Translations under genes and position numbers: made by a program
Source: Escherichia phage REP8
Length of the DNA stretch: 64,000 nucleotides
Direction: 5' to 3' (one strand)
Sequence record: OQ174507.1
The notes under the pieces: model-generated
Seen by the model: the letters and a program-made list of their open reading frames with translations, nothing else
What the model was told of the DNA's origin: nothing
The model's database searches: none
In this document: in pieces, positions 1-64,000 of the stretch
Numbering within the stretch: the stretch's first letter is position 1
How the letters are laid out: each line of letters begins with the position of its first letter

Positions 1-7171
<7,171 letters not shown>

Positions 7172-7173
7172 TA

Positions 7174-8346
7174 ATGGCAGTAGGTGAAATTCAAATTAGT
7201 GCCTTGCCTCAAGCAGCCTTACCAATTGACCTTAGTGATATCTTCCATCTTAAGCAGGGTATTGAGGATAAGAGATGCACTCTTGAGCAATTACTTGCTC
7301 CACACTCAAGCCTAAGAAATAACCCACATGGTGTTACTAAAACACAAATTGGTTTAGATAATGTTATTAATGCTCTTCAGTTAGTCGCTGCAAATAACTT
7401 ATCAGATATTGTTAATGTAGCTGAGGCAAGAGCAAATCTACAGATTATGTCTTCAGAAGAGGTTAATAGTCTTGTTCAACAGCATATTAATGATAAGAGT
7501 AACCCGCACAATACAACTAAGGCACAGGTAGGGTTGAGTAATGTTCAGAACTGGACAACATCTAACCTTTATAACGAGGATGCAGATAAGTATGCTACAG
7601 CAAGAGCAGTAAATAACTTGTACAAGGCTGTTCAGGCTTCCTATCCAGTAGGTACTATCCATCTTTCCATGAACTCTGCAAACCCTTCTACATATTTAAT
7701 TTGTGGAGGAACTTGGGAGTTGGTTTCAAAAGGTAGGGCATTGGTTGGTTATGCCTCTGATGCAAGACCAGCAGGTTCTGTATTTGGTGCTTCAACTGTC
7801 ACTTTGTCAGTTAATAATATGCCTCAACACTCCCACTCTGTATCACTTAGTGGTGGTGGCCACACTCATAATGCAACTGTGTCAATCTCAGCTTTTGACT
7901 ATGGAACTAAGACTACCAACTCTTTTGACTATGGAACAAAAGCTACTAACACAACTGGCAACCATACACACAATGTATCAGGTAACACAAGCACAAATGG
8001 TACTCACAACCATGATGTGTATCCTAGAGAAAATGATGGTACTGGTAATGCTGTAGCTGACTCTGATGGTGGTGGAGCATGGAGAACATCAAGAACTTCT
8101 AGTGATGGTGCACACTCACACAGTTTTAACGTCACATCTGGTGCATCAGGTGACCACAGCCACACGGTTGGTATTGGTGCTCACAGTCATACTGTTGGTA
8201 TTGGCTCACATACACACAATGGTACTGTGGCAGTTTCTTCTTCTGAGCATACACATAGTGGTAACACAAATAGTGTTGGTGGAGGTCAGGCTGTGAATAT
8301 TGAGCAGCCATCCTTCGTCCTGTATGTATGGCAGAGAACAGCTTAA
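7174..8346 (+). CDS. tail fibre protein with His-rich C-terminal repeats
   Basis: Repeated HSHS/HTHN/GxHxH motifs and tandem FDYGTK repeats in C-terminal half; C-terminus homologous to that of the next gene. Confidence 0.6.
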   Translation: MAVGEIQISALPQAALPIDLSDIFHLKQGIEDKRCTLEQLLAPHSSLRNNPHGVTKTQIGLDNVINALQLVAANNLSDIVNVAEARANLQIMSSEEVNSLVQQHINDKSNPHNTTKAQVGLSNVQNWTTSNLYNEDADKYATARAVNNLYKAVQASYPVGTIHLSMNSANPSTYLICGGTWELVSKGRALVGYASDARPAGSVFGASTVTLSVNNMPQHSHSVSLSGGGHTHNATVSISAFDYGTKTTNSFDYGTKATNTTGNHTHNVSGNTSTNGTHNHDVYPRENDGTGNAVADSDGGGAWRTSRTSSDGAHSHSFNVTSGASGDHSHTVGIGAHSHTVGIGSHTHNGTVAVSSSEHTHSGNTNSVGGGQAVNIEQPSFVLYVWQRTA

Positions 8347-8392
8347 TTTCTTTACAGGGGCTTGATAGCCCCTTTTAAGAGGAAAATTTATA

Positions 8393-10750
8393 ATGGCAGA
8401 TTACAAGTTGAGTGAATTAAACTCAATCGATACAATCCGTTCAGATGACCTTCTTCATGTCAGGGTTAAAAAGAGACCTGAAATGCTAGGTGATGAAGAC
8501 CGTCGAATGACCTATCAAGATTTCTTAGCATCTTTTAAGCTTGAAAGATTTGTTCAGATTGCTGGTAGTACTATGACGGGTGACTTAGGGATTGTTAAGT
8601 TACTTTATGGTGGTAAGGCAGTCTTTGACCCAACAGGCTCTTCTGAGGTTACTATTGGGGATGTTTTAAAGACTTTTAAAATCAACGCAAATGGTCTTAG
8701 ACTAACTATTGCAGATGCTTCAAGGTCAGCAACTGTTTATCATACTCTGAATAAACCAAGTCCTAATGAACTTGGGATGAGAACTAATGAAGAGAATGAT
8801 GCAAGATATGCAAGACTTGCTGTTACAAACTCATTCCAAGCTAAACAGAGTGTCGTAGCAAATGGTGAGCAGTTGACACTGAAGACCCCTGCGGGTGCAA
8901 GTGAGGCATACTCCGCTATTGTAGGTCGAAATGCCAATAATGATAAAACTTGGGCTGTTGGTAATCTAACTCAAGGAAGTCTTGATGTTCATCTCGAAAA
9001 TAGCAGAGGTTCAAGAATCACTCTAGGTGCAATTGTGTCTGTTAATAAGGCTCTTGCTATTACTGGTCAGGTTAAACCCTCTGATTGGTCTAACTTAGAT
9101 GCTAGATACTTTACTCAGACAGCAGCTAATCAGAGATTTGCACAGTTAACTACGAATAACACTTTCACAGGCGCTAATACATTTAGGGATATGCGTGTTA
9201 TCTCGAATTCTGCTGCTGTTACACTACAATGTGCATCAGCAAATGAATCATTTTATCTACTTGGAAAAGATTATCAAGGTGGTAACTCATGGTTTATTGG
9301 TAGAGGTAGTTCTGGAACAGAGGTTACACTCTATAACTATGTTAGTGATACATCTTTAGTGTTGTCTGAGACGGCAAGATTTAATAAGTCTGTAGAAATC
9401 ACTGGTCAAGTACAACCTTCTAATTGGACTAACATTGATTCAAGGTATGTTCCGAGTTCTCTGACAAGAGTTCTTGCAAGGACTGATTTAACTAATACTT
9501 TCACTAAAGCACAGATTATCTCTACTAGCAACGGCAACCTTTTTAGACTACAGACAACAGTACAAGATTCTGAACTCTACATGTCTGCACATAATGCTGA
9601 TGGGAACAGGAGATGGTGGTTGGGTATTGGTGGTGCTGGTCAAACCACAGTGGCACTTACCAATGATGTAACAAAAAAGTCAATCAATCTTGGTACTAAT
9701 TTAGATGTGAATACACATGTGAATATTGTTGGGCAAGTAAGACCAAGTGATTTCTCTAACTTAGACGATAGATACTACACCCAATCTGCCGCAAACTCTA
9801 GGTATATGCTTGCAGGTTATACTGGTGGAGCTTCAGAAGCAGATGGTAGTGATGGTGTTGCATGGAATGCAAAAACAGGATTATACACTGTCTCCAACGC
9901 AGCTAAGACGTATACTTACCTTGTGTATAACATGTTTTCGGGGGATGGTTCCACACCATCTGCACAATTAAAATTTCAGTTTCAAAATGGTGGGATGTGG
10001 TATAGGACATCAAGAGATGCCCATGGCTTCGAAGATAACTGGTCTAAAGTTTACACGGAAGCACAAAAACCAAAACCTTCAGATATTGGTGCATACTCTA
10101 AAGCAGAAACTGACCAGAAGATTGCACAGGCAATTAGTGACTCTACAGACCTTAACAAAATCTATCCAGTAGGCATTGTAACGTGGTTTAACAGTAATGT
10201 TGACCCTAATACAGCACTTCCTGGGTTAACTTGGACGTACCTGAACAATGGTGTTGGTAGAACTATCAGAATTGCAGCAGCAAACGGTTCAGATGTTGCT
10301 ACAACTGGTGGTTCAGATTCTGTGACGTTAGCTGTTGGTAACTTACCATCACACACCCATAGTTTCTCTGCTACCACTTCATCTTTTGATTATGGTACGA
10401 AGGGAACTAACAGTACGGGTGGGCACACTCACTCTGGTAGTGGTTCTACTAGCACAAATGGTGAGCACACTCACTACATTGAGGCGTGGAATGGTACTGG
10501 TAGAGGTGGTGATAAGATGTCATCATATGCCGTATCATACAGGACGGGTGGGAGTTATACTAATGCAGCAGGGAACCACAGTCATACTTTCTCTTTTGGG
10601 ACTAGCGGTGCTGGCGACCATTCCCACTCTGTAGGCATTGGTGCTCACAGCCACACAGTTAGTGGTAACACTGGTGGTACAGGTTCTGGTTCAGCATTTA
10701 GTGTTACTAACCAGTTCTACAAGCTAATGGCTTGGGTGAGAACTGCTTAA
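8393..10750 (+). CDS. long tail fibre protein
   Basis: 785 aa; three internal repeats of GQV[KQR]PS[DN][WF][ST]N[LI]D[AS]RY; His-rich C-terminus shared with 7174-8346. Confidence 0.6.
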
Positions 10751-10828
10751 TCCCTTGTTGACTGATTGTTAAGATGGTGTTAATATTCTTTAGGGTATTC
10801 TCACCATCTTGGCTGATGAGGTGATTAA

Positions 10829-11023
10829 ATGCCTACAATCCTAGCAATTCTTCTAAAAAATCTAGGTAGCTTCTTCTGGAAACTCATTTTATCCCTTCTA
10901 AGTGAATACATGATTGAGAAAGTGTTCTTTAAGCTTGCAAGATACCTTGCGAGTAAAACAGACACACCTATTGATGATGAGTTCGTAGATAACTTAGAAA
11001 AAGCTTTTAAGGGGGAGAAGTAA
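10829..11023 (+). CDS. small hydrophobic protein
   Basis: 64 aa, N-terminal hydrophobic segment. Confidence 0.3.
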   Translation: MPTILAILLKNLGSFFWKLILSLLSEYMIEKVFFKLARYLASKTDTPIDDEFVDNLEKAFKGEK

Positions 11024-11395
11024 ATGAAGTGGTTAGAGGAAGCTTTTAAAAATAATATTGGTGCAATTGTAGTTGGTATTTTTAGTGTTATCGGGATGTA
11101 TACCACGATGCAAGTGTCAAGTGGTAAACAAGAGGTGTCTGTCAAAACAAAGTTACAACAGTTGGATAATTACACAAGTAGCAACTATTCAGCTATTCGT
11201 GATTTACAGTCTGACATGAGACTTATTCAGTTAGGGATGGAGAACCAGAAAGTTCAGTTAGAGAATGTTAAGGGTGAAAACGCAAAACTTACCAAAACTC
11301 TTGATAAATTCTCTGACAGTGTGAACAATCTGGCTCAATCAGTATCAGCCCTCCAAGCTATTACTGAAAAGAACACAAAGAATACTGAAAAATAA
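11024..11395 (+). CDS. membrane-anchored coiled-coil protein
   Basis: N-terminal TM helix (IGAIVVGIFSVIGMY) followed by heptad-like region. Confidence 0.3.
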   Translation: MKWLEEAFKNNIGAIVVGIFSVIGMYTTMQVSSGKQEVSVKTKLQQLDNYTSSNYSAIRDLQSDMRLIQLGMENQKVQLENVKGENAKLTKTLDKFSDSVNNLAQSVSALQAITEKNTKNTEK

Positions 11396-11400
11396 AGTTT

Positions 11401-11430
11401 AAGGCTCCTTTTTACGGGAGCCTTTTTTGT
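11401..11430. terminator. intrinsic terminator (possibly bidirectional)
   Basis: GGCTCC-loop-GGAGCC hairpin followed by TTTTTT; sits between convergent genes. Confidence 0.55.
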
Positions 11431-11431
11431 T

Positions 11432-12331
11432 TTATTTACCTACTGACAAAGGTGCTTCAATCTTTCCTGCATGTTGATAGTTGCTAATACCACCGATAAA
11501 GTCACTTGCAGTAAGATGTTTTAAGTCACTTAAAGTGTTAAGCTGTACACCAATCTCAAAAGTGGGTGCATGGAACTCTTCATTGTTCATCAGTTCATAA
11601 ACCTGTTTCATATGGTTCTGATAAATCTGAGTATCTCCAAAGACACCTATCAAGTACCGTGGAGTGTATCCAGTCATCTTACAAAGAACTTCTAAGATGA
11701 AACCATAAGACGCAATATTAAACGGAAGTCCTAAAAAGGTGTCTACTGAACGCTGATACCATTGCAAATCCACTTCACCCTCGTTAGTGATGTAAATCTG
11801 AAACAGAACATGACAAGGTGCTAAAGCCATCGAGTTGGCTGCAATATCTGCTGCATTCCAAGCATTAACAAGCATGTAACGGTCTGTGATATCACCTTTC
11901 ATCTTCGTTACTAAGGTCTCTAACTGGTCTACAACACAACCGTTATGACCTTCAAAGTTTCTCCACTGAACCCCGTAGATTCTCCCACCTGCATCTTCTA
12001 ACCAGTCTTGTTCAGAAGAATAATTAGAGCTTAACCAGCGTTTAAAATCATCTGACCAGATTGTCCAACGTTCTCCGTCATTTTCACCCCAAGTACGATA
12101 ACGGAGTTCACCCAGCTTATTCTCGCCATTCAGGAACCATAAAGCTTCCCCAATAACTTGCCGTGTAAACACCTGTTTAGATGTTAAGAGCGGGAAACCA
12201 GTTCGCATATCAAAACGAAACTGAGGTGGAGCAAATGCAGAGATGACATCTCCAGTTCGTGTAGTACGCAGTTCACCAACTGATAAAACATGGTTCAGGA
12301 TATTTTTGTAACTCAAATCAGCTTGTGACAT
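11432..12331 (-). CDS. thyA: thymidylate synthase (ThyA family)
   Basis: Motifs LAPCHVLFQ and QRSVDTFLGLPFNIASYG match the ThyA active-site region; a dNMP hydroxymethylase cannot be formally excluded. Confidence 0.65.
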   Translation of the reverse strand: MSQADLSYKNILNHVLSVGELRTTRTGDVISAFAPPQFRFDMRTGFPLLTSKQVFTRQVIGEALWFLNGENKLGELRYRTWGENDGERWTIWSDDFKRWLSSNYSSEQDWLEDAGGRIYGVQWRNFEGHNGCVVDQLETLVTKMKGDITDRYMLVNAWNAADIAANSMALAPCHVLFQIYITNEGEVDLQWYQRSVDTFLGLPFNIASYGFILEVLCKMTGYTPRYLIGVFGDTQIYQNHMKQVYELMNNEEFHAPTFEIGVQLNTLSDLKHLTASDFIGGISNYQHAGKIEAPLSVGK

Positions 12332-12332
12332 A

Positions 12333-12878
12333 TCAAAAGTGTCCTTTTACTTGTGGAACATAAATCTCAAAGGTTGCTTTACCATCATCTGAGGGTCTTG
12401 ACTGCACCTTTGCAAATACACGGCTATCATACAGCTTCTCAAAGAAGTTTTCAAAAGGTAAATACACAGTGGCCTCTTCAGTAACTTTATGGAAAACTGT
12501 ATGGAAAACTACACCAGCATACGGCAAAGCATTGACAAGAACACCTGCACCACCAATTACAAAGACATCTTCATCAATAGAGCTATCAAGATACTTCAAA
12601 AATGCTCCAAATGACTCTTTACTGGCTTTAGCATACATTACATCATCTTTGCCAAAGTCTATGCCTAAGTATGGTACAGAATTTGTTAAGATGAGGTTTG
12701 CACGTTCTGGTAAAGGTTTACTACCCAGAGTCTTAAAAGTCTCATTACCCATAACTACTAAGTTGTCTTTAGTGAGTCTCTTAAACTCTTTCATATCTTG
12801 CTTATGTCGAGGCCACGGCATACCAGTTGGAGTACCGAACTCCCCATTTTCACCACTTGCAAAGATTAATTTAATCAT
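12333..12878 (-). CDS. frd: dihydrofolate reductase
   Basis: N-terminus MIKLIFASGENGEFG..MPWPRHKQDMKEFKRLT..VVMGNETFKTLG fits DHFR signature; adjacent to thyA. Confidence 0.65.
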   Translation of the reverse strand: MIKLIFASGENGEFGTPTGMPWPRHKQDMKEFKRLTKDNLVVMGNETFKTLGSKPLPERANLILTNSVPYLGIDFGKDDVMYAKASKESFGAFLKYLDSSIDEDVFVIGGAGVLVNALPYAGVVFHTVFHKVTEEATVYLPFENFFEKLYDSRVFAKVQSRPSDDGKATFEIYVPQVKGHF

Positions 12879-13135
12879 TTTGTAAACCTTTTCTTAATGA
12901 ACCAGTTGATAACATTCTTCACAGATTTATTGCTATGGTAGATTAAGTGCGGCGTGGGTTGGTATGAACCATAAGCCCAGAAAGCGATAATTTCATTACA
13001 CCCTGTGCATCGGGTACTTTCTTCAGTAATATGACCGTTGACTATTTCACTTACCTCACCTTGTAAGTCTGTACACCCACAATGTGGACATCGGATAGGT
13101 GTCCCATCAGACTCATAGCAGTGTTCAATTTTCAT
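12875..13135 (-). CDS. zinc-ribbon protein
   Basis: CPHCG...CTGCN cysteine pairs. Confidence 0.3.
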   Translation of the reverse strand: MKIEHCYESDGTPIRCPHCGCTDLQGEVSEIVNGHITEESTRCTGCNEIIAFWAYGSYQPTPHLIYHSNKSVKNVINWFIKKRFTK

Positions 13136-13651
13136 CTATTTAACCTCAAAAACTGGTTCAAGAACCAATATAAAGTCTACACAGTCATCTTCTTCATCCA
13201 GAATACCATCAAAGTTCTTAGGAACGAAGTCGAAGAGGCTCATCACAAAGCAGTCAGAAGTGACCTTGATAGTTCCTCCCATGTTCTCTACAGTCAACAC
13301 TGTACGACTTTCTTTTACCTCCCTCAGAAGATTACCCACAAAGTCATCTAAGAAATACTTCATCAGTGACTTGAAACCTTTAGGGTAATCTGTACCAGAG
13401 TATGTTTCAATCTGAGGAACAAGTTTAACATTTATACTAGTCTTTGTTAAGAACGTTTTAGAGAACATACTATCAGGTAGCTTACAAACAGTCTTTCCAG
13501 TACCTTCATGTTCAATCTCAACAAAACCAGCTTCATCGCCACATGTAACTATTTTAAAAGATGCTTCATTCTCATACTGTGAAGCCATAAACTTTTTAAG
13601 CATCACTTTAAGGAAATCTGCATGAGCATCTTGTAAGTAGATATCAATCAT
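13136..13651 (-). CDS. hypothetical protein
   Basis: ORF only. Confidence 0.3.
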   Translation of the reverse strand: MIDIYLQDAHADFLKVMLKKFMASQYENEASFKIVTCGDEAGFVEIEHEGTGKTVCKLPDSMFSKTFLTKTSINVKLVPQIETYSGTDYPKGFKSLMKYFLDDFVGNLLREVKESRTVLTVENMGGTIKVTSDCFVMSLFDFVPKNFDGILDEEDDCVDFILVLEPVFEVK

Positions 13652-13664
13652 AGTTAATCACCTA

Positions 13665-14024
13665 TTATGGGAACAGACACTTAATGTCATCATTTTTGAA
13701 AACAAAACTTGTGTAGTTATGACCGTCAACATCCAGCCAAACAGCCTGAACATCCACACCATCAAGATTCTGGTAAAGCTCTTTGATGAAGTGGTCTTTC
13801 ACAACCTGACTGCTAGTTGTTTCCAGCTTAATGTTTGAGATTGCTGAGCCTACAGCCATATAGCCCATGACACGTTTCTTCTCAGTGTGCTTAATCTTAC
13901 CATCTTTGTAAGCCATAATGAGATTGGAAAGAATCTTCACACCGTAGTACTTTTCAAGGTGAGTTGGTACGCCATAAAAGCCTAATGCGAAGTTTTCAGA
14001 GTGGATAATGTTTTCACGTTTCAT
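13665..14024 (-). CDS. hypothetical protein
   Basis: ORF only. Confidence 0.3.
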   Translation of the reverse strand: MKRENIIHSENFALGFYGVPTHLEKYYGVKILSNLIMAYKDGKIKHTEKKRVMGYMAVGSAISNIKLETTSSQVVKDHFIKELYQNLDGVDVQAVWLDVDGHNYTSFVFKNDDIKCLFP

Positions 14025-14025
14025 A

Positions 14026-14355
14026 TTAATCTGCCAACCTTAAATTGAAATTAACACCAAATTTTTCACATACTTCCAACATATACTCAAGGGAGACGTT
14101 ACCAGTGAGATGGATTATGTTGGATACACGAGCCTGAGAGATACCACAAATTTTAGCAACTTGCTCTTGAGAAAGACCTCTGGATTTAATCTCTCTCTTA
14201 AAACGATGTGCAACGAAGTCTCTCATTTCGTCTACATCCATTGGACAAATATAACTCTCCATTTCAGCCTCTCTGTCAGCCTCCCAATCATCTTGTGGAG
14301 CATAAGGGTCAAAAACCTCATTCATCTTTCTTCCTCCGTTTGCGTGGAGTGTCAA
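14026..14355 (-). CDS. helix-turn-helix DNA-binding protein
   Basis: LSQEQVAKICGISQARVSNI resembles an XRE-type HTH. Confidence 0.4.
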   Translation of the reverse strand: MTLHANGGRKMNEVFDPYAPQDDWEADREAEMESYICPMDVDEMRDFVAHRFKREIKSRGLSQEQVAKICGISQARVSNIIHLTGNVSLEYMLEVCEKFGVNFNLRLAD

Positions 14356-14530
14356 TCAATGAATCTATGTTTGTAGCCCTAACCTTTTCACGTTCATCAT
14401 TAAGATAATCATCAAGAGCCTTTTCAATCTGTGAATCATCTTGACAGATAACTGTAAAGACTGTAAAGCCGTCTGTATCGTCAATTATCTTACCATAACC
14501 GCTTCTGGGATGTAACTTTTTAAGAGCCAT
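14318..14530 (-). CDS. hypothetical protein
   Basis: ORF only. Confidence 0.25.
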   Translation of the reverse strand: MALKKLHPRSGYGKIIDDTDGFTVFTVICQDDSQIEKALDDYLNDEREKVRATNIDSLIDTPRKRRKKDE

Positions 14531-14531
14531 A

Positions 14532-14915
14532 TCAAATACCTGTGCAGCTTCTGTTTTCTAAGAAATACTCCACACCGTACATAGCTTTTTGCATCAAATC
14601 TTCTTTAAACTGGATACGATGGTTGAGCATAGCCTGTACATCAATATCATCATGGTGCTTCTCTTTAATATTTGCAGATTGCAGGAAATACTCTGCAAGA
14701 ACACGATACTGATAGTCAGTCACCTTATCAGTCATCTCTGTTAAAGATTCTTCAGAGATTGGTTTAAGTAGCTCACCTTTGGATAAAGCAACACCTTTTA
14801 CAATCTGGCAAGTGTCTTCTGGAACACCTGATAAGTTCACATTTGGTAGTTCTGTTGCACTAACTGGTGAACTTATTGCCATAACCATTGCAGCAGCTAA
14901 TAGAATCTTTTTCAT
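14532..14915 (-). CDS. secreted/periplasmic protein
   Basis: N-terminal signal peptide MKKILLAAAMVMAISSPVSA. Confidence 0.35.
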   Translation of the reverse strand: MKKILLAAAMVMAISSPVSATELPNVNLSGVPEDTCQIVKGVALSKGELLKPISEESLTEMTDKVTDYQYRVLAEYFLQSANIKEKHHDDIDVQAMLNHRIQFKEDLMQKAMYGVEYFLENRSCTGI

Positions 14916-14959
14916 AATGACCTCAAAGTTATATTAAATTTTGTATTACGTTGAGTATA

Positions 14960-14988
14960 AAAATAAGCTATAACACCTGACTTGTCAA
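14960..14988 (-). promoter_or_regulatory. sigma70-like promoter with flanking 9-bp inverted repeat
   Basis: Minus strand TTGACA-N17-TATTTT; AAGCTATAA/TTATAGCTT inverted repeat brackets the -35. Confidence 0.35.
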
Positions 14989-15005
14989 CAGATTTTATAG
15001 CTTAT

Positions 15006-15128
15006 TTGGCAGATTTTTTATAAGGCTACTGCCATCCTTCCATACATTACCTAACCAGACCAGACCTTACCTTACCAAACACCACCCCACCTCATTAAAA
15101 GACCCTCTTTAAAGACCTTTTAAAAAGG
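15006..15128. repeat. ~125-bp intergenic repeat element, copy A
   Basis: Shares two near-identical blocks with 16261-16397; plus strand almost G-free. Confidence 0.6.
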
Positions 15129-15146
15129 AGCCTCCGAAGAGGCTAC
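15116..15146 (-). terminator. intrinsic terminator
   Basis: Minus strand AGCCTC-TTCG-GAGGCT hairpin followed by TTTTT. Confidence 0.5.
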
Positions 15147-15155
15147 CTAGTCAAC

Positions 15156-15596
15156 TTAGAAAGGTTTTCTACGTTGCTTGTTAATATTAGCTTTCATAGC
15201 AGCTAAATGGTTTTGCTGTTCAATTAGTCGTGAACGTTCTTGGTGGCTAAGTGCCATAGTGTTCACATTCTCAATCGCTTGAGTGGCTTGCTTTAAAGCA
15301 CGACCAATCTTACCAGACATTTTGCGTTTTGCAATAGTTGCTTGATGCTTAGGTTCAACCACACGATAACCAACACCCATTGAAGCAACCAGATAAATCT
15401 TCTCTTCTTTAAGAAGCTTCTCAATAAACTTCTCAAGCCGGTTTAGACGTGTAAGTGCATAAGCCTTCATTTCATCTTCGTACTTAACAATGTCACCTTG
15501 ATAAGTTGGCTTCACAATACCTAAGAAGGTATCCATCTCAGAATGTGATACAGTGTCACCGTAACTAAACTTTGCTGCTAATGCTTTTGTATTCAT
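15156..15596 (-). CDS. hypothetical protein
   Basis: ORF only. Confidence 0.3.
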   Translation of the reverse strand: MNTKALAAKFSYGDTVSHSEMDTFLGIVKPTYQGDIVKYEDEMKAYALTRLNRLEKFIEKLLKEEKIYLVASMGVGYRVVEPKHQATIAKRKMSGKIGRALKQATQAIENVNTMALSHQERSRLIEQQNHLAAMKANINKQRRKPF

Positions 15597-15598
15597 AA

Positions 15599-16204
<606 letters not shown>

Positions 16205-16260
16205 TTAGTTGATTGTTAAGTTGTTTGTAAAGAACCCTCAACAGAAGACTCTTTAGAAAC

Positions 16261-16397
16261 TTGGCAGATTTTTTTATAAGGCTACTGCCATCCTTCCATA
16301 CATTACCAAACAGTACCGTGCCACAACACACCATACCCAACTCCACCTAACCCTACCACACCTTATTAAAAGACCCTCCTAAAGACCTTTTAAAAAA
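16261..16397. repeat. ~135-bp intergenic repeat element, copy B
   Basis: Homologous to 15006-15128; followed by a further C/A-rich tract to ~16490. Confidence 0.6.
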
Positions 16398-16561
16398 GTA
16401 AGTCTCATTTTAATGTAGCTGAGACTAACTACCCACACCAAACCTTACTTCACCGGACCCTACCACACCCTACCTAGCCTTGCATTACCGTACATCACTT
16501 AAAAACCCTCTTAGAAGACCCTTAAGTGATGCTGGTGAGTACCCGTTGGTTTATGCTGCTC

Positions 16562-16590
16562 AGTATACTCACCAAATTTTCTATGTCAAC
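16562..16590 (-). promoter_or_regulatory. sigma70-like promoter with hairpin over the -10
   Basis: Minus strand TTGACA-N17-TATACT; GGTGAGTA...TACTCACC inverted repeat overlaps the -10. Confidence 0.4.
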
Positions 16591-16596
16591 AACTTT

Positions 16597-17700
16597 TTAT
16601 TCGTAGTCTCGAATAACTAACCCAACAGGGAACTGTAAAGAACCTTTACGAGTCATCTTCTGGAACTGAACCGTCAAAGGTTTCCCGATAAACTCTTCAG
16701 GATGTTCAGCAAGATACTGTTTCTTCTCATGAGTAGTCTTCCATGAGACATCTACAAAGACGTTAGGAAGAGTCTCTACAACGAACTTGCCATGACCACG
16801 CTTATCAGTCTTTACACCAGTCACTTTAAACTCTTCAGTGTGCATCTTCTTGTGCTTAATCAAGAAGTATGAACGGTGACAGCACTCATAGAAGGAGTCT
16901 TCAGAGATTGAACGGTACATTGCACCTTCAAACTTAGCTTCAACCCACTTATCATGAGCTTCATCAAACTCTTCCCAAGAATTTACACGACGAGACTTAA
17001 CAGGGATAACTTTACAGCCATCTCTAAAGTCATTCAATGGTGAAGTCTCAATAATATCTCTACGCTCAGGCCACGTCTTAGTACTGTCACAGATATCATA
17101 CCAGTAAAACTTGAGCAAGTGTCTGTCAGGATTGTCTTCATTTTTAATCATGGAGACGATATCTTCTAAGTCCCACCCATGAGCATAAATCTCTCCATCA
17201 AATTCATCAACATCTTTGTGGAGCCTTAACATTGCCATAATGTCAGGTATTAGTTCAGTAGGTATTTTGTAAACAGTATTCTCACGAGAATATGCTGTAA
17301 ATACACTGCCAATGCTTAAGTGCCTTGAAATCCTACAACGGACACCATCAAGTTTCGGTTGAGCATCAGCAGGGAACTTCAGATACTTTGCATGGCTAAC
17401 CTTTGCAGCATCATGAGCAAGTTGTACACCTACCTTCTCAGTATTCTGTGCAGACTCTTTTGTGTAAGCATAACCTTTGCGGTCAACTTGCTTTTTATAC
17501 TTAGCAGCAACTTCAAAGAGAGCTTGCTGTTCAGCATTACGCTCATTCTTTTTACCGATGTTTTTCGGTTCTGCTGTATACTCTTCAAACATCATCTTGC
17601 CATTTTCTTTACCGTAGGTTGTAATAACTTTGTCACCTACAGCAACGCATGACCAGACGTTAAAAGAGCCATCTTTATTTTGTTTGTATAGAATTGTCAT
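16597..17700 (-). CDS. ATP-dependent DNA ligase
   Basis: KLDGVRC nucleotidyltransferase motif I; 367 aa, T7-ligase-like size. Confidence 0.65.
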   Translation of the reverse strand: MTILYKQNKDGSFNVWSCVAVGDKVITTYGKENGKMMFEEYTAEPKNIGKKNERNAEQQALFEVAAKYKKQVDRKGYAYTKESAQNTEKVGVQLAHDAAKVSHAKYLKFPADAQPKLDGVRCRISRHLSIGSVFTAYSRENTVYKIPTELIPDIMAMLRLHKDVDEFDGEIYAHGWDLEDIVSMIKNEDNPDRHLLKFYWYDICDSTKTWPERRDIIETSPLNDFRDGCKVIPVKSRRVNSWEEFDEAHDKWVEAKFEGAMYRSISEDSFYECCHRSYFLIKHKKMHTEEFKVTGVKTDKRGHGKFVVETLPNVFVDVSWKTTHEKKQYLAEHPEEFIGKPLTVQFQKMTRKGSLQFPVGLVIRDYE

Positions 17701-17903
17701 TTTCTCTTACCACCAATCTCTACGTCAATCACTTGAACATCACCAGCAACATCAAACTTATGAATGATGCTTTCCACAGTGTAAGTCCAACCCTCGATTC
17801 GAACCAACTCACCTTCTCGTGGGACGATTGGGTTACGTTGAGCTACGGTTGTAGTGGAGTGAGCAACATCATAACAGTAGATATAGTTTACTAGGACTTG
17901 CAT
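17697..17903 (-). CDS. hypothetical protein
   Basis: ORF only. Confidence 0.25.
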   Translation of the reverse strand: MQVLVNYIYCYDVAHSTTTVAQRNPIVPREGELVRIEGWTYTVESIIHKFDVAGDVQVIDVEIGGKRK

Positions 17904-17912
17904 ATCTTTCCC

Positions 17913-18146
17913 TTAAAAGGATAAGTCAATATCAATACGTTCACCCTTAAGGACTCCAGTGCGGTCTCTTGCAATCTTGCCGTCAACAATAAGGATATGC
18001 GCAGACCTTAAAGATTCACTATTAAAACCTTTTACGAACTTGCTAGGCATAACCACAATAAGCATCTCTTGAATCAACTCTGGGGTGTAGCAGTTGTCGT
18101 GAAGTTGCTGAATAACGTCTGAAAGTGTCATTTTTGGTGTCTCCAA
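17913..18146 (-). CDS. hypothetical protein
   Basis: ORF only. Confidence 0.25.
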   Translation of the reverse strand: METPKMTLSDVIQQLHDNCYTPELIQEMLIVVMPSKFVKGFNSESLRSAHILIVDGKIARDRTGVLKGERIDIDLSF

Positions 18147-18337
18147 TACTCAATATCTACAAGTTCTTGTGCAATGCTTTTAAGGTTACCTTTCAAGAAA
18201 ACCTTCTCAGAACCTGAAAGAGATGAATTGTCAATTAACCTGTTCATTCTCTCAAACAACTTCTGCTTACGGTTCTTGATAGTTTCATTTGAAGCACCTT
18301 TCATCATCGCTGCATGGGTTCTTCCACGGTGGCTCAT
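18128..18337 (-). CDS. hypothetical protein
   Basis: ORF only. Confidence 0.25.
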   Translation of the reverse strand: MSHRGRTHAAMMKGASNETIKNRKQKLFERMNRLIDNSSLSGSEKVFLKGNLKSIAQELVDIEYWRHQK

Positions 18338-18388
18338 AAGCCCTCCTATACAAGATATTGTATAAGGTACTCTTCCATGAGCACCTTG

Positions 18389-18925
18389 TCAACTTAGTTT
18401 TGCAAACTCTCCGTGGAGTTTCATAGCAGCTTCACAGTAAGCTTTATGGGCTTCTTCAGGGGTGTCATGGTGACCTAAAAACATCTTCTTACCTTTATAA
18501 CTTATCTGTGCGACCCACTTACCAGACTTCTTCTTAAGACTTACACCCTTGTACCCAGATTTATTGGTGACTGGTTTGCCTTTATTCCAAGCACTTTGAA
18601 AGTCATCTGCTTCCCTTAAGTTTACAATCCTGTTGTCAAGTGAGTCTCCGTTGATATGGTCAATGATACCTTTTGGCATCTTGCCATACACGTAAAGCCA
18701 TGCGAGTCTGTGTGCTTTATGTGCTTTCTTGTCAAAATAGATACTAATCTGTTTATGACCACTTGAATCAGTCTGGATATTACCTGCCACCTTTCCTGCA
18801 TAATTACTGTTAAAAACACTAACAGCTCTTGATTTACCTTCTCTGCGAAGCCAAGTAAAGACCCCTGTTTCGGGGTCATAGTGTAGTAGCTCCTTTAAAC
18901 GTTTTTGTGAAATAAAATCCATCAA
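18389..18925 (-). CDS. HNH homing endonuclease with AP2-like DNA-binding domain
   Basis: HINGDSLDNRIVNLR HNH motif plus YKGVSLKKKSGKWVAQISYKGKKMFLGHHDTPEEAHKAY AP2-like segment; starts immediately after the polymerase stop codon. Confidence 0.65.
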   Translation of the reverse strand: MMDFISQKRLKELLHYDPETGVFTWLRREGKSRAVSVFNSNYAGKVAGNIQTDSSGHKQISIYFDKKAHKAHRLAWLYVYGKMPKGIIDHINGDSLDNRIVNLREADDFQSAWNKGKPVTNKSGYKGVSLKKKSGKWVAQISYKGKKMFLGHHDTPEEAHKAYCEAAMKLHGEFAKLS

Positions 18926-19482
18926 TCAATGTACCTCATACCAACTCTTACCAACCTTTGCTGTACCAGTTACAAGTGTTTCTTTCTTCAAACCTAAGTT
19001 TTTTGAAGCTTGCCCATACATCCAGTCAGCAATTGCTTTCATATCATGTGTCATATTCTCTGGGCATTCCCAACTATTTTCGTCGTGATATGCCAGAAGT
19101 AGTCTTGCTCCGATAGCTGGTTTTCGAGCATTCAGTTTTGTCAGGCCATCTTCACAGGCTTTTCTTGCTGCTAGGTTGATGGCCTCATTCTGAATCTGTG
19201 CTTCCGAACTCATCAGGAGGTAGTTCAGTAGTTTATGTGGAGATTTGCACCATATCCATGCTCCAGCGACCCTGATATAACCACCCTTAGCAATTGAAGA
19301 ATTCTTCCCAAAAACCTCTTCCAGAGCCTTTTTAGACGCCTTAAAATCGGCTTCTAAGCTATCAAGTAAACTCTTAATCTTCGGTAGACGCATATAGTAA
19401 GTCTGCTTAGTCAATGCACCTTCCTCTGTAGAAGCTGCCTTAATGGTTTTGGCAAACTTCTCATCACCTGCACCGAACAATA
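18926..19482 (-). CDS. DNA polymerase (family A), exon 2 (C-terminal part)
   Basis: FGAGDEK (motif B continuation), LLLAYHDE (motif C), C-terminal ...WYEVH ending typical of Pol A. Confidence 0.65.
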
Positions 19483-19750
19483 CATCTGGTCAATACACTC
19501 GCAAGGTGTACCAGTTCTCTTATGAACTTCTCCGCATTTCTACGGAGTGTCGGACTATATCACGTAGTAGTAATACTACCGTTGCACTTGGGAATGGTCA
19601 TTAGCTTACCACCCTACTCTACTCAGTTCATACATTAAGTATGCTTTTCGATAGTCTCTGAACGTTCCTCTCAAGAGGCTTCGCTGCTGATTACCGTATC
19701 TTCTCAGACTTAGGCTTCCAGCAATTCACAACGTTTTACATGCGCCACTG
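19483..19750 (-). ncRNA. putative group I self-splicing intron in DNA polymerase gene (boundaries inferred, +/- a few nt)
   Basis: 268-nt ORF-less insertion inside Pol A motif B; minus-strand R-like GTTCAGAGACTATCG (19664-19649) and S-like GATATAGTCC (19564-19550); 5' exon ends in U, insertion ends in G; joining restores KNGIYALLFGAGDEK. Confidence 0.55.
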
Positions 19751-21923
19751 ACGCATAAATGCCATTTTTGGCTTTCTTACGACCTTTTGTAATCTCGTGG
19801 AGAAGTTCCTCATCCTGTGTCTCCCTGCAACGAACAATATCCTCTTCTTTGTTAAGACCAAAGTAAATACTGTTCAGTGTATGCGCATCAGTCCCTGTGT
19901 AGACTTCATAGAGGTCGTTCTCAGCATCATAACGAAGATACTTATCAGTTTCTGGATTAAGATACTTATCGAGATGCTTGCAATAGTATCTGCCATCTTC
20001 TTGCTTAGTGAACTCTACTGACTCTTTACCCTCAGTTACCGCTTTGGTGAACTCTTTATCACCCATAAAGTTACAAAGAAGAACAAGCTGTGCAGAGTTC
20101 TGGTCAACTGAAACGATATTAGTCCCTTCCTCGCAAATCCAAACCTCCCTCATAGGCGCTCCATAGACAGCAGCACCAGACGGTACGTTTACAATACCAT
20201 ATTGTGTCATACGTCCAGTTGAAGTACCAAACACCATTGCACCAGCACTAAGGCGACCATCAGGACGAATCTGGTTCAACCAACCTTTTTCATCATCCTT
20301 TGAGTTCTCAATAGTTCTGCGTCGGTGCATCAAAGTATAGTACTTAGCAATCTTCTGTCCAAGCTCACCTTCAATCGTGTCATAAGATGATTCAGTAAGT
20401 TTTGGTGAAGTACGGATTAAGCAAGGCTCAAGCAAATCTGTGTATTTCTTCACAGACCAGTTATGTTCAATGTACTGTACACCTTCATGCTCAACATAGC
20501 TCAAACCACACCGCTCAACCATTTCCTGCCACTTAGGATGCTTTGTAATCATCTTTTTATTGTCTTTGAAACGACAAACTTTAACAGGGCGACCATCTGA
20601 GTCTTTCTTGTAGTTCCAGTCATCTGGAATCCAACCAACTGATTTCAAGTAGTCTTTAACAACTGCTACCTGAGTCATACGAGAAACTTCAAACTCAATT
20701 GGTGTATACGGTGCATCAATCAAACCTGTGTAGCGACTCGACTCAAGCTCAAAGTGGTTAACAACGTGGCTGTTATAGTACTTCACAGTTTTGACTGTTT
20801 TTACTGGCTTCCAGTCTTTGCATTTCTTACCAATCTTTGCGTTCAACTCATTGCAAATTGCACGAGCATCCTTCATTGCTACAAAACCTTCTTTGTACTC
20901 TTCACCAGTTACAGAGTTGGTTGGTGTATAGCAATTCCGCTTTTCAATGTTAAAAATCTTTGTAGTTGGCTTACCAAATGGCTTGATTTCATATGTCTGC
21001 ATCTCACCGTTACGTACCTGTTGACGATACTTTGTCTTAGGGTACTTGGTAATTCTCTTCAGTCCATCTGCATGACCAAATGCTTCAACATACTCATTCC
21101 AAGCTTTTGCAAACTCTTCTCCAGTGACTTTACCTTTGGTCTTAATAGTTGGAGGTAGATGTGGTTCAACCTCTGAAGCAAGCTCATTAGTCAACTTGTC
21201 AAGTTCCTTTACATGGAACTCCATAAGTTCTTTATCAGCTTTCCAGCCATTGATAGCTTGTTGACTCATCCAGAAAGATGTTTCTTTAGCTCGCATGTAG
21301 GTTTCATAGGTGTCTACGCCACACTTCTTTAGCTTCAGATATTCATTATCCAATGCACGTTTAGTTTTGGCGTTGATACGGATATCTTCTACAACACGAG
21401 TGAAGATTTCTGCATTCCACACACCCCAATGTTCAATCTCTGGTTTACGAACACCAACACGAGCACCCCATGCAGCCAAGCCATGAGCACCTTTATAACC
21501 CTTTGGAGTTGGCCTATCCATCCACTGAACACGAGACTGGATAAGAGAATCCTGAAAGAAATTACTCCACGGTTTACACTTTGGATTATCAAAGTTCCAT
21601 AAATCAGGTGCAATGTGATTGAAAACCCACCAGTCATAACCGAGACCGTTATGGATGCAAAGACGTTTTGCCTTTAACGCAAATTCAACACCTTCACGTA
21701 AACCACCCTTGATGTACTTAGTGTACTTGTGACCGAGGATAGGTTCATCTGTAAAGACCCATACAGGTGGCTCTTCATCGTCAGATTTATAGTCTGCGAA
21801 AGCCATTACGTGCACTTTAGTGAACTCAAGAAGTAAACCATCAGTTTCTGTATCACCAACTAAATGTAAGTTTTTAAAATCTACGTTTTCCATTTTTACT
21901 CCCTCTAAAATCATTAACCTCAT
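19751..21923 (-). CDS. DNA polymerase (family A, T7-like), exon 1 with 3'-5' exonuclease domain
   Basis: DTETDG Exo I motif; VSVDQNSAQLVLL motif A; RKKAKNGIY start of motif B; the ORF then reads into the insertion for 12 codons before a stop. Confidence 0.7.
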
Positions 21924-22088
21924 ACATTACTGCAAAAAATTATAAAAAGCAAGTTGACAATGTACTTGACAAGGTGTTAATCTTTGCGAAGTGGGTTTTT
22001 ACTTAAAAGGTTACTTAACAGTTTAACTATACAGATACTTTAAAACTCTTAAAAGATTATTTAATAGCTTTTAAAAAGCTTTAAAGTA

Positions 22089-22107
22089 TAACGTATAGAA
22101 TACGTTA
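22089..22107. promoter_or_regulatory. perfect 19-bp palindrome in divergent intergenic region
   Basis: TAACGTAT-aga-ATACGTTA between the divergently transcribed polymerase and 22151 genes. Confidence 0.35.
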
Positions 22108-22150
22108 AGATAAAAGATTAAAACTTAATAGTTACTTAAAAGAGGCTTAC

Positions 22151-22573
22151 ATGCAGAAAATGTTTGTTCACCCAGACATAGCTGACTTTGTTAGGGCTTT
22201 GCAGAAGTTGGAAGAACTTGACATTGCTGCTCAACGGGAATATGCTCACCATCACAGGAGAATGGTTGATATACAACATGAAATAGAGTTGTCTGAAAAC
22301 TATGAAGATGACTTAAAATGCTCTGTATTTGAGCATATGAAAGATGTTGCTACAGCGAGACGTAAAGCTAAAGACACAGTTGCTTTACTAGATTCTCTTA
22401 AAAAGAGGTTGCAAAGTGGTACAGACCTGTGTAATCTAGCGTCACTGATTAACGATGTTGAAACTTCTTGGGATAGACATTACTATCCACGTTCTGAAAA
22501 GACACTTGACTTTTCTTCATCAGAAAACTTAAAATGCTCTAGAAAGAAACTTAACCAACTGAGAGAGAAATAA
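22151..22573 (+). CDS. hypothetical protein
   Basis: ORF only. Confidence 0.3.
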   Translation: MQKMFVHPDIADFVRALQKLEELDIAAQREYAHHHRRMVDIQHEIELSENYEDDLKCSVFEHMKDVATARRKAKDTVALLDSLKKRLQSGTDLCNLASLINDVETSWDRHYYPRSEKTLDFSSSENLKCSRKKLNQLREK

Positions 22574-22574
22574 T

Positions 22575-23375
22575 ATGAACACTACTGTAGACCAAATACT
22601 TAAAGAAAAAGGTATTGACGAAGCATTCTTAATCAATGCCGTAGAAAGCATGGCTATGATTCTTCGTGGAAACAACTACACAGAACAGTTTATGCCTGCA
22701 AGCTATAACTTGCCTAAAGACAAGTCTGATAACGGTGCTTTTGCAGAACAGGTTAATATGATGCTGTGTGACAAAACACTTGCTTTAGCATCTATCGTTG
22801 TAGGTGTTGATGCTCTTGCAGAGTTCATTTTTTATGAGATGCAGAAAAATGACTATATTGCAATGACCTCTGAAGAAAAAGACTCGTTACTGCTCTTAGG
22901 CTATGATGAGCTAGTTAACCTATTAATTTCGTCAACGAGTGCTGTTATGGCTGCTCTTGAGAAGCGCATGGAAGAGAAGCTGTCACGATATGAAAAACTT
23001 GATTGGGGCGTAGAAGAGTTAAACCCACGAATCAAAGAGATTATCCAGCAAACTAAAGACTCTTTAGCAGAAGCTGTGAAAGATGACTCTGTAGCTGATG
23101 TAGAACCACTACAGGTGAAAGTTGCATTGATGATTCCAGCTATCTCTACGATGATGAATATCGTTGCACTAATCCAACTTTCACAGATGATGGGTACAAG
23201 CATTGAGTTCATTGAGAGTATGACTGGTGGTGTGAGTATGCAAGCAATCAATGATGTTTTGGTAAGCATCGGTGCTTCAATCATTGAAGAGAAGCTTCGC
23301 ATTAACTTCGGCGATGATTTTGTGAAGCAAATCTCAGCTATGGCTGAAAAAGAGTATACTGACCAACTGCACTAA
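22575..23375 (+). CDS. hypothetical protein
   Basis: ORF only. Confidence 0.3.
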   Translation: MNTTVDQILKEKGIDEAFLINAVESMAMILRGNNYTEQFMPASYNLPKDKSDNGAFAEQVNMMLCDKTLALASIVVGVDALAEFIFYEMQKNDYIAMTSEEKDSLLLLGYDELVNLLISSTSAVMAALEKRMEEKLSRYEKLDWGVEELNPRIKEIIQQTKDSLAEAVKDDSVADVEPLQVKVALMIPAISTMMNIVALIQLSQMMGTSIEFIESMTGGVSMQAINDVLVSIGASIIEEKLRINFGDDFVKQISAMAEKEYTDQLH

Positions 23376-23436
23376 GTCTTTATAAATCTCACAAGCCTCC
23401 TTAGTTGGGGGCTTTTTAGTAATTAAGGAATATAAA

Positions 23437-24180
23437 ATGAGTAGTATTGTTGCATTTACTGGAAAGGCACGTTCTGGAAAAGACACCTCATGTTCTATTG
23501 TGAAGAACATCTTAGAGGATGAATACGGCTATAATGTTGCTGTAATGGCCTATGCAGACAACCTTAAGCTATCTGCATCAAAGATATTTGACCTGACTTG
23601 GAATGACCTGTATGGTGAAACTAAAGAGACTCCACAGGTTTTTGATTTATCATATCCTGAACTGATGTTCAAAGTTACAGAAGCTATGGAGTTCACCTTC
23701 AAAGGTGAACGTTACCATACGGACTTTAAACTTATGTCAGAGTTAACCGGACGATTAATCATGGAACTTAAGAAGGTTGCTAAACCGACTCTATTAACAC
23801 GTCTGGGATTTAGTAAAAAGTATAAATTCTCATCAAGACAAATTCAACAGATTTGGGGCACTGAAGTTATCCGTAAAGTTCTGGGTGACAAGTTCTGGGC
23901 TAAAGACCTCGAAAAACGAATGGTAAATTTCTTTGATGTTTGCTCGCTTAGAAATCAAGAAGGTGTTGTTTTAATCAGTGATTTAAGATTTGACTCTGAA
24001 GCTGAGTGGCTGAGTAGATTTGCACACCAAACCATTGAAGTAAAAAGAGACAATGTGGACAAAGTTTCATCACATGTTTCAGAAAATGGGATTTCTACAA
24101 AATATGAGCGTGACATTATTCATAATAATGGTACTCTTGCAGACCTTGAGAGCAAGCTAAGAGCTATCCTGAAAATTTAA
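23437..24180 (+). CDS. deoxynucleoside monophosphate kinase (T4 gp1-like)
   Basis: N-terminal P-loop VAFTGKARSGKDT resembles T4 dNMP kinase LSGVKRSGKDT; similar length. Confidence 0.5.
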   Translation: MSSIVAFTGKARSGKDTSCSIVKNILEDEYGYNVAVMAYADNLKLSASKIFDLTWNDLYGETKETPQVFDLSYPELMFKVTEAMEFTFKGERYHTDFKLMSELTGRLIMELKKVAKPTLLTRLGFSKKYKFSSRQIQQIWGTEVIRKVLGDKFWAKDLEKRMVNFFDVCSLRNQEGVVLISDLRFDSEAEWLSRFAHQTIEVKRDNVDKVSSHVSENGISTKYERDIIHNNGTLADLESKLRAILKI

Positions 24181-24188
24181 AAGAGAGA

Positions 24189-24389
24189 ATGAAGATGAGA
24201 GTAAAAGATAATTTTAAGGTTATTGACCATCGTTTAGTGGAACTCTCATCTCTTTCCAATGAGGTAATGATTGAACGTCTTAAGAGAGTTGAATCACGAA
24301 GGAAAGAGATTGCAGATGAAATTCATGAACTGGACAAGATTGAAAATGGATTGAAGGCAGAACTACAACGAAGAGGTGCTAATGTCTAA
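24189..24389 (+). CDS. hypothetical coiled-coil protein
   Basis: ORF only. Confidence 0.25.
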   Translation: MKMRVKDNFKVIDHRLVELSSLSNEVMIERLKRVESRRKEIADEIHELDKIENGLKAELQRRGANV

Positions 24390-26367
24390 AGGTCGTAAAT
24401 TGAAAGAGGCTGGTCAGTTTATTGGTCATTGTGCATGTCCACGTTGTGGTTCATCAGATGCTGGTTCAATCTACCATCATGACGATGATTCTTATTCGAT
24501 GACTTGCTTTAGCTGTAACAAAGGTTTCCCAGAGTGGGATTTTGATAAAGGACAAATCGTGAGCACTTACTCTACTGGTTCAGACAATAAAAACCGTACT
24601 TTCCGTGGAATGGATTTAGCCGATGTAAAAGAAAACCTTGAAGCAATGGACTTAAAAGACAGGAAGATTCCTGCAAAAGTTCTTGAGCGTTTGGGTATCA
24701 AGGTTGACATTGACAGTGACGGTGAAATTGACGCACATTTCTACCCAACTTACAAACGTAATGAAGATGGTAAGTTAGAGCACGTTGGTTACCGTGTACG
24801 TCACCGTTACCCAGAAGACCATCCAAAAGAGCACCTACGTGGTAAGCTAAAAGACTTTTCTGGTGGTGTCGGAGACATTAAAGGTGAACTGGCAATGTTC
24901 GGTTCATGGATTGCTCCAGAAGGTGGTAACCGTCTATTCATCTGGGAAGGTGAGATGGAATGTGCGACAGCAATCTACATGACTTCTTTGGCGATTAAAG
25001 ATAAGTCTCGTCGTAAGAATTACTGTCACGTATCTGTCCCATCAGGTGCAAACATCAAGTCTATCAAAGATAACTATCAGTACATTACATCATTTGATGA
25101 GATTTACTTGTGCTTTGATAACGATGAAGCAGGTGCTAAAGCCACTAAAGAGGCTGCTGGTATCCTACCTATTGAGAAGGTTCGTTTATTCCAGTATCCA
25201 GAAGGTGTAAAAGACCTTAACGAGTGGTGGACAAAGTTCTATAAAGAGAAAGATACAGTTCTGGAGGGGTTTAAGCAGCGTATCTACAATGCACCTCGTT
25301 ACTGTCCTGCTGGTATCAAGAACTTCGCAGATGGTTTTGAGGCAATGAAGAATCGTGGTCAGATTCCATTGATTCCTTTCCCAGAATCTTTCGGGGATTT
25401 GAACAGACTGACTTATGGTGGTTACGGTTTAGGCGAGATTACGACTATTGCAGCACCATCCTCAGTAGGTAAATCAGCTTACACCCGTGAAATGATTTAC
25501 ACTGCTTGGAAAGAAACTGATTATAATATTGGTGTAATTCCTGTAGAGGATACCTATGAAGAGTTGATGGAGATGCTCTGTGCAATCCACCTAAGCAAGC
25601 AGATTTCTGAGATTCCTTATGATGAACGAGATTGGGATGAATTAAAGGGAGCACACGCCGAGCTTTCAAAAGGTCGTCGTATCCATATCGTTGACCATCA
25701 AGGGGCAATTGACCAAGATAACTTGCTGGAGTTTGTTGACTATCTTGTTAACAGCTTAGATTGTAAGATTATTATTCTTGACCCTATTACGTTGGCTCTG
25801 TCACGTTCAGATACGGATGAAGAGGAAGTTTTGTCTGAGCTATTGCGTCGTTGCAAACGCTACCAGTATGCGCAGGTAAACGTATGTCACGTTCGTAAGA
25901 GTGCAGGTGGTCAGAAAGCTAACTCTGAAGGTGGGGATATCTCTGAAGAGGATATCAAGGGTTCTGGTGCGTATTTCCAGATTTCCATGAATAATATTTT
26001 GTTAATGCGTAACAAGGTTGACCCAGACCCTGTTAAGAAAAACTTGACAAAAATCAAGTTAACTAAATGTCGTCGTCACGGTAAGTCAACGGGTATTGCT
26101 GGTCATACTTGGTACAATCCAGATACAGGGCGTCTCATTAAAGCATCTGGTTGTGGAGTTGACATTGATGGTGCAGCAGAAAATATCCGTCAACAGTTTG
26201 GTATTGGTGAGGCTGAAGACCATTACGATGACTCTTTGCCACATTATGAGGATGAAGTGTTTGACCGTGAGACTGGTGAAGTCTATACTGATGAGCAGCG
26301 TCAAAGCTCAACGATTCCACCTGTATTAAGTGAGGATGCAGATGACTGCCCGTTCGAAACTGAGTGA
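24376..26367 (+). CDS. bifunctional DNA primase/helicase (T7 gp4-like)
   Basis: N-terminal Cys4 zinc finger (CPRCG...CFSCN), central TOPRIM-like region, Walker A APSSVGKSAYT and Walker B IIILDPIT of a DnaB-type helicase. Confidence 0.7.
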   Translation: MLMSKGRKLKEAGQFIGHCACPRCGSSDAGSIYHHDDDSYSMTCFSCNKGFPEWDFDKGQIVSTYSTGSDNKNRTFRGMDLADVKENLEAMDLKDRKIPAKVLERLGIKVDIDSDGEIDAHFYPTYKRNEDGKLEHVGYRVRHRYPEDHPKEHLRGKLKDFSGGVGDIKGELAMFGSWIAPEGGNRLFIWEGEMECATAIYMTSLAIKDKSRRKNYCHVSVPSGANIKSIKDNYQYITSFDEIYLCFDNDEAGAKATKEAAGILPIEKVRLFQYPEGVKDLNEWWTKFYKEKDTVLEGFKQRIYNAPRYCPAGIKNFADGFEAMKNRGQIPLIPFPESFGDLNRLTYGGYGLGEITTIAAPSSVGKSAYTREMIYTAWKETDYNIGVIPVEDTYEELMEMLCAIHLSKQISEIPYDERDWDELKGAHAELSKGRRIHIVDHQGAIDQDNLLEFVDYLVNSLDCKIIILDPITLALSRSDTDEEEVLSELLRRCKRYQYAQVNVCHVRKSAGGQKANSEGGDISEEDIKGSGAYFQISMNNILLMRNKVDPDPVKKNLTKIKLTKCRRHGKSTGIAGHTWYNPDTGRLIKASGCGVDIDGAAENIRQQFGIGEAEDHYDDSLPHYEDEVFDRETGEVYTDEQRQSSTIPPVLSEDADDCPFETE

Positions 26368-26623
26368 TATCTATAAAAGAGAGGGGTTCATACCCTTCTT
26401 TGAAGAAAAAAGTTTAAATAAATTTCAGGAAGAGTGTTTGACAAAGGTTGATAGGTTCTATAGAATGCTCTACATGAAATGTGATGGGGGTGTTGAGGTA
26501 GAAGAAAAGTTCCATCACAGCATAATCACAGTCACTATTACTATACCTAAACATAATATTGGTTGGCTGTTTATAATGAAAGAAAATGTGTTTGAATATC
26601 AAGTATATCGGAGAATATCATGA
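26330..26623 (+). CDS. hypothetical protein
   Basis: ORF overlapping helicase 3' end. Confidence 0.25.
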   Translation: MRMQMTARSKLSDIYKREGFIPFFEEKSLNKFQEECLTKVDRFYRMLYMKCDGGVEVEEKFHHSIITVTITIPKHNIGWLFIMKENVFEYQVYRRIS

Positions 26624-26769
26624 AACACTCTAAAGCATTTGAAAAAGTTTTTGGGGATTCCTTAAAAGCCACTGCTGGAAAACCAGCAAAATACTATGAA
26701 GAGAAGCGTGTAAGAACTGGAAAAACTGCACGTAAAGCAGCTTCTAAAGATAAGCACAACTTCCAGTAA
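26620..26769 (+). CDS. small hypothetical protein (49 aa, below ORF-track cutoff)
   Basis: ATGA start/stop overlap with upstream ORF; basic, Lys-rich. Confidence 0.2.
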   Translation: MKHSKAFEKVFGDSLKATAGKPAKYYEEKRVRTGKTARKAASKDKHNFQ

Positions 26770-26776
26770 TTAATGT

Positions 26777-26805
26777 TTGACAATAGAGTATCAACAAATT
26801 AGAAT
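26777..26805 (+). promoter_or_regulatory. sigma70-like promoter
   Basis: TTGACA-N17-TAGAAT upstream of SSB-like gene. Confidence 0.45.
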
Positions 26806-26841
26806 TGGTACTCTTCATAAATTGAGATAGAGGTTTAAATA

Positions 26842-27696
26842 ATGTCTAAAGTTGTTAAAATGAAAGCTCCGGTAGAGAAGTACAACGGTACTGAACGTCA
26901 AACTCTGCGTTACCTTCTGAAAGATGTCTGGTTTTATTACCTGAACACTTCACCACGTCCGGGTAAAGGTAAATCTATTGACAAGAAATTCCCAGGAAAA
27001 GATTGTAACTACAGCGTATCAATTCTGGCAGAAGACGGTAACAAACTCTTTAAAGAGTTTACTAAGTCTAAGAAGAACCCAGAAGGTTGGGATAAAGTTA
27101 CTACTGAAGCAGTTGATGCAGATGACTTCGAAGAGAAGTTTGGCTGCAAACCACCATTTGAAGCAGACACTTACTACATCTTGAAAGTAAGTCGTGCAGC
27201 AGCTTATAAAGATGGTGCTGTATGGACAGCTAAACAGTCATTCCCTGTAATGCTGATTGAGGAAGTAAATGGTAAGCGTGTAGCTGTTAAACAGCCGATG
27301 AAGAAAATCAAAGCTCAAGCATCTGATAAACATGAAGATGACAAGAACTATGATGTAATTCATCCAGATATTGCAGTTGGTAACGGTTCTTTCGGTAGTG
27401 TGATTCTCTCTACTCACTTCTACACTTTTGAGAACAATGTTCTGACAAAACCTATTCAGGAACAGTTTATCATTGATACTCTTGTACCTTACACTGGTGG
27501 TAACGGTGCTAATGGTGAACCTGAACTGGATGAAGATGAACTGGCTATGCTTGGTCTTGATGGTGTCGAAGATAACGGTGAAATCACTGAAGAAGACGCA
27601 AAAGACCACAAACCTTCGAACGATTCTGATGATGATGATGAAGATTTGCCAGACCCAGATGACGAAGAAGATGAAGACTTCGATACAGAAGATTAA
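26842..27696 (+). CDS. single-stranded DNA-binding protein (T7 gp2.5-like) with acidic C-terminal tail
   Basis: Position in replication module; extremely acidic C-terminus SNDSDDDDEDLPDPDDEEDEDFDTED. Confidence 0.45.
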   Translation: MSKVVKMKAPVEKYNGTERQTLRYLLKDVWFYYLNTSPRPGKGKSIDKKFPGKDCNYSVSILAEDGNKLFKEFTKSKKNPEGWDKVTTEAVDADDFEEKFGCKPPFEADTYYILKVSRAAAYKDGAVWTAKQSFPVMLIEEVNGKRVAVKQPMKKIKAQASDKHEDDKNYDVIHPDIAVGNGSFGSVILSTHFYTFENNVLTKPIQEQFIIDTLVPYTGGNGANGEPELDEDELAMLGLDGVEDNGEITEEDAKDHKPSNDSDDDDEDLPDPDDEEDEDFDTED

Positions 27697-27757
27697 TCTC
27701 TAAAGTTGCTTTAAAGCCCTGTACTCCGTATGGGGCTTTTTCATATGGAGAGCCATA

Positions 27758-28798
27758 ATGGAGAAGTACACATTAACAAAACTTCCCGATTCAGTTACAC
27801 ATGTTTTTATTGACTCTGACAGTATTGCCTATAAAGGTGCTTGTGTAGTTGAGAAAGCAAAATATAAATATGTCAATAAACTCACAGCAGAAGAGTCTGA
27901 GCCATTTGATAATGCGAAAGATGCTGCAAGATGGTTAGCAGACCAGAGAATCCTTGTGGAAGAGCTTGGTCTGACATTTGATGAAGATGAATGGGAAAGA
28001 CAGACTTGGAAAGAAGCTAAGAGTGAAAAAGAAGCTATCATGGCTACTCAACAGGTGCTTCAGGAATGGCTTAAGGTTGTTGGTAAAGAGAGAACTTGGG
28101 TAGGTTATTTAACAGAGAAAGGTGTGCATAAACATAAAGACATTAAAGGTCTTGAGCACCAATATCAAGGGAACCGTAAAGATGCTGTCACACCAACACA
28201 CTTAGTTGCTTGTCGTGAATACCTTTTATCCAGACCAGAGTTCAAGCTGATTCTTGATGGATTTGAAGCTGACTCTATCGTTATTGCTAAAGCTGAAAAG
28301 ATGGGAAAAAAGGCTGCCTTAATGAGTATTGATAAAGACCTTCGCCAAGCTGAAGGGACTTACTGCATTGATATGACCTATGAAAAGTCGCCTTTGATTT
28401 TTATTGCTGATAACAACGTTGGTGAAATTTGGGATTGTCCAATAAAATCGACACCAAAAGCTAAGAAGACAGTTGGTGTGGGTTTTAAATTCCTTTGTTA
28501 TCAAGCTGTGGCTGGTGACAATGCTGATAATTATTTTGGTTTAAAGGGCGTTGGTAAGGCTACTGTAATGAAAGCCCTTGAAGGTAAAAATACTTATAAA
28601 GAGTGTCTTGATGCTATCTATGAACTTTATGCTAAGAAAGAGTCATACACTTATGTATCATGGGATGGTCAAACAATTACCAGAACACCTTTAGAGTTAA
28701 TGCAGCAACACTTTTTCTTAGCTTATCAGGAAAGAAATAAGAAAGACGATTTTACTTTTAAGAAATATAATTGGGAGCCGTGTATGAATGAAGATTAA
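27758..28798 (+). CDS. 5'-3' exonuclease / flap endonuclease
   Basis: Acidic-residue N-terminal domain and helix-3-turn-helix-like NYFGLKGVGKATVMKAL. Confidence 0.55.
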   Translation: MEKYTLTKLPDSVTHVFIDSDSIAYKGACVVEKAKYKYVNKLTAEESEPFDNAKDAARWLADQRILVEELGLTFDEDEWERQTWKEAKSEKEAIMATQQVLQEWLKVVGKERTWVGYLTEKGVHKHKDIKGLEHQYQGNRKDAVTPTHLVACREYLLSRPEFKLILDGFEADSIVIAKAEKMGKKAALMSIDKDLRQAEGTYCIDMTYEKSPLIFIADNNVGEIWDCPIKSTPKAKKTVGVGFKFLCYQAVAGDNADNYFGLKGVGKATVMKALEGKNTYKECLDAIYELYAKKESYTYVSWDGQTITRTPLELMQQHFFLAYQERNKKDDFTFKKYNWEPCMNED

Positions 28799-29285
28799 AG
28801 GATTTGGTAATTGCCCCACCTATGGTCATTGGGTATCTTTATGTGGGGAAGTTGACCCCACTAAACATTTTGGTTTTGTCTATTTAGTACACTGTAAGAA
28901 AACCGGACAATATTATATAGGAAGGAAACAGTTTAACAGTGTTACCAAAAGAAAAGTTGCTGGAAAGACTCGGAAGAAGGTAGTCACTAAGGAGAGTGAT
29001 TGGATGACTTATGAGACTTCTTCTGAGTATATTAAAAAAGATATTGAGAGCTTTGGAAAAGAATTTTTTGACTTTTACATTATTCAGACCTACTACACAA
29101 AAGGTGGCCTAGTTTATGGTGAAGCAAACCTTCAACATAAGTTCGATGTAATGACAAAAAGGATTGACTCGAAGCTCAGACTCTTCTACAATGCCAATAT
29201 TGCAGCAATTAAGTTTATCACTAAAGAAACTTATGAAGATGCTGAAAAAAGAATCCATAAGGTAATGAAAGCAAATTGTGCTTGA
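28788..29285 (+). CDS. GIY-YIG-like nuclease
   Basis: GFVYLVHCKKTGQYYIGRK matches GIY-(~9)-YIG spacing; overlaps 3' end of exonuclease gene. Confidence 0.4.
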   Translation: MKIKGFGNCPTYGHWVSLCGEVDPTKHFGFVYLVHCKKTGQYYIGRKQFNSVTKRKVAGKTRKKVVTKESDWMTYETSSEYIKKDIESFGKEFFDFYIIQTYYTKGGLVYGEANLQHKFDVMTKRIDSKLRLFYNANIAAIKFITKETYEDAEKRIHKVMKANCA

Positions 29286-29291
29286 TAACTA

Positions 29292-29555
29292 TTGAGAGAG
29301 AATAAAATGTTTAACAAAAGCAAAGCTGTGAGTCATGTAGCAAAAGTTGACAGCAAGATTGAAGAACTTGAGCGCATCCTTGCAAATGCTAGAGAGTCAA
29401 TAATCAAAGAAGTTGAAGCTGTTGAATCTCAAATGCAGCACCTAATGCTTAAACGTCAAGAGCTACGTGAGCATCTAGAATATATTGAAACACGAGAGCT
29501 AAAAGTTAACAGATATTTTAAGGAGTCCGAATGTTTAACTCAAGAGAATCAGTAA
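29292..29555 (+). CDS. hypothetical coiled-coil protein
   Basis: ORF only. Confidence 0.25.
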   Translation: MRENKMFNKSKAVSHVAKVDSKIEELERILANARESIIKEVEAVESQMQHLMLKRQELREHLEYIETRELKVNRYFKESECLTQENQ

Positions 29556-30286
29556 AAAACTGGAACCTTCGTTGTGGAAACACTCAAAAGCAACCTTACA
29601 GTAATGAGTATTGGGAATCTTTAAAATCTCAATCTCTGTGTATGCTTGAAGAAGCAAAAGAGCTTGTAAAAGCAATTGAAGAGAAAGACCCCATTGAGAC
29701 ACTGGATGCTCAGGCAGATTTACAATATGTTCTTGACGGTTTGATTTACCTGTCACAACATGACCATAACGGTGCTATGGAAGCTGTTTGCCATAATAAT
29801 GACCTGAAGTACACAGATGACTATGAAGAAGCTTTAAAGCGTCTTGCAGATGTTGAGAAGCGTACTGGTCAAGAGTGTATCATCAGAATGTCAGTGGTTG
29901 ATGGTAAAGAGTGGTATGCGATTGTCCGTGCAGCCGATGGGAAGATTATGAAGCAATCTAACCTCCCTAAAGTACAGCTTGGCGAATACATTGTAGAGCT
30001 TGAAAGCCAAGAACTTTTTGTGGTAGTATCTGAGACATGCGTTATCTGCAAAGGTATTGTAGGTAGCTTAAAGGATTTGGGTGTAGGTGGTTTTGTAGAA
30101 GTTAATCCAATTACCTCTAAAGCAGATAAAGATTTCTGTAAAGAGAATGGACTATGGATTGCAGATATTGTCTACTATGATGGTGAGCAGTTCCATGTAA
30201 CCTCATACCCGAAACTGAATTATGATGCTAATAACCTGAAGTGCTGGTTAAAAGGGGTTGGTTATAATGGATTCACAGAGCATTAA
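29531..30286 (+). CDS. hypothetical protein (possible MazG-like NTP pyrophosphohydrolase)
   Basis: LEEAKELVKAIEEKDPIETLDAQADLQYVLDGLIYL resembles MazG EExxE...D motif; weak. Confidence 0.3.
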   Translation: MFNSRESVKNWNLRCGNTQKQPYSNEYWESLKSQSLCMLEEAKELVKAIEEKDPIETLDAQADLQYVLDGLIYLSQHDHNGAMEAVCHNNDLKYTDDYEEALKRLADVEKRTGQECIIRMSVVDGKEWYAIVRAADGKIMKQSNLPKVQLGEYIVELESQELFVVVSETCVICKGIVGSLKDLGVGGFVEVNPITSKADKDFCKENGLWIADIVYYDGEQFHVTSYPKLNYDANNLKCWLKGVGYNGFTEH

Positions 30287-30590
30287 TAAAGAAGGTGTGG
30301 CTCAGAAGAGCCACTTCTCAAACTACAATATCTCTATGACGGTGTTTATGTATGACCCGTTACTTGAGAAGTATGGTGAGACTCCAGATACACTTCTGGA
30401 TAATGAACAAGTTTTAAAAGCAGTCCTGTACAAATATGGGATTGATATCGAGAAAGAGTATTCCTTTGAAATCTGCCTACACAGAAATACTTTTGGGAAA
30501 GTTGTGATGGCTCCACTCTTCATGGGTGTAGAAAGAACTGACTATGGTTGGTTATATCTAAAAAGAAACTTGGAGAAATACCGTGTCTAA
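30258..30590 (+). CDS. hypothetical protein
   Basis: ORF only. Confidence 0.25.
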   Translation: MVIMDSQSINKEGVAQKSHFSNYNISMTVFMYDPLLEKYGETPDTLLDNEQVLKAVLYKYGIDIEKEYSFEICLHRNTFGKVVMAPLFMGVERTDYGWLYLKRNLEKYRV

Positions 30591-30918
30591 AGCAAAAAAG
30601 CTATCTTATGATGACATTATCTCAGGTGCTAAATTAGGTGTTGATAGTATCGGACAAGATGTTAAGCACGGGGACACAGTTATGTACTGTGATGACCGAA
30701 GAGGCAGAAGTGCAATCTTGTTTGGAAGAATTGTTTGCAAGATGCGAGGTAATTACGTTGTTGCAGACATGGATGAGAACACTACACAAGAGCTTGAAGC
30801 AATTATGAATGGCAACACATCATCGTGGTTCCTGAATTGTATGCACACTTCTTCAGTCACAAAGGTAAGTGATAAGTTTTACGATATGTGGCAGAATGAG
30901 CAAATTTTCAAGATTTAA
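30583..30918 (+). CDS. hypothetical protein
   Basis: ORF only. Confidence 0.25.
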   Translation: MSKAKKLSYDDIISGAKLGVDSIGQDVKHGDTVMYCDDRRGRSAILFGRIVCKMRGNYVVADMDENTTQELEAIMNGNTSSWFLNCMHTSSVTKVSDKFYDMWQNEQIFKI

Positions 30919-30923
30919 ACTAG

Positions 30924-30946
30924 GGAGCCTCTTCGGAGGCTCTTTT
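30924..30946 (+). terminator. intrinsic terminator
   Basis: GAGCCTC-TTCG-GAGGCTC hairpin followed by TTTT. Confidence 0.55.
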
Positions 30947-30964
30947 CATCTGTAGGATTCAAAA

Positions 30965-33199
30965 ATGATTAAGACAATTAAAAAATCAAACGGTACAGTA
31001 GTAAGCTTTGACCCAGAAAGATTGAATAAATGGGCATCATGGGCAGATAAGCGTGGAATTATCTGGTCAGAAGTCACTATGGAAGCTATGAAACGTGTCT
31101 ATGAAGGTTGCACTACAAAAGAGATGCACCAAGCCATGATTGATGTTTGCGTTGATAAACAAACTCAAGAGTACTCAGATATGGCTGGACGACTGCTTTT
31201 GGGTATTATCTACAAAGAAGCCTTTGGAGGTTTTACTAAGGTTCCTACGCTGATTACCTTCGTTAAAAATATGGAGAGAGCAGGACTTTGGGAGAAGATG
31301 GATTATTCACAGGAAGAGCTTGAATACCTGCAAGGTTACATCGTACACTCAAAAGATATCTCTTACGGTTATGCAGTCTTGAAACAGTTCAGAGACAAGT
31401 ATGGTATCCGTGATATTAAAACGGGAAGACTTTTTGAGTCACCGCAATTTATGTTTATGGGTATGGCTATGAAAGCCTTTGAGAAGCAACCAAAGCACCG
31501 TAGACTGCAAGATGTTATCAAGCTGTACACTTACCTATCTGACCTGAAGATTAACGCTCCTACACCTTATTTAAACGGTTTAAGAGCAACTAAATCAGGC
31601 TATGCGTCATGCTGTTTGATTAAGGCAAATGATACTGCTGAATCACTTGGTATTGCTGCAAAGGTTGCTTATGATATGACTACAAAGCAAGCTGGTATCG
31701 GTATGCTGATGGAGACTCGCACTATTGGTGATGGTATCCGTCAAAACACGATTGAGCACATGGGTAAGCTACCTTATTACAAGCTTGTACGTTCATCTGT
31801 AGAGGCAAACAAACAGAAGAGTCGTGGTGGTTCAGCTAATAACTTCTACACTGCTCTAGACCCGCAGATTGAAGATTTACTGCGTTTGAAGCACCCTACA
31901 ACGGTTCCTTCTAAACGTATTAATGAGATGGACTACTCATTCGGCACAAACGATTATTTCTGGCAGTGTGTTCAGTATGATACGGATTGGTTGCTATTCT
32001 CTTACAAAGATGCACCAAAACTCTATGACATGTTCTACACAGCATCTGCTGATGAGTTTGCTATGGCAGTTGGTCACGCAGTACATTCAGGTGTTAAACA
32101 CAGACGAGTAAAGGCTCGTGAAATTGCCAAGCTGTTTATTCAACAGCGTTATGCAACAGGCCGTGTGTACCCATTCTTCACGAATAATGCAAACACACAT
32201 ACACCATTTAAAGAGCCTTTGAAGATGTCAAATCTTTGTATGGAAATTGTGTTGCCAGTGTATGGTTTTGAGAAAGAGACAGACCTTTACAGAGATGATG
32301 CTGTGAAAGAAGATGGTGAGGTAGCTCTTTGCTTCCTAGCTAGTTTGGTTGCAGGGAGAATTTCAGAAGATGAATACGCTGACGTTGCTTATTATGCTCT
32401 TGCAATGGTTGACTCCGTTATTGACCTTATGGATTATCCGTATCCGTCGATGCGTAACCATGTTCAGAAGCGCCGTTCTGTTGGGATTGGCCTTACAAAT
32501 GTGGCTCATTACCTTGCGAAGAACTACGTGAACTACTCTTCACGAGCAGGTAAAACGAAACTTCATGAACTGGCAGAGATGCACTCTTACTACTTACACG
32601 AAGCCTCTCTGAGACTTGCTAAAGAACGTGGCGTGCCAGAGTACATGAAGTTCACTAAGTACCCTGAAGGCTGGGTTCCTCCAAAGACAGCCAACAAGAA
32701 GATTGATGAAAAGCATGATGCAAAACTACGATATGATTGGGATGACTTAGCACAACGTATAAAAGAAAATGGTGGAATCCGAAACTCTGTATTAGAAGCT
32801 TACATGCCTAATGAGAGTTCTTCACTAGCAACTAACACGACAAATGGCTTGTACCCAATTCGTGACTTTATTTTAACTAAAAAGTCTGCAACTGGTAACG
32901 TACTGTTTATTGTTCCAGATTATGAAGAGTTGAAGTATGTTTATGAAATTGCTTGGGATATTGACACCTTTGATATGATTGATTGTTATGCAATTGTTCA
33001 AAAGTTCACTGGTCAAGCTATTTCTTCAGACTTCTATGTTGACTATGCAAAGTCTAAGAAGGTATCATTAGCTCAAGCTTTGAAGTACATGATTTATGCC
33101 AACTCGGTAGGTATGAAAACCATGTACTACCTTAACAGTCGCATTGGTGTAGGTAAATCTGCACTGCAAGATGCTTATTGCGAGGGTTGTGGTGTTTAG
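30965..33199 (+). CDS. nrdA: ribonucleotide reductase class Ia large subunit
   Basis: 744 aa; N-terminal ATP-cone-like segment; followed by nrdB. Confidence 0.8.
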   Translation: MIKTIKKSNGTVVSFDPERLNKWASWADKRGIIWSEVTMEAMKRVYEGCTTKEMHQAMIDVCVDKQTQEYSDMAGRLLLGIIYKEAFGGFTKVPTLITFVKNMERAGLWEKMDYSQEELEYLQGYIVHSKDISYGYAVLKQFRDKYGIRDIKTGRLFESPQFMFMGMAMKAFEKQPKHRRLQDVIKLYTYLSDLKINAPTPYLNGLRATKSGYASCCLIKANDTAESLGIAAKVAYDMTTKQAGIGMLMETRTIGDGIRQNTIEHMGKLPYYKLVRSSVEANKQKSRGGSANNFYTALDPQIEDLLRLKHPTTVPSKRINEMDYSFGTNDYFWQCVQYDTDWLLFSYKDAPKLYDMFYTASADEFAMAVGHAVHSGVKHRRVKAREIAKLFIQQRYATGRVYPFFTNNANTHTPFKEPLKMSNLCMEIVLPVYGFEKETDLYRDDAVKEDGEVALCFLASLVAGRISEDEYADVAYYALAMVDSVIDLMDYPYPSMRNHVQKRRSVGIGLTNVAHYLAKNYVNYSSRAGKTKLHELAEMHSYYLHEASLRLAKERGVPEYMKFTKYPEGWVPPKTANKKIDEKHDAKLRYDWDDLAQRIKENGGIRNSVLEAYMPNESSSLATNTTNGLYPIRDFILTKKSATGNVLFIVPDYEELKYVYEIAWDIDTFDMIDCYAIVQKFTGQAISSDFYVDYAKSKKVSLAQALKYMIYANSVGMKTMYYLNSRIGVGKSALQDAYCEGCGV

Positions 33200-33254
33200 T
33201 TTTAACAACTATGAGGGTCGTAAAAGACCCTCTAAAAATAACTTTGGAGAGACC

Positions 33255-33512
33255 ATGAAAGATTTAATAGAAAAACATGAGCGACCTATATACTTGCTCC
33301 ACAAGCCTCGGAAAACGATGTACTATGTGAGTAGCACAGATATGATGATAAAACAAAATGATGACTCATGGGTTGCTGGTATCTCTTACATCTCTACAGC
33401 AGATGGTAAAATCTACGCAAGACCTTATGAGATGTTTAACAAAGAAAATTGGGAAGTTTTAGACAGAAAACAAGCCTTAGAAATGATAAAGAAAGGAGAA
33501 ATCACGCTATGA
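33255..33512 (+). CDS. small hypothetical protein between nrdA and nrdB
   Basis: ATG at 33255 with GGAGAG SD; stop overlaps nrdB ATG (ATGA). Confidence 0.25.
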   Translation: MKDLIEKHERPIYLLHKPRKTMYYVSSTDMMIKQNDDSWVAGISYISTADGKIYARPYEMFNKENWEVLDRKQALEMIKKGEITL

Positions 33513-34582
33513 TTAACCAGCACCCAATCTTTTTAGGTGGTGAGAGAAAGACATTTGACTCACTTAATAAACACTACCCAAAAATCTTTGAGCTTTATAA
33601 ACAACAAAAGGCACAAGACTGGTCAGAAGATGAGTTTCCTTTTGAACAATCACGTCTTGATTTTGAGAGTGTGCCAGCATCAATGTCAGGTGTAATGCTT
33701 GAGATTCTTAAGTGGCAGTGGGAAGCAGATACCCAAGTTGCTAAGAGCTTGGCATTTGCCTTTGCACCATTTATCTCTGATGACATCTATGCAACTGCAA
33801 TTATGAAGCAGTCTGAGATTGAAAACCTACATGCTCTTACTTACTCAGAGATTGTAAGGCAATGTATTAAAAACCCTGAAACAATCTTAGATGAGATTAA
33901 CCAGAATGTTGCTGTGCAAGACCGATTAAAAACTGTGAATCGTGTTCTTGAAGAATTACTGGATGAAGGCATAAACTATCGCCTGAGTTATGTGCGTGAT
34001 TCGCTTCTGGACAAAGACCCTTTACACTTCCATAAAGTGATTCTAAAAGGTCTATTTGCAGTGACTGCACTGGAAGGTATATCTTTTATGGCATCCTTTG
34101 CATGTACTTTTGCACTTGATGCTCAAGATAAATTTCAGGGTATTGCTCAAGCTGTCCAGAAAATTATGCTTGACGAAATCCTTCACACTAAAATTGATAT
34201 TGAAGTTTTAAAAGAAACTTTAAGAGATGATGAGTGGCAGAAAGCTTTTCAACAAATTCTTCCAGAGATTAAAGTAATCTTAGATGAAGTGGTTGAAAGT
34301 GAAGAGAAATGGTCGTATTATATCTTCTCCGAAGGACGTGCTGTAGTCGGCTTAAATACAAAGCTTCTTCATGAGTGGGTTTACTATAATGCTGCCCCAC
34401 TGTATGATATGTTTGGCATTCCCAGAGATTTTGTAGCTCCTAAAGAACCACCTTTGAAGTACATGATTAAGAAGATGGAAATTGATAAAGAGCAGAATGC
34501 TAATCAGGAGCAGCAGAACGGTGCGTACCTGTTGAATACTGTTGTAGATGATTTGAATAGTGGATTTTTAGAGGTTCCTTAA
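33509..34582 (+). CDS. nrdB: ribonucleotide reductase class Ia small subunit (start placed at internal ATG with AGGAG SD)
   Basis: Position after nrdA and size; glutaredoxin gene follows. Confidence 0.75.
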   Translation: MINQHPIFLGGERKTFDSLNKHYPKIFELYKQQKAQDWSEDEFPFEQSRLDFESVPASMSGVMLEILKWQWEADTQVAKSLAFAFAPFISDDIYATAIMKQSEIENLHALTYSEIVRQCIKNPETILDEINQNVAVQDRLKTVNRVLEELLDEGINYRLSYVRDSLLDKDPLHFHKVILKGLFAVTALEGISFMASFACTFALDAQDKFQGIAQAVQKIMLDEILHTKIDIEVLKETLRDDEWQKAFQQILPEIKVILDEVVESEEKWSYYIFSEGRAVVGLNTKLLHEWVYYNAAPLYDMFGIPRDFVAPKEPPLKYMIKKMEIDKEQNANQEQQNGAYLLNTVVDDLNSGFLEVP

Positions 34583-34824
34583 TGACTTATGTAATTTACT
34601 CCAAAACTGGATGCCCTCAGTGTGAGACTGCAAAGAATTTTGCAAAAGCTCGTGGTATTGACCATGTTGTGAGGATGTTAGGGCAGGATTATGAGCTATC
34701 AGAACTAATGGACATTGCACAGATGCCAGTTCGTCAGATGCCATTCATCATGAAAACTGATGGACAAAACCTAAAACCTGTTGGGACGCTACAGAATTTT
34801 ATGGCAGAGGTGAATAATGCTTAA
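34582..34824 (+). CDS. glutaredoxin-like protein
   Basis: 80 aa with CPQC active-site motif near N-terminus. Confidence 0.55.
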   Translation: MTYVIYSKTGCPQCETAKNFAKARGIDHVVRMLGQDYELSELMDIAQMPVRQMPFIMKTDGQNLKPVGTLQNFMAEVNNA

Positions 34825-35023
34825 ACGCCTTTGGGAAGGTTTGGTTGTTGATGCACCAGCTATTGTGATTGGTATGCTTATTGTTAACCTATTTACTGAC
34901 TTTGAACAAGGTTCGTTGTTTGGAGCCATGTTACTATGGGTTATCTTCGAAATATTAGAGATACAGTTAGGTATCACTGAAAAACTAAGAGAACTCTTTG
35001 CGAAGTTTTCTAAAAAGATTTAA
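34817..35023 (+). CDS. small membrane protein
   Basis: Two hydrophobic segments. Confidence 0.3.
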   Translation: MLKRLWEGLVVDAPAIVIGMLIVNLFTDFEQGSLFGAMLLWVIFEILEIQLGITEKLRELFAKFSKKI

Positions 35024-35029
35024 AATGAA

Positions 35030-35052
35030 AGGGTCTCTTCGGAGACCTTTTT
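35030..35052 (+). terminator. intrinsic terminator
   Basis: GGTCTC-TTCG-GAGACC hairpin followed by TTTTT. Confidence 0.55.
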
Positions 35053-35071
35053 AGAATGTAAAGGGGCAATA

Positions 35072-36268
35072 ATGAACAAAGTACAGATTATTAAAAAGAA
35101 TGGCTCACTCGAAGAACCTGATATCAAAAAAGTTTTAACAGCAGTCACAAAGTCAGCTAATAGGGTTGGGTATAAAGAACTCCCGCCAGATGTTACCCAA
35201 GCTCTTGAGTCAGCATTTATGAGGGTTCTGGTAAAATCCACTAAGCAGAATAATTTACTCGTTTCAGTAAATGATATTCACAGTATTGTTGAGGGTGCTT
35301 TGGCAGAAGTCAATCACGAGATTTATGAGTCTTACTCAACATATAGAAATTACCGTAAAGAGGTTGCTCAAAACTGGGATGAACTCTACCAGAAGACTAA
35401 AGATACACTCTTCTTAGGTGACCGTGAAAATGCTAATTTTGACAGCAGTTTAATTTCTACGAAAGGTTCAATTATCCGTGGTTACCTGACTAAAGAAATC
35501 TTTAAACAGTATCATCTAACACCAGAGGAACTTGAAGCCATTGAGAAAGGCTTTGTCTATATCCATGATTTAAGAGACCTGATTTTTGGTGGTATTAACT
35601 GTTGCCTGTTTGACATTGGTAAAGTACTAAAAGGTGGCTTTGAAATGTCCGGCATTGAGTACTGTGAACCTAAATCTGTACTGTCAGCGTTGCAGGTTAT
35701 TGGTGACGTAGTACTTTCAGCAACTGCACAGCAATTTGGTGGTTTTACTTTAGCAGAGATTGATAAGGTACTTGTACCGTATGCGAAGAAGTCTCTACGC
35801 TATCATGCTGAGAAAGCATCATCTTATGGTATCCCTAAAGAGCATTACCACAATTATGTCATGGAGCAGCTACAGATTGAACTGACTCAAGGTTTCCAGT
35901 CGCTTGAAATGAAACTAAACACTGTACCTTGTAGTCGTGGGGATTTTGCATTTACAACTTTGACATTCGGGTTACTTGACTCAGACATGTCTAATGAAGA
36001 CAACCGACTGCAATACATGATTGCAAGTACTCTCCTAGATGTTCGTATGAATGGACAAGGTAAGAGTAAGAAGCCTGTTGTATTCCCTAAACTGGTTTAT
36101 ATTTATGACCAGAAGAGACATAATGAGAATATCTGTCAAGGCCACCTGTACAGTAAAGCTATAGAGTGTTGCTCTAAAGCGATGTATCCAGATTTCTTAA
36201 GTGTATCTGGTCATGGTGCTGTAGCAGAAGCTTTTGAGCGTTCTGGTAAGGTTATTTCACCGATGGGT
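35072..36268 (+). CDS. nrdD: anaerobic ribonucleotide reductase, exon 1
   Basis: ORF ends ...VISPMG then TAA; continuation found in frame at 36585. Confidence 0.7.
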
Positions 36269-36584
36269 TAACAAGCTCTATAGCTCATCTAAAACGTGCC
36301 TAAACAGGGAAACTCTACAGATGTAGACAATCCTGTGCTAAATGATGTACGATGTAAGAAACTATACAACATAGGGGTCTTACATGCCAAATAACTTCGA
36401 ATATGAGTTTGGATACATCTAAATGCCGAACGACTAACCGTGATGAATGTAGCGGTGTAGGGTCAAGCGACTCGAAATGGTACGCTACTTAGAAATAAGT
36501 AGAAGATATAGTCTGGACTTACTGGCGACAGTAAGCAGCTTGAATAAAGCGGGGTAAGCGTAGCGAACTTACCTGAACAACAAG
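36269..36584 (+). ncRNA. putative group I self-splicing intron in nrdD
   Basis: 316-nt ORF-less insertion; 5' exon ends in U, insertion ends in G; S-like AAGATATAGTCTGG (36503-36516) and R-like CGAACGACTAACC (36428-36440); downstream frame encodes CRAFLSPYHNEDGEEFYVGRANIGAVSLNLP. Confidence 0.55.
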
Positions 36585-37532
36585 TGTAGAGCGTTTTTAT
36601 CACCATACCATAACGAAGATGGTGAAGAGTTTTATGTAGGTCGTGCTAACATTGGTGCTGTATCTTTGAACTTACCAATGATTTACCAGTACTCTAAAGA
36701 GAATGGTTTAGATTTCTGGAAAGAGCTTGATAAGTACCTAGAAATGATTCGCAGCTTCCACAAGAAACGCTACGAAATGATTGCTAATATGCCAGCAAGT
36801 TCTAACCCTCTTGCATTCACACAAGGTGGTCTGTACAAAGGGACTAAGAAACCTACTGACAAGGTTGGTTGGGATATCGTGAAGTCCTTCACAGCTTCTT
36901 TTGGGGTTACTGCGCTTGATGAGCTATCTGTTCTTGCTGAAGGTAAACGACTTCATGAAGTTGGAAGCTGTAGTTTTGCATACGATGTTCTGGAATACAT
37001 CAACATGAAAACTGAAGAGTTTAAGAACGAAGATGGCTTCTTGTATGCGGTATATGGCACTCCAGCAGAATCACTTTGCGGAACTCAGCTAAAACAGTTC
37101 AGAGATATGTTTGGCGTTATTAAAGGTGTCTCTGACAAGGAATACTTTACAAACAGTTTCCATATGAATGTTGCAGCAGACATTACACCATTTGAGAAGC
37201 AGGACTTAGAAGAACCCTTCTTTCATATCTGTAGAGGCGGCAGAATCCAGTATGTAAGGGTAGCTAATCCAGAAAACTTATCAGCACTTAAAAGTTGTAT
37301 TACAAGAGGGATGTTGAAAGGTTTCTATCAGGGACTTAACTTTGACTTAGCAATCTGTGAACATTGTGGTAACAGACCAAAGGCTGATGTTGAAGAATGT
37401 GAGGTTTGCCATTCACACGATATCTCTGTGATTAACAGGGTGTGCGGGTACTTGTCATTCACAAAAATTAAAGGTCAGTCTCGAATGAATGACGCTAAGA
37501 TGGCAGAAATTAAGGATAGAGTATCTATGTAA
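36585..37532 (+). CDS. nrdD: anaerobic ribonucleotide reductase, exon 2 (glycyl-radical domain)
   Basis: C-terminal Cys cluster CEHCGN...CEVC and glycyl-radical motif RVCGYLS. Confidence 0.75.
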   Translation, partial: CRAFLSPYHNEDGEEFYVGRANIGAVSLNLPMIYQYSKENGLDFWKELDKYLEMIRSFHKKRYEMIANMPASSNPLAFTQGGLYKGTKKPTDKVGWDIVKSFTASFGVTALDELSVLAEGKRLHEVGSCSFAYDVLEYINMKTEEFKNEDGFLYAVYGTPAESLCGTQLKQFRDMFGVIKGVSDKEYFTNSFHMNVAADITPFEKQDLEEPFFHICRGGRIQYVRVANPENLSALKSCITRGMLKGFYQGLNFDLAICEHCGNRPKADVEECEVCHSHDISVINRVCGYLSFTKIKGQSRMNDAKMAEIKDRVSM

Positions 37533-37685
37533 AACTTGACAAGGTGGTGTGGGTCTTGATAGGCTTACATCACCTTTTTATTGGATGTTAGATATGGCTG
37601 AGAGTATTATTGGGTTGTTCATAGGTTCTGTCTTACTAGGGTTCTTTTTAGGACTCTCTTATTGTGAATTGAGAGATAAGTTAAA

Positions 37686-37886
37686 ATGTTTAAAATATCA
37701 AAAACGTTGATATACATACTCCACATTTTAATCTTCTTCTTTGGGGTTAGTGTTATGGTATGGGGTTTTTCAGACCCACAATGGAGTTTATCATATCATG
37801 GTCAGATGGATTTATGGTCATGCTTCAAACCATTTTTAGGGTTAGCTATAGCATTCAGTGCATTACCAACTAAGGTGAAATTATGA
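37686..37886 (+). CDS. small membrane protein
   Basis: Two predicted TM segments. Confidence 0.3.
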   Translation: MFKISKTLIYILHILIFFFGVSVMVWGFSDPQWSLSYHGQMDLWSCFKPFLGLAIAFSALPTKVKL

Positions 37887-38278
37887 TTAAGTTAAACCAA
37901 AAACAGTTAGAGTGGCTTAAAGATTATGCCTCAGAGTGTGGCTCTTATGAAAAGAATCACGTAAGATACTCAACATTCCACACGACCTTTACATTGTACA
38001 TTAGTGACAACGTTCTAAGTGATTCCGTAGAAGATTGTGCAGCGTTGCCTAATGAGTTGCTTGACAAATTAGTTGTAGTCACTGGAACTTGGTCTGAAGA
38101 AGACGGCCATGAATTATCTAACGATGTTGTCTTCTACAGTCTTGAAAATATCATGAATCCAGAGTACATTATGCTAATGACTTGCGCACAAGACTGTGTG
38201 CCATTACAAAACTTCATTAAAGAACACTGTGAAGAATTTATTACTAAACTGGTCCCTTGTCAGGTAGTGTTTGAATGA
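37883..38278 (+). CDS. hypothetical protein
   Basis: ORF only. Confidence 0.3.
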   Translation: MIKLNQKQLEWLKDYASECGSYEKNHVRYSTFHTTFTLYISDNVLSDSVEDCAALPNELLDKLVVVTGTWSEEDGHELSNDVVFYSLENIMNPEYIMLMTCAQDCVPLQNFIKEHCEEFITKLVPCQVVFE

Positions 38279-38313
38279 GTAAAATAATTAAATAATATTG
38301 GTGAGGTAACTAG

Positions 38314-38799
38314 ATGAATTACATGGAGATTAGGCCATTTGATACAGCTAATGGTGAAGGGGTTCGTGTAAGCCTCTTCGTAGCTGGTTGTAAGCATCAC
38401 TGTGAAGGCTGCTTTAACAGGGAGTCTTGGAAGTTTAATGCTGGTAAAGAGTTTACCTATGCAAACCTCTACGGCATCATTAAGTTAATGGATGATAATG
38501 ATGTCAGTGGTTTGTCAATACTTGGTGGAGAACCTCTGGATGATAGAAATATTCAAGAGGTTACCAACATATGTAAACGTATTAAAACTGTTTATCCAGA
38601 GAAGACTATATGGCTCTGGACAGGTTTTCAGTTACACGAAAAAATTCACCTAGATGTGATGAAATATGTTGACGTGGTTATTGATGGTAAGTATGATTCA
38701 TCTAAACCAACAGTTAAACCATATCGTGGTTCTGATAACCAAAACCTCTGGAGAAAAGAGTATGGGTGGCAAGGTGATTGTCAATGGCGAGCAGAGTGA
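38314..38799 (+). CDS. nrdG: anaerobic ribonucleotide reductase activating protein (radical SAM)
   Basis: CKHHCEGC matches CxxxCxxC radical SAM cluster; follows nrdD. Confidence 0.7.
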   Translation: MNYMEIRPFDTANGEGVRVSLFVAGCKHHCEGCFNRESWKFNAGKEFTYANLYGIIKLMDDNDVSGLSILGGEPLDDRNIQEVTNICKRIKTVYPEKTIWLWTGFQLHEKIHLDVMKYVDVVIDGKYDSSKPTVKPYRGSDNQNLWRKEYGWQGDCQWRAE

Positions 38800-39037
38800 T
38801 TATTCTGGCAAGTGGACTTATGACATCAACAAGTTAGATACCTGGATGATTTATACGAGAGAAAAATTTGGTGCACGTTCATTATGTGCTCTTGCAACGA
38901 TGGTGAAGAACGTTACCTTTGACATTCATGAATCTGATAAGTTTGGAGACTTCTACAGGATTCAAAACATCAGAGAAGGTATAACTCCAATCGGTATCAC
39001 TGAAGAAGAACTTCATAAGTTCTGTATCAAACTTTAA
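38762..39037 (+). CDS. hypothetical protein
   Basis: ATG at 38762 overlapping nrdG 3' end. Confidence 0.25.
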   Translation: MGGKVIVNGEQSDYSGKWTYDINKLDTWMIYTREKFGARSLCALATMVKNVTFDIHESDKFGDFYRIQNIREGITPIGITEEELHKFCIKL

Positions 39038-39040
39038 TGA

Positions 39041-39319
39041 GTGAGACTAAAAATGGGAATTTTAGGTAATATGAAAGCTGGCTTCTTGAAGGCACTGGCA
39101 AAAGCAGCAGCAATCATTTCTATGACTGGAAAGCAGGTTGGTGTGGATGCTTCAGCAATTACACAAGTTCTTGCAAGCCAAATTGAACAGCAACCTTACA
39201 TCCACGTAGGACGTGGAAAAGGTGGTAAGAAACAAGCACATCGACCAACTGGTGCAGCAGCTATTAAACGAGCAGCTAAAAAAGCTCGTAACCGTAAACG
39301 TAACAAGAAGGCTAAATAA
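39041..39319 (+). CDS. hypothetical basic protein
   Basis: Lys/Arg-rich C-terminus. Confidence 0.25.
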   Translation: MRLKMGILGNMKAGFLKALAKAAAIISMTGKQVGVDASAITQVLASQIEQQPYIHVGRGKGGKKQAHRPTGAAAIKRAAKKARNRKRNKKAK

Positions 39320-39321
39320 TC

Positions 39322-39642
39322 ATGAGCAAAGTTTATAACACTCGTAAATTACAGATTTTCGTACTGTGCCAGTTTATGGCTAAAGAATACAACTTCTACT
39401 ATTGTGGTACAGGTTTTATTAGCGATGATGATGGCTCATACCTCCCATTCAAAGAAGCTGTGAAACTCTTTAATGAAGAGAAAAGCTCTAAGAAAGATAT
39501 TGAAAAGGTTAAGCTAACCTACAGCAAGAAAGATAAGAAGATTATCTGCCTAGATAACTTTGTAAAAGTTACTGGAGAAGCAAAAGAGTTTATGGATGAG
39601 AGTGAGATTTCATTCACAAGCATCTTGAAAGTAGCTCAGTAA
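39322..39642 (+). CDS. hypothetical protein
   Basis: ORF only. Confidence 0.25.
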   Translation: MSKVYNTRKLQIFVLCQFMAKEYNFYYCGTGFISDDDGSYLPFKEAVKLFNEEKSSKKDIEKVKLTYSKKDKKIICLDNFVKVTGEAKEFMDESEISFTSILKVAQ

Positions 39643-39653
39643 ACAGATACTAT

Positions 39654-39682
39654 AAGGGAACTGTAAAGGTTCCCTTTTTATT
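39654..39682 (+). terminator. intrinsic terminator
   Basis: GGGAAC-loop-GTTCCC hairpin followed by TTTTTATTTT. Confidence 0.5.
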
Positions 39683-39693
39683 TTGGAGATAAA

Positions 39694-40209
39694 ATGTATC
39701 TGTCAAACCTGAAACGTTCGGCTGCAATGTCAGTGTTAAGACTCAGCTTTGAGGAACGTCAAGAGTTCATTGACTCCCACCAATACGACCCCTCAAACTC
39801 CAATCACATGATTCTCTGGAATCGTGAAAGTGCTCGTGAAAGAGCACTATTCCGTTATTACCCACACTACACCATAGACAACCTGTATGAATGTTTTGTT
39901 GTGAAGAACACCATTACAGTACTCAATAAACTTTGCAGATACACAGGTAGTCAATCCTTCACATTAGGCCACCACAAACCTGTTACAAAGGGTGGTGAGC
40001 ATCACTGTGCAAACTGGTTTATCCAGACTAAACTTGATAACCAGAAGCAGGGAGATAACCTTCTAAGCACACCTAAGATGACCTACGAAGAACAAGAGAA
40101 ATATATCAAAAATAATATGCCAGATGTGCTTGACAACAACTATACAGATTTGGCAATATCTCTCCTGTTGAAGTTCGAGACAGTTTATAGGGCAACTTAT
40201 AATGGCTAA
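39694..40209 (+). CDS. HNH-like nuclease
   Basis: LGHHKPVTKGGEHHCANW...N resembles the HNH His/Asn core; weak. Confidence 0.3.
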   Translation: MYLSNLKRSAAMSVLRLSFEERQEFIDSHQYDPSNSNHMILWNRESARERALFRYYPHYTIDNLYECFVVKNTITVLNKLCRYTGSQSFTLGHHKPVTKGGEHHCANWFIQTKLDNQKQGDNLLSTPKMTYEEQEKYIKNNMPDVLDNNYTDLAISLLLKFETVYRATYNG

Positions 40210-40480
40210 AGAAAAGTGGGAGATTTTACCATTAGTCAGTGAAGGAGGTAATGGTTGTGAGATGTACATGATACGTGGTCATGTTCCAGAACCAATTGCA
40301 CTTGAGATGGTAAACAACTTTACAGATGGTTCTTACAAAGACTTAGGAGAGCCAACTATAAAGCATCAATGGGTAAAGCCTGTACCAGACAGCACAGGTA
40401 ACTGTAGTGTACTTTACCACGTTGTAGACCCTGTAAAATGCAAATCTGCAATGGCAGTAACAAACGTAACTTTTGATTGA
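40202..40480 (+). CDS. hypothetical protein
   Basis: ORF only. Confidence 0.25.
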   Translation: MAKEKWEILPLVSEGGNGCEMYMIRGHVPEPIALEMVNNFTDGSYKDLGEPTIKHQWVKPVPDSTGNCSVLYHVVDPVKCKSAMAVTNVTFD

Positions 40481-41373
40481 GAGAGAAAACTATGAAAACA
40501 TCTATCCGTGTCACAATTCATTCACCGACTAAAGGAACTCACGAAGAAGAGTTTAACATCATCCAATTCCCCTCTGGTGAGATTGGTGGCCACTTTTCAC
40601 AAGAGCTTGTTGATTTTACTGCTTATGCAGCATCATCTATTAACAATGTGGTTATGATTGTAAAGGGTTATGACAAAGACACACTGTTTGCTGTGGCACT
40701 GGCTAAAGAAGCAATTGACGATTTAGTTCCTCATGATTATGCCCTGAAGACTGTCATTTTTTACTACTTGCCAAATGCACGATACGACCGTCACATGTTT
40801 AAAGGCGACGCAGCAGCTTTAAAGGTTTTTGCTAAACAGGTAAATGCAATGGGATTTGGTGCAGTCTGTGCAGTTGACCCTCACAGTTATGTACCAGATA
40901 ACCTGTTTAACTGCTTCCAAAGTATTCCTCAAAAGGAAATTGCAGTCCATTATGCAAATGACCCTCTGATTGATTACTTAGTAGCCCCAGATGCAGGTGC
41001 TTCTAAGAAGATTGCAGAGACTGCTAAAGAGGTGGATAAACCATATATCACAATGTCTAAAGTACGTAACCTTAAGACTGGTGAAATTACTGGTATGCGA
41101 ATCCTTGATGATGTTGATTTGACAGATAAAACCGTCATGATTCTGGATGATATCTGTGATGGTGGTCGAACCTTCGTAGAAGCAGCGAAACATCTTCGTG
41201 AAGCAGGTGCAAAACGTGTGGAACTTTATGTAACACATGGTATTTTCTCTAAAGGTGTTGAAAACTTACTTGACAATGGTATTGACCACATCTACACTAC
41301 AAACTCTTTAGGAGAAGCTAAAGACCGTAGCTTAACACATTATAGTCAAGTTACTGTAGCAAACCTTGATTGA
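40477..41373 (+). CDS. ribose-phosphate pyrophosphokinase-like enzyme (Prs family; candidate ADPR-PP synthetase)
   Basis: PRPP-binding motif VMILDDICDGGRT; ~300 aa; immediately upstream of NAMPT-like gene. Confidence 0.6.
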   Translation: MREKTMKTSIRVTIHSPTKGTHEEEFNIIQFPSGEIGGHFSQELVDFTAYAASSINNVVMIVKGYDKDTLFAVALAKEAIDDLVPHDYALKTVIFYYLPNARYDRHMFKGDAAALKVFAKQVNAMGFGAVCAVDPHSYVPDNLFNCFQSIPQKEIAVHYANDPLIDYLVAPDAGASKKIAETAKEVDKPYITMSKVRNLKTGEITGMRILDDVDLTDKTVMILDDICDGGRTFVEAAKHLREAGAKRVELYVTHGIFSKGVENLLDNGIDHIYTTNSLGEAKDRSLTHYSQVTVANLD

Positions 41374-41382
41374 AAGTTTATA

Positions 41383-41404
41383 GGGGCTTAAAAGCCCCAT
41401 TTTG
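41383..41404 (+). terminator. hairpin with weak T-tract (possible attenuator)
   Basis: GGGGCT-loop-AGCCCC followed by ATTTT. Confidence 0.35.
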
Positions 41405-41418
41405 AGAGAGATTAAAAG

Positions 41419-43200
41419 ATGACTAAATCACTTTATGCAGTACCAGCAGGTCTTAATGCAGATGCTTACAAGGCATCACATATATATCAGTATCCAGATG
41501 CTACGCAATATCTTATGTTGAACCTGACACCACGTAGTGATAAATGGTTTAACAGCCCCTTAGCAATTGATGGTGTAGTTGCTTTTGGTATTCAACGTTT
41601 TGTTAAAGATTACTTGATAGACCACTGGAACGCCACTTTCTTTGAACGTGATAAAAAAGAAGCAGTTGACGAAATCTTAGAAGTCATGAATGGTGTTCTG
41701 GGTAAAGATGCTATCGGTCGAGAGCATTGGGAAGCACTTCACGATTTAGGCTATCTACCAGTTGAAGTATACGCTGTAGAAGAAGGTACAGTTGTTCCTA
41801 TGCGTGTTCCAATGATTGTCTTCCAGAACACTGTTTCAGGTTTCCATTGGGTAGCAGGTTATCTGGAAGATGCTTTCTCTGCTGAGATTTGGAAGGCTTG
41901 TACCATTGCAACTATCGCATTGCACTACAAACGCATCTGTAAGAAGTGGGCTGACCTTACTTGTGACAACGACTTACATTTACCTTATCAGTGTCACGAC
42001 TTTGCTATGCGTGGTATGTCCGGCTTTACTGATGACGCATTTAATGCTGTAGGTCACTTAACCAGCTTTAAAGGAACTGATAGCTTCCCTGCTGTATATA
42101 CAGCTAAACGTATCTATGGTCAGTCTTACCCAATCTCTGATATTGGTAGTTCTGTACCAGCCACTGAACACTCTGTAATGTGTGCAAACATTGCTTGGGA
42201 AGGTGGTAATGAGTTGATTGAAGAAGAAAGACGCTTTAAAGGTGAGTTGCAAACCTTCCGTCGTTTCTTAACAGAAACTTACCCAACTGGTATTGCAAGC
42301 ATTGTTTCAGATACTTATAACTTCTGGAGAACTGTGTCAGAAATCTTACCAGCACTCCGTAAAGAGATTATGGAACGTGATGGCAAACTGGTAATTCGTC
42401 CTGACTCTGGAGACCCTGTACATATTGTCACAGGTTATAAAGCAATCCACTTAGAGTGTGCTAAAAAGGCTTATTACGAACACTTAAGCAAGCTTGAAGC
42501 CAGCGACACAATGTTGAATGCTGTTCTGAACATGAAGCTTGAAAACATCAATTATGGTATTGCTGGATGGCTACTGTCAGAAGGCTACGAAATGGTTGTT
42601 GACAGAGAAGACTTTGAAGTTGCTGATACAGTGCTGTTGAAAAACGCTTATATGGTTGGTTCTGCAAACGTTGTAACACGTCCTGTAGCTGAGATTGATG
42701 GAGCTATTAAGACACTGTACAACATCTTTGGGGGAACTATTAACTCTAAAGGGTTTAAGGTACTGGATGAGCACATCGGCCTTATCTATGGTGACTCTAT
42801 CACGTTGGAACGTGCAAACGAAATCCTGAAGCGTTTGTATGAAATGGGTTTTGCAAGCTCTAACGTAGTGTTTGGCGTAGGTTCTTACACTTACCAGTAC
42901 ATGACTCGTGACACCTTTGCATTTGCTGTCAAAGCAACTCTTGCAAGCATTGGTGGTAAAGAGATTATGCTTGCAAAAGACCCTAAAACAGATAGTGGTG
43001 TTAAGAAATCTGCTTTTGGTGGTGTAGCACCTATGTGGGATGGTGATAAGTTGAAAGCTGTAGATGGCTATGGATTCCAGAGCTTTGCAGATGTACTTGA
43101 ACATCCAGCTTGTGCTTTACGTTTAATCTTTAGCGACTCTGAGCAGTTCGGTTACACAACGCTTGGTGATATTCGAAATAATATTGACAAGCAGCTTTAA
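41419..43200 (+). CDS. nicotinamide phosphoribosyltransferase-like enzyme (NAMPT family)
   Basis: 593 aa; overall resemblance to NAMPT/NadV as recalled; paired with Prs-like gene. Confidence 0.6.
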   Translation: MTKSLYAVPAGLNADAYKASHIYQYPDATQYLMLNLTPRSDKWFNSPLAIDGVVAFGIQRFVKDYLIDHWNATFFERDKKEAVDEILEVMNGVLGKDAIGREHWEALHDLGYLPVEVYAVEEGTVVPMRVPMIVFQNTVSGFHWVAGYLEDAFSAEIWKACTIATIALHYKRICKKWADLTCDNDLHLPYQCHDFAMRGMSGFTDDAFNAVGHLTSFKGTDSFPAVYTAKRIYGQSYPISDIGSSVPATEHSVMCANIAWEGGNELIEEERRFKGELQTFRRFLTETYPTGIASIVSDTYNFWRTVSEILPALRKEIMERDGKLVIRPDSGDPVHIVTGYKAIHLECAKKAYYEHLSKLEASDTMLNAVLNMKLENINYGIAGWLLSEGYEMVVDREDFEVADTVLLKNAYMVGSANVVTRPVAEIDGAIKTLYNIFGGTINSKGFKVLDEHIGLIYGDSITLERANEILKRLYEMGFASSNVVFGVGSYTYQYMTRDTFAFAVKATLASIGGKEIMLAKDPKTDSGVKKSAFGGVAPMWDGDKLKAVDGYGFQSFADVLEHPACALRLIFSDSEQFGYTTLGDIRNNIDKQL

Positions 43201-43213
43201 AAGTATATGATAA

Positions 43214-43238
43214 GAGGCTCCTACGGGAGCCTTTTTAA
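43214..43238 (+). terminator. intrinsic terminator
   Basis: GGCTCC-loop-GGAGCC followed by TTTTT. Confidence 0.55.
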
Positions 43239-43253
43239 TTTCTGGAGAAAACT

Positions 43254-43589
43254 ATGAAAATCAAAGAGATGAATATCAACATTGTCTTAGAGGAACGTTG
43301 GGAGAACATTAAGAAACCTGAAGATGGTAAAAAATTCCTTAACAAAATTTTAGTAGCAGCTAAAGAAGAACTGACTGGTAAGGTTGCAGCAGCAATCACA
43401 ATAAAGGTTTGTGTAAAAGGTCTTCCACAACATCACCAATTTGCACTTGACGAGTTTAAAGAGAGCTTCTATAATCCAAACAAACAGATGCTTGAAAGTA
43501 ACTTTGCAGTATCTACAAGTATCGTTCATGACAGAAGCTTTATCCTTTACAAGAATATGAGAGGTGAGTCATGCAAGCATATTGGATAG
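43254..43589 (+). CDS. hypothetical protein
   Basis: ORF only. Confidence 0.3.
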   Translation: MKIKEMNINIVLEERWENIKKPEDGKKFLNKILVAAKEELTGKVAAAITIKVCVKGLPQHHQFALDEFKESFYNPNKQMLESNFAVSTSIVHDRSFILYKNMRGESCKHIG

Positions 43590-43747
43590 AAATTTTGCTG
43601 TCACTTGGTAGTGTAGCAGTATTTGTTTACCTTCTTTGCAAGTACTATGCAGAGCACAAAAAATGTGACTTCTGTAACGGAGAAGGTTATACAAGAGCAG
43701 GTTGCTGCCCTATGTGTGGTGGTTCTGGTAAAATGTTTAATAAGTAA
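43571..43747 (+). CDS. small membrane protein with two DnaJ-type CxxCxGxG zinc-finger motifs (58 aa, below ORF-track cutoff)
   Basis: N-terminal hydrophobic helix followed by CDFCNGEG and CPMCGGSG. Confidence 0.35.
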   Translation: MQAYWIEILLSLGSVAVFVYLLCKYYAEHKKCDFCNGEGYTRAGCCPMCGGSGKMFNK

Positions 43748-43775
43748 TTTAACAGTAAACTAAGAGGAAAGTATT

Positions 43776-46142
43776 ATGCGCATGGTAAACGACCACGCAG
43801 AAGTGATTAAGAGTTCAACTTCTTTAGAGACGTCTCAAGCACAGATTACAATGACACCTGAAATGTTCAGCCTTTTGAGTTCTGGTGTATATACCTTTAA
43901 AGAAAGGGCAGTTATTCGTGAACTGTCATGTAACGCAGTAGATGCTCAGAAAGAAGCTGGAAAAGAGAATATCCCGTTCCATGTGCATTTGCCTACTCGT
44001 TTTGAGCCTTACTTTGAAGTTCGTGATTTTGGAACTGGATTGACTCATGATAAAGTTATGAGTTTGTATCTGAACTACGGAGCTTCTACGAAGAATGACT
44101 CTAATGATTACATTGGTGCAATGGGTATCGGCTCAAAGTCACCATTTGCAATTGCTCAGTCATTCACAGTATCTAGCTATGTTGACGGTGTTGTTAATAA
44201 GTACTCTGTTTATCTTGAGAATGGTATCCCTCAAGTAACTAAGCTGACCACCAACCCAACAAAAGAACCTAATGGTTTAGCTGTACGTGTAGCAGTTGCT
44301 GACCATCGTATCTCAAAGTTCTTTGAAGAAGCTGGTCACGTATACTCATACTTTGCTGTAAAACCAGAAAGTAACATCGAGTATGACGATGTATTAGCAG
44401 ATATGAATGTCATTGCCCGTGAAGAAGGTGTTTATGATGCCATGATTCATAAACAAAGCTGGCGTTCTAGTGGTAACAGGACAGAGTTTAACGTGGTGAT
44501 GGGTAACATTGCCTATCCTGTTAACATGGAAGCATTACTTGGTGATGATTTCTTCAAAATCTTGCCAGAATTTTTCCGTAGGAGCGTAGACCTTGTAAAC
44601 ATCTACATGCCTATTGGTTCAGTTGCTATTGCAGCTTCTCGTGAAGCATTGCAGATGAATGACACGACAAAAAATGTTATCATCGAGGCTACTAAAAAGA
44701 TAACTGAAGCAATTACAAAGGATGTTATTAAGGGAGTTAATAGTCAACCTACACTTATGGATGCTGCACAGGCTTATGCAGAGTTACGTTTGAACTCACG
44801 AGAAATGTTTAATGCTGTGTGTCCAAAGCTAGAGTGGGGAGGCGTTAAGCTTGATTCTCTGGAAGAAGAATTGCTAAACATTCGTCGTGGGATTATCTAC
44901 GCAGAAGATGGCTCAGTCATTTATGAACGTGACGGTAAAGGCAATATTAAGGTTGATAGGAACGGAAACAACATCCCTAAAGTAGATTATCTTTATGACC
45001 CAGTTGCTTATGTCAAGTTCAACTCTTTAGAGAGTAAGATTCGTGCAACAGCACTTTCCTACACTCAAGAGGCAAGTATGTTCAATATCTTTGGTGCAAT
45101 GCGTAAAAGCCAAATTGAACAGTTTTTGTTTGTGATTAATGACCGTCGCAATAAAAACGGTACTGAGAAGACTGTAGGCCGCAATCAGATTCTGCGTGGT
45201 GCATGTCGAGACTACGCCAGTGAGTCAAGTCTGTTTCACAGATACAATGGTATTGTGTTTGTATTCTCGACTGAAAAAGAGTTAGATGATTTAATCAATC
45301 TACACAAACTTGATAAAAGCTTGTTAAAGATTGTGAAGATGTCTGATAAGGAACATCATTATCAGCGTAAAGAAGCTGTAAGAGGTGTTGTAAAACTTTG
45401 GAAAGCTGTTCCAGCAGAAGGTGTAGCTTCATACAAAGAGGTGTCAGAAGACTTAGATACGATTGAAGAGCCTCAGCTTTATATTAAGGCAGTAGGCGAC
45501 ACAGTTGATGGCGAATGTTTTTGCTCATCTCCAGAAGATGTAGCTAAGTCAGTTGCCAATGTCATTGGAAAGACAGTATATGTTTTCCGAAAAGCAAATT
45601 GGAAAAAGATACCAGAAGACTGGATTGAAGTAGATGAGAAGCTCTTGAACGACAGCTTAACTGATGTTCACTGGATTAATCACAACAGGTATATGACACG
45701 TATCTATATGAATGGTGTCCTAGACCTCACAAGCAGTTGGATTATTGCCAGAAACTTTACGTTCAATAACAGGAAGATTTCTCGTGGCTATTGCTATTCA
45801 CGAGATACAAACAAAACTATCTTCCTAGAAGGTAATGAAGATGCTGTTGAGGCAATGTTTGGTAAAATCCAATACGTTGCTGCACCGTTTGCATACACTT
45901 ACACTATTAGTCGGTTGCAAACTTTGAAAGAGTGCCTTGACAATGATACAAAGCTGTACAAGAAAATTAAGAAAGCTGGTGACCGTATGGTTATTAAGGT
46001 GACAAACTACCTTTCAAAAAGAAAACAAGAAAACTTCTTGCTTTCTCATTTAGATTGGAATAAAGTGTCACCCATCGAAGTGAGTAAGTTCTTAGGCTTT
46101 GATGTGAAGTGTGTTCCAGAAGGGACTACAATTTACGATTAA
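43776..46142 (+). CDS. rIIA: rIIA-like protein
   Basis: 788 aa; N-terminal GHKL-type ATPase motifs (ELSCNAVDA, DFGTG, GAMGIGSKS). Confidence 0.5.
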   Translation: MRMVNDHAEVIKSSTSLETSQAQITMTPEMFSLLSSGVYTFKERAVIRELSCNAVDAQKEAGKENIPFHVHLPTRFEPYFEVRDFGTGLTHDKVMSLYLNYGASTKNDSNDYIGAMGIGSKSPFAIAQSFTVSSYVDGVVNKYSVYLENGIPQVTKLTTNPTKEPNGLAVRVAVADHRISKFFEEAGHVYSYFAVKPESNIEYDDVLADMNVIAREEGVYDAMIHKQSWRSSGNRTEFNVVMGNIAYPVNMEALLGDDFFKILPEFFRRSVDLVNIYMPIGSVAIAASREALQMNDTTKNVIIEATKKITEAITKDVIKGVNSQPTLMDAAQAYAELRLNSREMFNAVCPKLEWGGVKLDSLEEELLNIRRGIIYAEDGSVIYERDGKGNIKVDRNGNNIPKVDYLYDPVAYVKFNSLESKIRATALSYTQEASMFNIFGAMRKSQIEQFLFVINDRRNKNGTEKTVGRNQILRGACRDYASESSLFHRYNGIVFVFSTEKELDDLINLHKLDKSLLKIVKMSDKEHHYQRKEAVRGVVKLWKAVPAEGVASYKEVSEDLDTIEEPQLYIKAVGDTVDGECFCSSPEDVAKSVANVIGKTVYVFRKANWKKIPEDWIEVDEKLLNDSLTDVHWINHNRYMTRIYMNGVLDLTSSWIIARNFTFNNRKISRGYCYSRDTNKTIFLEGNEDAVEAMFGKIQYVAAPFAYTYTISRLQTLKECLDNDTKLYKKIKKAGDRMVIKVTNYLSKRKQENFLLSHLDWNKVSPIEVSKFLGFDVKCVPEGTTIYD

Positions 46143-46147
46143 AGTGT

Positions 46148-46177
46148 TTGACAAGGGGCTTTGAAGCACCTTAGAAT
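46148..46177 (+). promoter_or_regulatory. sigma70-like promoter
   Basis: TTGACA ... TAGAAT with imperfect hairpin in the spacer. Confidence 0.4.
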
Positions 46178-46221
46178 AGCTTTACAAAATGATTTATTAA
46201 CTAACAAGAGAGAGTAATAAG

Positions 46222-47331
46222 ATGACTACTAAAACTAAAGCACAGATTGACGCAGAAATTTACAAACTGGTTAAAGAAGGCAAGCTGACTAAAACAGCTA
46301 TTGCACAGAAGTTCAATACTTCAACCCGTTCAGTTGGTCGTGCTGTAGAGCGTCATGAAGCAACCTTAAAAGGTAAGAAAAAGGTAGCTTCGACACCAGC
46401 TAAGAAGACTTTGAAGCAAGTTGCTAAGTCAGTTAAAAAGAAAGCTGGAAAACCAGTTGAAAAGGTTGTTAAAGACACTGTACAGAAAGTTCCAGTAAAT
46501 AAACTGCACGAAGCTATGCAGAAAGATGACAAGATTGAGTACATGATTACTGGTGACTCTGTAATTATGACTTATGGTTCAGAATCTGAAATTGTTGAGT
46601 CTACTCATCCGAACTATCAAGAGATTGTAGTTCATGTTGTGAAAGGTGAGTTCAAGAAAGCTTTCGAACTGATGAACATTCGTAAATCTATCGAAAACTT
46701 CACTCAGGGTGCTATCACAATCAAAGGTGACAAGTTATTCTACGGTGCTGTTGAGATGCGTTCTACTCTGGTTGACCGTATTCTTCACATGATGAAGACT
46801 GGTGATAAAGGTTTTGAACGACTTGTAATGTTCTTCGAAAAACTGATGGAAAACCCATCTAAAGACTCTGTAGAACAACTTTGGGGATTTGTATCTCACC
46901 TTGATGTTGAAATTGATGAAGAAGGCTACATCATTGGTTGGAAGAAAGTCTCTACTCGTGAAGGAAAACTGGTTGACTCTCACACCTACAAAGTACCTAA
47001 TGATTTGGGTAACATTGTAGAGATGCCACGTTGGATGGTTGATAACAACCGTAACGTAACTTGCTCTCAAGGTCTTCATGTTGGTGCTTGGGATTATGTT
47101 CGTTGCTTCTCAGGTGATACCATCCTGAAGGTTCGCGTCCATCCACGAGATGTTGTATCTGTTCCAACTGATTATAACGATATGAAGATGCGCTCGTCTC
47201 GTTATGAAGTTGCAGCAATCGTTGATAATCAACGTAAAGTGCTGGAAGCATGGGATGGTAAGACTGAAGCTTTACATGTCATCGTCGGTACTGCTGGAGA
47301 ACTTATCTCTCAGCGTAAACGTGAAATCTAA
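46222..47331 (+). CDS. rIIB: rIIB-like protein
   Basis: Follows rIIA-like gene; N-terminal HTH-like segment; size close to T4 rIIB. Confidence 0.4.
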   Translation: MTTKTKAQIDAEIYKLVKEGKLTKTAIAQKFNTSTRSVGRAVERHEATLKGKKKVASTPAKKTLKQVAKSVKKKAGKPVEKVVKDTVQKVPVNKLHEAMQKDDKIEYMITGDSVIMTYGSESEIVESTHPNYQEIVVHVVKGEFKKAFELMNIRKSIENFTQGAITIKGDKLFYGAVEMRSTLVDRILHMMKTGDKGFERLVMFFEKLMENPSKDSVEQLWGFVSHLDVEIDEEGYIIGWKKVSTREGKLVDSHTYKVPNDLGNIVEMPRWMVDNNRNVTCSQGLHVGAWDYVRCFSGDTILKVRVHPRDVVSVPTDYNDMKMRSSRYEVAAIVDNQRKVLEAWDGKTEALHVIVGTAGELISQRKREI

Positions 47332-47345
47332 TAAGTAATTTCTTA

Positions 47346-47370
47346 AAAGGCTGCTTCGGCGGCCTTTTTT
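47346..47370 (+). terminator. intrinsic terminator
   Basis: GGCTGC-TTCG-GCGGCC hairpin (one G-U pair) followed by TTTTTT. Confidence 0.5.
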
Positions 47371-47399
47371 ATTTGTATTTTGTGCAGAGTGCTGTATAA
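47371..47399 (+). promoter_or_regulatory. sigma70-like promoter with consensus -10
   Basis: TATAAT at 47394-47399; weak -35 TTTGTA 17 nt upstream. Confidence 0.4.
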
Positions 47400-47431
47400 T
47401 TGAGGTCACGATAAACTAAACAGGAGAACCA

Positions 47432-47980
47432 ATGAAGAAGTTGATTCTAGGTTTGTGCTTAATGTTTACAGCACACTTATCTTATGCAGTTGACTGCCCA
47501 GAGCTATCAATTAGCCAAAAAGTAAACATGTTAAAAGCTTACCAGTATGGTGAGAATAATATGGGTAAAGGATGGGGCATCACTCTAGCTGCTATAGCCT
47601 TACAAGAGTCAGAGTTAGGTCTGAATATGGAGAATAAAAAGACCCATGACTATGGTATCTTCCAGAATCACTTGAAGACTGTTGTAAAGCGTAACAAAAT
47701 CAGTCCTAATGTGGCTAAAAAGAAACTCTTAAAAGACTTCGACTATGCTGCAAAGGAAACACACAAAGAGCTTGAGTTTTGGACGAAGGTACATGGTCAA
47801 CCAAAGTCAAAGAAGACTTTACAAAAAGTTTTAGCGTCATATAATGCTGGGTATTCGTACAAAATCCCTAAAGCTAAGAAATATTCTCAGGATGTCTATA
47901 ACAATATGAAAGTTATCGCTCAATGTGAATTTGCAACAAACATTTCTAAGGTAAATCATGAAAAAATTAAGAAAGTTTGA
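47432..47980 (+). CDS. secreted protein, possible lytic transglycosylase
   Basis: Signal peptide MKKLILGLCLMFTAHLSYA; AIALQESELG weakly resembles the transglycosylase ES motif. Confidence 0.3.
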   Translation: MKKLILGLCLMFTAHLSYAVDCPELSISQKVNMLKAYQYGENNMGKGWGITLAAIALQESELGLNMENKKTHDYGIFQNHLKTVVKRNKISPNVAKKKLLKDFDYAAKETHKELEFWTKVHGQPKSKKTLQKVLASYNAGYSYKIPKAKKYSQDVYNNMKVIAQCEFATNISKVNHEKIKKV

Positions 47981-48653
47981 TGAAGTACTGTGTCATGCTT
48001 ATGACTTGCATCCTCATGAGTTAGGTCTTGATTCCTGTGTATGGACGTCAGAACAGTGCAGGGATTTTGAAGACACTGCAAGAGAAGTTGTATGTTCACT
48101 TGAAGAGTTCCACACATCAGAACCAATCGTGAACGTTGTGGACAAAGAGACTGGACAAACTGTAGGAGTGAGACGTGACAGCCTAGTCATAGTCAATAAA
48201 GACCTTGTAGAAAAAGGTAACCTCATCTTAGCAGATATTGATGGCGTTCTTACAAATTTTAATCACGAAGATTACTCCACAGAGTTGACTGACGGGTCAT
48301 TTTCACAGTACACTAATCTTCTTGACTCTGTAAGAGCAAAACCAACGTATGTTTTTAGTATTATTGATGCAATTGCTAATCATGCTGCTATCGGACTCTT
48401 GACAGCAAGAGGTGAAACTCAGAGAATACCTACTGAGATGTTCTTGAGGCACAATATAGAGCATGATTACATGCTTTTTATGCGTGGTTTTGGAACTAAC
48501 TCCCTAAGTGCAGAAAGTTTAAAAGTGAGGATGATTCAGTCTTGCATTCTCCCTTACTTTAATATAGTATGTTTTATAGAAGATACAGAGAAGAATGTTC
48601 AGAAGGTAAACCAAATCCTTCCACACATCAAAACCATGTTAGTTAAACATTGA
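47958..48653 (+). CDS. HAD-superfamily hydrolase-like protein
   Basis: LILADIDGVLT matches HAD motif I (DxDG[TV]). Confidence 0.35.
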   Translation: MKKLRKFDEVLCHAYDLHPHELGLDSCVWTSEQCRDFEDTAREVVCSLEEFHTSEPIVNVVDKETGQTVGVRRDSLVIVNKDLVEKGNLILADIDGVLTNFNHEDYSTELTDGSFSQYTNLLDSVRAKPTYVFSIIDAIANHAAIGLLTARGETQRIPTEMFLRHNIEHDYMLFMRGFGTNSLSAESLKVRMIQSCILPYFNIVCFIEDTEKNVQKVNQILPHIKTMLVKH

Positions 48654-48663
48654 GAGAAAACTT

Positions 48664-49128
48664 ATGAACAATATCATTACGGTAGCACTGGACGTTACGG
48701 AAAACAAATCTGAAGTAGTTCGTAACATTATCAAGAGCAACTTTGAGGGTAAAATCTTCCGTGCTGTCAATGTAAAAGCAGACGGCAATATCAGAGAGTA
48801 TCGTGCTCTTCTGAATGTTAAGAAACACGTCAAGGGCGCTGGTTCGACGACTGCACACAAAGAAAACCTGATGACTATCTATGATATGGGTATGGCTTCA
48901 GAGTTAGGTGCTGAAGGTATTGTTAAAGAAGGTGCTCCGTATCGCTCTTTCAATCTGGAAACTGCTCTTATGCTTTCCTTTACAAGTGGTTCTAAAACAA
49001 CTACTTATCTCTTTACTGATGCTGCAACGGTATCTGCTATTAAGGATAGCACTGTCAAAGCTGGGGTAGCTGCTGCTGCAAAAGCTTCTTCGATGGCTGC
49101 AAATGTCCTTGCTAAAGTCCTCAGTTAA
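48664..49128 (+). CDS. hypothetical protein
   Basis: ORF followed by strong terminator. Confidence 0.3.
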   Translation: MNNIITVALDVTENKSEVVRNIIKSNFEGKIFRAVNVKADGNIREYRALLNVKKHVKGAGSTTAHKENLMTIYDMGMASELGAEGIVKEGAPYRSFNLETALMLSFTSGSKTTTYLFTDAATVSAIKDSTVKAGVAAAAKASSMAANVLAKVLS

Positions 49129-49138
49129 GGTTAAGATA

Positions 49139-49162
49139 CAGGCTCCTTCGGGAGCCTTTTTC
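49139..49162 (+). terminator. intrinsic terminator
   Basis: GGCTCC-TTCG-GGAGCC followed by TTTTT. Confidence 0.6.
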
Positions 49163-49180
49163 ATTTCAGGAGATTGTTAA

Positions 49181-49528
49181 ATGACATTTAAAGAGTTCTG
49201 CCAAGCTACTTTCATAATTGTTTTCTTAGTTGGAGCAGGTGTCTGGGGAGGATACTCTTACAGAGACTATCAAGTTGCTGAAGCTGAGCTAAACAATGAG
49301 AAACTAATAAGTGTTGCTAAAGATGCTTATCAGGAAGGTTTAGTCACACTGAGCACCAATTACAAAAATGATTTGAAAGATGTGCTTGCTAAGAATAAGC
49401 ATACAAAAGAGGTACTAACATATGAAAAAACTAAGCCAGAATTTTATAATGTTTGTGTTACTGATAATTATGTCAGGGTGTTCAACGAACAAAGTGAACA
49501 GTACATTCAAAAACTCCCAAGTAAGTGA
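49181..49528 (+). CDS. candidate i-spanin (Rz-like)
   Basis: N-terminal TM helix followed by charged, helical periplasmic region; contains an embedded out-of-frame lipoprotein ORF. Confidence 0.4.
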   Translation: MTFKEFCQATFIIVFLVGAGVWGGYSYRDYQVAEAELNNEKLISVAKDAYQEGLVTLSTNYKNDLKDVLAKNKHTKEVLTYEKTKPEFYNVCVTDNYVRVFNEQSEQYIQKLPSK

Positions 49529-49691
49529 GAGTGATAAGTACACTCAAGAAGAATCACGGTATACTGTCAAAGGGAGCACAGGCAGTGATGTAGCAGCAGC
49601 ACTTGAGTTCTACCGTGACGGCTTTTACCAGTGTACAATCAAAGCTAATAACCTTATTGACATGATTTTATTAGGGAACAAACAGCAATGA
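49422..49691 (+). CDS. candidate o-spanin (Rz1-like lipoprotein)
   Basis: Signal peptide ending in lipobox-like IMSGC; starts inside 49181-49528 in another frame. Confidence 0.35.
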   Translation: MKKLSQNFIMFVLLIIMSGCSTNKVNSTFKNSQVSESDKYTQEESRYTVKGSTGSDVAAALEFYRDGFYQCTIKANNLIDMILLGNKQQ

Positions 49692-49957
49692 CAGAGAATG
49701 AAGACACTTTCTATGTAGAAGGGTACTTACTGCTACCACGACCAAAAGATACTTATATGCGAATTGACTTCATACCAACCATTATGGATAATGTGATGTG
49801 CCATATCTTTATGCAAGGTGTCACAGCACAGCTTAAGCATGTTGGTAAAGAGTGCAAAATAAAGGTTGACACTCATCCAGAAATCAAAGAGAATCACTAC
49901 ACATGGTTCTTACCAGACTCTAAAGAAATCTTAGCAATTCTTAAAACGAGGAAGTAA
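49688..49957 (+). CDS. hypothetical protein
   Basis: ORF only. Confidence 0.25.
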   Translation: MTENEDTFYVEGYLLLPRPKDTYMRIDFIPTIMDNVMCHIFMQGVTAQLKHVGKECKIKVDTHPEIKENHYTWFLPDSKEILAILKTRK

Positions 49958-49959
49958 CT

Positions 49960-50283
49960 ATGCAGATTAATGGAAGAGACTTTGTAGCCGTTTACTATGA
50001 GAACGATAAAGAAGTTGGTGTAGCACAAGTAACCTACGGCAACGGTATGTGGTTATATGGAACAATAGCAGTAGTAGGCACAAGAAGTGATACAAAAACT
50101 TTTAAAGATTGTGTTGACCTTCTTGAAGAATCCATTCAGAATCATTGGTGTCTGATATGGATGACTGATAACGAAGTGATGGAGCGTTTCAAAAAGATTG
50201 ATATCAACATTGATAGCATTGAGCATGTTGATTTGTATGAGCTAACTGAGAAGGTAAGCTATGAAAGCTCTAGAGGTAATTGA
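49960..50283 (+). CDS. hypothetical protein
   Basis: ORF only. Confidence 0.25.
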   Translation: MQINGRDFVAVYYENDKEVGVAQVTYGNGMWLYGTIAVVGTRSDTKTFKDCVDLLEESIQNHWCLIWMTDNEVMERFKKIDINIDSIEHVDLYELTEKVSYESSRGN

Positions 50284-50488
50284 TAAAGATACTGGAGAAG
50301 TGACATCAGCATGTGTTTTCATTAGTAACGACACAGTGATACCATTTTACAATCTCGATAGCTTTAGTTTTACAGGGATAACTCCAGAGGAATACTTTGA
50401 AGACCTCACCTTTGCCAGAATCTCTATAGACACATTCTATAAATGCTTCTATGATGAAGGTAAAGAATTACGAGAAACTGAACTATAA
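50261..50488 (+). CDS. hypothetical protein
   Basis: ORF only. Confidence 0.25.
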   Translation: MKALEVIDKDTGEVTSACVFISNDTVIPFYNLDSFSFTGITPEEYFEDLTFARISIDTFYKCFYDEGKELRETEL

Positions 50489-50500
50489 GGTGTATATGAT

Positions 50501-50701
50501 ATGGCTGACTTCTGCAAAGATTGTTCTATCGAAATGTTCGGACGTGATACAGGTGACTTAAAAGGTCTTATCACTGAAGATGACTTTAAAGCTGGCTATG
50601 TAATGCCAGTAATTTGTGAAGGTTGTGGATGTATCTGGGTAGACCACGAAGGGCAACGTGTAAAACCTTCAGAAGATAAAGAATCTTGGGAGAGATGTTA
50701 A
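50501..50701 (+). CDS. small Cys-rich (zinc-binding) protein
   Basis: CKDC...CEGCGC. Confidence 0.3.
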   Translation: MADFCKDCSIEMFGRDTGDLKGLITEDDFKAGYVMPVICEGCGCIWVDHEGQRVKPSEDKESWERC

Positions 50702-51487
50702 ATGGGTATTGTAAAAATCATCAAAGGTGATATCTTTGACGCCTTTGATAAAGGTAAATTTGATATCATTGGTCATGGTTGCAACTGTATGAATTTCATG
50801 GGTGCAGGTATTGCAGCAACTATTTCTAAGCGTTATCCAAAAGTGTATGATACTGACACAGAAGTTTACCTGTTTGCAGGTGGCATTCGTCACAAACCCT
50901 GTGAAAATTTACTGGGTAATTTCTCCGTAGCACGTTTAAAACAAGGTCGTGTAGCTAACCTTTACACCCAACTCCATACTGGTAAAGATGCCCGATACAG
51001 CGCTTTAGAGTCATCTTTGAAGAAACTTAACAGATACTGTGAAGTTAACCAGTTGAAGAAGGTCGGTCTACCTATGATTGGTGCAGGTATCGGTGGACTT
51101 GACCCTCAAGCTGTCACAGTTATCATTAATCAGGTGATGAAGAGTGTAGATGTTTATCTGTATGTCTACGAGACAGAGATGTACAACGAGTTACACTCAG
51201 GTTGGAAGAACTACTGTGAACCAGAATACTTTGCAGGTGTAGCAGTGTTCACAGATAATGCAGTTACCCTCTTCAGACGAAGACAAGGTAAGGTACATCA
51301 AAGTAACCCTCCGGTTGAAAAGATGTCTCTAAGTAACGCTCTAGTTACCCACCTGTCGAAGAGCAGTCACAGGATTGCAGTAACATTTGGCAGTGATGCA
51401 GATGCTTACATCTATGCAAGAACTGATGAGGATATCGAGACGGTTTTCTCTTCACCAGAAGTTACCTTCTTAGACGCAAAGAACTAA
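50702..51487 (+). CDS. macro domain protein (ADP-ribose binding/processing)
   Basis: IKGDIFD...DIIGHGCNCMNFMGAGIA...LPMIGAGIGGL matches macro-domain Gly-rich loops. Confidence 0.55.
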   Translation: MGIVKIIKGDIFDAFDKGKFDIIGHGCNCMNFMGAGIAATISKRYPKVYDTDTEVYLFAGGIRHKPCENLLGNFSVARLKQGRVANLYTQLHTGKDARYSALESSLKKLNRYCEVNQLKKVGLPMIGAGIGGLDPQAVTVIINQVMKSVDVYLYVYETEMYNELHSGWKNYCEPEYFAGVAVFTDNAVTLFRRRQGKVHQSNPPVEKMSLSNALVTHLSKSSHRIAVTFGSDADAYIYARTDEDIETVFSSPEVTFLDAKN

Positions 51488-51518
51488 GAAACTCTGTAAA
51501 ATATTCACAATAGACTAA

Positions 51519-51561
51519 GCCTTCCTTATCTGGGAAATCTTTCAGGTAAGGAGGGCTTTTT
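51519..51561 (+). terminator. intrinsic terminator
   Basis: 10-bp stem GCCTTCCTTA/TAAGGAGGGC followed by TTTTT. Confidence 0.4.
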
Positions 51562-51738
51562 CATTTCAGGATTGTGCAGGTAGATTTCTGTAGAGAAATC
51601 TGTAGAGAGAATTTTGAACTCCAAAGAGAAAATTCATTTTCAAACTGTGCAGGTAATCTCCAAAGAGCTTTTTCATTTTCAAAACGTGCAGAGAAAAATC
51701 AGGTCGGGCAAGAAAAATCATTTTCGAATTGTGCAGGT
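51559..51738. repeat. four ~23-bp imperfect direct repeats (iteron-like)
   Basis: TTCATTT(T)C...TGTGCAGGTA at ~51562, 51633, 51672 and 51714. Confidence 0.5.
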
Positions 51739-51915
51739 AGGTGGGTGCAGGTGGGGATGTCGCCATTTCTCACAAGGCTACCACATCTGAAAAGAAAAGT
51801 CAACAGAAAAATTTGTAGCGGATTGAAAAATAATTCTTGATTGTAGTTCTGTTTTGTGGTAGTCGCGTGCGCCCGTTTCATTACATTTTTGCCAAAAATA
51901 TTTTTAAAATTTTTA

Positions 51916-51944
51916 TTGACTCCTCGAACGGGTTTTTATAGTAT
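51916..51944 (+). promoter_or_regulatory. cassette promoter 1 (sigma70-like) with downstream 5'UTR hairpin and SD
   Basis: TTGACT-N17-TAGTAT; hairpin GGGGAGG...CTTCCCC 51955-51974; AGGAG 51996-52000; ATG 52009. Confidence 0.5.
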
Positions 51945-52008
51945 TTGCATCAACGGGGAGGAAATGACTTCCCCACTAAATAAAACCCTTAAACTAGGAG
52001 ATTCTAAA

Positions 52009-52392
52009 ATGGCATATCGTGCACCTAAATTCATCAATAAAGACAACTTCCGCAACGCACTGGAAAAATCACTTGATGAGAATTTTACAGGTCAGATTAT
52101 TGTTGTTCACGCATATAATTTTAAGTATGATATTAACGGGAACAGAATCAACCATTACACGGCAACCATGTTAGATGGTGCGCTATCAAGTGAAAAAGCT
52201 GTACTGAATGCACTTGCTGGACGTGGTAAAAACCTGATAAAATGCAATAAGAGACGTTATCAGGGCGGCGCATATGGTTACGATGACGCTGTTTATCATC
52301 TTGAGAATATGGGCTATTCAGTGGAAAAAGCTGGAGTGTCTCAAATAATCGGCAGTGACGGCTATGTGACAATATTCAAAATTAACAAATAA
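52009..52392 (+). CDS. hypothetical early protein
   Basis: Start placed at ATG after SD; the ORF-track N-terminal extension reads through the cassette. Confidence 0.35.
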   Translation: MAYRAPKFINKDNFRNALEKSLDENFTGQIIVVHAYNFKYDINGNRINHYTATMLDGALSSEKAVLNALAGRGKNLIKCNKRRYQGGAYGYDDAVYHLENMGYSVEKAGVSQIIGSDGYVTIFKINK

Positions 52393-52397
52393 AGTAC

Positions 52398-52426
52398 TTT
52401 ACAAGGGGTTTATAGTTCGATAAAGT
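52398..52426 (+). promoter_or_regulatory. cassette promoter 2 with stem-loop spanning the spacer
   Basis: TTTACA-N17-TAAAGT; GGGGTTTA (52405-52412) pairs with TAAACCCC (52426-52433). Confidence 0.5.
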
Positions 52427-52477
52427 AAACCCCAGATAAAGAGCTTTACCGCTAAATCCTAGACTGGAGATTCTAAA

Positions 52478-52774
52478 ATGAAATTATCGAATAACGTTCG
52501 TGAAAATCTAAGCAAATTACTCAATAAAATCAATTTTATTGAGACCTCAAGAAATACTCATGAGGTTATGGAATGGATACACGGGAAAATAAATGGTCGT
52601 CGTGTAGTAATTTGCTTATGGAATAGTTGCAGGGAGTATAAAAAACCTGTCTTACAAATTAATATTTATGACGATACTTTTAAAAGCCCAGTAAAGTCTA
52701 AAAGTGACTTATTAGAATCTTATGAGATAACTTTAAATGGCAAGGTATCACGTAAAGAGGAAACACCATGTTAA
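52478..52774 (+). CDS. hypothetical early protein
   Basis: ORF after cassette with GGAGA SD. Confidence 0.35.
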   Translation: MKLSNNVRENLSKLLNKINFIETSRNTHEVMEWIHGKINGRRVVICLWNSCREYKKPVLQINIYDDTFKSPVKSKSDLLESYEITLNGKVSRKEETPC

Positions 52775-53100
52775 TGATGGGGACAACTGCAATCATCGCC
52801 ATTATAGCACTTTATAAGGCATATAAAGCCTATAATCTGGCAAGTAAGGCAATCACGCAGCAGGTTAATAATAGCCTTGTAGAAAGCTTTCTAGGGCGTT
52901 TAAGTGATGAGCAAATAAAGCGGCTAGAGATGAGCTTCAGATATAAAGCGAAAACCTATCAGATAAGTGACATATTCAAAGATGATTTTCAGCTTGTCGA
53001 TGATTATAATGCTCTGATAAATGCTTTAAATATCAGTGACTTAAAAGACTACTACGCTGTAATTGTTCAAGAACTGAGCAAACGAAAACAAAATGCTTGA
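52768..53100 (+). CDS. hypothetical membrane protein
   Basis: N-terminal TM helix. Confidence 0.3.
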   Translation: MLMMGTTAIIAIIALYKAYKAYNLASKAITQQVNNSLVESFLGRLSDEQIKRLEMSFRYKAKTYQISDIFKDDFQLVDDYNALINALNISDLKDYYAVIVQELSKRKQNA

Positions 53101-53125
53101 CACTGGTTTTTAAGTAGGTTAAATT
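53097..53125 (+). promoter_or_regulatory. cassette promoter 3
   Basis: TTGACA-N17-TAAATT; 5'UTR hairpin GGGGG...CCCCC; AGGAGA SD. Confidence 0.55.
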
Positions 53126-53187
53126 ACACATCAACGGGGGCGGTAAACCCCCCACTAATTAAAACCCTTAAACTAGGAGATTCTAAA

Positions 53188-53460
53188 ATGTATACTACTA
53201 ACAACGGTCGCACCTTAAACGTAACCCTGCGCCACTATGTAAACGGGGTAATGCACTTCGAGGATTTACAAGCTGAACAACATATCTTGGATTGGCAACT
53301 TGCAGGATTCCAAAAAACTGCTACCGGATACGGGAAAAAGATTCCAACTAGTTGGAAAGTATACTACGAAGGACGTTTGCGCAGAATTTATCAGGATGTT
53401 TACAGCAATAGCGCAACAAGTTACATCATGGTAAAAGGTAAAAAATTGCACTTAGTGTAA
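53188..53460 (+). CDS. hypothetical early protein
   Basis: ORF after cassette. Confidence 0.35.
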   Translation: MYTTNNGRTLNVTLRHYVNGVMHFEDLQAEQHILDWQLAGFQKTATGYGKKIPTSWKVYYEGRLRRIYQDVYSNSATSYIMVKGKKLHLV

Positions 53461-53465
53461 AGTAC

Positions 53466-53494
53466 TTTACAAGGTGCTTATAGTTCGATATAGT
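53466..53494 (+). promoter_or_regulatory. cassette promoter 4 with stem-loop
   Basis: TTTACA-N17-TATAGT; GGTGCTTA...TAAGCACC inverted repeat. Confidence 0.55.
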
Positions 53495-53545
53495 AAGCAC
53501 CAGATAAAGAGCTTTATCACTAAATCCTAAATTGGAGATTCAAAA

Positions 53546-53950
53546 ATGGCTATTAATAACCGTGATTTATTAATCTTAAAAGCACGTTTGACCGTTAACC
53601 GGATTAATGTTATTACGTCATCAGCACCAGACGAGACACTGCAAAACATTATCGGGAAGATTCAAAGTGTTATCTTAGACGTTGAAAACGTGAAAAACTC
53701 ATTAACTGACGTTGCAGCAGGTATCACGCTAGACGGTGCACAATACGAAATGGCTGACATGTTGGGCAAATCTAAGGTAATGAATAAAGAGCTTGATTTA
53801 AAAATGTTCAGATTCGCTGTGAAAGTGTGGCTATCTGTTGAGTATGATGCTAATTATGCAATCGCTGACTTTTTCGCCACTTGGTTGCAGCGTAATTTGA
53901 CAAATCACGATTTTCGCAATATCTGCGATGCAATTTATGCAGAACTTTAA
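53546..53950 (+). CDS. hypothetical early protein
   Basis: ORF after cassette. Confidence 0.35.
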   Translation: MAINNRDLLILKARLTVNRINVITSSAPDETLQNIIGKIQSVILDVENVKNSLTDVAAGITLDGAQYEMADMLGKSKVMNKELDLKMFRFAVKVWLSVEYDANYAIADFFATWLQRNLTNHDFRNICDAIYAEL

Positions 53951-53958
53951 AAATTTTC

Positions 53959-53987
53959 TTGACACTGGTTTTTAGATAGATTAAATT
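53959..53987 (+). promoter_or_regulatory. cassette promoter 5
   Basis: TTGACA-N17-TAAATT; 5'UTR hairpin; SD. Confidence 0.55.
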
Positions 53988-54051
53988 ACACATCAACGGG
54001 GAGGAAATGACTTCCCCACTAAGTAAAACCCTTAAACTAGGAGATTCAAAA

Positions 54052-54255
54052 ATGGCTATTATTAACGGTTTAAACATTGAAACAACGCACATCAAAGATA
54101 TTAAAGTTGGTGATGTGGTTCTCTTTCACGGCGTAGAAAAAACCGTCACGGCGAAAGATATTACAGAGGACTCCTTCATGGGTCGGTCGCTCTTCGGTGA
54201 TTCTTATTGCTTAGGTTACCGTGCAGTTTTAAAAGTTGTCAAAAATAACAAATAA
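54052..54255 (+). CDS. hypothetical early protein (67 aa)
   Basis: Start placed at ATG after SD. Confidence 0.3.
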   Translation: MAIINGLNIETTHIKDIKVGDVVLFHGVEKTVTAKDITEDSFMGRSLFGDSYCLGYRAVLKVVKNNK

Positions 54256-54260
54256 AGTAC

Positions 54261-54289
54261 TTTACAAGGGGTTTATAGTTCGATAAAGT
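54261..54289 (+). promoter_or_regulatory. cassette promoter 6 with stem-loop
   Basis: TTTACA-N17-TAAAGT; near-identical to cassette 2. Confidence 0.5.
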
Positions 54290-54342
54290 AAACCCCAGAT
54301 AAAGAGCTTTACCACTAAATCCTTAAACTAGGAGATTCAAAA

Positions 54343-54885
54343 ATGAAATGCTTCCACGGTACTACTCAAGAAAACTTCATCAACCTGATTAATAACGGTG
54401 ATAAGCCATCAGGTGCATGGAATTGTTCGGATATGGATGGGAATTTTTACGTTTATCCAGAAAATAAAATCTATGGCGACGATGCGGAAGAGATAGCATC
54501 TGAAGGTATCCAGCAAGCGTTAGGCAATGCCGCTATCACCGCAGCTTTCCAGATGAAAACTCAAAACATTGTTATCTTGGAACTTGATATTCCAGAAGAT
54601 GAGTTAAACGATGATTACTCTTGTGATAATATGGCGAACGTGGCAAGTTTTACAGAGTATTTCGATTTAAAATGGATTAAAAAGGTTTATACCACTGAAT
54701 TTAATGCTATGTTTTCACCATTTTGTCTGCCTTCACTGGATAACCCAAATATGAATTATCTTGATGAGACATTAGAACTACTTGCCAAAAGCGTTCAACA
54801 GTCCGACAGTATTCAGGTTTTTTGTGACATCATGGACACACTGACGGGAAACATCGCAGAAGAGGATTTAAAGAGCTTTTTTTAA
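54343..54885 (+). CDS. hypothetical early protein (acidic)
   Basis: ORF after cassette. Confidence 0.35.
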   Translation: MKCFHGTTQENFINLINNGDKPSGAWNCSDMDGNFYVYPENKIYGDDAEEIASEGIQQALGNAAITAAFQMKTQNIVILELDIPEDELNDDYSCDNMANVASFTEYFDLKWIKKVYTTEFNAMFSPFCLPSLDNPNMNYLDETLELLAKSVQQSDSIQVFCDIMDTLTGNIAEEDLKSFF

Positions 54886-54927
54886 AAACCTATACAATCA
54901 CCTTATAAACACTATTCAGCACCTTGT

Positions 54928-55185
54928 GTGTGCTTCTGGAGTGCTTTAATCATGCTTACAACCGTTTACCTCATCCTTTCCATGTGTAATGGTCATTCAT
55001 GCGATTTCGAAGAGCTTGGGGAGTTTACAGGGAGTAAAGAAAACGCTATTCAGGTTTGTCAGATAGAAAGGCAAGACTACCCCGCCAGTGATGATATAAA
55101 ATGTTACTTTAAGACAGAAGACAGCGACGGCGTTTATTTTGACAGTGTTGACGGGCAAGATGAAATTATCATTGATAAAGACTAG
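54928..55185 (+). CDS. hypothetical protein with N-terminal hydrophobic segment
   Basis: ORF; no cassette upstream. Confidence 0.3.
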   Translation: MCFWSALIMLTTVYLILSMCNGHSCDFEELGEFTGSKENAIQVCQIERQDYPASDDIKCYFKTEDSDGVYFDSVDGQDEIIIDKD

Positions 55186-55211
55186 ACAAGCCGGATAAAA
55201 GCAAGTAAATT
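55183..55211 (+). promoter_or_regulatory. cassette promoter 7
   Basis: TAGACA-N17-TAAATT; 5'UTR hairpin; SD. Confidence 0.4.
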
Positions 55212-55277
55212 ACTAATCAACGGGGAGGTAATGAACTTCCCCACTAAGTAAAACCCTTAAACTAGGAGATTCAAAAG

Positions 55278-55619
55278 ATGGCTTATGTAACTGTAATTAC
55301 CAATAAACCGGATTCATCTTGGTCAACTCAAGTAAGCGATAAGATGACACCTATGCAGTGCCTAAAATACTTTGAGCAATGGAATAAAGGCGAGGAAACA
55401 AGTCCCTTCCAAGTGATGCAGATTATCCATGTAAGTAATGAAGGGACTAAAACGGTTTTAAATAGTGAGTACTATGCAACCAGATTTGAGACGAGATGTA
55501 AAACGATGAAGCTATTACGTGAATCCGGCTATTCTCATATTGCCGCACTAATCTGGGATGACCTGCTAAAAAATCAGCGTATCAGCTATGTAAAACATGA
55601 AAAAATATTCATCAGTTAA
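55278..55619 (+). CDS. hypothetical early protein
   Basis: ORF after cassette. Confidence 0.35.
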   Translation: MAYVTVITNKPDSSWSTQVSDKMTPMQCLKYFEQWNKGEETSPFQVMQIIHVSNEGTKTVLNSEYYATRFETRCKTMKLLRESGYSHIAALIWDDLLKNQRISYVKHEKIFIS

Positions 55620-55652
55620 TCAATAACTTACAAAAAACTTTTAAAAAAAGTG

Positions 55653-55681
55653 TTGACAATGCCCCTTGACATTGGTAATGT
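55653..55681 (+). promoter_or_regulatory. sigma70-like promoter
   Basis: TTGACA-N17-TAATGT. Confidence 0.4.
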
Positions 55682-55750
55682 TGTTCGAGGGGGTTTATCT
55701 TAAAGGGATTCACTTAAAAGATTTCTTTAAAGATAAGCTTAAAAAATTGC

Positions 55751-55779
55751 TTGCAATCAGCTATCAAAACAAGTAAATT
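55751..55779 (+). promoter_or_regulatory. cassette promoter 8
   Basis: TTGCAA-N17-TAAATT; 5'UTR hairpin; SD. Confidence 0.5.
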
Positions 55780-55844
55780 ACTAATCAACGGGGAGGAAAT
55801 GAACTTCCCCACTAAGTAAAGTCCTTAAACTAGGAGATTCTAAA

Positions 55845-56375
55845 ATGAACAAATTTCAAGCTATCAACTATATTCGTTCCGTCAATGTCATGTCAAAGCC
55901 TGTAAAAGATACGTATGAATTTCGTTGTAATGGTGTACACTTCGCAACAATCACCAAATCAGAAAACGGAACTTATTACGTCCATCGTCGTAATGTTGCA
56001 ACCGTTGTTGTCTCTCATTTTATGCAAGCTGTCGCGGAACTTCTCCCGATGTTTTTGGGTCTTTACTTGGATGAGTGTAAAAACGTTCAAAATCACGTTA
56101 AAAACCTTTTAAATAGTTATAAAATGGCTTACGAGCGTTCTATCAAGCACTTAAACAAGTTTTACAACGCACCTGAAAATACTGTATCAATGGCATATGC
56201 TGTAAATGGTGAGGCGGTGAGTCTCTTTGAAGTGGAAAAAATTAACCTGTATGATTTACGCCCTCACGGTTACACTAAGACACTGGGAGAAGGTTTAACG
56301 TTCAATATCAAGAACTTAGAAAAAACTTTAAAAGATATTGAAAAAGACATTGACGAGACCATCAAAAATCTGTAA
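55845..56375 (+). CDS. hypothetical early protein
   Basis: ORF after cassette. Confidence 0.35.
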   Translation: MNKFQAINYIRSVNVMSKPVKDTYEFRCNGVHFATITKSENGTYYVHRRNVATVVVSHFMQAVAELLPMFLGLYLDECKNVQNHVKNLLNSYKMAYERSIKHLNKFYNAPENTVSMAYAVNGEAVSLFEVEKINLYDLRPHGYTKTLGEGLTFNIKNLEKTLKDIEKDIDETIKNL

Positions 56376-56378
56376 ATT
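56350..56378 (+). promoter_or_regulatory. cassette promoter 9
   Basis: TTGACG-N17-TAAATT overlapping 3' end of upstream gene; 5'UTR hairpin; SD. Confidence 0.5.
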
Positions 56379-56443
56379 ACTAATCAACGGGGAGGAAATG
56401 AACTTCCCCACTAAGTAAAACCCTTAAACTAGGAGTTATCAAG

Positions 56444-56707
56444 ATGGAAAACGTAGAATTAATCACGCTCTTACAAATCGCAACCGACAAAGAAAACGTA
56501 GCATTATTACACCGCATTGAAAGTGATTTGTTCAATGGTGAAATCATCAAAGAATCTTATGAAGTTGTCGGATTCAAAGATGGTAAAGCATTTGGATTCT
56601 TTGACCTCGACAAAGGCAACGCTGTTACAAATTACGATGTTTTATCTTGTGAGATTCTTACAAAATACAACGAAAAAAGGCTTGCAACATACGCCAACAT
56701 GCAGTAA
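56444..56707 (+). CDS. hypothetical early protein
   Basis: ORF after cassette. Confidence 0.35.
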   Translation: MENVELITLLQIATDKENVALLHRIESDLFNGEIIKESYEVVGFKDGKAFGFFDLDKGNAVTNYDVLSCEILTKYNEKRLATYANMQ

Positions 56708-56710
56708 ATT
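56682..56710 (+). promoter_or_regulatory. cassette promoter 10
   Basis: TTGCAA-N17-TAAATT; 5'UTR hairpin GGGGAGG...CCTCCCT with compensatory changes. Confidence 0.5.
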
Positions 56711-56775
56711 ACTAATCAACGGGGAGGTAATAGCCTCCCTACTAAGTAAAGTCCTTAAACTAGGAGATTCAAAAA

Positions 56776-57024
56776 ATGGCAACTATCCGCGCAACTGTCA
56801 ATGCTTATGGCTGTTATACTCTGGACGTTAAATTTGATATTGGTGGGACTGATGAATGTTTTTCCTTAGTGAAAACAGTTATCAAGCAAGTTATCCCAGA
56901 ATATAACCCTGCTGATGACTTCTGGAAAGATGCCGTAAAAGAGGCCATAAACGATGAGCACCACTATCATTACTGGGGTGATTTGATTGTCTCCCTGTAC
57001 TACAATAAACAAGGTTACAACTAA
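56776..57024 (+). CDS. hypothetical early protein
   Basis: ORF after cassette. Confidence 0.35.
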   Translation: MATIRATVNAYGCYTLDVKFDIGGTDECFSLVKTVIKQVIPEYNPADDFWKDAVKEAINDEHHYHYWGDLIVSLYYNKQGYN

Positions 57025-57063
57025 TCGACGCAGCGGGGATAAATAACCCCAGATACCCCTAAA

Positions 57064-57089
57064 AGCACCTATTTAAAGGTGCTTTTTTA
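57064..57089 (+). terminator. intrinsic terminator
   Basis: AGCACCT-loop-AGGTGCT followed by TTTTTT. Confidence 0.55.
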
Positions 57090-57099
57090 CGTCTATTGA

Positions 57100-58780
57100 A
57101 TCCTTATACAATCCCTTTCCCTCACCTTTCCAGAATCTATCCACTGATTCGATAGAACCTATCTCATACCTTAAAAAGCAATAACTCTATAGTCTACTCT
57201 ATAACCTTTTATCAAATCAACTTAAATAAAAGCCAATAACCCCAGAAAGGGGATGGCCTCTTATTGGTATTGTTACCAATCCCTAAAACGCTCTATAAAG
57301 CTCTATAACAGCCTTATCAACCTAACTTAAGGGATTGCATTAACCAACCTTAAAAAGCTCTTTACAAGGCTTTATAGAGGCTTAAAAGAATCTTATAAGG
57401 TTATAAGCTTTATTATCTCGTTAGCTATCTTGTGAACTACTAAAAGTGCTATGAGATAGGAATCTATGAGGGTAATTCATTACCTGAATCACTATCGAAT
57501 CCTATTGTTATTGTCTTAAAAGTATGTTATAGGGTGCTATAAAGTTACTTTGAAGTAGTTTAAAAGTTACGTAAATGCTAGCCACCTTAACATTTTCTTA
57601 ACAATTTCTTAACAATCCCTACATAGTTATGCTTTTAAGGCACTTGTTAGCAACTTGTTAGCACCTTGTTAAATCTCTGTTAAAACCACGTAAAAGCCTT
57701 GTAAGAACCTTTGACATAGCCTTTAAAGCACCTGTAAAGCACTATAAAGAGCTATCCATACAGTTGAGGGGTAAATACTAGGGAGAGCCTTAAAAGAGCC
57801 TATAAAGAGCTATAGAGAGCTTTTAAAAGGTATGTTTAAGAAATCACTAAGAGGGAAAGGGAACGATAAGAAAAGAGGTAGTGACCATGTTAATAGCTTG
57901 TTAAAAAGGTTAAACACTTGTTAGGAACTTGTTAATTATCTAACTGGTATTGTTACCAATCCCTAACAAAATAACCCTTAAAAATTAACCTGTTAGCTCT
58001 TGTTAGTCATCTATTAAGATTCTGTAAAGCCTATTCAGTACTTGTTAAAAGACTGTTACCCTCTTGTTAAAACTGTTAGAAATCTATTAAGACCCTTAAA
58101 GAGATGTTAAAAGGTTGTAAGAACTGTTGAGAGATTGTTAATGATATTTTAAAATTTTGCAAAGGGGATGTTAAGGAGCTGTTAAGGGCTACCAAGCAGA
58201 TATACATCCTCAACAGATATTTTTGAGTTCCTTCAAAGACCCTAAAAAAATGACTTGATAGTCCTATTTTATAAAAATTTTAAAATTCTGAATAATTACC
58301 TATACAGTCTTTCTAAAATACAGGTAGAAACAGGCTTATAAGATACCTTGTTAGTACCGTGTTAGACCTTGTGAGATAAGGTCTGTAAAGATATTCCTGT
58401 TAAGTTTGTTAAAACAGTCTATATAGAGGCTTAGTAATACCTAGTGAACACCTATAGAGGGTATCATAGCTGACATAGAGATTAAGAGGTGTATAGGAGC
58501 TTCTAAGAGGGTATATAGGGATGGTTAAGGTGATTGTATAGGTTGTTAAGAAGACTTGTTAGAGGGCTTGTTAGAGGGCTTGTTAGAAGGATTATACAGA
58601 GGGGCTATTAAGACCACTAGGTAGTTACTAAGATACTATATAGTACTATATAACTATATAGAGAGTAAGATTAAAAAGGTTGTTAAGAAGGATAGATATT
58701 TTGTTCACATATGATGGTGACCCAGAGGTTGGGACAACCGATAAAATTTTATAAAAAATATAAATTTCGTAAATTTTACT
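57100..58780. repeat. ORF-free AT-rich repeat-dense region (candidate origin, packaging or regulatory region)
   Basis: No ORF >=60 aa in any frame; many TTGTTA(A/G) motifs; 13-bp tandem repeat x3 at 58555-58590; identical 22-bp repeat at 57265-57286 and 57945-57966. Confidence 0.5.
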
Positions 58781-58783
58781 CAA

Positions 58784-58808
58784 TAAAAAGCCCCCAATTA
58801 AGGAGGCT
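58784..58808 (-). terminator. intrinsic terminator
   Basis: Minus strand GCCTCC-loop-GGGGGC hairpin followed by TTTTT. Confidence 0.45.
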
Positions 58809-58819
58809 CTTAAGATATT

Positions 58820-59413
58820 TTAAATCAGTGTTTCCAGAACTGTCTTCAGTGATGATTTGGTTGTCTGATAAAAATGAGTAAAGCCATTGTTGTTATCAAA
58901 TACCTGCATCATGATATCATCTCCCTTGATTGGGTACACTCGGATATCATAGTGAAAACCATTAAAGACACAAGAGCCACTACAGAATGCACTAAAGTCA
59001 TTAACTGAGATATACTCTTCATGACCTGTGATTTTTATACAAACACCTTTACTCGGTCTCTTAGGGTTGATATCTTCCATCACAGACATACTCTGTCCAC
59101 CAAGAGATACCATAGCGACCACTTTACGGTTCTTCTGTTTAAAGTACATTTTAACTTTCTGTAAAGTGTCTTCATAGAACGGATAAGACTTCTCTACAAA
59201 GATTCCTTCAAGTGGCTCTTTACCATTTTCAACTTCTCTGTTATGCCGTACTGCAAAGATAATTTGTTCAAACCAGTCAAGATTTTCTTCGGAGAGTGCT
59301 TCCCGAATATCATTCCAGTCAAGGACTAGGTAGTTGCCTTCAACTTCTTTTAAGTTATCTTTTTCCATAGCTATCACACCATTATCGTAAAACTTGGTAG
59401 GCTGGTACTGCAA
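58820..59413 (-). CDS. hypothetical protein
   Basis: ORF only. Confidence 0.3.
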   Translation of the reverse strand: MQYQPTKFYDNGVIAMEKDNLKEVEGNYLVLDWNDIREALSEENLDWFEQIIFAVRHNREVENGKEPLEGIFVEKSYPFYEDTLQKVKMYFKQKNRKVVAMVSLGGQSMSVMEDINPKRPSKGVCIKITGHEEYISVNDFSAFCSGSCVFNGFHYDIRVYPIKGDDIMMQVFDNNNGFTHFYQTTKSSLKTVLETLI

Positions 59414-59846
59414 ACTTGTTGCTATTGTTCCTAATAAGGTCTTCTTCTGTTACTAAGAATGTAATCCCACATAAGTGTGTATAGTGGCTGTCATACTCAA
59501 ATATTTTAAGTAAGTATTTACCATCATGGTAGACAGATTCTACTACACCTTTTGCAACAATCTTTCCAGTCTTGAAGTCTTTAATAGGGTATGTATTACC
59601 AACTTTAGGGACTGTTTTCACTTCAGGTTCTTTTAGCTTCTCACCAGCTTCTACATCACCTAGCAAGTGAGAACTTTCAAACGCTACATATTGCATATAA
59701 GCTTCTGAACATTCCCAGATAAAACAATGTACAAGAGCCTTAGCAGCATGTCTTGAGCAGTTCAACTTATCACAAATTTCTGTGTACATCTCATCTTTAG
59801 TAGAATTGTCAAGCATTGCTCTTTGCACTACTTCTTTAACTTTCAT
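59382..59846 (-). CDS. hypothetical protein
   Basis: ORF only. Confidence 0.3.
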   Translation of the reverse strand: MKVKEVVQRAMLDNSTKDEMYTEICDKLNCSRHAAKALVHCFIWECSEAYMQYVAFESSHLLGDVEAGEKLKEPEVKTVPKVGNTYPIKDFKTGKIVAKGVVESVYHDGKYLLKIFEYDSHYTHLCGITFLVTEEDLIRNNSNKFAVPAYQVLR

Positions 59847-60264
59847 AAGCTCTCCGAATAACCCTATTAAGCATCTCTAAAGTCAACTTTCCAGATTCTA
59901 AATGTGGCATAACAAGCTTTAAAGCTTTTTCAACATCATGCACAACATCTATTATACCTTCTTCATAGGCTTCTACAAGGATATCTTTTACGTTTTGTGG
60001 ATTACCTTTTTGTGGTATCACTAGACGCATATCAAACTCATTTGCTTGAGGATGGTTCTTACCACGCCAGAAACCGTCCTTATCAAAGCTTATAAAGTTA
60101 TCCTCATTAAAATTAATACCACAAACCTCAAATTTGTCTAGCACTATGCAGTTAAGAGGATAAAAATCACTCATATCACTAATTCCAAGAAACTTAACAG
60201 TGGTTATATACTTCTGTGTCTTTGCATCTACAATGTCAAGCTCTTTACCTACATGCTCTTTCAT
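59836..60264 (-). CDS. hypothetical protein
   Basis: ORF only. Confidence 0.3.
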   Translation of the reverse strand: MKEHVGKELDIVDAKTQKYITTVKFLGISDMSDFYPLNCIVLDKFEVCGINFNEDNFISFDKDGFWRGKNHPQANEFDMRLVIPQKGNPQNVKDILVEAYEEGIIDVVHDVEKALKLVMPHLESGKLTLEMLNRVIRRAYES

Positions 60265-60318
60265 TTCGCTACCTTCTAAGTTTCTACAAAGGGGCTATCA
60301 AGTAACCCCCTCAAGTTA

Positions 60319-60543
60319 CTACTCAGACTTTTCAGTCTTCTTATCGGATTTCTTACTAGTCTTCTTCTCAGCTTTCTGCTCAGGTTCCTTCTCAGAAGTT
60401 GCCTTGATAACCATATCAAGAAGCTCTGATAAATCACTCTTCAGCAGAGTAACAGGCTGCTCGTTGTAGAAGTTTTTGTCAAGATAAACTTTGAACTCTT
60501 CAATAGAAGGAAATCCAAAAATTGGTACAGGTGTCTTAATCAT
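60319..60543 (-). CDS. hypothetical protein with Lys-rich C-terminus
   Basis: ORF only. Confidence 0.25.
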   Translation of the reverse strand: MIKTPVPIFGFPSIEEFKVYLDKNFYNEQPVTLLKSDLSELLDMVIKATSEKEPEQKAEKKTSKKSDKKTEKSE

Positions 60544-60619
60544 TACTTAGTCTCTCCATAGGCATCTTTTAAGATTGCCTTGTTAATCATTTCAGCGATT
60601 GCAAAACGAACACATACAG

Positions 60620-61123
60620 CTATAATTGTAGGTTGCATTCTTTACTTACCTCTTCAAGTTTAACCTCAGAGTCCTTAAGTCGTTTCTTATGAACTCTGAA
60701 TCTTAGTAGTGAGATGATGATACCAGCTAAAGGAACAGCATACAAGTACCAAACATCATGTACCTTTGCAGTAATCTGTGTAATGGTCAAGTCTTGAGCT
60801 ATACAACTGATTGCTGATACTGCCAGTAACATTGCTAAGAAGAACGCCAGTACCATAACAATACTCAGGCAGCCTCTGGCATGGTGTTCATGCTTAATGC
60901 ACTTATTCTTTTCGTCAACAACCCTGTTGTAGTCATTTGTAAAGTCTCTGTAGAAGGCTTTCAAGTATTCTTGACTGTAGCCCTCAAAGCAACCTGTACC
61001 GTACCAATAATCACCACCAAAATGTGCTATGATACCAGTATCCCCATTTGGTTTGGTTACTCTTAGTGAAGTATGATGACCAGTCTTCTGATAGTCTATC
61101 TTGTATCTTTCTTCGTAAATCAT
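60620..61123 (-). CDS. membrane protein with two C-terminal TM helices
   Basis: Hydrophobic segments LSIVMVLAFFLAMLLAVSAI and YLYAVPLAGIIISLL followed by charged tail. Confidence 0.3.
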   Translation of the reverse strand: MIYEERYKIDYQKTGHHTSLRVTKPNGDTGIIAHFGGDYWYGTGCFEGYSQEYLKAFYRDFTNDYNRVVDEKNKCIKHEHHARGCLSIVMVLAFFLAMLLAVSAISCIAQDLTITQITAKVHDVWYLYAVPLAGIIISLLRFRVHKKRLKDSEVKLEEVSKECNLQL

Positions 61124-61338
61124 TTACCAACCCCTCTCAATCTTTTGTTCCACTCAAGGTCAACAAGTCTTTGCAGGACTTTCCCTCTAGGTGTTACACC
61201 TTTTAAATCTGCATCGTAGCAACGGTAGAAGTCACCTTCAGCGTGTTTACCATAGCATTTTCTGATATTTTGGCTCCTACGATACTGCTCTAACAGGGAC
61301 AGTTTGTAGTAGTCTTCAACTGTAGTTAGTTTTTTCAT
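61120..61338 (-). CDS. hypothetical protein
   Basis: ORF only. Confidence 0.25.
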   Translation of the reverse strand: MKKLTTVEDYYKLSLLEQYRRSQNIRKCYGKHAEGDFYRCYDADLKGVTPRGKVLQRLVDLEWNKRLRGVGK

Positions 61339-61421
61339 TCTTTTACCATGTCTCTTATCTAGAAACTAAAAAGGGAACTACCTCTCGATAGCTCCCATCA
61401 TAATCAGTGTTGTATACTCGG

Positions 61422-62003
61422 TCAAGAGTATTTTTTAGGCAGCAATGCACTGCGCTTGTTGCTCTCTTCACTCAACAGTGCAATGAAATCATCACTTTTA
61501 CCTTTCCACGGGCTGAATGAAGGTATGCGTTCACGGATAGCCTCAATCACTGTTTTAAGTGCTGTGTTCTTCATCCACCAATCAGAATCTGCTGATGCTA
61601 CCACGTAGTATCCACCGTCATCAGTTAGGATTGGCTCTGAAATACATGGTGAAATCAAAGTGGTGATGATTGAACCATTGTTCATGTAGTATGTACGCTT
61701 AATAACCTTTTCAAGAAGCTTGTGAAGGTCACCAAACAGTGTTACAAGTTCTTTGTGGTCAATGTCTTTTTCGAGATTTGCTCGATACTTCAAAAGTGCA
61801 GCATCAACTTCTCTGTCATTAAACTTGAAGTACTGGACTTCCTCAACAAGACAAACGCTGATGTTGTTAACATTCATAGTCAACTTACAAACTTTTGCAG
61901 GGGAATTGATACTTGGCTGAAAAAGTGCAATACACCCTTCAATGTTTCCAAAATGCTGTACCAGTGTTACTTGTGGAGTGATATTCTGTTGCTCTTCGGA
62001 CAT
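61422..62003 (-). CDS. hypothetical protein
   Basis: ORF only. Confidence 0.3.
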   Translation of the reverse strand: MSEEQQNITPQVTLVQHFGNIEGCIALFQPSINSPAKVCKLTMNVNNISVCLVEEVQYFKFNDREVDAALLKYRANLEKDIDHKELVTLFGDLHKLLEKVIKRTYYMNNGSIITTLISPCISEPILTDDGGYYVVASADSDWWMKNTALKTVIEAIRERIPSFSPWKGKSDDFIALLSEESNKRSALLPKKYS

Positions 62004-62347
62004 TACAGTTTCCTCATTAAATACTTTTTAAGTTGTGTGTTAGGTTTCTCAAAAACTTCTATAGAAGATATCTTGACAGATTCACCACGCATACCTGTAT
62101 GCTTGAATATATAGTACTCTAACATTCCTATATACTTTGCTGGTAAGTCATGTTTGACATACACCGTTACAGAGTCTTCAAATTCAACAACCTTTGTACC
62201 ATCTTTGTAATTAAACTCTTTAGGATGGTTGTAATTGTCGATGTCGTACATTAAAAAGAGTCTTTTCCGTTGCATGTCAAGCTTATTGGTTAAAGACTCT
62301 TTGATGTCTGAGAAGTTTTTGTACACTGTGACATGGAGCTTACTCAT
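62003..62347 (-). CDS. hypothetical protein
   Basis: ORF only. Confidence 0.3.
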   Translation of the reverse strand: MSKLHVTVYKNFSDIKESLTNKLDMQRKRLFLMYDIDNYNHPKEFNYKDGTKVVEFEDSVTVYVKHDLPAKYIGMLEYYIFKHTGMRGESVKISSIEVFEKPNTQLKKYLMRKL

Positions 62348-62633
62348 CGTTAAACTCTCTGACGAAGAAGTAGTTGACTTTATTATTACCTACCATAAGG
62401 TCAAAGCAGGTATTCTCAAAAGGTTTGTTGTAGGCATCATATGAAGTGTACGTATCAGCTACTTGTTTGGTGTTGAGCTTTTTACTTGATGGATTTAAGA
62501 GGCCACCATACAGTTTCTTGATAGCCTCTTCTACAACAGACCAGATGATTTCGTCAGTAATTTCTTCGTACAGGCCAAGTTCACGCTCTAGTGAGAAGTC
62601 ACAAATTGGGAAAATAACCTGTACTTTACTCAT
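62340..62633 (-). CDS. hypothetical protein
   Basis: ORF only. Confidence 0.3.
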   Translation of the reverse strand: MSKVQVIFPICDFSLERELGLYEEITDEIIWSVVEEAIKKLYGGLLNPSSKKLNTKQVADTYTSYDAYNKPFENTCFDLMVGNNKVNYFFVREFNDE

Positions 62634-63028
62634 TAACGAATAACCTGTGTTACCTGAATAGCTTCAGTTACTGACAAATCACCAACCGTTTCTTCTTTGA
62701 CGAAGGTGAAGGTCAGTTCAATAGGCTCTTGCTCTTCTTGCTCAACAGGAACACCATTAAGCTCATCAAAGATTGATTGAGTTGTCCAGTCTTCTCCACC
62801 ATCTGGGTAGTGGATGGCATAAAGAGGAAACTCTAAATTATACCAAGCAAAAACAGGGCAACCATCTACATCATCTCGGCATCTGTGGAGATATGTGTTT
62901 GTACCTTCAAAATGCAAATGTAGATTACCATTCTTCTCAAAGAGAATAGCATCTTGCAGGTCTAATTCCTCATTTTCGCTGTAACGGCTGACATCAACTT
63001 TAACGTGAATATGACTGTTATTATTCAT
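62633..63028 (-). CDS. hypothetical protein
   Basis: ORF only. Confidence 0.3.
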   Translation of the reverse strand: MNNNSHIHVKVDVSRYSENEELDLQDAILFEKNGNLHLHFEGTNTYLHRCRDDVDGCPVFAWYNLEFPLYAIHYPDGGEDWTTQSIFDELNGVPVEQEEQEPIELTFTFVKEETVGDLSVTEAIQVTQVIR

Positions 63029-63419
63029 AAAAACCTCTCTCTGCTTGTTCGATTTTCGCTTTTAGAACTTCACACCGTTCAATGTGATATCTGGCTTCAT
63101 TCTCATGTGTCGCCAAAGTTCTTTCAAGAATGGTTTTATAGTAACCTGCAAGCTGCTCTCTTGTCAATGGGTTCTCTGAAATAATATCGAGACCACTTTC
63201 ACCCAGAGTATTAAACTGCCCATGTTCATTTACATGATAAGTCTCAAACTTGAATAAACCGTTATTAGCAGTGTCAATAGGTGAGAGTTCAACCAACTCA
63301 ACGGTGAACATTGTATGCACCCTATCACCAACTGTAACAATGTTACTTCCAATGATGCGTACAAGCGAACCATTACGAGTGTACTTAAAAGTCCCAAAAT
63401 CACTAGCCCAAAGCTTCAT
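63021..63419 (-). CDS. hypothetical protein
   Basis: ORF only. Confidence 0.3.
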   Translation of the reverse strand: MKLWASDFGTFKYTRNGSLVRIIGSNIVTVGDRVHTMFTVELVELSPIDTANNGLFKFETYHVNEHGQFNTLGESGLDIISENPLTREQLAGYYKTILERTLATHENEARYHIERCEVLKAKIEQAERGFYE

Positions 63420-63433
63420 AGTTTTCTCCTTAG

Positions 63434-63460
63434 AAAATAAAAAAGGCTCCCGAAGGAGCC
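63434..63460 (-). terminator. intrinsic terminator
   Basis: Minus strand GGCTCC-TTCG-GGAGCC followed by TTTTTTATTTT. Confidence 0.6.
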
Positions 63461-63470
63461 TATGAAGATA

Positions 63471-63935
63471 TTACTTTGGATATACGCTGTCAAGATAAAT
63501 GTCAGCTTCCATTCTACGTCTGTTTTTCAGACCGTTTGAAGTGACCTTCTTACCTTTGACTGTAACCTTGTTCCACCACTGCATAGCTTCTGCACAACCT
63601 ACCTTATTACCAGCATTGTGGCGCTTGATAAATGTGGAATCCTGCATAGCTGTGATACCGATGTTGTATGTTTCACTTACAAGTGCATCGAACTCGTTCT
63701 GAGAAGTTGGAACCTTGATGGCTTTGTTCACTGCTGCAACGAACTTCTCAACATCTGCAAGAAGATACTGTTCAGCTTGTTCAGCAGTAATCTTCATACC
63801 CATCTTAACAGGTTTACCAGCAATACGGATTGTTCCATACCCAATTGTAGGGATTCCAGCAGAATCTTCGTAAGCCTCTAGCTTAAGACCTTCAAAGAAC
63901 TTAATAGCTTCTAAACCTTTTCTTGAGAGTTGCAT
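63471..63935 (-). CDS. endolysin, GH24 (T4 lysozyme-like)
   Basis: EGLKLEAYEDSAGIPTIGYG matches the T4 lysozyme catalytic region [21 protein letters not shown]; 154 aa. Confidence 0.7.
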   Translation of the reverse strand: MQLSRKGLEAIKFFEGLKLEAYEDSAGIPTIGYGTIRIAGKPVKMGMKITAEQAEQYLLADVEKFVAAVNKAIKVPTSQNEFDALVSETYNIGITAMQDSTFIKRHNAGNKVGCAEAMQWWNKVTVKGKKVTSNGLKNRRRMEADIYLDSVYPK

Positions 63936-64000
63936 TATGCCTCCCCTGCTGGGTTAACTGTAACTGTTGCTGCATTAGATGTTACAGAGCCACCTGCACC

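Follow-up and report, generated by a model that had tools for sequence, protein, structure and literature searches.

The adps and namat genes of a Felixounavirus

The window analyzed here is a 64,000-nt stretch of Escherichia phage REP8 (OQ174507.1). It originates from a Felixounavirus, and its positions 40477–43200 are 100% identical to Escherichia phage REP9. Two intact ORFs lie on the plus strand, a Prs-family gene and, downstream of it, a NAMPT-family gene, separated by a spacer of 45 nt (table 1). Their family profile matches bear out the original prediction that a Prs-like gene adjoins a NAMPT-like gene, and we name them adps and namat after the ADPR-PP synthetase (Adps) and nicotinamide ADPR transferase (Namat) of NARP1. 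The first gene had been placed from 40477, but that position is a TTG and overlaps the upstream stop codon. The gene truly starts with the ATG at 40492, which is preceded by GAGAGAG and is the annotated start in REP9 and Bas63. The same ribosome-binding context is found upstream of the namat start. The quoted motif VMILDDICDGGRT is present at aa 215–227 of Adps (nt 41134–41172).

The arrangement is conserved across phages. The 2.7-kb adps–namat stretch matches 259 phage records, with 222 covering at least 80% of it, and adjacency of the two genes is also kept in 28 IMG/VR loci. A Namat homologue adjoins 97% of Adps-clade genes (Osterman et al., bioRxiv 10.1101/2024.02.11.579819). Given this coverage across records and the reported adjacency, the pairing is not due to chance.

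A GC-rich hairpin is located in the spacer. The 60-nt stretch that contains it folds with −12.8 kcal/mol (z = −2.7), and across eight related loci, among them relatives whose Namat is 75% identical, the stem stays the same and the loop varies. A consensus terminator scan made no call at this hairpin; we infer a possible role in weak termination, attenuation, or RNA stability. A terminator-like hairpin that starts 12 nt past the namat stop codon is likely the 3′ end of the transcription unit, and a terminator-like site upstream is likely its 5′ boundary. Because of the position of this likely boundary, the unit may include small ORFs at 39694–40209 (171 aa) and 40202–40480 (92 aa). Apart from a weak HNH-like match, all that these ORFs match are PHROGs without assigned function, and they were rejected as NARP1 accessories on these grounds. 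The 171-aa ORF was also rejected because in Justusliebigvirus phages tens of kb separate its distant homologues from NARP1.

Table 1. Coordinates of genes, residues, and RNA-level features at and near the locus (window positions)
Feature	Position	Strand	Description
Upstream terminator-like site	39654..39676	+	Terminator scan
adps	40492..41373	+	Prs-family, 293 aa; ORF with Pfam, NCBIfam, and PHROG matches
Adps catalytic K190	41059-41061	+	Aligned with SPbetaL1 K162
Adps ribose-phosphate loop DDICDGGRT	within 41134-41172	+	
Spacer GC hairpin	41383..41398	+	GGGGCTTAAAAGCCCC then ATTTT; in the 45-nt adps–namat spacer
namat	41419..43200	+	NAMPT-family, 593 aa; ORF with Pfam and NCBIfam matches
Namat clamp loop K42-W43	41542-41547	+	TPRSDKWFNSPL, identical to the Bas63 loop
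Namat variable insertion, aa 258-278		+	Lineage-specific
Namat variable insertion, aa 340-427	42436-42699	+	Lineage-specific
Namat clamp helix GSYTYQYMTRD, aa 488-498	42880-42912	+	Fits GSxΦxΦxΦTRD
Intrinsic-terminator-like hairpin and T-run	43212..43235	+	10-bp stem, 5 GC pairs, then TTTTTAATTT
Macro-domain gene, 261 aa	50702..51487	+	REP9 annotation "phosphatase"; Pfam Macro 29.9 bits (cut-off 22)

Family membership and conserved residues

Adps has Pfam matches to Pribosyltran and Pribosyl_synth. A profile comparison against bona fide Prs had been proposed as a check, and its outcome agrees with the prediction: the protein passes only the broad Prs subfamily model TIGR01251 ribP_PPkin and falls below every NCBIfam Prs equivalog cut-off. 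Its best equivalog score is 103.9 bits versus a cut-off of 296, and the other equivalog models score 44–65 bits versus cut-offs of 438–536 (e.g., 56.8 vs. 536). Bit scores to individual proteins are 120 for Adps of Vibrio phage Quinn, 98 for Adps of Bacillus phage SPbetaL1, and 61 for Escherichia coli Prs, to which identity is 25–27%. Residues for diphosphoryl transfer common to Prs (F26/G29/E30, R97/D99/R100, H131, D167, R192, D219-D220, and T227) are invariant in an alignment of the window protein, Bas63, SPbetaL1, and E. coli Prs. The catalytic lysine is likewise retained; SPbetaL1 K162 is the equivalent of Bacillus subtilis Prs K197 and its K162A mutant is inactive. Sequence comparison places the Prs-like protein in the phage Adps clade and not among bona fide Prs, a membership that rests on orthology and a comparison of five sequences. 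Residual synthesis of PRPP by Adps may occur, as the broad subfamily model is passed at 122.5 bits versus a cut-off of 113.

Namat has Pfam NAPRTase and NAMPT_N matches and scores 469.8 bits to NCBIfam PRK09198 (cut-off 405). Its match to the crystallized SPbetaL1 Namat (9w5w) has an E value of 4e-129, versus ∼1e-40 for human NAMPT. All published Namat hallmarks are present. The clamp helix fits GSxΦxΦxΦTRD, the motif of the Namat ADPR-PP clamp, and the clamp loop between beta1 and beta2 is described as providing a stacking residue, either Arg at position 3 or a Lys/Tyr followed by the stacking residue (PMC12774641). Residue mapping identified the complete catalytic core, F195, R198, D221, H251, R327, and D329, corresponding to F189, R192, D215, H245, R306, and D308 of SPbetaL1 Namat (PMC12774641). 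Of the two lineage-specific insertions, the one of 88 aa had no meaningful PDB or Pfam match in a sequence search.

The closest characterized relative is NARP1 of Bas63 (Escherichia phage JohannRWettstein), encoded by bas63_0079 and bas63_0080 and belonging to the same genus as the window. The two phages share the order nrdG, genes 79–80, rIIA, equal protein lengths, and a spacer of equal size. Namat is 98% identical to Bas63_0080 (579/593), and the two proteins share both insertions as well as all residues of catalysis and clamp. Adps is in the same genomic position as Bas63_0079 and is 78% identical to it, but its N-terminal ∼180 aa are the other of two anciently diverged alleles.

More distant is NARP1 of SPbetaL1, which defined the biochemistry from ADPR through ADPR-PP to NAD+ and provided Namat structures 9w5w and 9w5x (PMC12774641). 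It has the same two-gene architecture, Adps catalytic lysine, Namat core, and clamp helix as the window, despite identities of 30% (MAFFT) or 34% (BLASTP) for Adps and 47% for Namat. Adenine stacking involves Arg40 in the SPbetaL1 clamp loop, whereas the window has a Lys-Trp pair, as modeled for Bas63. SPbetaL1 Namat also lacks the insertions of 21 and 88 aa, and its genes abut, with the end of adps being the start base of namat, in contrast to the hairpin-containing spacer of the window.

NARP1 versus classical NAD+ salvage

We conclude with high confidence that the adps–namat pair is NARP1 of a Felixounavirus, as had been predicted. Orthology and synteny tie the two genes to Bas63 genes 79–80, and the published catalytic and specificity residues, including the Namat-specific adenine clamp, are all kept. 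NARP1 is already known and was discovered in a phage of the same genus, so the novelty of the finding is low. Our literature search found no solved Adps structure, and no paper naming Felixounavirus and NARP1 together beyond those cited here.

In the proposed mechanism, an immune effector of the SIR2, TIR, or SEFIR type would cut NAD+ into ADP-ribose and nicotinamide. Adps would then move a diphosphate from ATP to the 1″ position of ADP-ribose, yielding ADPR-pyrophosphate (ADPR-PP), and Namat would swap the pyrophosphate for nicotinamide to give NAD+ directly. Because the two enzymes regenerate NAD+, phage replication is predicted to continue in cells with NAD+-depleting defenses. Both reactions were reconstituted in vitro with SPbetaL1 enzymes and followed by metabolomics in cells infected with Bas63, in which ADPR-PP (m/z 720.010) was seen only with both the Bas63 operon and a defense system (bioRxiv 10.1101/2024.02.11.579819). 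Deletion of Bas63 genes 79–80 sensitized the phage ∼20-fold to SIR2-HerA and deepened NAD+ depletion, the effect of the operon is independent of host pncC and nadR, and SPbetaL1 NARP1 counters type I Thoeris, DSR1, DSR2, and SEFIR (bioRxiv 10.1101/2024.02.11.579819). By analogy, the enzymes of the window phage, including its divergent Adps N-terminal allele, are predicted to have the same activity.

The names and models in databases favor a different reading, a classical NAD+ salvage or metabolic takeover in which a true PRPP synthetase and an NMN-making transferase leave completion of NAD+ to host NadR or PncC. TIGR01251 and PRK09198 are passed, and SPbetaL1 Namat makes NMN from PRPP in vitro with an activity about half that of human Nampt (PMC12774641). 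However, the Bas63 orthologues overcome SIR2-HerA in a host without pncC and nadR, and a Prs assay with SPbetaL1 Adps yielded no measurable product (ribose-5-phosphate and ATP according to the legend; bioRxiv 10.1101/2024.02.11.579819). The adenine clamp, needed only for use of ADPR-PP, is intact in the window Namat but absent from a KVP40-type Nampt control, which has GMGGGLLQQLDRD at the clamp-motif columns, and the first protein is below all Prs equivalog cut-offs. Nor do the window ORFs scanned with Pfam include a cytidylyltransferase (Nmnat), NadR, or Nudix family member, and the REP9 genome annotation lists none. To check for an Nmnat, 38 further ORFs of the window were scanned with Pfam in place of a NatV tblastn; in phage V09, sought as a source of a NatV probe, the neighbors of NadV are not Nmnat. 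Since the Bas63 operon functions without host pncC and nadR, SPbetaL1 Adps made no measurable product in the Prs assay, and no Nmnat was found among the window ORFs scanned, we consider classical salvage extremely unlikely as the role of the pair. Some classical activity beside NARP1 is nevertheless possible, judging from the NMN made by SPbetaL1 Namat. A REP9 "NAD synthetase" (window 28788–29285) was rejected as a further NAD gene because it is a SegE-type GIY-YIG endonuclease.

NARP1 also differs from NARP2 as represented by the NadV Nampt and NatV Nmnat of Vibrio phage KVP40, although both involve the NAMPT superfamily and restore NAD+. The KVP40-type NadV is only ∼28% identical to the window Namat, and the aromatic clamp motif is missing from it. 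NARP2 uses PRPP and needs an Nmnat, whereas the window has a Prs-like Adps partner. The gene content thus indicates that the locus is not NARP2: Adps is present, the NAMPT homologue has a clamp, and no Nmnat, Nudix, or RyR gene was found among the window ORFs scanned. The RyR domain (PF02026), which would point to a RyDEP-extended NARP1, had no match in the flanking ORFs or the 38 other window ORFs.

Felix-O1-like phages are widely used in typing, biocontrol, and therapy. Database labels of "ribose-phosphate pyrophosphokinase" and "nicotinamide phosphoribosyltransferase" persist for genes that are really Adps and Namat, and because of this wide use, knowing their identity is of practical value. 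NARP1 reverses damage by many unrelated NAD+-depleting systems (SIR2-HerA, DSR1/2, type I Thoeris, and SEFIR) instead of inhibiting them one by one, and its presence helps predict the host range of phages and their usefulness in therapy. Points beyond the known pathway are the Adps allele that is the commoner of the two, the variable insertions of Namat, and a possible unlinked phosphatase.

Adps alleles and an unlinked Macro-domain gene

Nucleotide identity to Bas63 falls abruptly, from 95–100% to 57–85%, in a segment that coincides exactly with the first ∼540 nt of adps. In the protein, the first ∼180 aa (nt 40492 to ∼41030) are 67% identical to Bas63 and the C-terminal 113 aa are 96% identical. 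Adps proteins of Felixounaviruses form two discrete allele classes, with identities of 91–100% within and 66–71% between classes. Among the related loci and records examined, the window-type allele is commoner (∼158 phage records vs. ∼94 of the Bas63 type). The allele that has been tested experimentally is that of Bas63, not the commoner one.

The sharp drop in identity and the discreteness of the classes could mean that the divergent N-terminal allele alters function, for example through other substrates, other regulation, or escape from an Adps-targeting host factor, such that the operon is not the equivalent of that of Bas63. We judge such a functional difference between the two ancient alleles to be very unlikely. 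Between alleles dS is 1.37 and dN/dS 0.165, versus a dS of 0.2–0.4 in the flanks, which argues against rapid adaptive change; positive or diversifying selection on the N-domain was rejected on the same values. The divergence points instead to an old allele under purifying selection that was brought in by recombination. Both alleles, like SPbetaL1 Adps, keep all Prs-family catalytic residues of the N-terminal half. Moreover, both alleles are paired with the same Namat (95–99% identity), and allele class is unlinked to Namat variants. Co-variation of the N-domain allele with Namat substitutions at aa 19–34 was rejected, as the two are independent in 28 related loci; at locus L016, for example, the Adps is of the window type and the Namat N-terminus of the Bas63 type.

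In Thalassavirus phages, NARP1-AP comprises Adps, a Macro-domain phosphatase (Adpp), and Namat; it was described in Vibrio phage Gary (bioRxiv 10.64898/2026.01.28.702374), and we examined Vibrio phage Quinn. Adps of Quinn is 38% and Namat ∼38–52% identical to those of the window, and the Quinn clamp, GSFTYQYVTRD, has the same motif. The three-gene architecture is absent from the window. No Macro-domain match was found in most of the nearest flanking ORFs (at least two on each side; overlapping small ORFs at 38666–39037 and 39041–39319 were each scanned in one reading frame). A Macro-domain gene is, however, located outside the operon, ∼7.5 kb downstream.

The protein encoded by this gene might be an accessory, Adpp-like phosphatase. 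In addition to NARP1 itself, it would dephosphorylate ADPR-1″-phosphate and supply Adps, so that NAD+ could also be rebuilt after cleavage by aRES-type RES-domain defenses. Its Macro domain is above the Pfam cut-off. Its best PDB matches are OARD1/TARG1, also the top solved relatives of the Quinn Macro protein, and it has a weak match to Poa1p. With the Quinn protein, whose gene lies between adps and namat, it shares 31% identity (E = 7e-16). Quinn and Gary are of the same genus, and Gary Adpp is a demonstrated ADPR-1P phosphatase (bioRxiv 10.64898/2026.01.28.702374). Yet the window gene is ∼16 genes away from the operon, past rIIA/rIIB, pnk, and a spanin gene. The Macro family occurs in ∼3,000 phage records, many from T-even phages, and the window protein is nearer to those copies (35–39%) than to the Adpp-like protein of Quinn. 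It also has an extra C-terminal domain of 100 aa. On balance, we regard a role of this protein with NARP1 as doubtful, albeit a more credible proposition than classical salvage or a functional shift between Adps alleles. The published survey covered only genes at most two genes from NARP1 (bioRxiv 10.64898/2026.01.28.702374), and an unlinked copy would therefore be missed. If the protein does act with Adps and Namat, protection against noncanonical NAD+ cleavage would be wider than the published 15% of NARP1 operons, a figure for which Macro genes were counted only up to two genes away.

Gene pair and the founding NARP1 operon

Two intact ORFs on the + strand encode, in order, a Prs-family and a NAMPT-family protein. 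The original prediction of this adjacent pair holds, with its motif VMILDDICDGGRT located at residues 215–227 of the first protein, except for the proposed start. The TTG at 40477 overlaps the stop codon of the upstream ORF. In related genomes the gene is annotated from the ATG at 40492, which has GAGAGAG upstream; the start of the second gene has the same upstream context. Scores exceed the cut-offs of the broad NCBIfam Prs subfamily model TIGR01251 (122.5 bits; cut-off 113) and of PRK09198 (469.8 bits; cut-off 405), respectively.

Features of the NARP1 locus and other genes considered
Feature	Coordinates	Strand	Description
Group I intron	19530–19813	−	61.7 bits
Group I intron	36161–36535	+	55.4 bits
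Terminator-like hairpin	39654–39676		5' boundary of four-ORF set
Small ORF	39694–40209	+	171 aa; upstream of adps
Small ORF	40202–40480	+	92 aa; upstream of adps
adps	40492–41373	+	Pfam Pribosyltran and Pribosyl_synth; NCBIfam TIGR01251; PHROG 619
Spacer hairpin	41383–41398		GGGGC-loop-GCCCC
namat	41419–43200	+	Pfam NAPRTase and NAMPT_N; NCBIfam PRK09198; PHROG 448
First Namat insertion	42190–42252		aa 258–278
Second Namat insertion	42436–42699		aa 340–427
Intrinsic-terminator-like hairpin	43212–43235		3' boundary of four-ORF set
Macro gene	50702–51487	+	261 aa; N-terminal Macro domain; annotated 'phosphatase'

The two genes are orthologues of the founding operon of NAD+ reconstitution pathway 1 (NARP1), genes 79–80 of Bas63 (JohannRWettstein; MZ501086), likewise a Felixounavirus, in which they occupy the same neighborhood. 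Namat is identical to Bas63_0080 at 579 of 593 positions (98%) and Adps to Bas63_0079 at 228 of 293 (78%), without gaps. NARP1 was discovered by deleting "operon 79-80" of this BASEL phage (Osterman et al., bioRxiv 10.1101/2024.02.11.579819). On SIR2-HerA cells the mutant plates ∼20-fold lower and NAD+ depletion is deeper, ADPR-pyrophosphate (ADPR-PP) is seen only when operon and defense system are together, and the effect of the operon is independent of host pncC or nadR (bioRxiv 10.1101/2024.02.11.579819). In biochemical assays of the homologous enzymes from the Bacillus phage SPbetaL1, Adps converts ADPR and ATP to ADPR-PP, and Namat converts ADPR-PP and nicotinamide to NAD+ (bioRxiv 10.1101/2024.02.11.579819).

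The window genes very probably constitute NARP1. Adps would use ATP to convert the ADPR left by NAD+-depleting immunity to ADPR-PP, from which Namat would form NAD+, countering that immunity. The database labels Prs and NadV are functionally misleading for this pair. The pathway is not new: it was first described in a member of Felixounavirus.

Residues and variation in Adps and Namat

The ATP-binding and diphosphoryl-transfer residues of the Prs family are invariant in Adps. Its K190 is the counterpart of SPbetaL1 K162, which is equivalent to K197 of Bacillus subtilis Prs and inactivates SPbetaL1 Adps when mutated (bioRxiv 10.1101/2024.02.11.579819). Adps misses the cut-offs of all curated Prs equivalog models by wide margins, and with pairwise scores of 120 bits to Adps of the Vibrio phage Quinn, 98 to that of SPbetaL1, and 61 to E. 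coli Prs, it groups on these scores with the NARP1 enzymes and not with E. coli Prs.

A structural study describes a catalytic core common to Namat and Nampt and an adenine "selectivity clamp", part of which is the beta1-beta2 loop (PMC12774641). Mapping SPbetaL1 Namat residues onto the window protein identified the equivalents D15, Y17, F195, R198, D221, A248, H251, R327, D329, and G458-D459. The clamp motif is GSYTYQYMTRD (residues 488–498), and the clamp loop, with the pair K42-W43, is identical to the Bas63 loop modeled in that study. In contrast, the KVP40-type Nampt of NARP2 (Nampt plus Nmnat), used as a negative control, has GMGGGLLQQLDRD at the clamp-motif columns, without aromatic residues. 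In sequence, Namat is also much nearer to the crystallized SPbetaL1 enzyme (E = 4e-129) than to human NAMPT (∼1e-40). The original prediction of NARP1 is supported by orthology to Bas63 79–80 and by retention of K190 and of the core and clamp residues.

Relative to SPbetaL1 Namat, the Felixounavirus enzyme has two insertions, which are its least conserved parts (24–50% identity to sister genera; core, 77–91%). Quinn Namat has a shorter insertion at the second site. Neither Felixounavirus insertion matches PDB or Pfam, and the word "insertion" is absent from the structural paper (PMC12774641). In the sequence, the second falls after the ribose-binding strand with R327/D329 and before the phosphate-binding element G458-D459. 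On these comparisons, the insertions are lineage-specific.

Nucleotide identity to Bas63 drops sharply to 57–85% in a stretch that coincides exactly with the opening ∼540 nt of adps (to ∼41030), with flanks at 95–100%. Across 28 IMG/VR loci and ∼250 phage records, the N-terminal domain of Adps exists as two discrete alleles, 91–100% identical within and 66–71% between classes (67% amino acid identity), of which the window has the commoner and Bas63 the rarer. Between alleles, dS is 1.37 (0.2–0.4 in the flanks) and dN/dS is 0.165, indicating that the allele is old, was exchanged by recombination, and has been kept under purifying selection. Allele class is unlinked to Namat variants, and the two recombine independently. 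The divergence is not evidence of different function; it is a small caveat because the experimentally tested allele is not that of the window.

Related pathways and an unlinked Macro gene

Neither a Macro nor an RyR domain is present in most of the nearest flanking ORFs, which sets the operon apart from the three-gene NARP1-AP, which adds the Macro-domain phosphatase Adpp, and from the RyDEP form with an RyR-domain gene. Among 38 further window ORFs scanned with Pfam, none matched a cytidylyltransferase, NadR, Nudix, RyR, or additional Macro family, and no Nmnat is listed in the annotation of phage REP9. The REP9 "NAD synthetase" (165 aa; 28788–29285, +) is a SegE-type GIY-YIG homing endonuclease (Pfam E = 1.7e-28); its annotation is therefore wrong and the gene is unrelated to NAD. 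Together, these results exclude NARP2.

The published survey was confined to positions within two genes of NARP1, and a dispersed NARP1-AP would place its phosphatase elsewhere. The unlinked Macro protein is a candidate ADPR-1''-phosphate phosphatase serving NARP1: its closest solved structures are OARD1/TARG1, it weakly matches yeast Poa1p, and it shares 31% identity (E = 7e-16) with the Macro protein encoded between adps and namat in Quinn. Quinn is a congener of phage Gary, whose Adpp dephosphorylates ADPR-1''-phosphate and so rescues NARP1 from aRES defense (bioRxiv 10.64898/2026.01.28.702374). However, the Macro family occurs in ∼3,000 phage records, many of T-even phages (counted irrespective of NARP1), and the window protein is nearer to the copies in those records than to that of Quinn. 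We consider it unlikely that this protein serves NARP1. Its C-terminal domain of ∼100 residues is unexplained.

Transcription unit and genomic setting

Between two terminator-like hairpins are four tightly packed ORFs: two small ORFs, adps, and namat. The small ORFs could belong to the same transcript as NARP1. The 171-aa product shows an HNH-like motif (weak PHROG match), and its distant homologues in other phage families are unlinked to NARP1. The 45-nt adps-namat spacer contains a GC hairpin; the 60-nt stretch with it has a folding energy of −12.8 kcal/mol (z = −2.7), and among relatives with Namat identity as low as 75%, the stem is invariant and the loop variable. An attenuator or stabilizer role is conjecture. 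In related loci L012–L014, L018, L031, and L032, an HNH/AP2 homing-endonuclease gene of ∼150 codons replaces the hairpin (spacer ∼515 nt), making the spacer a homing site.

The 2.7-kb stretch (40477–43200) is identical in Escherichia phages REP9 to REP12, and over 200 Felix-O1-like phages whose hosts are Escherichia, Salmonella, Shigella, and Citrobacter share 90–96% identity with it. The taxonomy in the REP9 record places that phage in the genus Felixounavirus (Ounavirinae). Neighboring nrdA/B, nrdD/G, rIIA/B, and pnk are compatible with a nucleotide-metabolism region. By coordinate arithmetic, window segments 1–13091 and 13092–64000 span the ends of the REP9 record, and its source would then be another record of that phage, permuted differently; gene order across those ends, likewise calculated, is tail and tail-fiber genes, thyA, frd, and then replication genes. 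Two group I introns exceed the Rfam gathering score, each interrupting a different gene: that for DNA polymerase in one case and nrdD (anaerobic ribonucleotide reductase) in the other. The Bas63 copy of the nrdD intron contains a homing-endonuclease ORF that the window copy lacks.

Follow-up and report, generated by a model that had tools for sequence, protein, structure and literature searches.

A two-domain macro protein closes a transcription unit of a Felixounavirus

The window, which is the whole stretch of 64,000 nucleotides that we analysed, belongs to a Felixounavirus (Felix O1-like) and is 100% identical to phage REP9. A complete open reading frame (ORF) on the plus strand at positions 50702 to 51487, taken from the ORF list, runs from ATG to TAA and encodes a two-domain macro protein of 261 amino acids plus stop. 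The product is 100% identical to REP9 WBY53867.1, annotated there as a 'phosphatase', and in public GenBank records the gene already goes by 'macro domain protein' or 'phosphatase', so that its assignment to the macro proteins is not a new finding. The protein matches PHROG 335 (E = 4e-114), a family with some 2,800 phage records, about 5% of the collection searched.

Immediately upstream on the plus strand lies a Cys-rich ORF of 66 amino acids (CKDC...CEGCGC, 50501 to 50701), mentioned here as context only, whose TAA directly abuts the macro ATG. This arrangement of Cys-rich ORF and macro gene is also present in ESCO45, typing phage 1 and ESh20. A Pfam search with the Cys-rich ORF returned no match. 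A consensus scan places a terminator-like plus-strand hairpin of 19 pairs followed by a T-run at 51517 to 51558, 30 nt past the macro stop, so that the transcription unit would end at the macro gene; the preceding terminator-like site in the same scan is found at 49140 to 49157. An Rfam search of the downstream intergenic region gave only a sub-threshold miRNA-precursor match, which falls on the terminator hairpin. Judged solely from its position in a one-directional block with rIIA and rIIB, the macro gene is probably expressed early.

The second locus of interest is situated 7.5 kb upstream of the macro gene, where the plus strand carries the NARP1 NAD+ reconstitution operon (40492 to 43200). 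It consists of the PRPS-like Adps gene (40492 to 41373) and the NAMPT-like Namat gene (41419 to 43200), so the preliminary description was right to credit the phage with genes of NAD+ metabolism. Pfam assigns Pribosyltran/Pribosyl_synth and NAPRTase/NAMPT_N domains to the two products, and both are 38% identical to their counterparts in the NARP1-AP operon of a Vibrio phage. The pathway was first found in the Felixounavirus Bas63, as genes 79-80 (10.1101/2024.02.11.579819).

The N-terminal domain is a macro domain under strong purifying selection

Pfam PF01661, an AlphaFold2 model and Foldseek together delimit a macro domain at residues 1 to 156 (50702 to 51169, plus strand) with a Gln-type active site. 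The Pfam Macro profile matches residues 25 to 141 at 29.9 bits (E = 5.9e-7), above its gathering cut-off of 22. The AlphaFold2 model of the 261 amino acid protein (pLDDT 89.9, pTM 0.87) predicts a three-layer alpha/beta/alpha macro fold. A Foldseek search of the PDB yields 243 matches at E <= 1e-3, the best 50 of which are all macro-domain or macro-scaffold structures. Foldseek superposition onto TARG1, DarG and Poa1p gives target-normalised TM-scores of 0.76 to 0.86, with 0.83 for TARG1 and 0.82 for TaqDarG. The best solved structural matches are yeast Poa1p (PDB 6lfq) and human TARG1/OARD1 (PDB 4j5s), both eukaryotic housekeeping enzymes, and a family profile searched against the PDB detects TARG1 at E = 6.6e-17. 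The macro domain that had been proposed from the DNA letters is thus recovered by both profile and predicted fold. The preliminary description had missed that the macro domain covers only residues 1 to 156 and that residues ~168 to 261 make up a domain of their own.

Both Gly-rich loops that had prompted the assignment are located in this ORF, GDIFD at residues 9 to 13 and LPMIGAGIGGL at residues 123 to 133, with GHGCNCMNFMGAGIA occupying residues 24 to 38, a match well beyond what chance would give. Invariant or near-invariant positions in the family are G9-D10, G34-A35-G36-I37-A38 and P124-x-I-G127-A-G129-I-G-G. On the basis of these motifs, the macro domain carries conserved loops predicted to bind ADP-ribose, namely an N-terminal GD, Gly-rich loop 1 and phosphate-binding loop 2. 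Estimates of omega for the macro domain range from 0.04 to 0.19, indicating strong purifying selection.

The active site carries glutamine at the position of the catalytic lysine

The active site comprises His25 (codon at 50774-50776), Asn28 (50783-50785) and Gln90 (50969-50971) in place of the Lys or Lys/Asp of DarG and TARG1. H25 and Q90 do not vary in an alignment of 29 family sequences, N28 is kept in at least 90% of them, and all three recur in 44 to 45 of 45 bacterial homologs. Q90 aligns to TARG1 K84 and G131 to TARG1 D125, so the K84/D125 dyad of TARG1 is not kept and Q90/G131 stand in its place; S30 of Poa1p is likewise not conserved. Gln90 also occupies the position of the DarG catalytic lysine (K80 of TaqDarG, in a PTK motif). 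H25 is part of an HxCNC motif shared with Poa1p (HGCNC here, HSCNC in Poa1p) and is equivalent to H24 of the Adpp protein of phage Gary.

A Gln at the TARG1 K84/DarG K80 position combined with a conserved Asn is the configuration of SCO6735-type hydrolases. SCO6735 of Streptomyces coelicolor (PDB 5e3b), an ALC1/TARG1-class enzyme with Gln at the catalytic-Lys position, is matched by our family profile at E = 4.6e-16. Its residues Q85, N27 and H24 correspond to Q90, N28 and H25, an equivalence that is transitive: Q85 and N27 were placed via TARG1, H24 by sequence register. SCO6735 is an orphan without cognate DarT that cleaves thymidine-linked ADP-ribose and rescues cells from DarT; its Q85A mutant is inactive and its N27S mutant nearly so (PMC9411070). 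Because of these mutant and rescue data, dT-ADPr hydrolysis is compatible with Gln at the catalytic-Lys position. The two proteins also differ. SCO6735 is bacterial, SOS-regulated and single-domain, its Lys-bearing mobile loop is 5 residues longer, and its water-positioning Val25 (a Val/Ile site) is replaced by Gly26 in the phage protein, where the loop is short and K95 is present; a backbone carbonyl could still serve the same purpose. By analogy with SCO6735, Asn28 would hold Gln90, Gln90 would position the distal ribose, and catalysis may be water-mediated and proceed without a covalent lysine intermediate.

Ligand-only macro domains do exist, for example in macroH2A and the ThsA sensor domains, and the phage protein might likewise bind or soak up ADP-ribose without catalysis, or have a structural or regulatory role in which its macro domain does no more than recognise a ligand. 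We regard this as highly improbable in view of the strong purifying selection on the macro domain and the near-complete retention, among bacterial homologs and in the family alignment, of H25, N28 and Q90, the counterparts of residues that SCO6735, Adpp and the AdfM of phage PhiKZ need for catalysis.

Family membership and active-site motifs favour an AdfM-like role

Members of the Tk.4/Adpp family (PHROG 335) are expected to bind ADP-ribose and to cleave a group on C1'' of the distal ribose. The preliminary description had suggested, without choosing between the two, that the protein could reverse DarT-type ADP-ribosylation or process NAD breakdown products; both activities are shown in PHROG 335 homologs. 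The DarTG2 system ADP-ribosylates thymidine in DNA, and phage T4 needs Tk.4 (AdfM) to resist it, a tk.4 knockout rendering T4 sensitive to DarTG2; this support is genetic and comes from one preprint (10.1101/2025.11.20.689424).

T4's own Tk.4 is likewise assigned to PHROG 335, and a Tk.4-type protein aligns with the 261 amino acid protein over the whole macro domain at 35% identity (residues 3 to 160, E = 2e-24). Common to both are the motifs HGCNC, NLYTQ and P.IG.GI.G, and in both the Gln is followed by an equally short loop. Together, HGCNC, NLYTQ and a spacing of three residues between the Gln and a conserved Gly/Pro make up what we call the Tk.4-type signature; this and the corresponding Adpp-type signature were derived in the present analysis and are not published definitions. 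BLAST scores against the Tk.4 proteins of T4 and Shfl2 are 81 to 83 bits, and the mean score is 82 bits for Tk.4 compared with 61 bits for Adpp proteins and 57 bits for Gary Adpp, although some Ounavirinae members score higher against their best Adpp-type match than against Tk.4. In a neighbour-joining tree the Ounavirinae clade sits next to the Tk.4 group; the deep nodes have 13 to 21% bootstrap support, and the tree is therefore used only as a lean.

The loop that follows Gln90 is as long as its counterparts in TARG1 and PhiKZ AdfM. TARG1 acts on thymidine-linked ADP-ribose in DNA (PMC13036486), as does PhiKZ AdfM (gp104) in vitro, whose catalytically important Asn, N23, is conserved here as N28 (PMC13309987). 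Loop length is not a proven specificity determinant because SCO6735 acts on DNA with a long loop. Charge was also considered as a means of telling DNA-directed from metabolite-directed enzymes and was discarded, as the Ounavirinae macro cores have a pI of about 9 while T4 Tk.4 and PhiKZ AdfM are acidic.

The Tk.4 active-site motifs (HGCNC, NLYTQ and the short loop) combined with a Gln90 as in SCO6735 therefore favour an AdfM-like role. We tentatively propose, at a probability of roughly 45%, that the protein is a counter-defence enzyme, an AdfM-like orphan antitoxin acting on ADP-ribosyl-thymidine made by DarT2. We infer that its most likely substrate is ADP-ribosyl-thymidine on single-stranded phage DNA, put there by the DarT2 toxin of the host, and its removal in the manner of T4 Tk.4 would keep the phage DNA replicable. 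As with T4 Tk.4, no DarT was found nearby: neither the annotation of REP9 nor that of the T4-like Tk.4 locus we looked at includes one. A tblastn search with one Pseudomonas aeruginosa DarT2 probe, a weak test, found no DarT within 4 kb of the bacterial homologs, and in the literature we found no data on the DarTG2 sensitivity of Felixounaviruses. Differences from T4 Tk.4 are the architecture, a single domain of ~155-160 amino acids as opposed to 261 amino acids with an added orphan C-terminal domain of ~95 amino acids, and the NARP1 operon, present in this phage and not reported in T4; the anti-DarTG2 phenotype is known only from T4.

The macro domain might instead act on another conjugate, such as uracil- or phosphate-linked ADP-ribose on RNA, ADP-ribose put on proteins by host or phage ARTs, O-acetyl-ADPR, or ADPR-derived immune signals (for example Thoeris gcADPR or His-ADPR). 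Enzymes of the TARG1 class, SCO6735 among them, also take ADP-ribose off proteins and off uracil in RNA (PMC13036486, PMC9411070), and a survey of viral NAD and ADP-ribose systems makes the case that small ADPR derivatives are what phage macro domains mostly act on (PMC9503650). We nevertheless consider such substrates unlikely, as the experimentally supported functions in the family are DarTG2 and aRES counter-defence, and no member is shown to act on these conjugates in a phage context. The REP9 genome annotation, in which the hypothetical ORFs were profiled in part, includes neither a DarT nor an ART; a phage-encoded ART balanced by the macro domain was rejected on the same grounds.

The upstream NARP1 operon makes an Adpp-like role a serious rival

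With NARP1 encoded 7.5 kb upstream, the AdfM-like reading has a strong competitor in an Adpp-like or dual role. Adpp of Vibrio phage Gary converts ADPR-1''-phosphate, made by the RES-domain NAD+ phosphorylases of the aRES defence, to ADPR, from which NARP1 rebuilds NAD+; purified Adpp carries out this conversion of ADPR-1P to ADPR, and NARP1-AP needs Adpp to defeat aRES (10.64898/2026.01.28.702374). By analogy, the macro domain studied here could be an ADPR-1''-phosphate phosphatase that returns the aRES product as ADPR to the phage's own NARP1, either as the sole or as a second activity of the same site, and NARP1 would then be a possible functional partner, giving the phage a NARP1-AP pathway whose phosphatase is supplied in trans.

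Gary Adpp is in PHROG 335 as well and has a homologous Poa1p-like macro domain, and Gary also carries Adps and Namat. The mutant made for the Adpp assay was H24A, and that His is conserved as H25; the HGCNC motif in which it lies resembles the HSCNC of Poa1p. The window itself contains NARP1, which was validated in Bas63, a member of the same genus, and aRES occurs in E. coli, Klebsiella and Enterobacter. Full-length proteins with macro and C-terminal domains and close Namat homologs are found in equal numbers of records (257 each, counted separately). A macro gene is found inside the operon in 15% of NARP1 phages (10.64898/2026.01.28.702374).

The gene order and the details of the active site point the other way. 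Gary Adpp is encoded between adps and namat, whereas here the macro gene and NARP1 belong to different transcription units, the macro gene lying about 7.5 kb and 14 genes downstream, past rIIA/rIIB and at least one terminator-like site. It thereby falls outside the operational definition of the Adpp paper (within two genes of adps/namat), and no Felixounavirus is listed in that paper's Table S1 of NARP1-associated macro proteins. Gary Adpp (~29% identity, 57 bits) has HQCNC and NVYGQ motifs, a loop ~7 residues longer (QYHWHAHKVAPG) and no C-terminal domain. More generally, a long aromatic loop follows the Gln in 11 of the 11 sampled NARP1-embedded Adpp proteins and is missing here, as are the H[QV]xN motif and the G/A/S in place of Thr89, both found in 10 of the 11. 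Of the scores compared, that against the experimentally tested Gary Adpp is the lowest, and the protein groups with Tk.4, which comes from a phage (T4) with no reported NARP1; neither preprint reports one, and there is no Namat match for T4 among the matches listed. We therefore judge an Adpp-like activity possible and less probable than AdfM-like activity.

The apparent co-occurrence of the macro gene and NARP1 across the Ounavirinae fits an Adpp role equally well. It does not help to tell the two roles apart, since the whole subfamily seems to have both genes.

Biocontrol of Salmonella and E. coli and phage therapy make wide use of Felixounaviruses. Two counter-defence activities, anti-DarTG2 (AdfM) and anti-aRES (Adpp), were given to this protein family within three months in separate preprints that do not refer to each other. 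Having both a NARP1 operon and a macro protein with a Tk.4-type active site, the phage represents a natural test case for whether one active site can serve both roles and for what determines specificity, the loop after the catalytic Gln being a candidate. Should the protein prove to be just one more AdfM, the gain would be a routine improvement on the labels 'phosphatase' and 'hypothetical protein'.

The protein contains an orphan C-terminal domain

A linker helix at residues 158 to 167 precedes a C-terminal domain of ~95 amino acids (residues ~168 to 261; 51203 to 51484, plus strand) that is composed of six beta-strands and a C-terminal helix. Searches for sequence relatives and fold relatives of this domain found none. 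It is always fused to the macro domain, occurs only in this phage group and represents the new element of the gene. The domain is under purifying selection, yet evolves faster than the macro domain.

Comparison with the tail of the Erwinia Ounavirinae orthologue detects no homology (hhalign probability 0.3%), so the tail has either been replaced or has diverged beyond recognition. An origin as a fusion with T4 Tk.3 was discarded, as BLASTP gave no alignment. Kinship to the aRES inhibitor aRad1 was likewise discarded, as neither blastp nor hmmsearch gave a signal and the window contains no aRad1 homolog.

DarG of DarTG2 systems shares the macro fold and the dT-ADPr hydrolase logic and also has a second domain following the macro domain. 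DarG models match only the macro half (E~1e-14). NCBIfam NF048014 scores 53.6 bits against an equivalog cut-off of 250 and matches over profile positions 2 to 152 of 338, while the PADLOC DarG model matches over positions 5 to 147 of 329 only. The combination of a DarG C-terminal DarT-binding domain and an adjacent darT gene is not found here.

We infer that the C-terminal domain is a non-catalytic binding or targeting module. A more elaborate proposal, which we consider improbable, is that of an independently evolved, DarG-like two-pronged factor. Its macro domain would erase an ADP-ribose product (dT-ADPr on DNA, ADPR-1''-P, or both) and its fast-evolving C-terminal domain would either neutralise the host effector (DarT2 or an NADase of the aRES type) by binding it directly or keep the enzyme at replicating ssDNA. 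If so, a single Felixounavirus protein would join defence against DNA ADP-ribosylation to the NAD+ economy of NARP1. The orphan domain itself is a candidate new effector-binding or targeting module.

A two-domain macro protein in phage REP8

The macro gene of Escherichia phage REP8 runs from ATG to TAA at 50702-51487 (+) and encodes 261 aa. The preliminary description had read a phage macro-domain protein here, and the sequence contains both the exact ORF and each of the three motifs quoted. Pfam Macro (PF01661) matches residues 25-141 above its curated cut-off (29.9 vs 22 bits, E = 5.9e-7). A confident AlphaFold2 model with 29 homologs as input (pLDDT 89.9, pTM 0.87) superposes on solved macro domains, the best structural matches being TARG1, Thermus DarG, Mycobacterium DarG and yeast Poa1p (E ~ 1e-10, target-normalised TM 0.76-0.86). 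The model has a two-domain architecture in which a helix (158-167) joins the macro domain (residues 1-156) to the C-terminal part. PHROG 335, 'phosphatase', matches the whole protein (E = 4e-114). Because public records already carry the labels 'phosphatase', 'putative phosphatase' or 'macro domain protein' for this gene, its macro identity is not new. The suggestion that the protein could reverse host ADP-ribosylation or process ADP-ribose-derived immune signals or NAD breakdown products was essentially right, and very recent work now provides two counter-defence functions for the family. Added here are a placement on the side of T4 Tk.4, recognition of a Gln-type site, a link to the NAD+ reconstitution pathway NARP1 and a lineage-restricted orphan C-terminal domain (CTD).

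The active site is of the Gln type

In a 29-sequence family alignment H25, G26, C29, M33, G36, A38, D52, N86-L-Y-T-Q90, P124, G127 and G129 are invariant, while N28 is at least 90% conserved and invariant in a 16-sequence subset. Sequence and profile alignments with TARG1 place Q90 at catalytic Lys84 and G131 at Asp125, and Q90 lies opposite the Lys of the DarG-like PTK motif in PhiKZ gp104. The catalytic residues of TARG1 and DarG are therefore missing from the macro protein. HSCNC of Poa1p is matched by its HGCNC motif, including the His mutated in deposited Poa1p structures. SCO6735, a bacterial macro domain of the ALC1/TARG1 class, likewise has Gln85 where the catalytic Lys would be; it rescues cells from DarT and, on DNA, cleaves thymidine-linked ADP-ribose, with Q85A inactive and N27S nearly inactive (PMC9411070). 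A site of the Gln type can therefore carry out that reaction. Transitive alignment through TARG1 pairs Q85 and N27 of SCO6735 with Q90 and N28, and sequence register pairs H24 with H25. From these correspondences we recognize the macro protein as a Gln-type, SCO6735-like rather than DarG-type enzyme.

AdfM and Adpp belong to one large family

T4 requires Tk.4 (AdfM) to resist DarTG2, as shown by transposon screening together with a clean knockout (10.1101/2025.11.20.689424). Tk.4 is 35% identical to the macro protein (E = 2e-24) and shares its HGCNC, NLYTQ and IG.GI.G motifs. PhiKZ gp104, likewise called AdfM, strips DarT2-made ADP-ribose from ssDNA in vitro, an activity lowered by N23A (PMC13309987); it differs in being a Lys-type macro domain with 24% identity to the macro protein. 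The name AdfM covers two different macro lineages, Lys-type gp104 and Gln-type Tk.4.

Adpp of Vibrio phage Gary is a Poa1p-like macro protein whose gene sits between adps and namat. It acts on ADPR-1''-phosphate, which the RES-domain NAD+-phosphorylase defence aRES produces, and by dephosphorylating it lets NARP1 rebuild NAD+; H24A is the mutant built for the assay in which anti-defence was lost on mutation of Adpp (10.64898/2026.01.28.702374). A homolog in Vibrio phage Quinn has 89.8% identity to Gary Adpp and is encoded between 'PRPP synthetase' and 'NAMPT'. In tblastn searches it matched about the same number of phage records as the macro protein, 2,717 vs 2,812; among the matches listed for Quinn were T4 (34%) and ~88-kb Ounavirinae phages of E. 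coli and Erwinia (~30%). AdfM of T4, Adpp and the macro protein therefore belong to one large family. The Tk.4 lineage and Adpp both fall within PHROG 335. The other function goes unmentioned in the AdfM passages (10.1101/2025.11.20.689424, PMC13309987) and in the Results, Discussion and Methods sections dealing with Adpp (10.64898/2026.01.28.702374).

REP8 carries the NARP1 pathway

The NAD+ metabolism genes mentioned in the preliminary description are confirmed as a PRPS-like gene (40492-41373, +) and a NAMPT-like gene (41419-43200, +), each product 38% identical to its Vibrio phage counterpart, Adps and Namat, respectively. Bas63, also a Felixounavirus, is the phage in which NARP1 was discovered, as genes 79-80 (10.1101/2024.02.11.579819), and given this homology REP8 therefore carries NARP1. 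In GenBank, the products at 40492-43200 are named 'ribose-phosphate pyrophosphokinase' and 'nicotinamide phosphoribosyl transferase'; as the pair constitutes NARP1, these names give the wrong reactions. A further 'NAD synthetase' in the REP9 annotation, at 28788-29285 (+), is in fact a GIY-YIG homing endonuclease of the SegE type (PF19835, E = 1.7e-28), and this misannotation makes the NAD gene content look larger.

Downstream of NARP1 by 7.5 kb and 14 genes, the macro gene belongs to a separate transcription unit. The aRES study counted only macro genes at most two genes from NARP1, and its macro-protein table contains no Felixounavirus (10.64898/2026.01.28.702374). Two separate counts of phage records each gave 257, one for the full-length macro protein with CTD and one for Namat at 60% identity or above, which suggests that both may belong to the core genome of the Felixounavirus/Mooglevirus/Suspvirus group.

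Active-site and loop signatures favor an AdfM-like role

The macro protein was compared with T4-type Tk.4, 11 diverse NARP1-embedded Adpp (Table S1, 10.64898/2026.01.28.702374) and with metagenomic phage homologs and bacterial homologs. In a neighbor-joining tree the Ounavirinae clade (74% support) adjoins the Tk.4 group, with deep nodes at just 13-21%. The macro protein, other Ounavirinae members and Tk.4 have in common NLYTQ, a three-residue stretch from Gln to Gly/Pro, equal to the spacing in TARG1 and PhiKZ AdfM, and HGCNC, with the variants HGANC and QGCNC in two Ounavirinae members. In all 11 Adpp sampled, the loop after the Gln is 4-7 residues longer and aromatic-rich; 10 of the 11 have H[QV]xN and 10 have G/A/S replacing Thr89. 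By these signatures the Felixounavirus macro protein falls on the same side of the family as Tk.4. Charge did not discriminate between an AdfM-like and an Adpp-like role.

Tree, signatures and scores therefore favor an AdfM-like role, removal of DarT2-made ADP-ribose from DNA, to which we assign a probability of roughly 45%. Its strong rival, conversion of ADPR-1''-phosphate to ADPR as by Adpp, alone or in a dual role, is kept open by the validated NARP1 operon that the genome also carries, and we give it a lower probability than the AdfM-like role. BLAST scores for the macro protein lean toward Tk.4 (mean 82 bits for Tk.4, 61 for Adpp, 57 for Gary), although for three Ounavirinae members the best Adpp-type match outscores Tk.4. 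Co-occurrence with NARP1 is uninformative since NARP1 and the macro gene both appear present throughout Ounavirinae. Since the bond broken is at C1'' of the distal ribose in either reaction, a single active site performing both would be chemically plausible. Action of the macro domain on other ADP-ribose substrates is less likely still.

A scan of bacterial genomes identified 51 homologous loci (L038-L088) in Verrucomicrobia, Cyanobacteria, Hyphomicrobiaceae, Planctomycetes and other groups. These homologs form a widespread family and are mostly small (~150-180 aa, with a few longer ORFs), and near-full-length matches have 30-37% identity. Among 45 near-full-length homologs, Q90 and N28 are present in all and H25 in 44. 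They carry HGCNC...NAYTQ and, as in phage Adpp, a long aromatic post-Gln loop. No DarT lay within 4 kb of them in a search with a single DarT2 probe.

The C-terminal domain is a lineage-restricted orphan

The CTD is the portion of the macro protein outside existing knowledge. It is beta-rich in the AlphaFold2 model (~179-249), with six strands and a C-terminal helix. A phmmer search of 1.84 billion representative proteins with residues 157-261 as query returned only two matches, both from its own family, and PHROG and Pfam searches yielded nothing further for the CTD. In IMG/VR, all 27 loci matching a CTD profile (51-91 kb contigs) have it fused within the ORF to an HGCNC/NLYTQ macro domain. 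The CTD is an orphan restricted to this phage lineage. It is a real domain under selection (dN/dS 0.08-0.63 vs 0.04-0.19 for the macro domain) and evolves faster than the macro domain, with identities to homologs of 12-86% for the tail vs 44-90%. The orthologue of Erwinia phage vEam_PM_27 (Kolesnikvirus; 2498-3280 of locus L005) has 260 aa and follows spanin genes; its C-terminal ~100 aa equal the Felixounavirus tail in length but show no detectable homology to it. Among Ounavirinae, the C-terminal module appears to be hypervariable or exchangeable.

Only Pro174, Gly179 and Tyr236 (P18, G23 and Y80 in CTD numbering) are invariant in a 12-sequence alignment of the CTD. No polar residue is among these columns, which argues for a probable binding or structural rather than catalytic role. 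Because of the two-domain logic of DarG and the faster evolution of the CTD, one may speculate that it binds an effector or targets DNA.

Genomic surroundings of the macro gene

REP8 is a Felixounavirus. Over the 3 kb surrounding the macro gene it shares 100% identity with Escherichia phages REP9 and REP10, and 93-95% with many Felix O1-like phages of Salmonella and E. coli. The one-directional gene block also holds rIIA, rIIB and spanin genes. Directly upstream, a 66-aa Cys-rich ORF (50501-50701, +) ends with a TAA adjoining the macro ATG, a spacing kept in ESCO45, typing phage 1 and Mooglevirus ESh20. Its product has two Cys pairs (CKDC...CEGCGC) and no Pfam match, and is possibly a zinc ribbon.

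A terminator-like 19-bp hairpin lies 3' of the macro gene (51517-51558), and the 370-bp gap from this terminator to the next ORF is occupied by four ~34-nt direct repeats at 51552-51736 (+) with the core TCATTTTCAAANNGTGCAG. The repeat pattern has 3 matches vs 0.06 expected by chance and is confined to this gap within the window. Rfam returned nothing meaningful for the repeats, which may represent an operator or promoter array.

What the first reader, a model, noticed from the sequence alone, without database searches (positions are those of the whole stretch)
51559..51738. Four iteron-like ~23-bp direct repeats between the macro-domain gene and the early-gene array
The 300-bp intergenic region contains four copies of TTCATTT(T)C...TGTGCAGGTA at about 51562, 51633, 51672 and 51714 (spacing 71, 39 and 42 bp), plus a fifth partial GTGCAGGTG. 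Half-site-like sequences (TTCATTTCAGGA, TTGTGCAGAG) also follow the terminators at ~49157 and ~47380. Spurious ORFs here are built from the repeats. This looks like a clustered protein-binding site array: a replication origin or a regulator binding region.
Basis: seen in the sequence. Interest (0 to 1): 0.5.

Follow-up and report, generated by a model that had tools for sequence, protein, structure and literature searches.

The report
Conserved iteron-like repeats in Felix O1-type phage
A Felix O1-type phage has four same-direction copies of a 26-bp motif at a single place in its genome, about 6.5 kb from one DNA end; related phages keep the arrangement even where the motif sequence has changed, so it is probably a docking site for a phage protein, perhaps a replication origin, though no function has been shown.

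Summary
The window is a Felixounavirus, 100% identical to Escherichia phage REP9 over the region compared. Four direct copies of TCATTTY-N6-GTGCAG start at 51561, 51634, 51673 and 51718 (0.27 expected by chance). A motif matrix scores them 36-37 bits, and the next best site in the 85.7-kb genome scores 11. The array lies in a 521-bp spacer between the terminator of the macro-domain gene and the first sigma-70 promoter of the early-gene block.

The motif and position are kept in Felixounavirus, Suspvirus, Mooglevirus, Kolesnikvirus and a distant metagenomic relative. Pectobacterium phage Arno162 has the same layout with an unrelated, also genome-unique, 33-bp repeat. That favours a co-evolving phage-encoded binder over a host factor such as DnaA.

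The array is not a genome end. The ~0.6-kb terminal repeat maps to 57,581-58,193, so the array sits about 6.5 kb (7.5%) from the right end, at the inner edge of the early block.

Function is unproven. My best guess is an initiator-binding origin (0.35). Rivals are a boundary or DNA-entry element like the T5 injection-stop signal, and a regulator site. Generic origin signals are stronger at about 22 kb. I found no published description, though one key paper was not readable.

The parts
51517..51558 (+). Intrinsic terminator (19-bp stem) ending the rIIA...macro-domain operon. Its T-tract is the 5' part of repeat copy 1.
   Evidence: Terminator scan; sequence.
51556..51584 (+). Repeat copy 1: CTTTTTCATTTCAGGATTGTGCAGGTAGA
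   Evidence: Pattern match; motif-matrix score 36.4 bits.
51582..51605 (+). Two 12-bp tandem units (AGATTTCTGTAG / AGAAATCTGTAG) filling the double-length gap between copies 1 and 2. Kolesnikvirus has a full extra repeat copy at this position.
   Evidence: the repeat finder family D6; alignment A2.
51629..51657 (+). Repeat copy 2: AAAATTCATTTTCAAACTGTGCAGGTAAT, preceded by TGAACTCCAAAGAG.
   Evidence: 37.3 bits.
51668..51696 (+). Repeat copy 3: CTTTTTCATTTTCAAAACGTGCAGAGAAA, preceded by ATCTCCAAAGAG.
   Evidence: 35.9 bits.
51713..51741 (+). Repeat copy 4: AAAAATCATTTTCGAATTGTGCAGGTAGG, preceded by GGTCGGGCAAG.
   Evidence: 36.4 bits.
51745..51765 (+). Partial fifth GTGCAGGTGGG within a G-rich block. 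Felix O1, SUSP1, the Mooglevirus phages (Maleficent, Sf15) and Kolesnikvirus have a C-rich block at this position; Arno162 has a GC-rich one.
   Evidence: the repeat finder family D3; alignment A2.
51785..51818 (+). Degenerate further copy (AAAAGTCAACAGAAAAATTTGTAG), 62% identical to copy 2. It is well conserved in Felixounavirus, Suspvirus and Mooglevirus.
   Evidence: the repeat finder family D1; alignment A2 columns 320-345.
51916..51944 (+). First early promoter (TTGACT-17-TATAGT) with an AT-rich upstream tract at 51876-51915.
   Evidence: Promoter scan; stability profile.
51948..52008 (+). Early-gene leader cassette (hairpin plus ribosome-binding site). It recurs, in full or in part, before seven other early genes in the window.
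   Evidence: Self-BLAST.
50702..51487 (+). Macro-domain gene (OARD1/TARG1-like), the conserved upstream neighbour of the array.
   Evidence: Pfam; PDB sequence search; synteny.
57581..58193 (.). Context: position of the ~0.6-kb direct terminal repeat (physical genome ends), 5.85 kb to the right of the array.
   Evidence: SeKF_63 has an exact 613-bp repeat at both record ends. MET-P1-301 has a 544-bp end repeat. The BPS15Q2 record opens here. The UAB_Phi87 SpeI map agrees (PMC4837284).
47364..47392 (+). Weak repeat-like sequence after the terminator at 47345-47368. It is not statistically distinguishable from chance.
   Evidence: 4.7 bits against a shuffled-genome maximum of 19.3.

Best explanation
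The array is a cis-acting docking site. It consists of four head-to-tail copies, plus degenerate ones, of an asymmetric two-part motif (TCATTT-N7-GTGCA inside a 26-29-bp core, unit about 40 bp). I infer that each copy binds one molecule of a phage-encoded sequence-specific DNA-binding protein, and that together they build a nucleoprotein complex at the inner border of the terminal early-gene block.

The function I think most likely is origin recognition. An early-made initiator would load on the iterons, next to a GC-rich block and an AT-rich, strongly transcribed promoter region, and recruit the phage's T7-type primase-helicase and polymerase.

Shown: the repeats, their uniqueness in the genome, their conservation, their position relative to genes and genome ends, and the replacement of the repeat sequence in Arno162.

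Inferred: protein binding, that the binder is phage-encoded, and origin activity.
For: - Four copies against 0.27 expected.
- Motif-matrix scores of 36-37 bits, against 11 for the next best site in the whole 85.7-kb genome.
- Same motif, copy number and orientation, downstream of the macro-domain gene, in Felixounavirus, Suspvirus, Mooglevirus and Kolesnikvirus. The same holds in an 88-kb metagenomic relative whose proteins are 30-58% identical.
- In Erwinia phages, the repeat segment is the only part of the 331-bp noncoding query that BLAST still aligns.
- Arno162 has four direct repeats spaced 89/47/47 bp at the same place, followed by a GC-rich block, but with a different 33-bp core. That core is unique in its 91.7-kb genome. 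This is the pattern known for iteron/initiator pairs such as those of lambdoid phages and iteron plasmids (established knowledge).
- The 3' flank differs by lineage (GTGCAGGTA against GTGCATAGG), although the hosts share the same DnaA specificity.
- No copies occur in plasmids, E. coli genomes or other bacterial genomes.
- The layout of iterons, then a GC-rich block, then an AT-rich patch (top 0.17% least stable at 40 bp) with a strong promoter resembles iteron origins such as RK2 oriV and ori-lambda (from my own knowledge).
Against: - No Rep/O-like initiator was found next to the array or among the proteins scanned.
- The replisome is T7-like, and T7 origins are promoter-driven without iterons.
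- No substantial unwinding element adjoins the array: it ranks only in the top 4-9% at 80-150 bp.
- The least stable DNA, the GC-skew minimum and the divergent polymerase/primase promoters are all at 21.9-22.1 kb.
- Repeat spacing (37-45 bp) is not in helical phase and differs between genera.
- Copy 1 overlaps a terminator T-tract.
- There is no experimental evidence of binding or origin activity.
Confidence: 0.35

Rival explanations
1. The array is a boundary or DNA-entry element of the terminal early block, working like the injection-stop signal (iss) proposed for T5. The right genome end enters first. A protein bound to the array, either a virion protein or a host protein, holds or pauses the DNA once all the outward-facing early promoters are inside the cell. 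Alternatively, it marks the limit of the early domain for a later step.
For: - The terminal repeat maps to 57,581-58,193. The array is therefore 6.45-6.6 kb, about 7.5% of the genome, from the right end, immediately beyond the innermost early promoter.
- The T5 iss lies 7.9% from the entering end, in a noncoding repeat region that is better conserved than the neighbouring genes (bioRxiv 10.1101/866236).
- The same layout holds in Kolesnikvirus (array about 8 kb from the conserved terminus block) and in Arno162.
- In Kolesnikvirus the 3' half of the repeat reads CTATGCACA on the other strand, one mismatch from the DnaA box TTATGCACA, which is one of the consensus boxes listed in the iss regions of T5-like phages.
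- ORFs 16 and 20-22 of the block peak at 5 min (PMC3185647, Table 3).
Against: - Two-step transfer has never been reported for Felix O1-type phages in the literature I could search.
- ORF13, the macro-domain gene upstream of the array, and many distant genes also peak at 5 min, so any pause would have to be short.
- The sequence replacement in Arno162 and the poor DnaA-box match in Felixounavirus (6/9) argue against a host factor. A phage-encoded binder would have to travel in the virion.
- The array lies outside the short terminal repeat, unlike the T5 iss.
- It lacks the inverted repeats, palindromes and paired DnaA boxes of T5.
- The T5 mechanism is itself only a hypothesis.
Confidence: 0.2
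2. The array is a transcriptional control site. A phage-encoded regulator binds it to insulate the early block from read-through out of the upstream operon, to modulate the first early promoter from a distance, or to nucleate silencing that spreads over the early block late in infection (like a parS/sopC-type array).
For: - It lies between a terminator and the first early promoter.
- Copy 1 overlaps the terminator tail.
- The ~40-bp direct-repeat units resemble the sopC array of F plasmid, which has 43-bp units (my own knowledge).
- Temporal regulation in Felix O1 is unexplained, and no phage RNA polymerase or sigma factor is known (PMC3185647).
- The phage encodes an XRE-type helix-turn-helix protein at 14026-14325.
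Against: - The copies lie 175-360 bp upstream of the -35 element, and only before the first of several early genes that carry a repeated leader cassette of their own.
- Direct asymmetric repeats are unusual for XRE-type dimeric repressors.
- No ParA/ParB-type partner was found.
- No promoter-like element lies within the array, and it does not fit sigma-70 or sigma-E spacing (and my own inspection).
Confidence: 0.2
3. The repeats are binding sites for a host protein (DnaA or another nucleoid protein) that the phage exploits.
For: Kolesnikvirus copies and the copies in the metagenomic relative (L041) match the DnaA box TTWTNCACA at 5-7 of its 8 specified positions.
Against: - Felixounavirus, Suspvirus and Mooglevirus copies match only 5 of the 8 specified positions.
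- The equally conserved TCATTTTCAAA half is not part of a DnaA box.
- Arno162 has an unrelated repeat, although Pectobacterium, Erwinia and E. coli share DnaA specificity.
- I saw no IHF, Fis, CRP or marbox fit on inspection.
- E. coli genomes hold no similar sequence.
Confidence: 0.07
4. The repeats are neutral relics of duplicated terminator tails, or a genome terminus or packaging site.
For: - The 5' part of the unit (CTTTTTCATTT) equals the tail of two terminators.
- Several assemblies break just to the right of the array.
Against: - Conservation across lineages whose proteins are only 30-58% identical, with invariant TCATTT and GTGCA blocks, rules out neutrality.
- The physical ends map 5.85 kb away.
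- PhageTerm-based terminal repeats of 581 bp are reported for another Felixounavirus (PMC8303462).
Confidence: 0.03

Closest known systems
Iteron-type origins (ori-lambda with four 19-bp O-protein sites; RK2 oriV, P1 and F plasmid origins; T4 oriE with its iterons and RepEB)
   Same: A single cluster per genome of 4-5 direct repeats about 20-26 bp long. The motif is lineage-specific and changes while the architecture is kept. GC-rich and AT-rich blocks and a promoter lie next to it.
   Different: No initiator gene is adjacent or recognisable. The spacing is 37-45 bp rather than about 22 bp, and is not in helical phase. There is no clear unwinding element and no good DnaA or IHF site in Felixounavirus. 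Activity is untested.
Phage T5 injection-stop signal (iss, Repeat Region 3 of the left terminal repeat)
   Same: A noncoding, highly conserved repeat region at the inner border of a terminal block of variable small early genes, 7.5% (here) against 7.9% (T5) of the genome from an end. Kolesnikvirus copies contain DnaA-box-like 9-mers.
   Different: The T5 region is 1.2 kb long, lies inside a 10-kb terminal repeat, and is built of inverted repeats, palindromes and paired consensus DnaA boxes. Here there are four simple direct repeats, outside a 0.6-kb terminal repeat. No A1/A2 homologues or two-step transfer are known for this group.
Centromere-like direct-repeat arrays (F sopC with 12 x 43-bp units; R1 parC)
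   Same: Tandem direct units of about 40 bp that nucleate a DNA-binding protein.
   Different: No partition ATPase or ParB-like partner was found. This is a virulent phage with no obvious need for partition. The units are not contiguous and are not internally palindromic.
T4-type PeSL cassettes (promoter-early stem-loop repeats)
   Same: They lie in the same early region. The neighbouring 60-bp leader cassette (51948-52008) behaves like a PeSL and recurs before seven other early genes.
   Different: The iteron array itself is not repeated elsewhere and is not tied to individual genes.

Membership tests
Iteron-type replication origin | Three or more direct repeats of about 17-26 bp in one orientation, clustered at one locus per replicon | tested here: met
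   Four copies on the + strand and no others in the 85.7-kb genome. The same holds in Arno162.
Iteron-type replication origin | Adjacent AT-rich DNA-unwinding element | tested here: inconclusive
   Only a 40-bp AT patch at 51876-51915 (top 0.17% least stable). At 80-150 bp the region ranks only in the top 4-9%. The least stable regions are at 22.0 kb and 58.2-58.8 kb.
Iteron-type replication origin | Cognate initiator (Rep/O-type) gene, usually adjacent | tested here: not met
   The neighbours are a macro-domain protein and small proteins with no Pfam match. The primase-helicase shows only Toprim and DnaB_C domains. This was not an exhaustive scan of all ~120 protein-coding genes.
Iteron-type replication origin | Repeat sequence co-varies with lineage while the architecture is kept | tested here: met
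   GTGCAGGTA against GTGCATAGG flanks; an unrelated 33-bp core in Arno162.
Iteron-type replication origin | Origin activity, or initiation mapped at the site | not testable with these tools
   GC skew simply follows gene orientation (minimum at 21,930) and is uninformative here.
T5-type injection-stop signal | Conserved noncoding repeat region at the inner border of a terminal early block, about 8% from the entering end | tested here: met
   The array is 6.45-6.6 kb (7.5%) from the right end as defined by the terminal repeat at 57,581-58,193. Which end enters first is not known.
T5-type injection-stop signal | Located within the long terminal repeat; built of inverted repeats, palindromes and paired consensus DnaA boxes | tested here: not met
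   The array lies outside the 0.6-kb terminal repeat and has direct repeats only. The DnaA-box match is 5/8 specified positions in Felixounavirus and 7/8 in Kolesnikvirus.
T5-type injection-stop signal | Two-step DNA transfer dependent on pre-early proteins (A1/A2) | not testable with these tools
   No report was found in the searchable literature.
Genome terminus or pac/cos site | Coincides with the physical ends or terminal-repeat boundaries | tested here: not met
   The terminal repeat is 5.85 kb to the right. The UAB_Phi87 SpeI fragments fit that position: predicted 4431 and 2751 bp, reported 4322 and 2819 bp (PMC4837284).
Phage-specific promoter class | Motif recurs upstream of many genes | tested here: not met
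   The locus is unique. It fits neither sigma-70 nor sigma-E spacing (and my own inspection).
Known structured RNA or CRISPR-like array | Match to an Rfam family; repeat-spacer geometry | tested here: not met
   There are no Rfam matches above noise. The 13-19-bp 'spacers' are too short and are themselves conserved.

The most novel reading that the evidence does not exclude
Felix O1-type myoviruses organise their genome like T5. A terminal block of about 6 kb of outward-transcribed takeover genes enters first. The iteron array, bound by a phage-specified and possibly virion-borne protein, is a hold-and-release or domain-boundary signal that separates this block from the rest of the chromosome. 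That would make staged DNA entry, or terminal-domain control, a feature of a second, unrelated phage group. It would also give a simple four-site signal that can be dissected genetically.
Probability: 0.12. Interest if true: 0.75.

Novelty: new member of a known kind. Interest (0 to 1): 0.45.

Why it matters
Felix O1-type phages (Ounavirinae) are classic Salmonella typing phages and are widely used in biocontrol and therapy. Their replication origin, temporal regulation and mode of DNA entry are all unknown; the Felix O1 genome paper states that regulation is unexplained (PMC3185647).

This array is the most strongly conserved noncoding element found in the region examined. It gives a concrete, small target of four 26-bp sites for deletion, footprinting, pull-down of the binding protein, and plasmid-based origin or 'phage-encoded resistance'-type interference tests. 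The Arno162 variant offers a natural specificity swap for identifying the binder.

Knowing that the array sits about 6.5 kb from a physical end also helps place the early block in the infection programme. It matters for engineering these phages too, because insertions near this site could be harmful.

Tried and rejected
**Genome terminus.** I first accepted, then corrected, the idea that the terminal repeat lies in the tRNA region. The UAB_Phi87 record has 542 identical bases at both ends, but a SpeI site at position 1134 is incompatible with the published terminal fragments. The real repeat maps to 57,581-58,193. Either way the array is not a terminus.

**Sigma-70 or sigma-E promoters.** The spacing does not fit (15 nt, or 18 nt against the consensus 16) and the -35-like element is not conserved between copies. 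This rests on the scan and my own inspection.

**Host-factor sites.** DnaA, IHF, Fis, CRP, LexA, sigma-54 and marbox sites show no consistent match on inspection. Only the lineages with the GTGCATAGG-type flank are DnaA-box-like.

**The macro-domain protein as the binder.** BPS17L1-type phages carry an allele only 40% identical, with a very different C-terminal part, yet have identical iterons.

**Chi sites and RecBCD protection.** Arno162 has an exact Chi site just after its array, but this genome has none at all.

**Structured RNA.** No Rfam hit.

**Similar arrays elsewhere.** Plasmids and E. coli genomes hold nothing. The matches in bacterial genomes and in non-Ounavirinae viral contigs are not this motif: all bacterial matches score below 14 bits on the motif matrix, and most of the non-Ounavirinae viral matches lie in repetitive, coding-looking tail-fibre-like sequence.

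**GC skew.** It follows gene orientation only.

**More distant macro-domain homologues** (P0010, P0022, P0024). These sit in different gene contexts with no array.

**Literature.** The Felix O1 paper lists other repeats but not these, and the wV8 text contains none of the search terms. The phiEa21-4 paper could not be read. No supplement with Bas63 intergenic fitness data was available.

Full report
**Identity of the window.** The region 51400-52100 is 100% identical to Escherichia phages REP9-REP12 and 84-99% identical to about 190 other Felixounavirus records; weaker matches reach Suspvirus, Mooglevirus and the Erwinia Kolesnikviruses. Joining the window to the missing 21.7 kb of REP9 gives an 85,673-bp genome, which I used for whole-genome tests.

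**The observation.** The pattern TCATTTY-N6-GTGCAG occurs four times, at 51561, 51634, 51673 and 51718, all on the + strand. It occurs nowhere else in 64 kb even with one mismatch allowed. Chance expectation is 0.27, and 0 of 100 shuffles reached 4. The repeat finder recovers the same families, the partial GTGCAGGTGGG at 51745 and a degenerate copy at 51785-51818. The spacing is 73, 39 and 45 bp.

The spacer between the macro-domain gene stop (51487) and the next start codon (52009) is 521 bp. It begins with a strong terminator at 51517-51558, whose T-tract forms the start of copy 1. It ends with a TTGACT-17-TATAGT promoter at 51916-51944.

A motif matrix built from 24 copies in five phages scores the four sites at 36-37 bits. 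The next best site in the whole genome scores 11 bits, below the maximum seen in shuffled genomes (19.3). The 'half-sites' after the terminators at 47364 and 49156 are therefore not separable from chance, although the 16-nt identity at 49156 is real.

**Anatomy.** Aligning copies within and between genera shows two invariant blocks, TCATTT and GTGCA, separated by 7 nt, inside a 26-29-bp core (W5-TCATTTTCAAA-NY-GTGCAGGTA). A semi-conserved element precedes the core (GGACTCC-AAAGRG in E. coli, Shigella and Citrobacter phages; GGTCTGG-CAAG in Erwinia phages), giving a unit of about 40 bp. The motif is asymmetric and all copies point the same way. Spacings are 73-75/39-41/45 bp in Felixounavirus, Suspvirus and Mooglevirus, and 37/37/39 bp in Kolesnikvirus. 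Kolesnikvirus has a full copy where Felixounavirus has the double-length gap. The copies are therefore not kept on one face of the helix.

**Conservation.** The array lies directly downstream of the macro-domain gene in every Ounavirinae lineage examined. In Erwinia phages, the repeat segment (query 94-196) is the only part of the 331-bp noncoding query that BLAST still aligns.

An 88-kb metagenomic contig (L041), whose proteins are only 30-58% identical to those of the window, still carries about five copies of TCATTTTAAAAACGTGCATAGG after its macro-domain gene.

Most informative is Pectobacterium phage Arno162, an unclassified member of Ounavirinae whose macro-domain protein is 44% identical. 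It has the same layout:
- macro-domain gene, then a terminator-like hairpin;
- four direct repeats spaced 89/47/47 bp;
- a GC-rich block;
- a block of small + strand genes;
- a 1.5-kb noncoding stretch rich in TGTTAA motifs.

Its repeat core, however, is TCACATTGCAAAACTCGTTGGAAAAAAGTGCTC. This core is unrelated to the Felix type and unique in the 91.7-kb genome: four copies have 0-3 mismatches and the next best site has 11.

Architecture kept while sequence is replaced is what one expects of sites that co-evolve with a phage-encoded binding protein. It argues against a conserved host factor.

Consistent with this, the 3' half of the repeat is DnaA-box-like in Kolesnikvirus (CTATGCACA on the other strand) but poor in Felixounavirus (ACCTGCACA). 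No similar sequence exists in plasmids, E. coli genomes or other bacterial genomes; matches to the loose two-copy pattern there score below 14 bits. Most matches to that pattern in non-Ounavirinae viral contigs lie in repetitive, coding-looking tail-fibre-like sequence.

**Position relative to the genome ends.** I first took the 542-bp duplication at the ends of the UAB_Phi87 RefSeq record, in the tRNA region, as the experimentally mapped terminal repeat. This was wrong. A SpeI site at record position 1134 would give a 1.1-kb terminal fragment, whereas the paper reports Bal31-sensitive SpeI fragments of 4322 and 2819 bp (PMC4837284).

Several lines place the terminal repeat elsewhere:
- Salmonella phage SeKF_63 carries an exact 613-bp repeat at both record ends, corresponding to window 57,581-58,193.
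- Escherichia phage MET-P1-301 has a 544-bp end repeat covering window 57,602-58,176.
- The BPS15Q2 record opens at about 57,567.
- In UAB_Phi87 the homologous segment sits in a 6568-bp SpeI fragment. This predicts terminal fragments of 4431 and 2751 bp, close to the published sizes.
- A PhageTerm-based terminal repeat of 581 bp is published for another Felixounavirus (PMC8303462).

The array is therefore 5.85 kb inside the terminal repeat and 6.45-6.6 kb (about 7.5% of the genome) from the right physical end. Between the array and that end lie about 12 small genes, many preceded by a promoter-like sequence and a recurring 60-bp leader, all transcribed toward the end, followed by the noncoding terminus region. 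Felix O1 ORFs 16 and 20-22 in this block peak at 5 min, but so does ORF13, the macro-domain gene on the other side of the array (PMC3185647, Table 3).

One disagreement remains. The authors of the Kolesnikvirus Fifi318 genome opened their record upstream of terL on the basis of PhageTerm output. However, the only piece of the Felixounavirus terminus region that Erwinia phages conserve (window 58,114-58,206) lies about 8 kb to the right of their array.

**What the array is not.**
- It is not a terminus (see above).
- It is not a class of promoters. The locus is unique and fits neither sigma-70 nor sigma-E geometry.
- It is not a known RNA.
- It is not coding, because the cross-genus alignment has non-triplet indels.
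- It is not bound specifically by the adjacent macro-domain protein, as far as co-variation can tell. BPS17L1-type phages have an allele only 40% identical but the same iterons.

**Function.** The form fits an iteron-type origin: a unique cluster of asymmetric two-part direct repeats, lineage-specific in sequence, next to a GC-rich block, an AT-rich patch and a strong promoter.

Against this, I found no initiator gene. Pfam scans of 28 proteins, including the neighbours and the primase-helicase, gave only Macro, Toprim/DnaB_C, a weak below-threshold SLT hit and one XRE-type helix-turn-helix protein. The AT-rich patch is only 40 bp long. The generic origin signals are all at 21.9-22.1 kb: the GC-skew minimum, the least stable 150-bp window in the genome, and the divergent polymerase/primase genes.

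The position invites comparison with the T5 injection-stop region, which lies 7.9% from the entering end at the inner edge of the pre-early block and is better conserved than its neighbouring genes (bioRxiv 10.1101/866236). However, the two differ in composition, two-step entry is unknown for this group, and a phage-encoded binder would have to be carried in the virion.

A regulatory or insulator role is also possible, but it fits poorly with sites 175-360 bp upstream of only the first of several early genes that carry their own leader cassette.

I therefore rate the general claim, a functional phage-specific protein-docking array, at about 0.85. For specific roles I give origin 0.35, boundary or entry element 0.2, regulator 0.2, host-factor site 0.07 and relic or terminus 0.03.

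**Novelty.** The Felix O1 genome paper lists other direct repeats but not these, and the text of the wV8 paper contains none of the search terms. The papers found on UAB_Phi87 and the other phages, which I searched only for genome-end terms, showed no mention either, and a search for 'Felix O1' with 'iterons' found nothing. The phiEa21-4 paper could not be read, so a prior mention there cannot be excluded. As a kind of element it is familiar; as a feature of this phage group it appears to be undescribed.

Noticed in passing
window 57,040-58,790: A 1.75-kb noncoding stretch between the last + strand early gene and the first - strand gene. No ORF of 40 aa or more lies in 57,025-58,075, and there is no tRNA. 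It is packed with repeats of 10-12-bp period: CTTGTTAG/CTTGTTAAA, CTATAAAGAG, and TCTTAACA at one boundary with TGTTAAG at the other. It contains the ~0.6-kb direct terminal repeat (57,581-58,193). The block 58,114-58,206 at its right boundary is conserved as far as Erwinia phages, and Arno162 has a similar TGTTAA-rich region. It is probably the terminase recognition and cleavage region.
   Followed up: partly
NC_027360.1 (UAB_Phi87) record ends, loci L006/L007: The RefSeq record has 542 identical bases at both ends, inside the tRNA cluster. This is incompatible with the published Bal31/SpeI terminal fragments (a SpeI site lies at position 1134), so it looks like an assembly overlap rather than the reported 608-bp terminal repeat.
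   Followed up: yes
window 51,948-52,008 and further copies at 53,150; 53,991; 54,321; 55,216; 55,784; 56,383; 56,715: A leader cassette of about 60 bp (hairpin plus AGGAG ribosome-binding site) recurs before seven other early genes at 85-97% identity; two of the copies are partial. It resembles the promoter-early stem-loop (PeSL) cassettes thought to shuffle early genes in T4-type phages.
   Followed up: partly
window 21,924-22,150: The divergent spacer between the DNA polymerase (- strand) and the primase-helicase operon (+ strand) is the GC-skew minimum of the genome and its least stable 150-bp window. It carries CTTAAAAG/TTACTTAAAAG repeats, and the TTAAAAG core is also frequent in the terminus region. 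It is an alternative candidate for the replication origin, or a phage-specific promoter motif.
   Followed up: partly
window 51,738-51,790; L014, L012, L013, L011 and L091 at the equivalent position: The block just after the array is hypervariable but always GC-rich and strand-asymmetric. It is G-rich on the + strand here (GGTAGGTGGGTGCAGGTGGGG). In Felix O1, SUSP1, the Mooglevirus phages and Kolesnikvirus it is C-rich (a G-quadruplex-type run on the - strand). In Arno162 it is GC-rich and contains an exact Chi site, while this genome has no Chi site at all.
   Followed up: partly
window 50,702-51,487: The 'phosphatase' is an OARD1/TARG1-like macro-domain protein (residues 25-141) with an extra C-terminal region of about 100 aa that has no Pfam match. 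BPS17L1-type Felixounaviruses carry an allele only 40% identical. Macro domains of this type can remove ADP-ribose from proteins or DNA, so an anti-defence role is possible.
   Followed up: partly
GenBank MN850610 (Andreotti) ends, loci L004/L005; IMG/VR contigs L022, L034, L045, L060, L067, L068, L072: Several independent assemblies break at window ~51,776-51,900, just to the right of the array. Andreotti's ends show inverted-repeat chimeras, and one Logan contig (L090) ends in Nextera adapter sequence. These are probably assembly breaks at the repeated promoter and leader cassettes, not physical ends.
   Followed up: partly
PQ051114.1 (Fifi318), loci L082/L083: This Kolesnikvirus record was opened from PhageTerm output just upstream of terL, after the tRNA cluster. 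That disagrees with the terminus position inferred by homology to Felixounavirus (about 8 kb to the right of the array).
   Followed up: no
window 14,026-14,325 (- strand): This is the only helix-turn-helix DNA-binding protein found among the 28 proteins scanned: a 99-aa XRE/Cro-type HTH_3 protein (E = 5e-10). It is a candidate regulator whose target is unknown.
   Followed up: no

Follow-up and report, generated by a model that had tools for sequence, protein, structure and literature searches.

The array at 51916-56778 of Escherichia phage REP8 raises the question of what the repeated sequences in front of its small genes do. We analyzed a window of 64,000 nucleotides (64 kb; record OQ174507.1), which belongs to a Felixounavirus and is 99.9% identical to Escherichia phages REP9/REP10. 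According to our main reading, which we consider probable, the repeats are self-contained promoter-hairpin-Shine-Dalgarno (SD) cassettes that also serve as recombination patches. Comparing sequences was enough to show their anatomy, their conservation pattern, the conserved pairing and the location of gene junctions within them, and every part of the sequence-only reading that such data can address was supported.

Cassettes and genes of the array

The sequence-only reading had counted about ten cassettes of two types before nearly every small gene. We found exactly ten, seven of type A and three of type B, all on the + strand, and each runs up to the start codon (ATG) of one of the small ORFs. 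Ten of the 12 array ORFs begin at a cassette, the exceptions being j and h. The SD-module core CCTTAAACTAGGAGATTC matches 8 times in the 64-kb window at ≤3 mismatches (0.10 expected by chance), the type-A core TAAATTACWMATCAACGGGG 6 times (0.02 expected) and the 56-nt type-B core 3 times (0 expected), with no match to any of the three outside 51916-56775. Profile and covariance-model searches recovered the same copies and no further cassette of either type elsewhere in the 64 kb.

On the left, the array is bounded by an intrinsic terminator at 51517..51558 (+), for which the terminator scan reports a 19-bp stem with a T-run behind it (-29.9 kcal/mol, z -6.1). It closes the upstream operon, which includes the macro-domain gene i (50702-51487), and is the counterpart of Felix O1 t13 (PMC3185647). 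The right boundary is the intrinsic terminator AAAAGCACCT..AGGTGCTTTTTT at 57061..57092 (+; -14.7 kcal/mol, z -5.2); the terminal-repeat homologue (57579-58195) lies about 490 bp further on. This terminator corresponds to Felix O1 t23 (PMC3185647), and the annotation of ASO1A places a terminator at the corresponding site. Terminator scan and folding found no canonical terminator between these two. The array is thus a one-direction cluster of small accessory genes between two strong terminators, by the physical end of the genome.

All features that follow lie on the + strand. Cassette A1 (51916..52011) has its -35 TTGACT at 51916-21, -10 TAGTAT at 51939-44, hairpin at 51955-51974, GGAG at 51997-52000 and ATG at 52009, where ORF n begins (127 aa, 52009..52392, phrog_4495). 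Cassette B1 (52390..52480) starts at the TAA stop codon of n and carries TTTACA (52398-403), TAAAGT (52421-26), a hairpin around this -10 (52405-52433), GGAG (52466-69) and the ATG (52478) of ORF b (98 aa, 52478-52774). ORF j (110 aa, 52768-53100), which lacks a cassette, shares 7 nt with b, and translation of the two is probably coupled. In A2 (53097..53190), the -35 TTGACA (53097-102) includes the TGA stop of j and is followed by TAAATT (53120-25), a hairpin with the stem allele GGGGG/CCCCC (53136-53153), GGAG (53176-79) and the ATG (53188) of ORF a (90 aa, 53188..53460, phrog_3436). B2 (53458..53548; TTTACA 53466-71, TATAGT 53489-94, hairpin 53473-53501, GGAG 53534-37, ATG 53546) leads into ORF c (134 aa, 53546..53950, phrog_4327), and A3 (53959..54054; TTGACA 53959-64, TAAATT 53982-87, hairpin 53998-54017, GGAG 54040-43, ATG 54052) into ORF a' (67 aa, 54052..54255, phrog_3623). 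We rejected a' as a paralog of a, since the two show no similarity.

B3 (54253..54345; TTTACA 54261-66, TAAAGT 54284-89, hairpin 54268-54296, GGAG 54331-34, ATG 54343) precedes ORF g (180 aa, 54343-54885), an ortholog of Bas63 bas63_0107. ORF h (77 aa, 54952-55185) follows 66 nt after g with its own GGAG and no cassette. The TAG stop codon of h opens the -35 TAGACA (55183-88) of A4 (55183..55280), which continues with TAAATT (55206-11), a hairpin (55222-55242), GGAG (55265-68) and the ATG (55278) of ORF d (113 aa, 55278..55619, phrog_4318). A5 (55751..55847; TTGCAA 55751-56, TAAATT 55774-79, hairpin 55790-55810, GGAG 55833-36, ATG 55845) serves ORF e (176 aa, 55845..56375, phrog_4725). The last two cassettes reach into the preceding genes: A6 (56350..56446) has its -35 TTGACG (56350-55) within e and a -10 TAAATT (56373-78) that opens with the TAA stop of e, then a hairpin (56389-56409), GGAG (56432-35) and the ATG (56444) of ORF k (87 aa, 56444..56707). 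Likewise, A7 (56682..56778) has TTGCAA (56682-87) within k, TAAATT (56705-10) whose TAA is the stop of k, the stem GGGGAGGT/GCCTCCCT (56721-56740), GGAG (56763-66) and the ATG (56776) of ORF f (82 aa, 56776..57024), the last array gene.

Between d and e lies an orphan element (55617..55752) that has neither SD nor ORF and is near-invariant in an alignment of three genera. It has an A-tract and, separated by a spacer of 17 nt, TTGACA (55653-58) and TAATGT (55676-81); a stem CCCCTTG/CGAGGGG (55662-55692) encloses the -10, and a further, long hairpin occupies 55691-55741 (-16.7 kcal/mol, z -4.5).

As the sequence-only reading had noted, the small genes have no recognisable domains: Pfam and PADLOC searches of the array ORFs gave no match, and the numbered PHROGs above, like all to which array ORFs belong, are of unknown function. 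The only related data point is Bas63 g107, the ortholog of an array ORF, which is reported to be of conditional importance with E. coli S17-1 as host (PMC11482910). That these are host-takeover or anti-defence genes is a guess.

Conserved hairpins and their possible roles

We collected 95 type-A and 80 type-B copies from 16 genomes of three Ounavirinae genera. Felixounavirus, Mooglevirus and Suspvirus carry 7-16 cassettes per genome, which in every case share one strand and sit in the same cluster, so the cassettes are conserved in close and distant relatives. Every copy folds into a GC hairpin; for type A this holds for 95/95 copies, with 87 at -8 kcal/mol or better. Position and pairing are retained in 37 distinct type-A and 41 distinct type-B sequences, which upholds a structural hairpin. 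The type-A hairpin starts 10 nt after the -10 in 89/93 copies. The type-B hairpin brackets the -10, as had been proposed, with a stem of 9 bp by RNAfold rather than the 8 bp first given.

The compensatory changes quoted in the sequence-only reading (GGGGAGG/CTTCCCC versus GGGGAGG/CCTCCCT) are one-sided G-U/G-C exchanges, so its covariation argument is weak as worded; true double-sided changes occur elsewhere, in type-B stems. In type A, 93.3% of cells are paired and 8 show double-sided changes, counts that lean towards structure because the covariance-model alignment was fitted to it. Aligned type-A copies score 0.090 for covariation versus 0.072 in shuffles (0/500 reach 0.090) and ≤0.059 in slid controls; the arms are runs of G and C, and swapped arms pair anyway in 32% of cases. 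The type-B stem is 97.6% paired, and its changes are of pairing-preserving kinds: C-G to U-G in 23 cells, C-G to U-A in 2 and G-C to U-A in 1. Its double-sided changes amount to 3/970 cells, all in the lineage of the REP8 window, where GGGGTTTA/TAAACCCC and, in B2 with its compensatory G-C to U-A change, GGTGCTTA/TAAGCACC stand against GGGGCTTA/TAAGCCCC in relatives. Covariation is therefore positive but modest, and the strict compensatory evidence is thin.

The two geometries suggest different roles. Given its offset of 10 nt from the -10, the type-A hairpin would lie 1-4 nt from the 5' end of a transcript started at the usual distance. Stems at the extreme 5' end, such as ompA-type 5' stem-loops, protect mRNAs from 5'-end-dependent decay. 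We infer that this is mainly what the type-A hairpin would do, and it should form in read-through RNA too. In type B, the predicted start is the A of the invariant CCAGATAAAG, just beyond the 3' arm. As the hairpin encloses the -10 and the start lies past its 3' arm, it could form only in RNA coming from upstream; it may serve the preceding gene as attenuator or as 3'-end protector, and shield the promoter from read-through. The attenuator role is suggested by analogy with the promoter early stem-loops (PeSLs) of RB49.

Alternatively, the hairpins of both types could above all be terminators or attenuators, as first proposed for PeSLs, in which case the type-A hairpin would throttle its own promoter. 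An RB49 PeSL stem-loop and the rrnB T1 terminator reduced lacZ expression to a similar extent (PMC2839356), and the annotators of ASO1A and KhF2, using WebGeSTer, named the hairpins rho-independent terminators. With ten promoters and no canonical terminator between the boundaries, some damping of cumulative read-through is also plausible. However, no cassette hairpin is followed by a U-tract and the scan flags none on the + strand, so they are not canonical intrinsic terminators. A strong terminator between a type-A promoter and its own gene would moreover defeat the promoter, and the constant 10-nt distance sets the stem at the 5' extremity of the transcript. We regard this explanation as possible though unlikely.

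The palindromes and the invariant blocks beside them (ATCAAC ahead of the stem in type A, CAGATAAAG following it in type B) might instead be DNA-binding sites, for a repressor ending the early phase or a recombination factor, with RNA structure as a by-product. A promoter alone would not require such strong conservation of these blocks, and published accounts of Felix O1-like phages do not explain how they time their transcription (PMC3185647; PMC4690856). Yet G-U pairs are common and tolerated: they are the majority at one type-A pair (40 of 52 cells, versus 12 G-C) and occur in 23 type-B cells. Being asymmetric in duplex DNA, such pairs argue for selection on sense-strand RNA structure rather than on a DNA cruciform. 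The stem alleles are also diverse (GGGGAGGG, GGGAGG, GGGGC, GGGGG, GGGA) while position and pairing are kept, unlike a sequence-specific site. We think this explanation improbable in its own right, although it is compatible with the promoter-hairpin-SD reading and both could hold.

Promoter signature

According to the promoter-hairpin-SD reading, nearly every array gene would have its own expression cassette of ~85-95 bp, starting at or over the stop codon of the preceding gene and supplying an AT-rich stretch, a host sigma-70 promoter and the GC-rich hairpin, as well as a common A-rich leader in which a strong ribosome-binding site (GGAG) lies 8-10 nt ahead of the ATG. Across the 16 genomes, the constant elements are the -35 hexamer, the 17-nt spacer, a TAnnnT -10, GGAG and the AT-rich tract upstream; the remaining positions drift. 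A+T makes up 77% of the 25 nt preceding the -35, compared with 63 +/- 9% for the array. All 93 scored type-A copies have TAnnnT with a -35 matching at ≥4/6 positions exactly 17 nt upstream, and the -35 is retained even inside the preceding ORF or over its stop codon. The formula TTGACA-N17-TAAATT first given for type A holds for the spacer; the exact TTGACA occurs in only 2/7 REP8 copies, next to TTGACT, TAGACA, TTGCAA (twice) and TTGACG, and A1 departs from TAAATT. The 76 distinct type-B copies, drawn from 15 genomes, all have TTTACA; their -10 is invariant only at T1, A2 and T6, its inner bases being AAG, TCT, AGA, TGA, GGA, GTA, CCT and others.

Consensus match alone proves nothing here, since a generic promoter scan gave 34 promoter-like sites in the region, compared with 27.5 +/- 6.5 in shuffled sequence, and missed A5 and A7. 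The -10 hexamers match TATAAT at a mere 4/6 positions, and half of the ten -35 hexamers reach no more than 4-5/6. With TT[GT]ACN-N17-TAnnnT, 8 of the 22 + strand matches in the 64 kb lie in the 4.5-kb array region. The comparison supports sigma-70-type promoter signatures conserved exactly where function would require it. The cassettes would then be active, early promoters with starts at the predicted positions. A literature search turned up neither mapped transcription starts nor reporter or RNA-seq experiments for any Felix O1-like phage. In Felix O1 RT-PCR, tested array genes appear at 5 or 25 min and none late, half of them peaking at 25 rather than 5 min (PMC3185647).

It could be argued that only the 3' module matters, as an SAS-like repeat that boosts or co-regulates translation initiation, the hexamers being incidental AT-rich sequence. 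The Mordin genome paper calls CCAACAATCCTAAACTGGAGAATCTA, a 26-bp repeat in front of 8 genes, SAS-like (PMC4611695); neither GGAG nor the TAAACT-type leader varies in either type, and gene a in SME50 and ASO1A keeps the SD-bearing 3' module alone. This leaves unexplained the invariant TTTACA, a TAnnnT with free inner bases at a fixed 17-nt spacing, the AT-rich upstream stretch, -35 matches inside coding sequence and the hairpins, and we find it very unlikely.

Proposed gene shuffling and comparison with known systems

The 16 genomes show 13 different gene orders, and for four genes the preceding cassette is of type A or type B depending on the phage. As cassette-bounded gain and loss predicts, 7 gene presence/absence junctions fall within cassettes. 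In 5/7 junctions, the single cassette resembles one flanking cassette leftward and the other rightward. Felix O1, UAB_69 and Bas63 lack gene k, and the crossover points in the first two differ; the remaining junctions concern l+m, m, a'+g+h, y and u. B1 is itself chimeric: its left part resembles the cassette before gene l in relatives and its right part the SD/start of gene b. Derived hairpin alleles private to one genome fill 2-4 positions there (the window, adrianh, Mordin, Felix O1, wV8), while averaged over all copies, cassette likeness is barely higher within genomes (0.875) than between them (0.862-0.872).

Related phages thus appear to have gained and lost small genes by recombination at cassettes. 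These may act as homology patches because ~50-90 bp recur every few hundred bases in one orientation; recombination between them would delete, insert or swap gene-plus-cassette units and copy cassette alleles between positions. We give hardly any credence to neutral leftovers of segmental duplication or a small selfish REP-/MITE-like element without regulatory function, which would account for dispersed repeats with inverted-repeat cores and alleles copied within a genome but is largely refuted by conservation concentrated at functional positions and persistence in three genera at <50% nucleotide identity (PMC4611695), by the single orientation with the 3' end fixed at the ATG and the 5' end at a stop codon, and by mutually unrelated downstream ORFs of different PHROGs.

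Fragments of these cassettes were reported earlier as "direct repeats" in Felix O1 and wV8, as the SAS-like repeat of Mordin mentioned above and as promoter/terminator pairs in ASO1A. The likeness to T4-type PeSL cassettes proposed in the sequence-only reading is borne out: the layout fits the published description point by point (PMC2839356), and the REP8 cassettes match in 6/6 sequence-level features tested. The Felix O1-type cassettes sit in a subfamily unrelated to T4-type phages, and we detected no sequence similarity between them and T4-type PeSLs. This kind of cassette is therefore already known from T4-type phages and, in fragments, from Felix O1-like phages. In T4-type phages, recombination is described as moving gene-plus-cassette units, and we propose the same for the Felix O1 type.

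A single array of repeated cassettes

Ten cassettes were found on the + strand between 51916 and 56778, in agreement with the sequence-only reading, which had claimed about ten promoter, hairpin and Shine-Dalgarno (SD) units in front of small ORFs. Seven belong to type A (A1-A7) and three to type B (B1-B3), and each terminates at the ATG of an ORF of 67-180 aa. These counts are far above chance: within the 64 kb, the core of the SD module (the A-rich leader and GGAG common to both types) occurs 8 times for 0.10 expected, the type-A core 6 times for 0.02 expected and the 56-nt type-B core 3 times for 0 expected. All core repeats lie on the + strand at 51916-56775, and none occurs elsewhere in the 64 kb. 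Profile HMMs and a covariance model recovered the identical set of copies and no additional ones. As a feature, the cassette array is real. Among its ORFs (n, b, j, a, c, a', g, h, d, e, k and f, in this order), only j, which has a 7-nt overlap with b, and h, which lies 66 nt after g, are cassette-free.

From -35 to ATG, type A measures about 94 nt and consists of the -35, a 17-nt spacer, TAAATT, 10 nt (ACWMATCAAC) and a GC stem of 7-8 bp (-9.5 to -13.4 kcal/mol; consensus GGGGAGG(G)/(C)CTTCCCC, beginning 10 nt after the -10), followed by an A-rich linker, CCTTAAACTAGGAGATTC, 4-6 nt and the ATG. Its earlier description as TTGACA/TAAATT has to be corrected, as the exact TTGACA is present only in two type-A copies and the -10 of the first copy is TAGTAT. 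Type B is about 80 nt long, and the upstream stop codon TAA runs straight into AGTAC-TTTACA, lying immediately 5' of AGTACTTTACA in all type-B copies. Its 9-bp stem (GGGGTTTAT/ATAAACCCC), of the form GGGGYTTA/TAARCCCC, spans the spacer and the -10, with the -10 hexamer inside the loop. The invariant CAGATAAAGAGCTTTAC comes next, then the same SD module as in type A, CC(T)TAAAC/TT(A)GGAGATTC. GGAG stands 8-10 nt 5' of the ATG in 10/10 cassettes. Like the promoter-early stem-loop cassettes (PeSLs) of T4-type phages, the cassettes extend from the upstream stop codon as far as the SD and start codon of the gene that follows. The preceding stop codon lies within the -35 in A2 (TGA) and A4 (TAG), and in A6 and A7 the -10 begins with it.

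The genome is that of a Felixounavirus. A stretch of 5.3 kb around the array is 99.9% identical to Escherichia phages REP9 and REP10, and the array region shows 80-91% identity to some 250 other Felix O1-like myoviruses (Ounavirinae). One Staphylococcus-labelled and one Campylobacter-labelled record also match this region and are probably mislabelled or contaminated entries. Strong intrinsic terminators flank the array at 51517-51558 (-29.9 kcal/mol) on the left and 57061-57092 (-14.7 kcal/mol) on the right, and both are of the canonical kind. Further right, 57579-58195 is a homologue (85% identity) of the 618-bp direct terminal repeat that the record of Salmonella phage UAB_69 annotates. The physical genome end probably lies there, about 550 bp past the end of the array. 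Short tandem motifs (CACTTGTTAGCAACTTGTTA) are found within this homologue of the terminal repeat.

Directly 5' of the array lies a macro-domain gene (50702-51487, 261 aa; PF01661, E 6e-7), annotated as 'phosphatase' in related records. Such homologues are common in T4-type and other large phages, and we rejected this gene as an anchor to distant Ounavirinae because its matches are mostly to those unrelated phages. Between the left terminator and the first cassette (51562-51736), an 18-nt motif, CATTTY..GTGCAG(G), is present four times at a spacing of 39-73 nt and is followed by GGTGGGTGCAGGTGGGG. These copies could form a protein-binding array. In the wV8 record, a small gene 13 is annotated in the matching stretch.

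Parts of the array have been recorded before. Felix O1 was described with 57-bp and 39-bp 'direct repeats' placed outside its promoter list (PMC3185647), Mordin with a 26-bp repeat likened to start-associated sequences (SAS) (PMC4611695), the wV8 record holds features DR_1 to DR_9, and the ASO1A record has separate promoter and 'terminator' features. In the literature searched, which leaves most subscription journals outside, we found no paper that combines these repeats into cassettes, distinguishes type A from type B or connects them with gene turnover.

Conservation of promoter elements and hairpins

The homologous region was gathered from 15 other genomes (12 Felixounavirus, 2 Mooglevirus and 1 Suspvirus), and 14 of them were scanned together with the window. 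Every scanned genome carries 7-16 cassettes, on a single strand and in a single cluster, so the presence of the cassettes in relatives was borne out. In type B, TTTACA is invariant and TAnnnT follows at N17 in 76/76 distinct copies. Only T1, A2 and T6 of this hexamer are fixed, and at least a dozen variants of the three inner bases exist, as would be expected if it works as a sigma-70 -10 element. In type A, all 93 scored copies have TAnnnT (TAAATT 70, TAAAGT 11, TAGTAT 7, TAATAT 4, TATAGT 1) and, exactly 17 nt 5' of it, a -35 match of at least 4/6, even where this falls inside the preceding coding sequence. The 25 nt 5' of the -35 contain 77.6% A+T in type A (n=95) and 76.8% in type B (n=80), compared to 62.8 +/- 9.2% for random 25-mers from the array. 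A relaxed promoter pattern gave 22 matches on the + strand of the 64 kb, 8 of them inside 4.5 kb of the array.

A generic promoter scan gave no enrichment over shuffles and missed two cassettes; the case for promoters therefore stands on the conservation pattern and not on a consensus score. It is from this pattern that we infer promoter activity of the cassettes. Searching the literature, we found neither reporter fusions nor transcript mapping for Felix O1-like phages. The top score of the generic scan is a near-consensus candidate antisense promoter within ORF e (55867-55896, - strand; TTGACA, 18 nt, TATAGT), with 11/12 matches. We also considered, by eye only, a T4-style middle promoter composed of a MotA-box-like GCTTTA and the TAAAYT of the SD module. 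It was dropped because its start site would fall past the SD and because Felix O1-like phages are reported to lack proteins that modify host RNA polymerase (PMC3185647).

Some hints on timing come from Felix O1, whose gene numbers were mapped to the array through the repeats listed for this phage. By RT-PCR, its genes 16, 20, 21 and 22 (m, c, d and e) peak at 5 min and its genes 17, 19 and 23 (b, a and f) at 25 min, and none is late (PMC3185647). Both cassette types are present in both timing classes. The cassettes propose a concrete answer to the question of early transcription posed by two genome papers on the Felix O1 group (PMC3185647; PMC4690856), in the form of ten predicted start sites in this phage and as many as sixteen in related ones.

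The sequence-only reading had also claimed that the hairpin is kept by compensatory changes. Our results showed that pairing is indeed conserved, but the examples quoted as compensatory are one-sided G-U/G-C changes only. All 95 type-A copies fold at one position in spite of 37 distinct sequences, with a folding energy of -8 kcal/mol or better in 87 of them. The stem alleles include GGGGAGGG/CCTTCCCC, GGGAGG/CCTCCC, GGGGC/GCCCC, GGGGG/CCCCC, GGGGGA/TCCCCC and GGGA/TCCC. As the MAFFT alignment of type A was out of register in the stem, it was replaced by per-sequence folding and by alignment of 91 matches with a covariance model built from seven equal-length copies. In this alignment, which is biased towards the structure because it was fitted to it, 93.3% of cells are paired, with double-sided changes at two pairs (8 cells). 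The covariation score is 0.090, compared to 0.072 in shuffles (0/500 reach 0.090), and slid partners give at most 0.059. Swapping arms (-10.2 vs -7.7 kcal/mol) discriminates only moderately, because all arms are G-runs or C-runs.

In type B, 97.6% of the stem is paired and all changes preserve pairing (C-G to U-G 23, C-G to U-A 2, G-C to U-A 1); the double-sided ones are confined to the window's own copies. At one type-A pair, 40/52 cells are G-U. The frequency of G-U pairs fits an RNA structure of the sense strand rather than a cruciform of the DNA or a site bound by a protein in a sequence-specific way. From these alignments, conservation of the hairpin structure is well supported, and the signal of strict covariation is positive but modest.

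The type-A stem begins 10 nt after the -10 in 89/93 copies. A transcript starting 7-9 nt after the -10 would thus carry the hairpin 1-4 nt from its 5' end and leave the SD free. Known 5'-terminal stem-loop stabilisers have a similar hairpin geometry, and by this likeness the type-A hairpin may protect the mRNA from 5'-end-dependent decay. In type B, the predicted start is the A of the invariant CCAGATAAAG, just beyond the 3' arm, so the hairpin would form only in RNA arriving from upstream. There it may serve the preceding gene at its 3' end, by attenuation, pausing or the blocking of exonucleases, and would also keep read-through away from the promoter. For attenuation the precedent is RB49, in which a PeSL-type stem-loop cut reporter expression as strongly as rrnB T1 (PMC2839356).

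Canonical intrinsic (rho-independent) termination is a different proposal, which the cassette hairpins do not fit because they have no U-tract: type A continues with ACTAAGTAAA and type B with AGATAAAG, and a terminator scan of the + strand flagged none of them. Rfam 15 gave no covariance-model match at E <= 1 in 51400-58600 on both strands. For the 5' end of the type-B transcript, a weak AU hairpin (GAUAAA/UUUAYC) was considered and rejected, with a mismatch in 60/76 copies and no covariation. Many type-A loops (51955-56740) contain GGAGG-N2-ATG, which opens either six codons, M-N/T-F-P-T-K-stop, or an N-terminal extension in frame with the main ORF, depending on the allele. A leader peptide was rejected, as the ATG and its frame are not conserved among alleles and are absent from A2, A7 and the Mooglevirus allele; the mini-ORF is therefore probably incidental. 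ORF prediction is misled by this ATG, and the longer ORFs in the Felix O1 annotation are an example.

One further element, without SD or ORF, occupies the gap between d and e (55617-55752) and is more conserved than the cassettes themselves across Felixounavirus, Mooglevirus and Suspvirus. Its parts are an A-tract, a pair of overlapping TTGACA boxes, a -10 of the form TAnnnT between the arms of a CCCCTTG/CGAGGGG stem, and a 48-nt 3' hairpin (-16.7 kcal/mol, z -4.5), in which the window shows one compensatory A-U to U-A flip. Directly 3' of it, Mooglevirus and Suspvirus have an inserted extra cassette with a 46-aa hydrophobic ORF. The element could encode a small RNA, or serve e, k and f as a strong upstream promoter.

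Gene turnover within the array

Among 16 genomes we counted 13 different orders of array genes, with families o, r, n, l, m, u, a', s, y, k, t, C and others variably present. Families n, d, s and o are preceded by type A in some phages and by type B in others. The idea that genes are gained and lost between cassettes held in the comparison of relatives: 7/7 presence/absence junctions examined fall inside cassettes, and 5/7 leave a single cassette, chimeric or between the flanking genes (k in Felix O1 and in UAB_69, l+m, m, and a'+g+h).

Gene k is missing in Felix O1, UAB_69 and Bas63. In Felix O1 and UAB_69, the left part of the sole e-f cassette matches the e-side cassette and its right part the f-side cassette, each phage having its own crossover point; the single e-f cassette of Bas63 has yet another stem allele. 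The window lacks l and m, and its B1 is a chimera in which the cassette found before l in relatives continues as the SD and start of b. Chimeric cassettes like B1 were likewise left in wV8, which lacks m, and in Felix O1, which lacks a', g and h. In wV8, the type-A cassette that other phages have before d is followed by y, and d stands behind a type B. In SME50, a duplicated SD module flanks gene u. On these sequence comparisons, the evidence for cassette-mediated gene turnover is unusually clean.

Some derived stem alleles are private to one genome and present at several positions, such as GGGGTTTA/TAAACCCC before b and g in the window; adrianh, Mordin, Felix O1 and wV8 also have private alleles of this kind. 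They suggest copying between cassettes and are the one observation that points to gene conversion. Global concerted evolution was rejected, as cassettes within a genome are only marginally more alike than cassettes of different genomes.

A bolder proposal, which we regard as rather unlikely, is that the array is an integron-like gene-capture platform at the genome end that works independently of a recombinase. Recombination between directly repeated cassettes would loop out gene-plus-cassette units as mini-circles, with the GC hairpins as recombination hot spots, and the circles would re-insert at any cassette of a co-infecting Felixounavirus, Mooglevirus or Suspvirus. A captured gene would bring its promoter, an mRNA-protecting hairpin and a ribosome-binding site, and the insulating type-B hairpin inside the next promoter would make units transcriptionally independent.

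As had been proposed, the small genes show no recognisable domains: Pfam gave no match for the twelve array ORFs, PADLOC gave none for the ten searched, and the ten ORFs searched in PHROGs all fall in families of unknown function. A role in host takeover or anti-defence is a reasonable guess. Overall, what could be compared at the sequence level lends support to the interpretation given by the sequence-only reading. ORFs a (90 aa) and a' (67 aa) were considered as paralogs and rejected, as BLASTP found no similarity and their link in single-linkage clustering came from translated cassette leaders.

ORF g (54343-54885, 180 aa, with an N-terminal FHGT) is the ortholog of Bas63 bas63_0107 and has homologs only in Ounavirinae. 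If the numbering of the PhageMaP preprint follows locus tags, bas63_0107 is the 'g107' reported there as more or conditionally important on E. coli S17-1 and as slightly similar to an NAD-binding RNA 2'-phosphotransferase domain (PMC11482910). Most Bas63 genes are described as non-essential, a statement at genome level that gives no per-gene values for the array genes (PMC11482910). For an ADP-ribosyltransferase-like enzyme, suggested by the FHGT, Foldseek against the PDB gave nothing below E = 0.8 with a poor AlphaFold model (pLDDT 57), and pertussis toxin S1 and TreTu appeared only at noise level.

Felix O1-type phages are used in Salmonella typing, phage therapy and biocontrol. The array marks variable small ORFs that are the best candidates for host-range, takeover and anti-defence functions, and its cassettes are ready-made compact expression units.

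Comparison with known systems

PeSLs are known from the T4-type phages RB49/phi1, PST/T4 and nt-1/KVP40, and are defined by a stop codon, an AT-rich stretch, sigma-70 -35/-10 elements, a polyG/polyC stem-loop, an SD and an ATG (PMC2839356; PMC4122927). Their stem-loop lies between the -35 and -10, overlaps the -10 or lies just past it; they cluster in hyperplastic regions and at indel junctions, and promoter activity, terminator activity and mini-circles have been demonstrated for them (PMC2839356; PMC4122927). The layout had been likened to PeSLs from the sequence alone, and we found all six of the sequence-level features. The array cassettes are composite and intergenic, with an AT-rich stretch, a sigma-70-like -35/N17/-10, a GGGG...CCCC stem-loop, an SD and an ATG. 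They are clustered among small non-conserved ORFs, indel and replacement junctions fall in them and leave chimeric cassettes, and one 5-kb array of small variable ORFs forms the hyperplastic region.

The two systems also differ. The array genome belongs to the Ounavirinae and not to the T4-type phages. A blastn search with the type-A cassette returned 246 records, and among the matches listed all are Ounavirinae; the genomes matched are about the same set as for the whole array region. By taxonomy and sequence, this Felixounavirus array thus stands outside the known PeSLs. In contrast to the loose PeSL motif, the cassettes form two discrete, highly conserved families with one common SD module, and all copies lie in one array beside the genome end. 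In addition, the type-A stem follows the predicted start site and would therefore belong to the mRNA.

The announcement of the Mordin genome likened its repeat to SAS (PMC4611695). The likeness lies in a short conserved block that contains an SD and stands directly 5' of the start codons of a subset of genes. As phage group, host and sequence are all different, this is analogy and not membership. In cluster K mycobacteriophages, the related ESAS are reportedly preceded by an inverted repeat (Pope et al. in 2011). To our knowledge, SAS have not been described with -35/-10 promoter hexamers, and we know of no gene-shuffling role shown for them.

Bacillus phage SPO1 is said to carry a host-takeover module in its terminal redundancy, with documented early timing (attributed to Stewart et al. 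in 1998). Both clusters are dense groups of small genes near a genome terminus, mostly of unknown function; the SPO1 genes are early and many have their own strong host-type promoter and strong ribosome-binding site, a layout predicted for the array too. Unlike the array, the SPO1 regulatory sites are not near-identical repeated hairpin cassettes. The SPO1 genes are part of the terminal repeat, while the array stops about 550 bp short of its terminal-repeat homologue, and early timing is documented for SPO1 but only hinted at for the array. For a single part of the cassette, the ompA 5' UTR reportedly contains a 5'-terminal stem-loop that stabilises the mRNA (Emory, Bouvet and Belasco, in 1992). 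Type A resembles it by a stable hairpin a few nt from the 5' end and an unoccluded SD, a functional analogy only, as the type-A start sites are predicted. In halovirus HF2, two classes of short intergenic repeats spread along the genome carry promoters in reporter assays (PMC8707807). HF2 differs from the array in being an archaeal virus with archaeal promoters, and its repeats are not described with a hairpin/SD architecture.

Judged by their sequences, the Ounavirinae cassettes would work like PeSLs, fit the structural definition of PeSLs and form an independent lineage. The PeSL idea is thereby extended beyond T4-type phages to the Ounavirinae, and the class of mechanism is not new. PeSL-type cassettes and chimeric gain/loss junctions in a subfamily unrelated to T4 suggest generality: repeated promoter–stem-loop units may be recurrent in virulent phages and allow a gene region to turn over fast without disturbing its neighbours.
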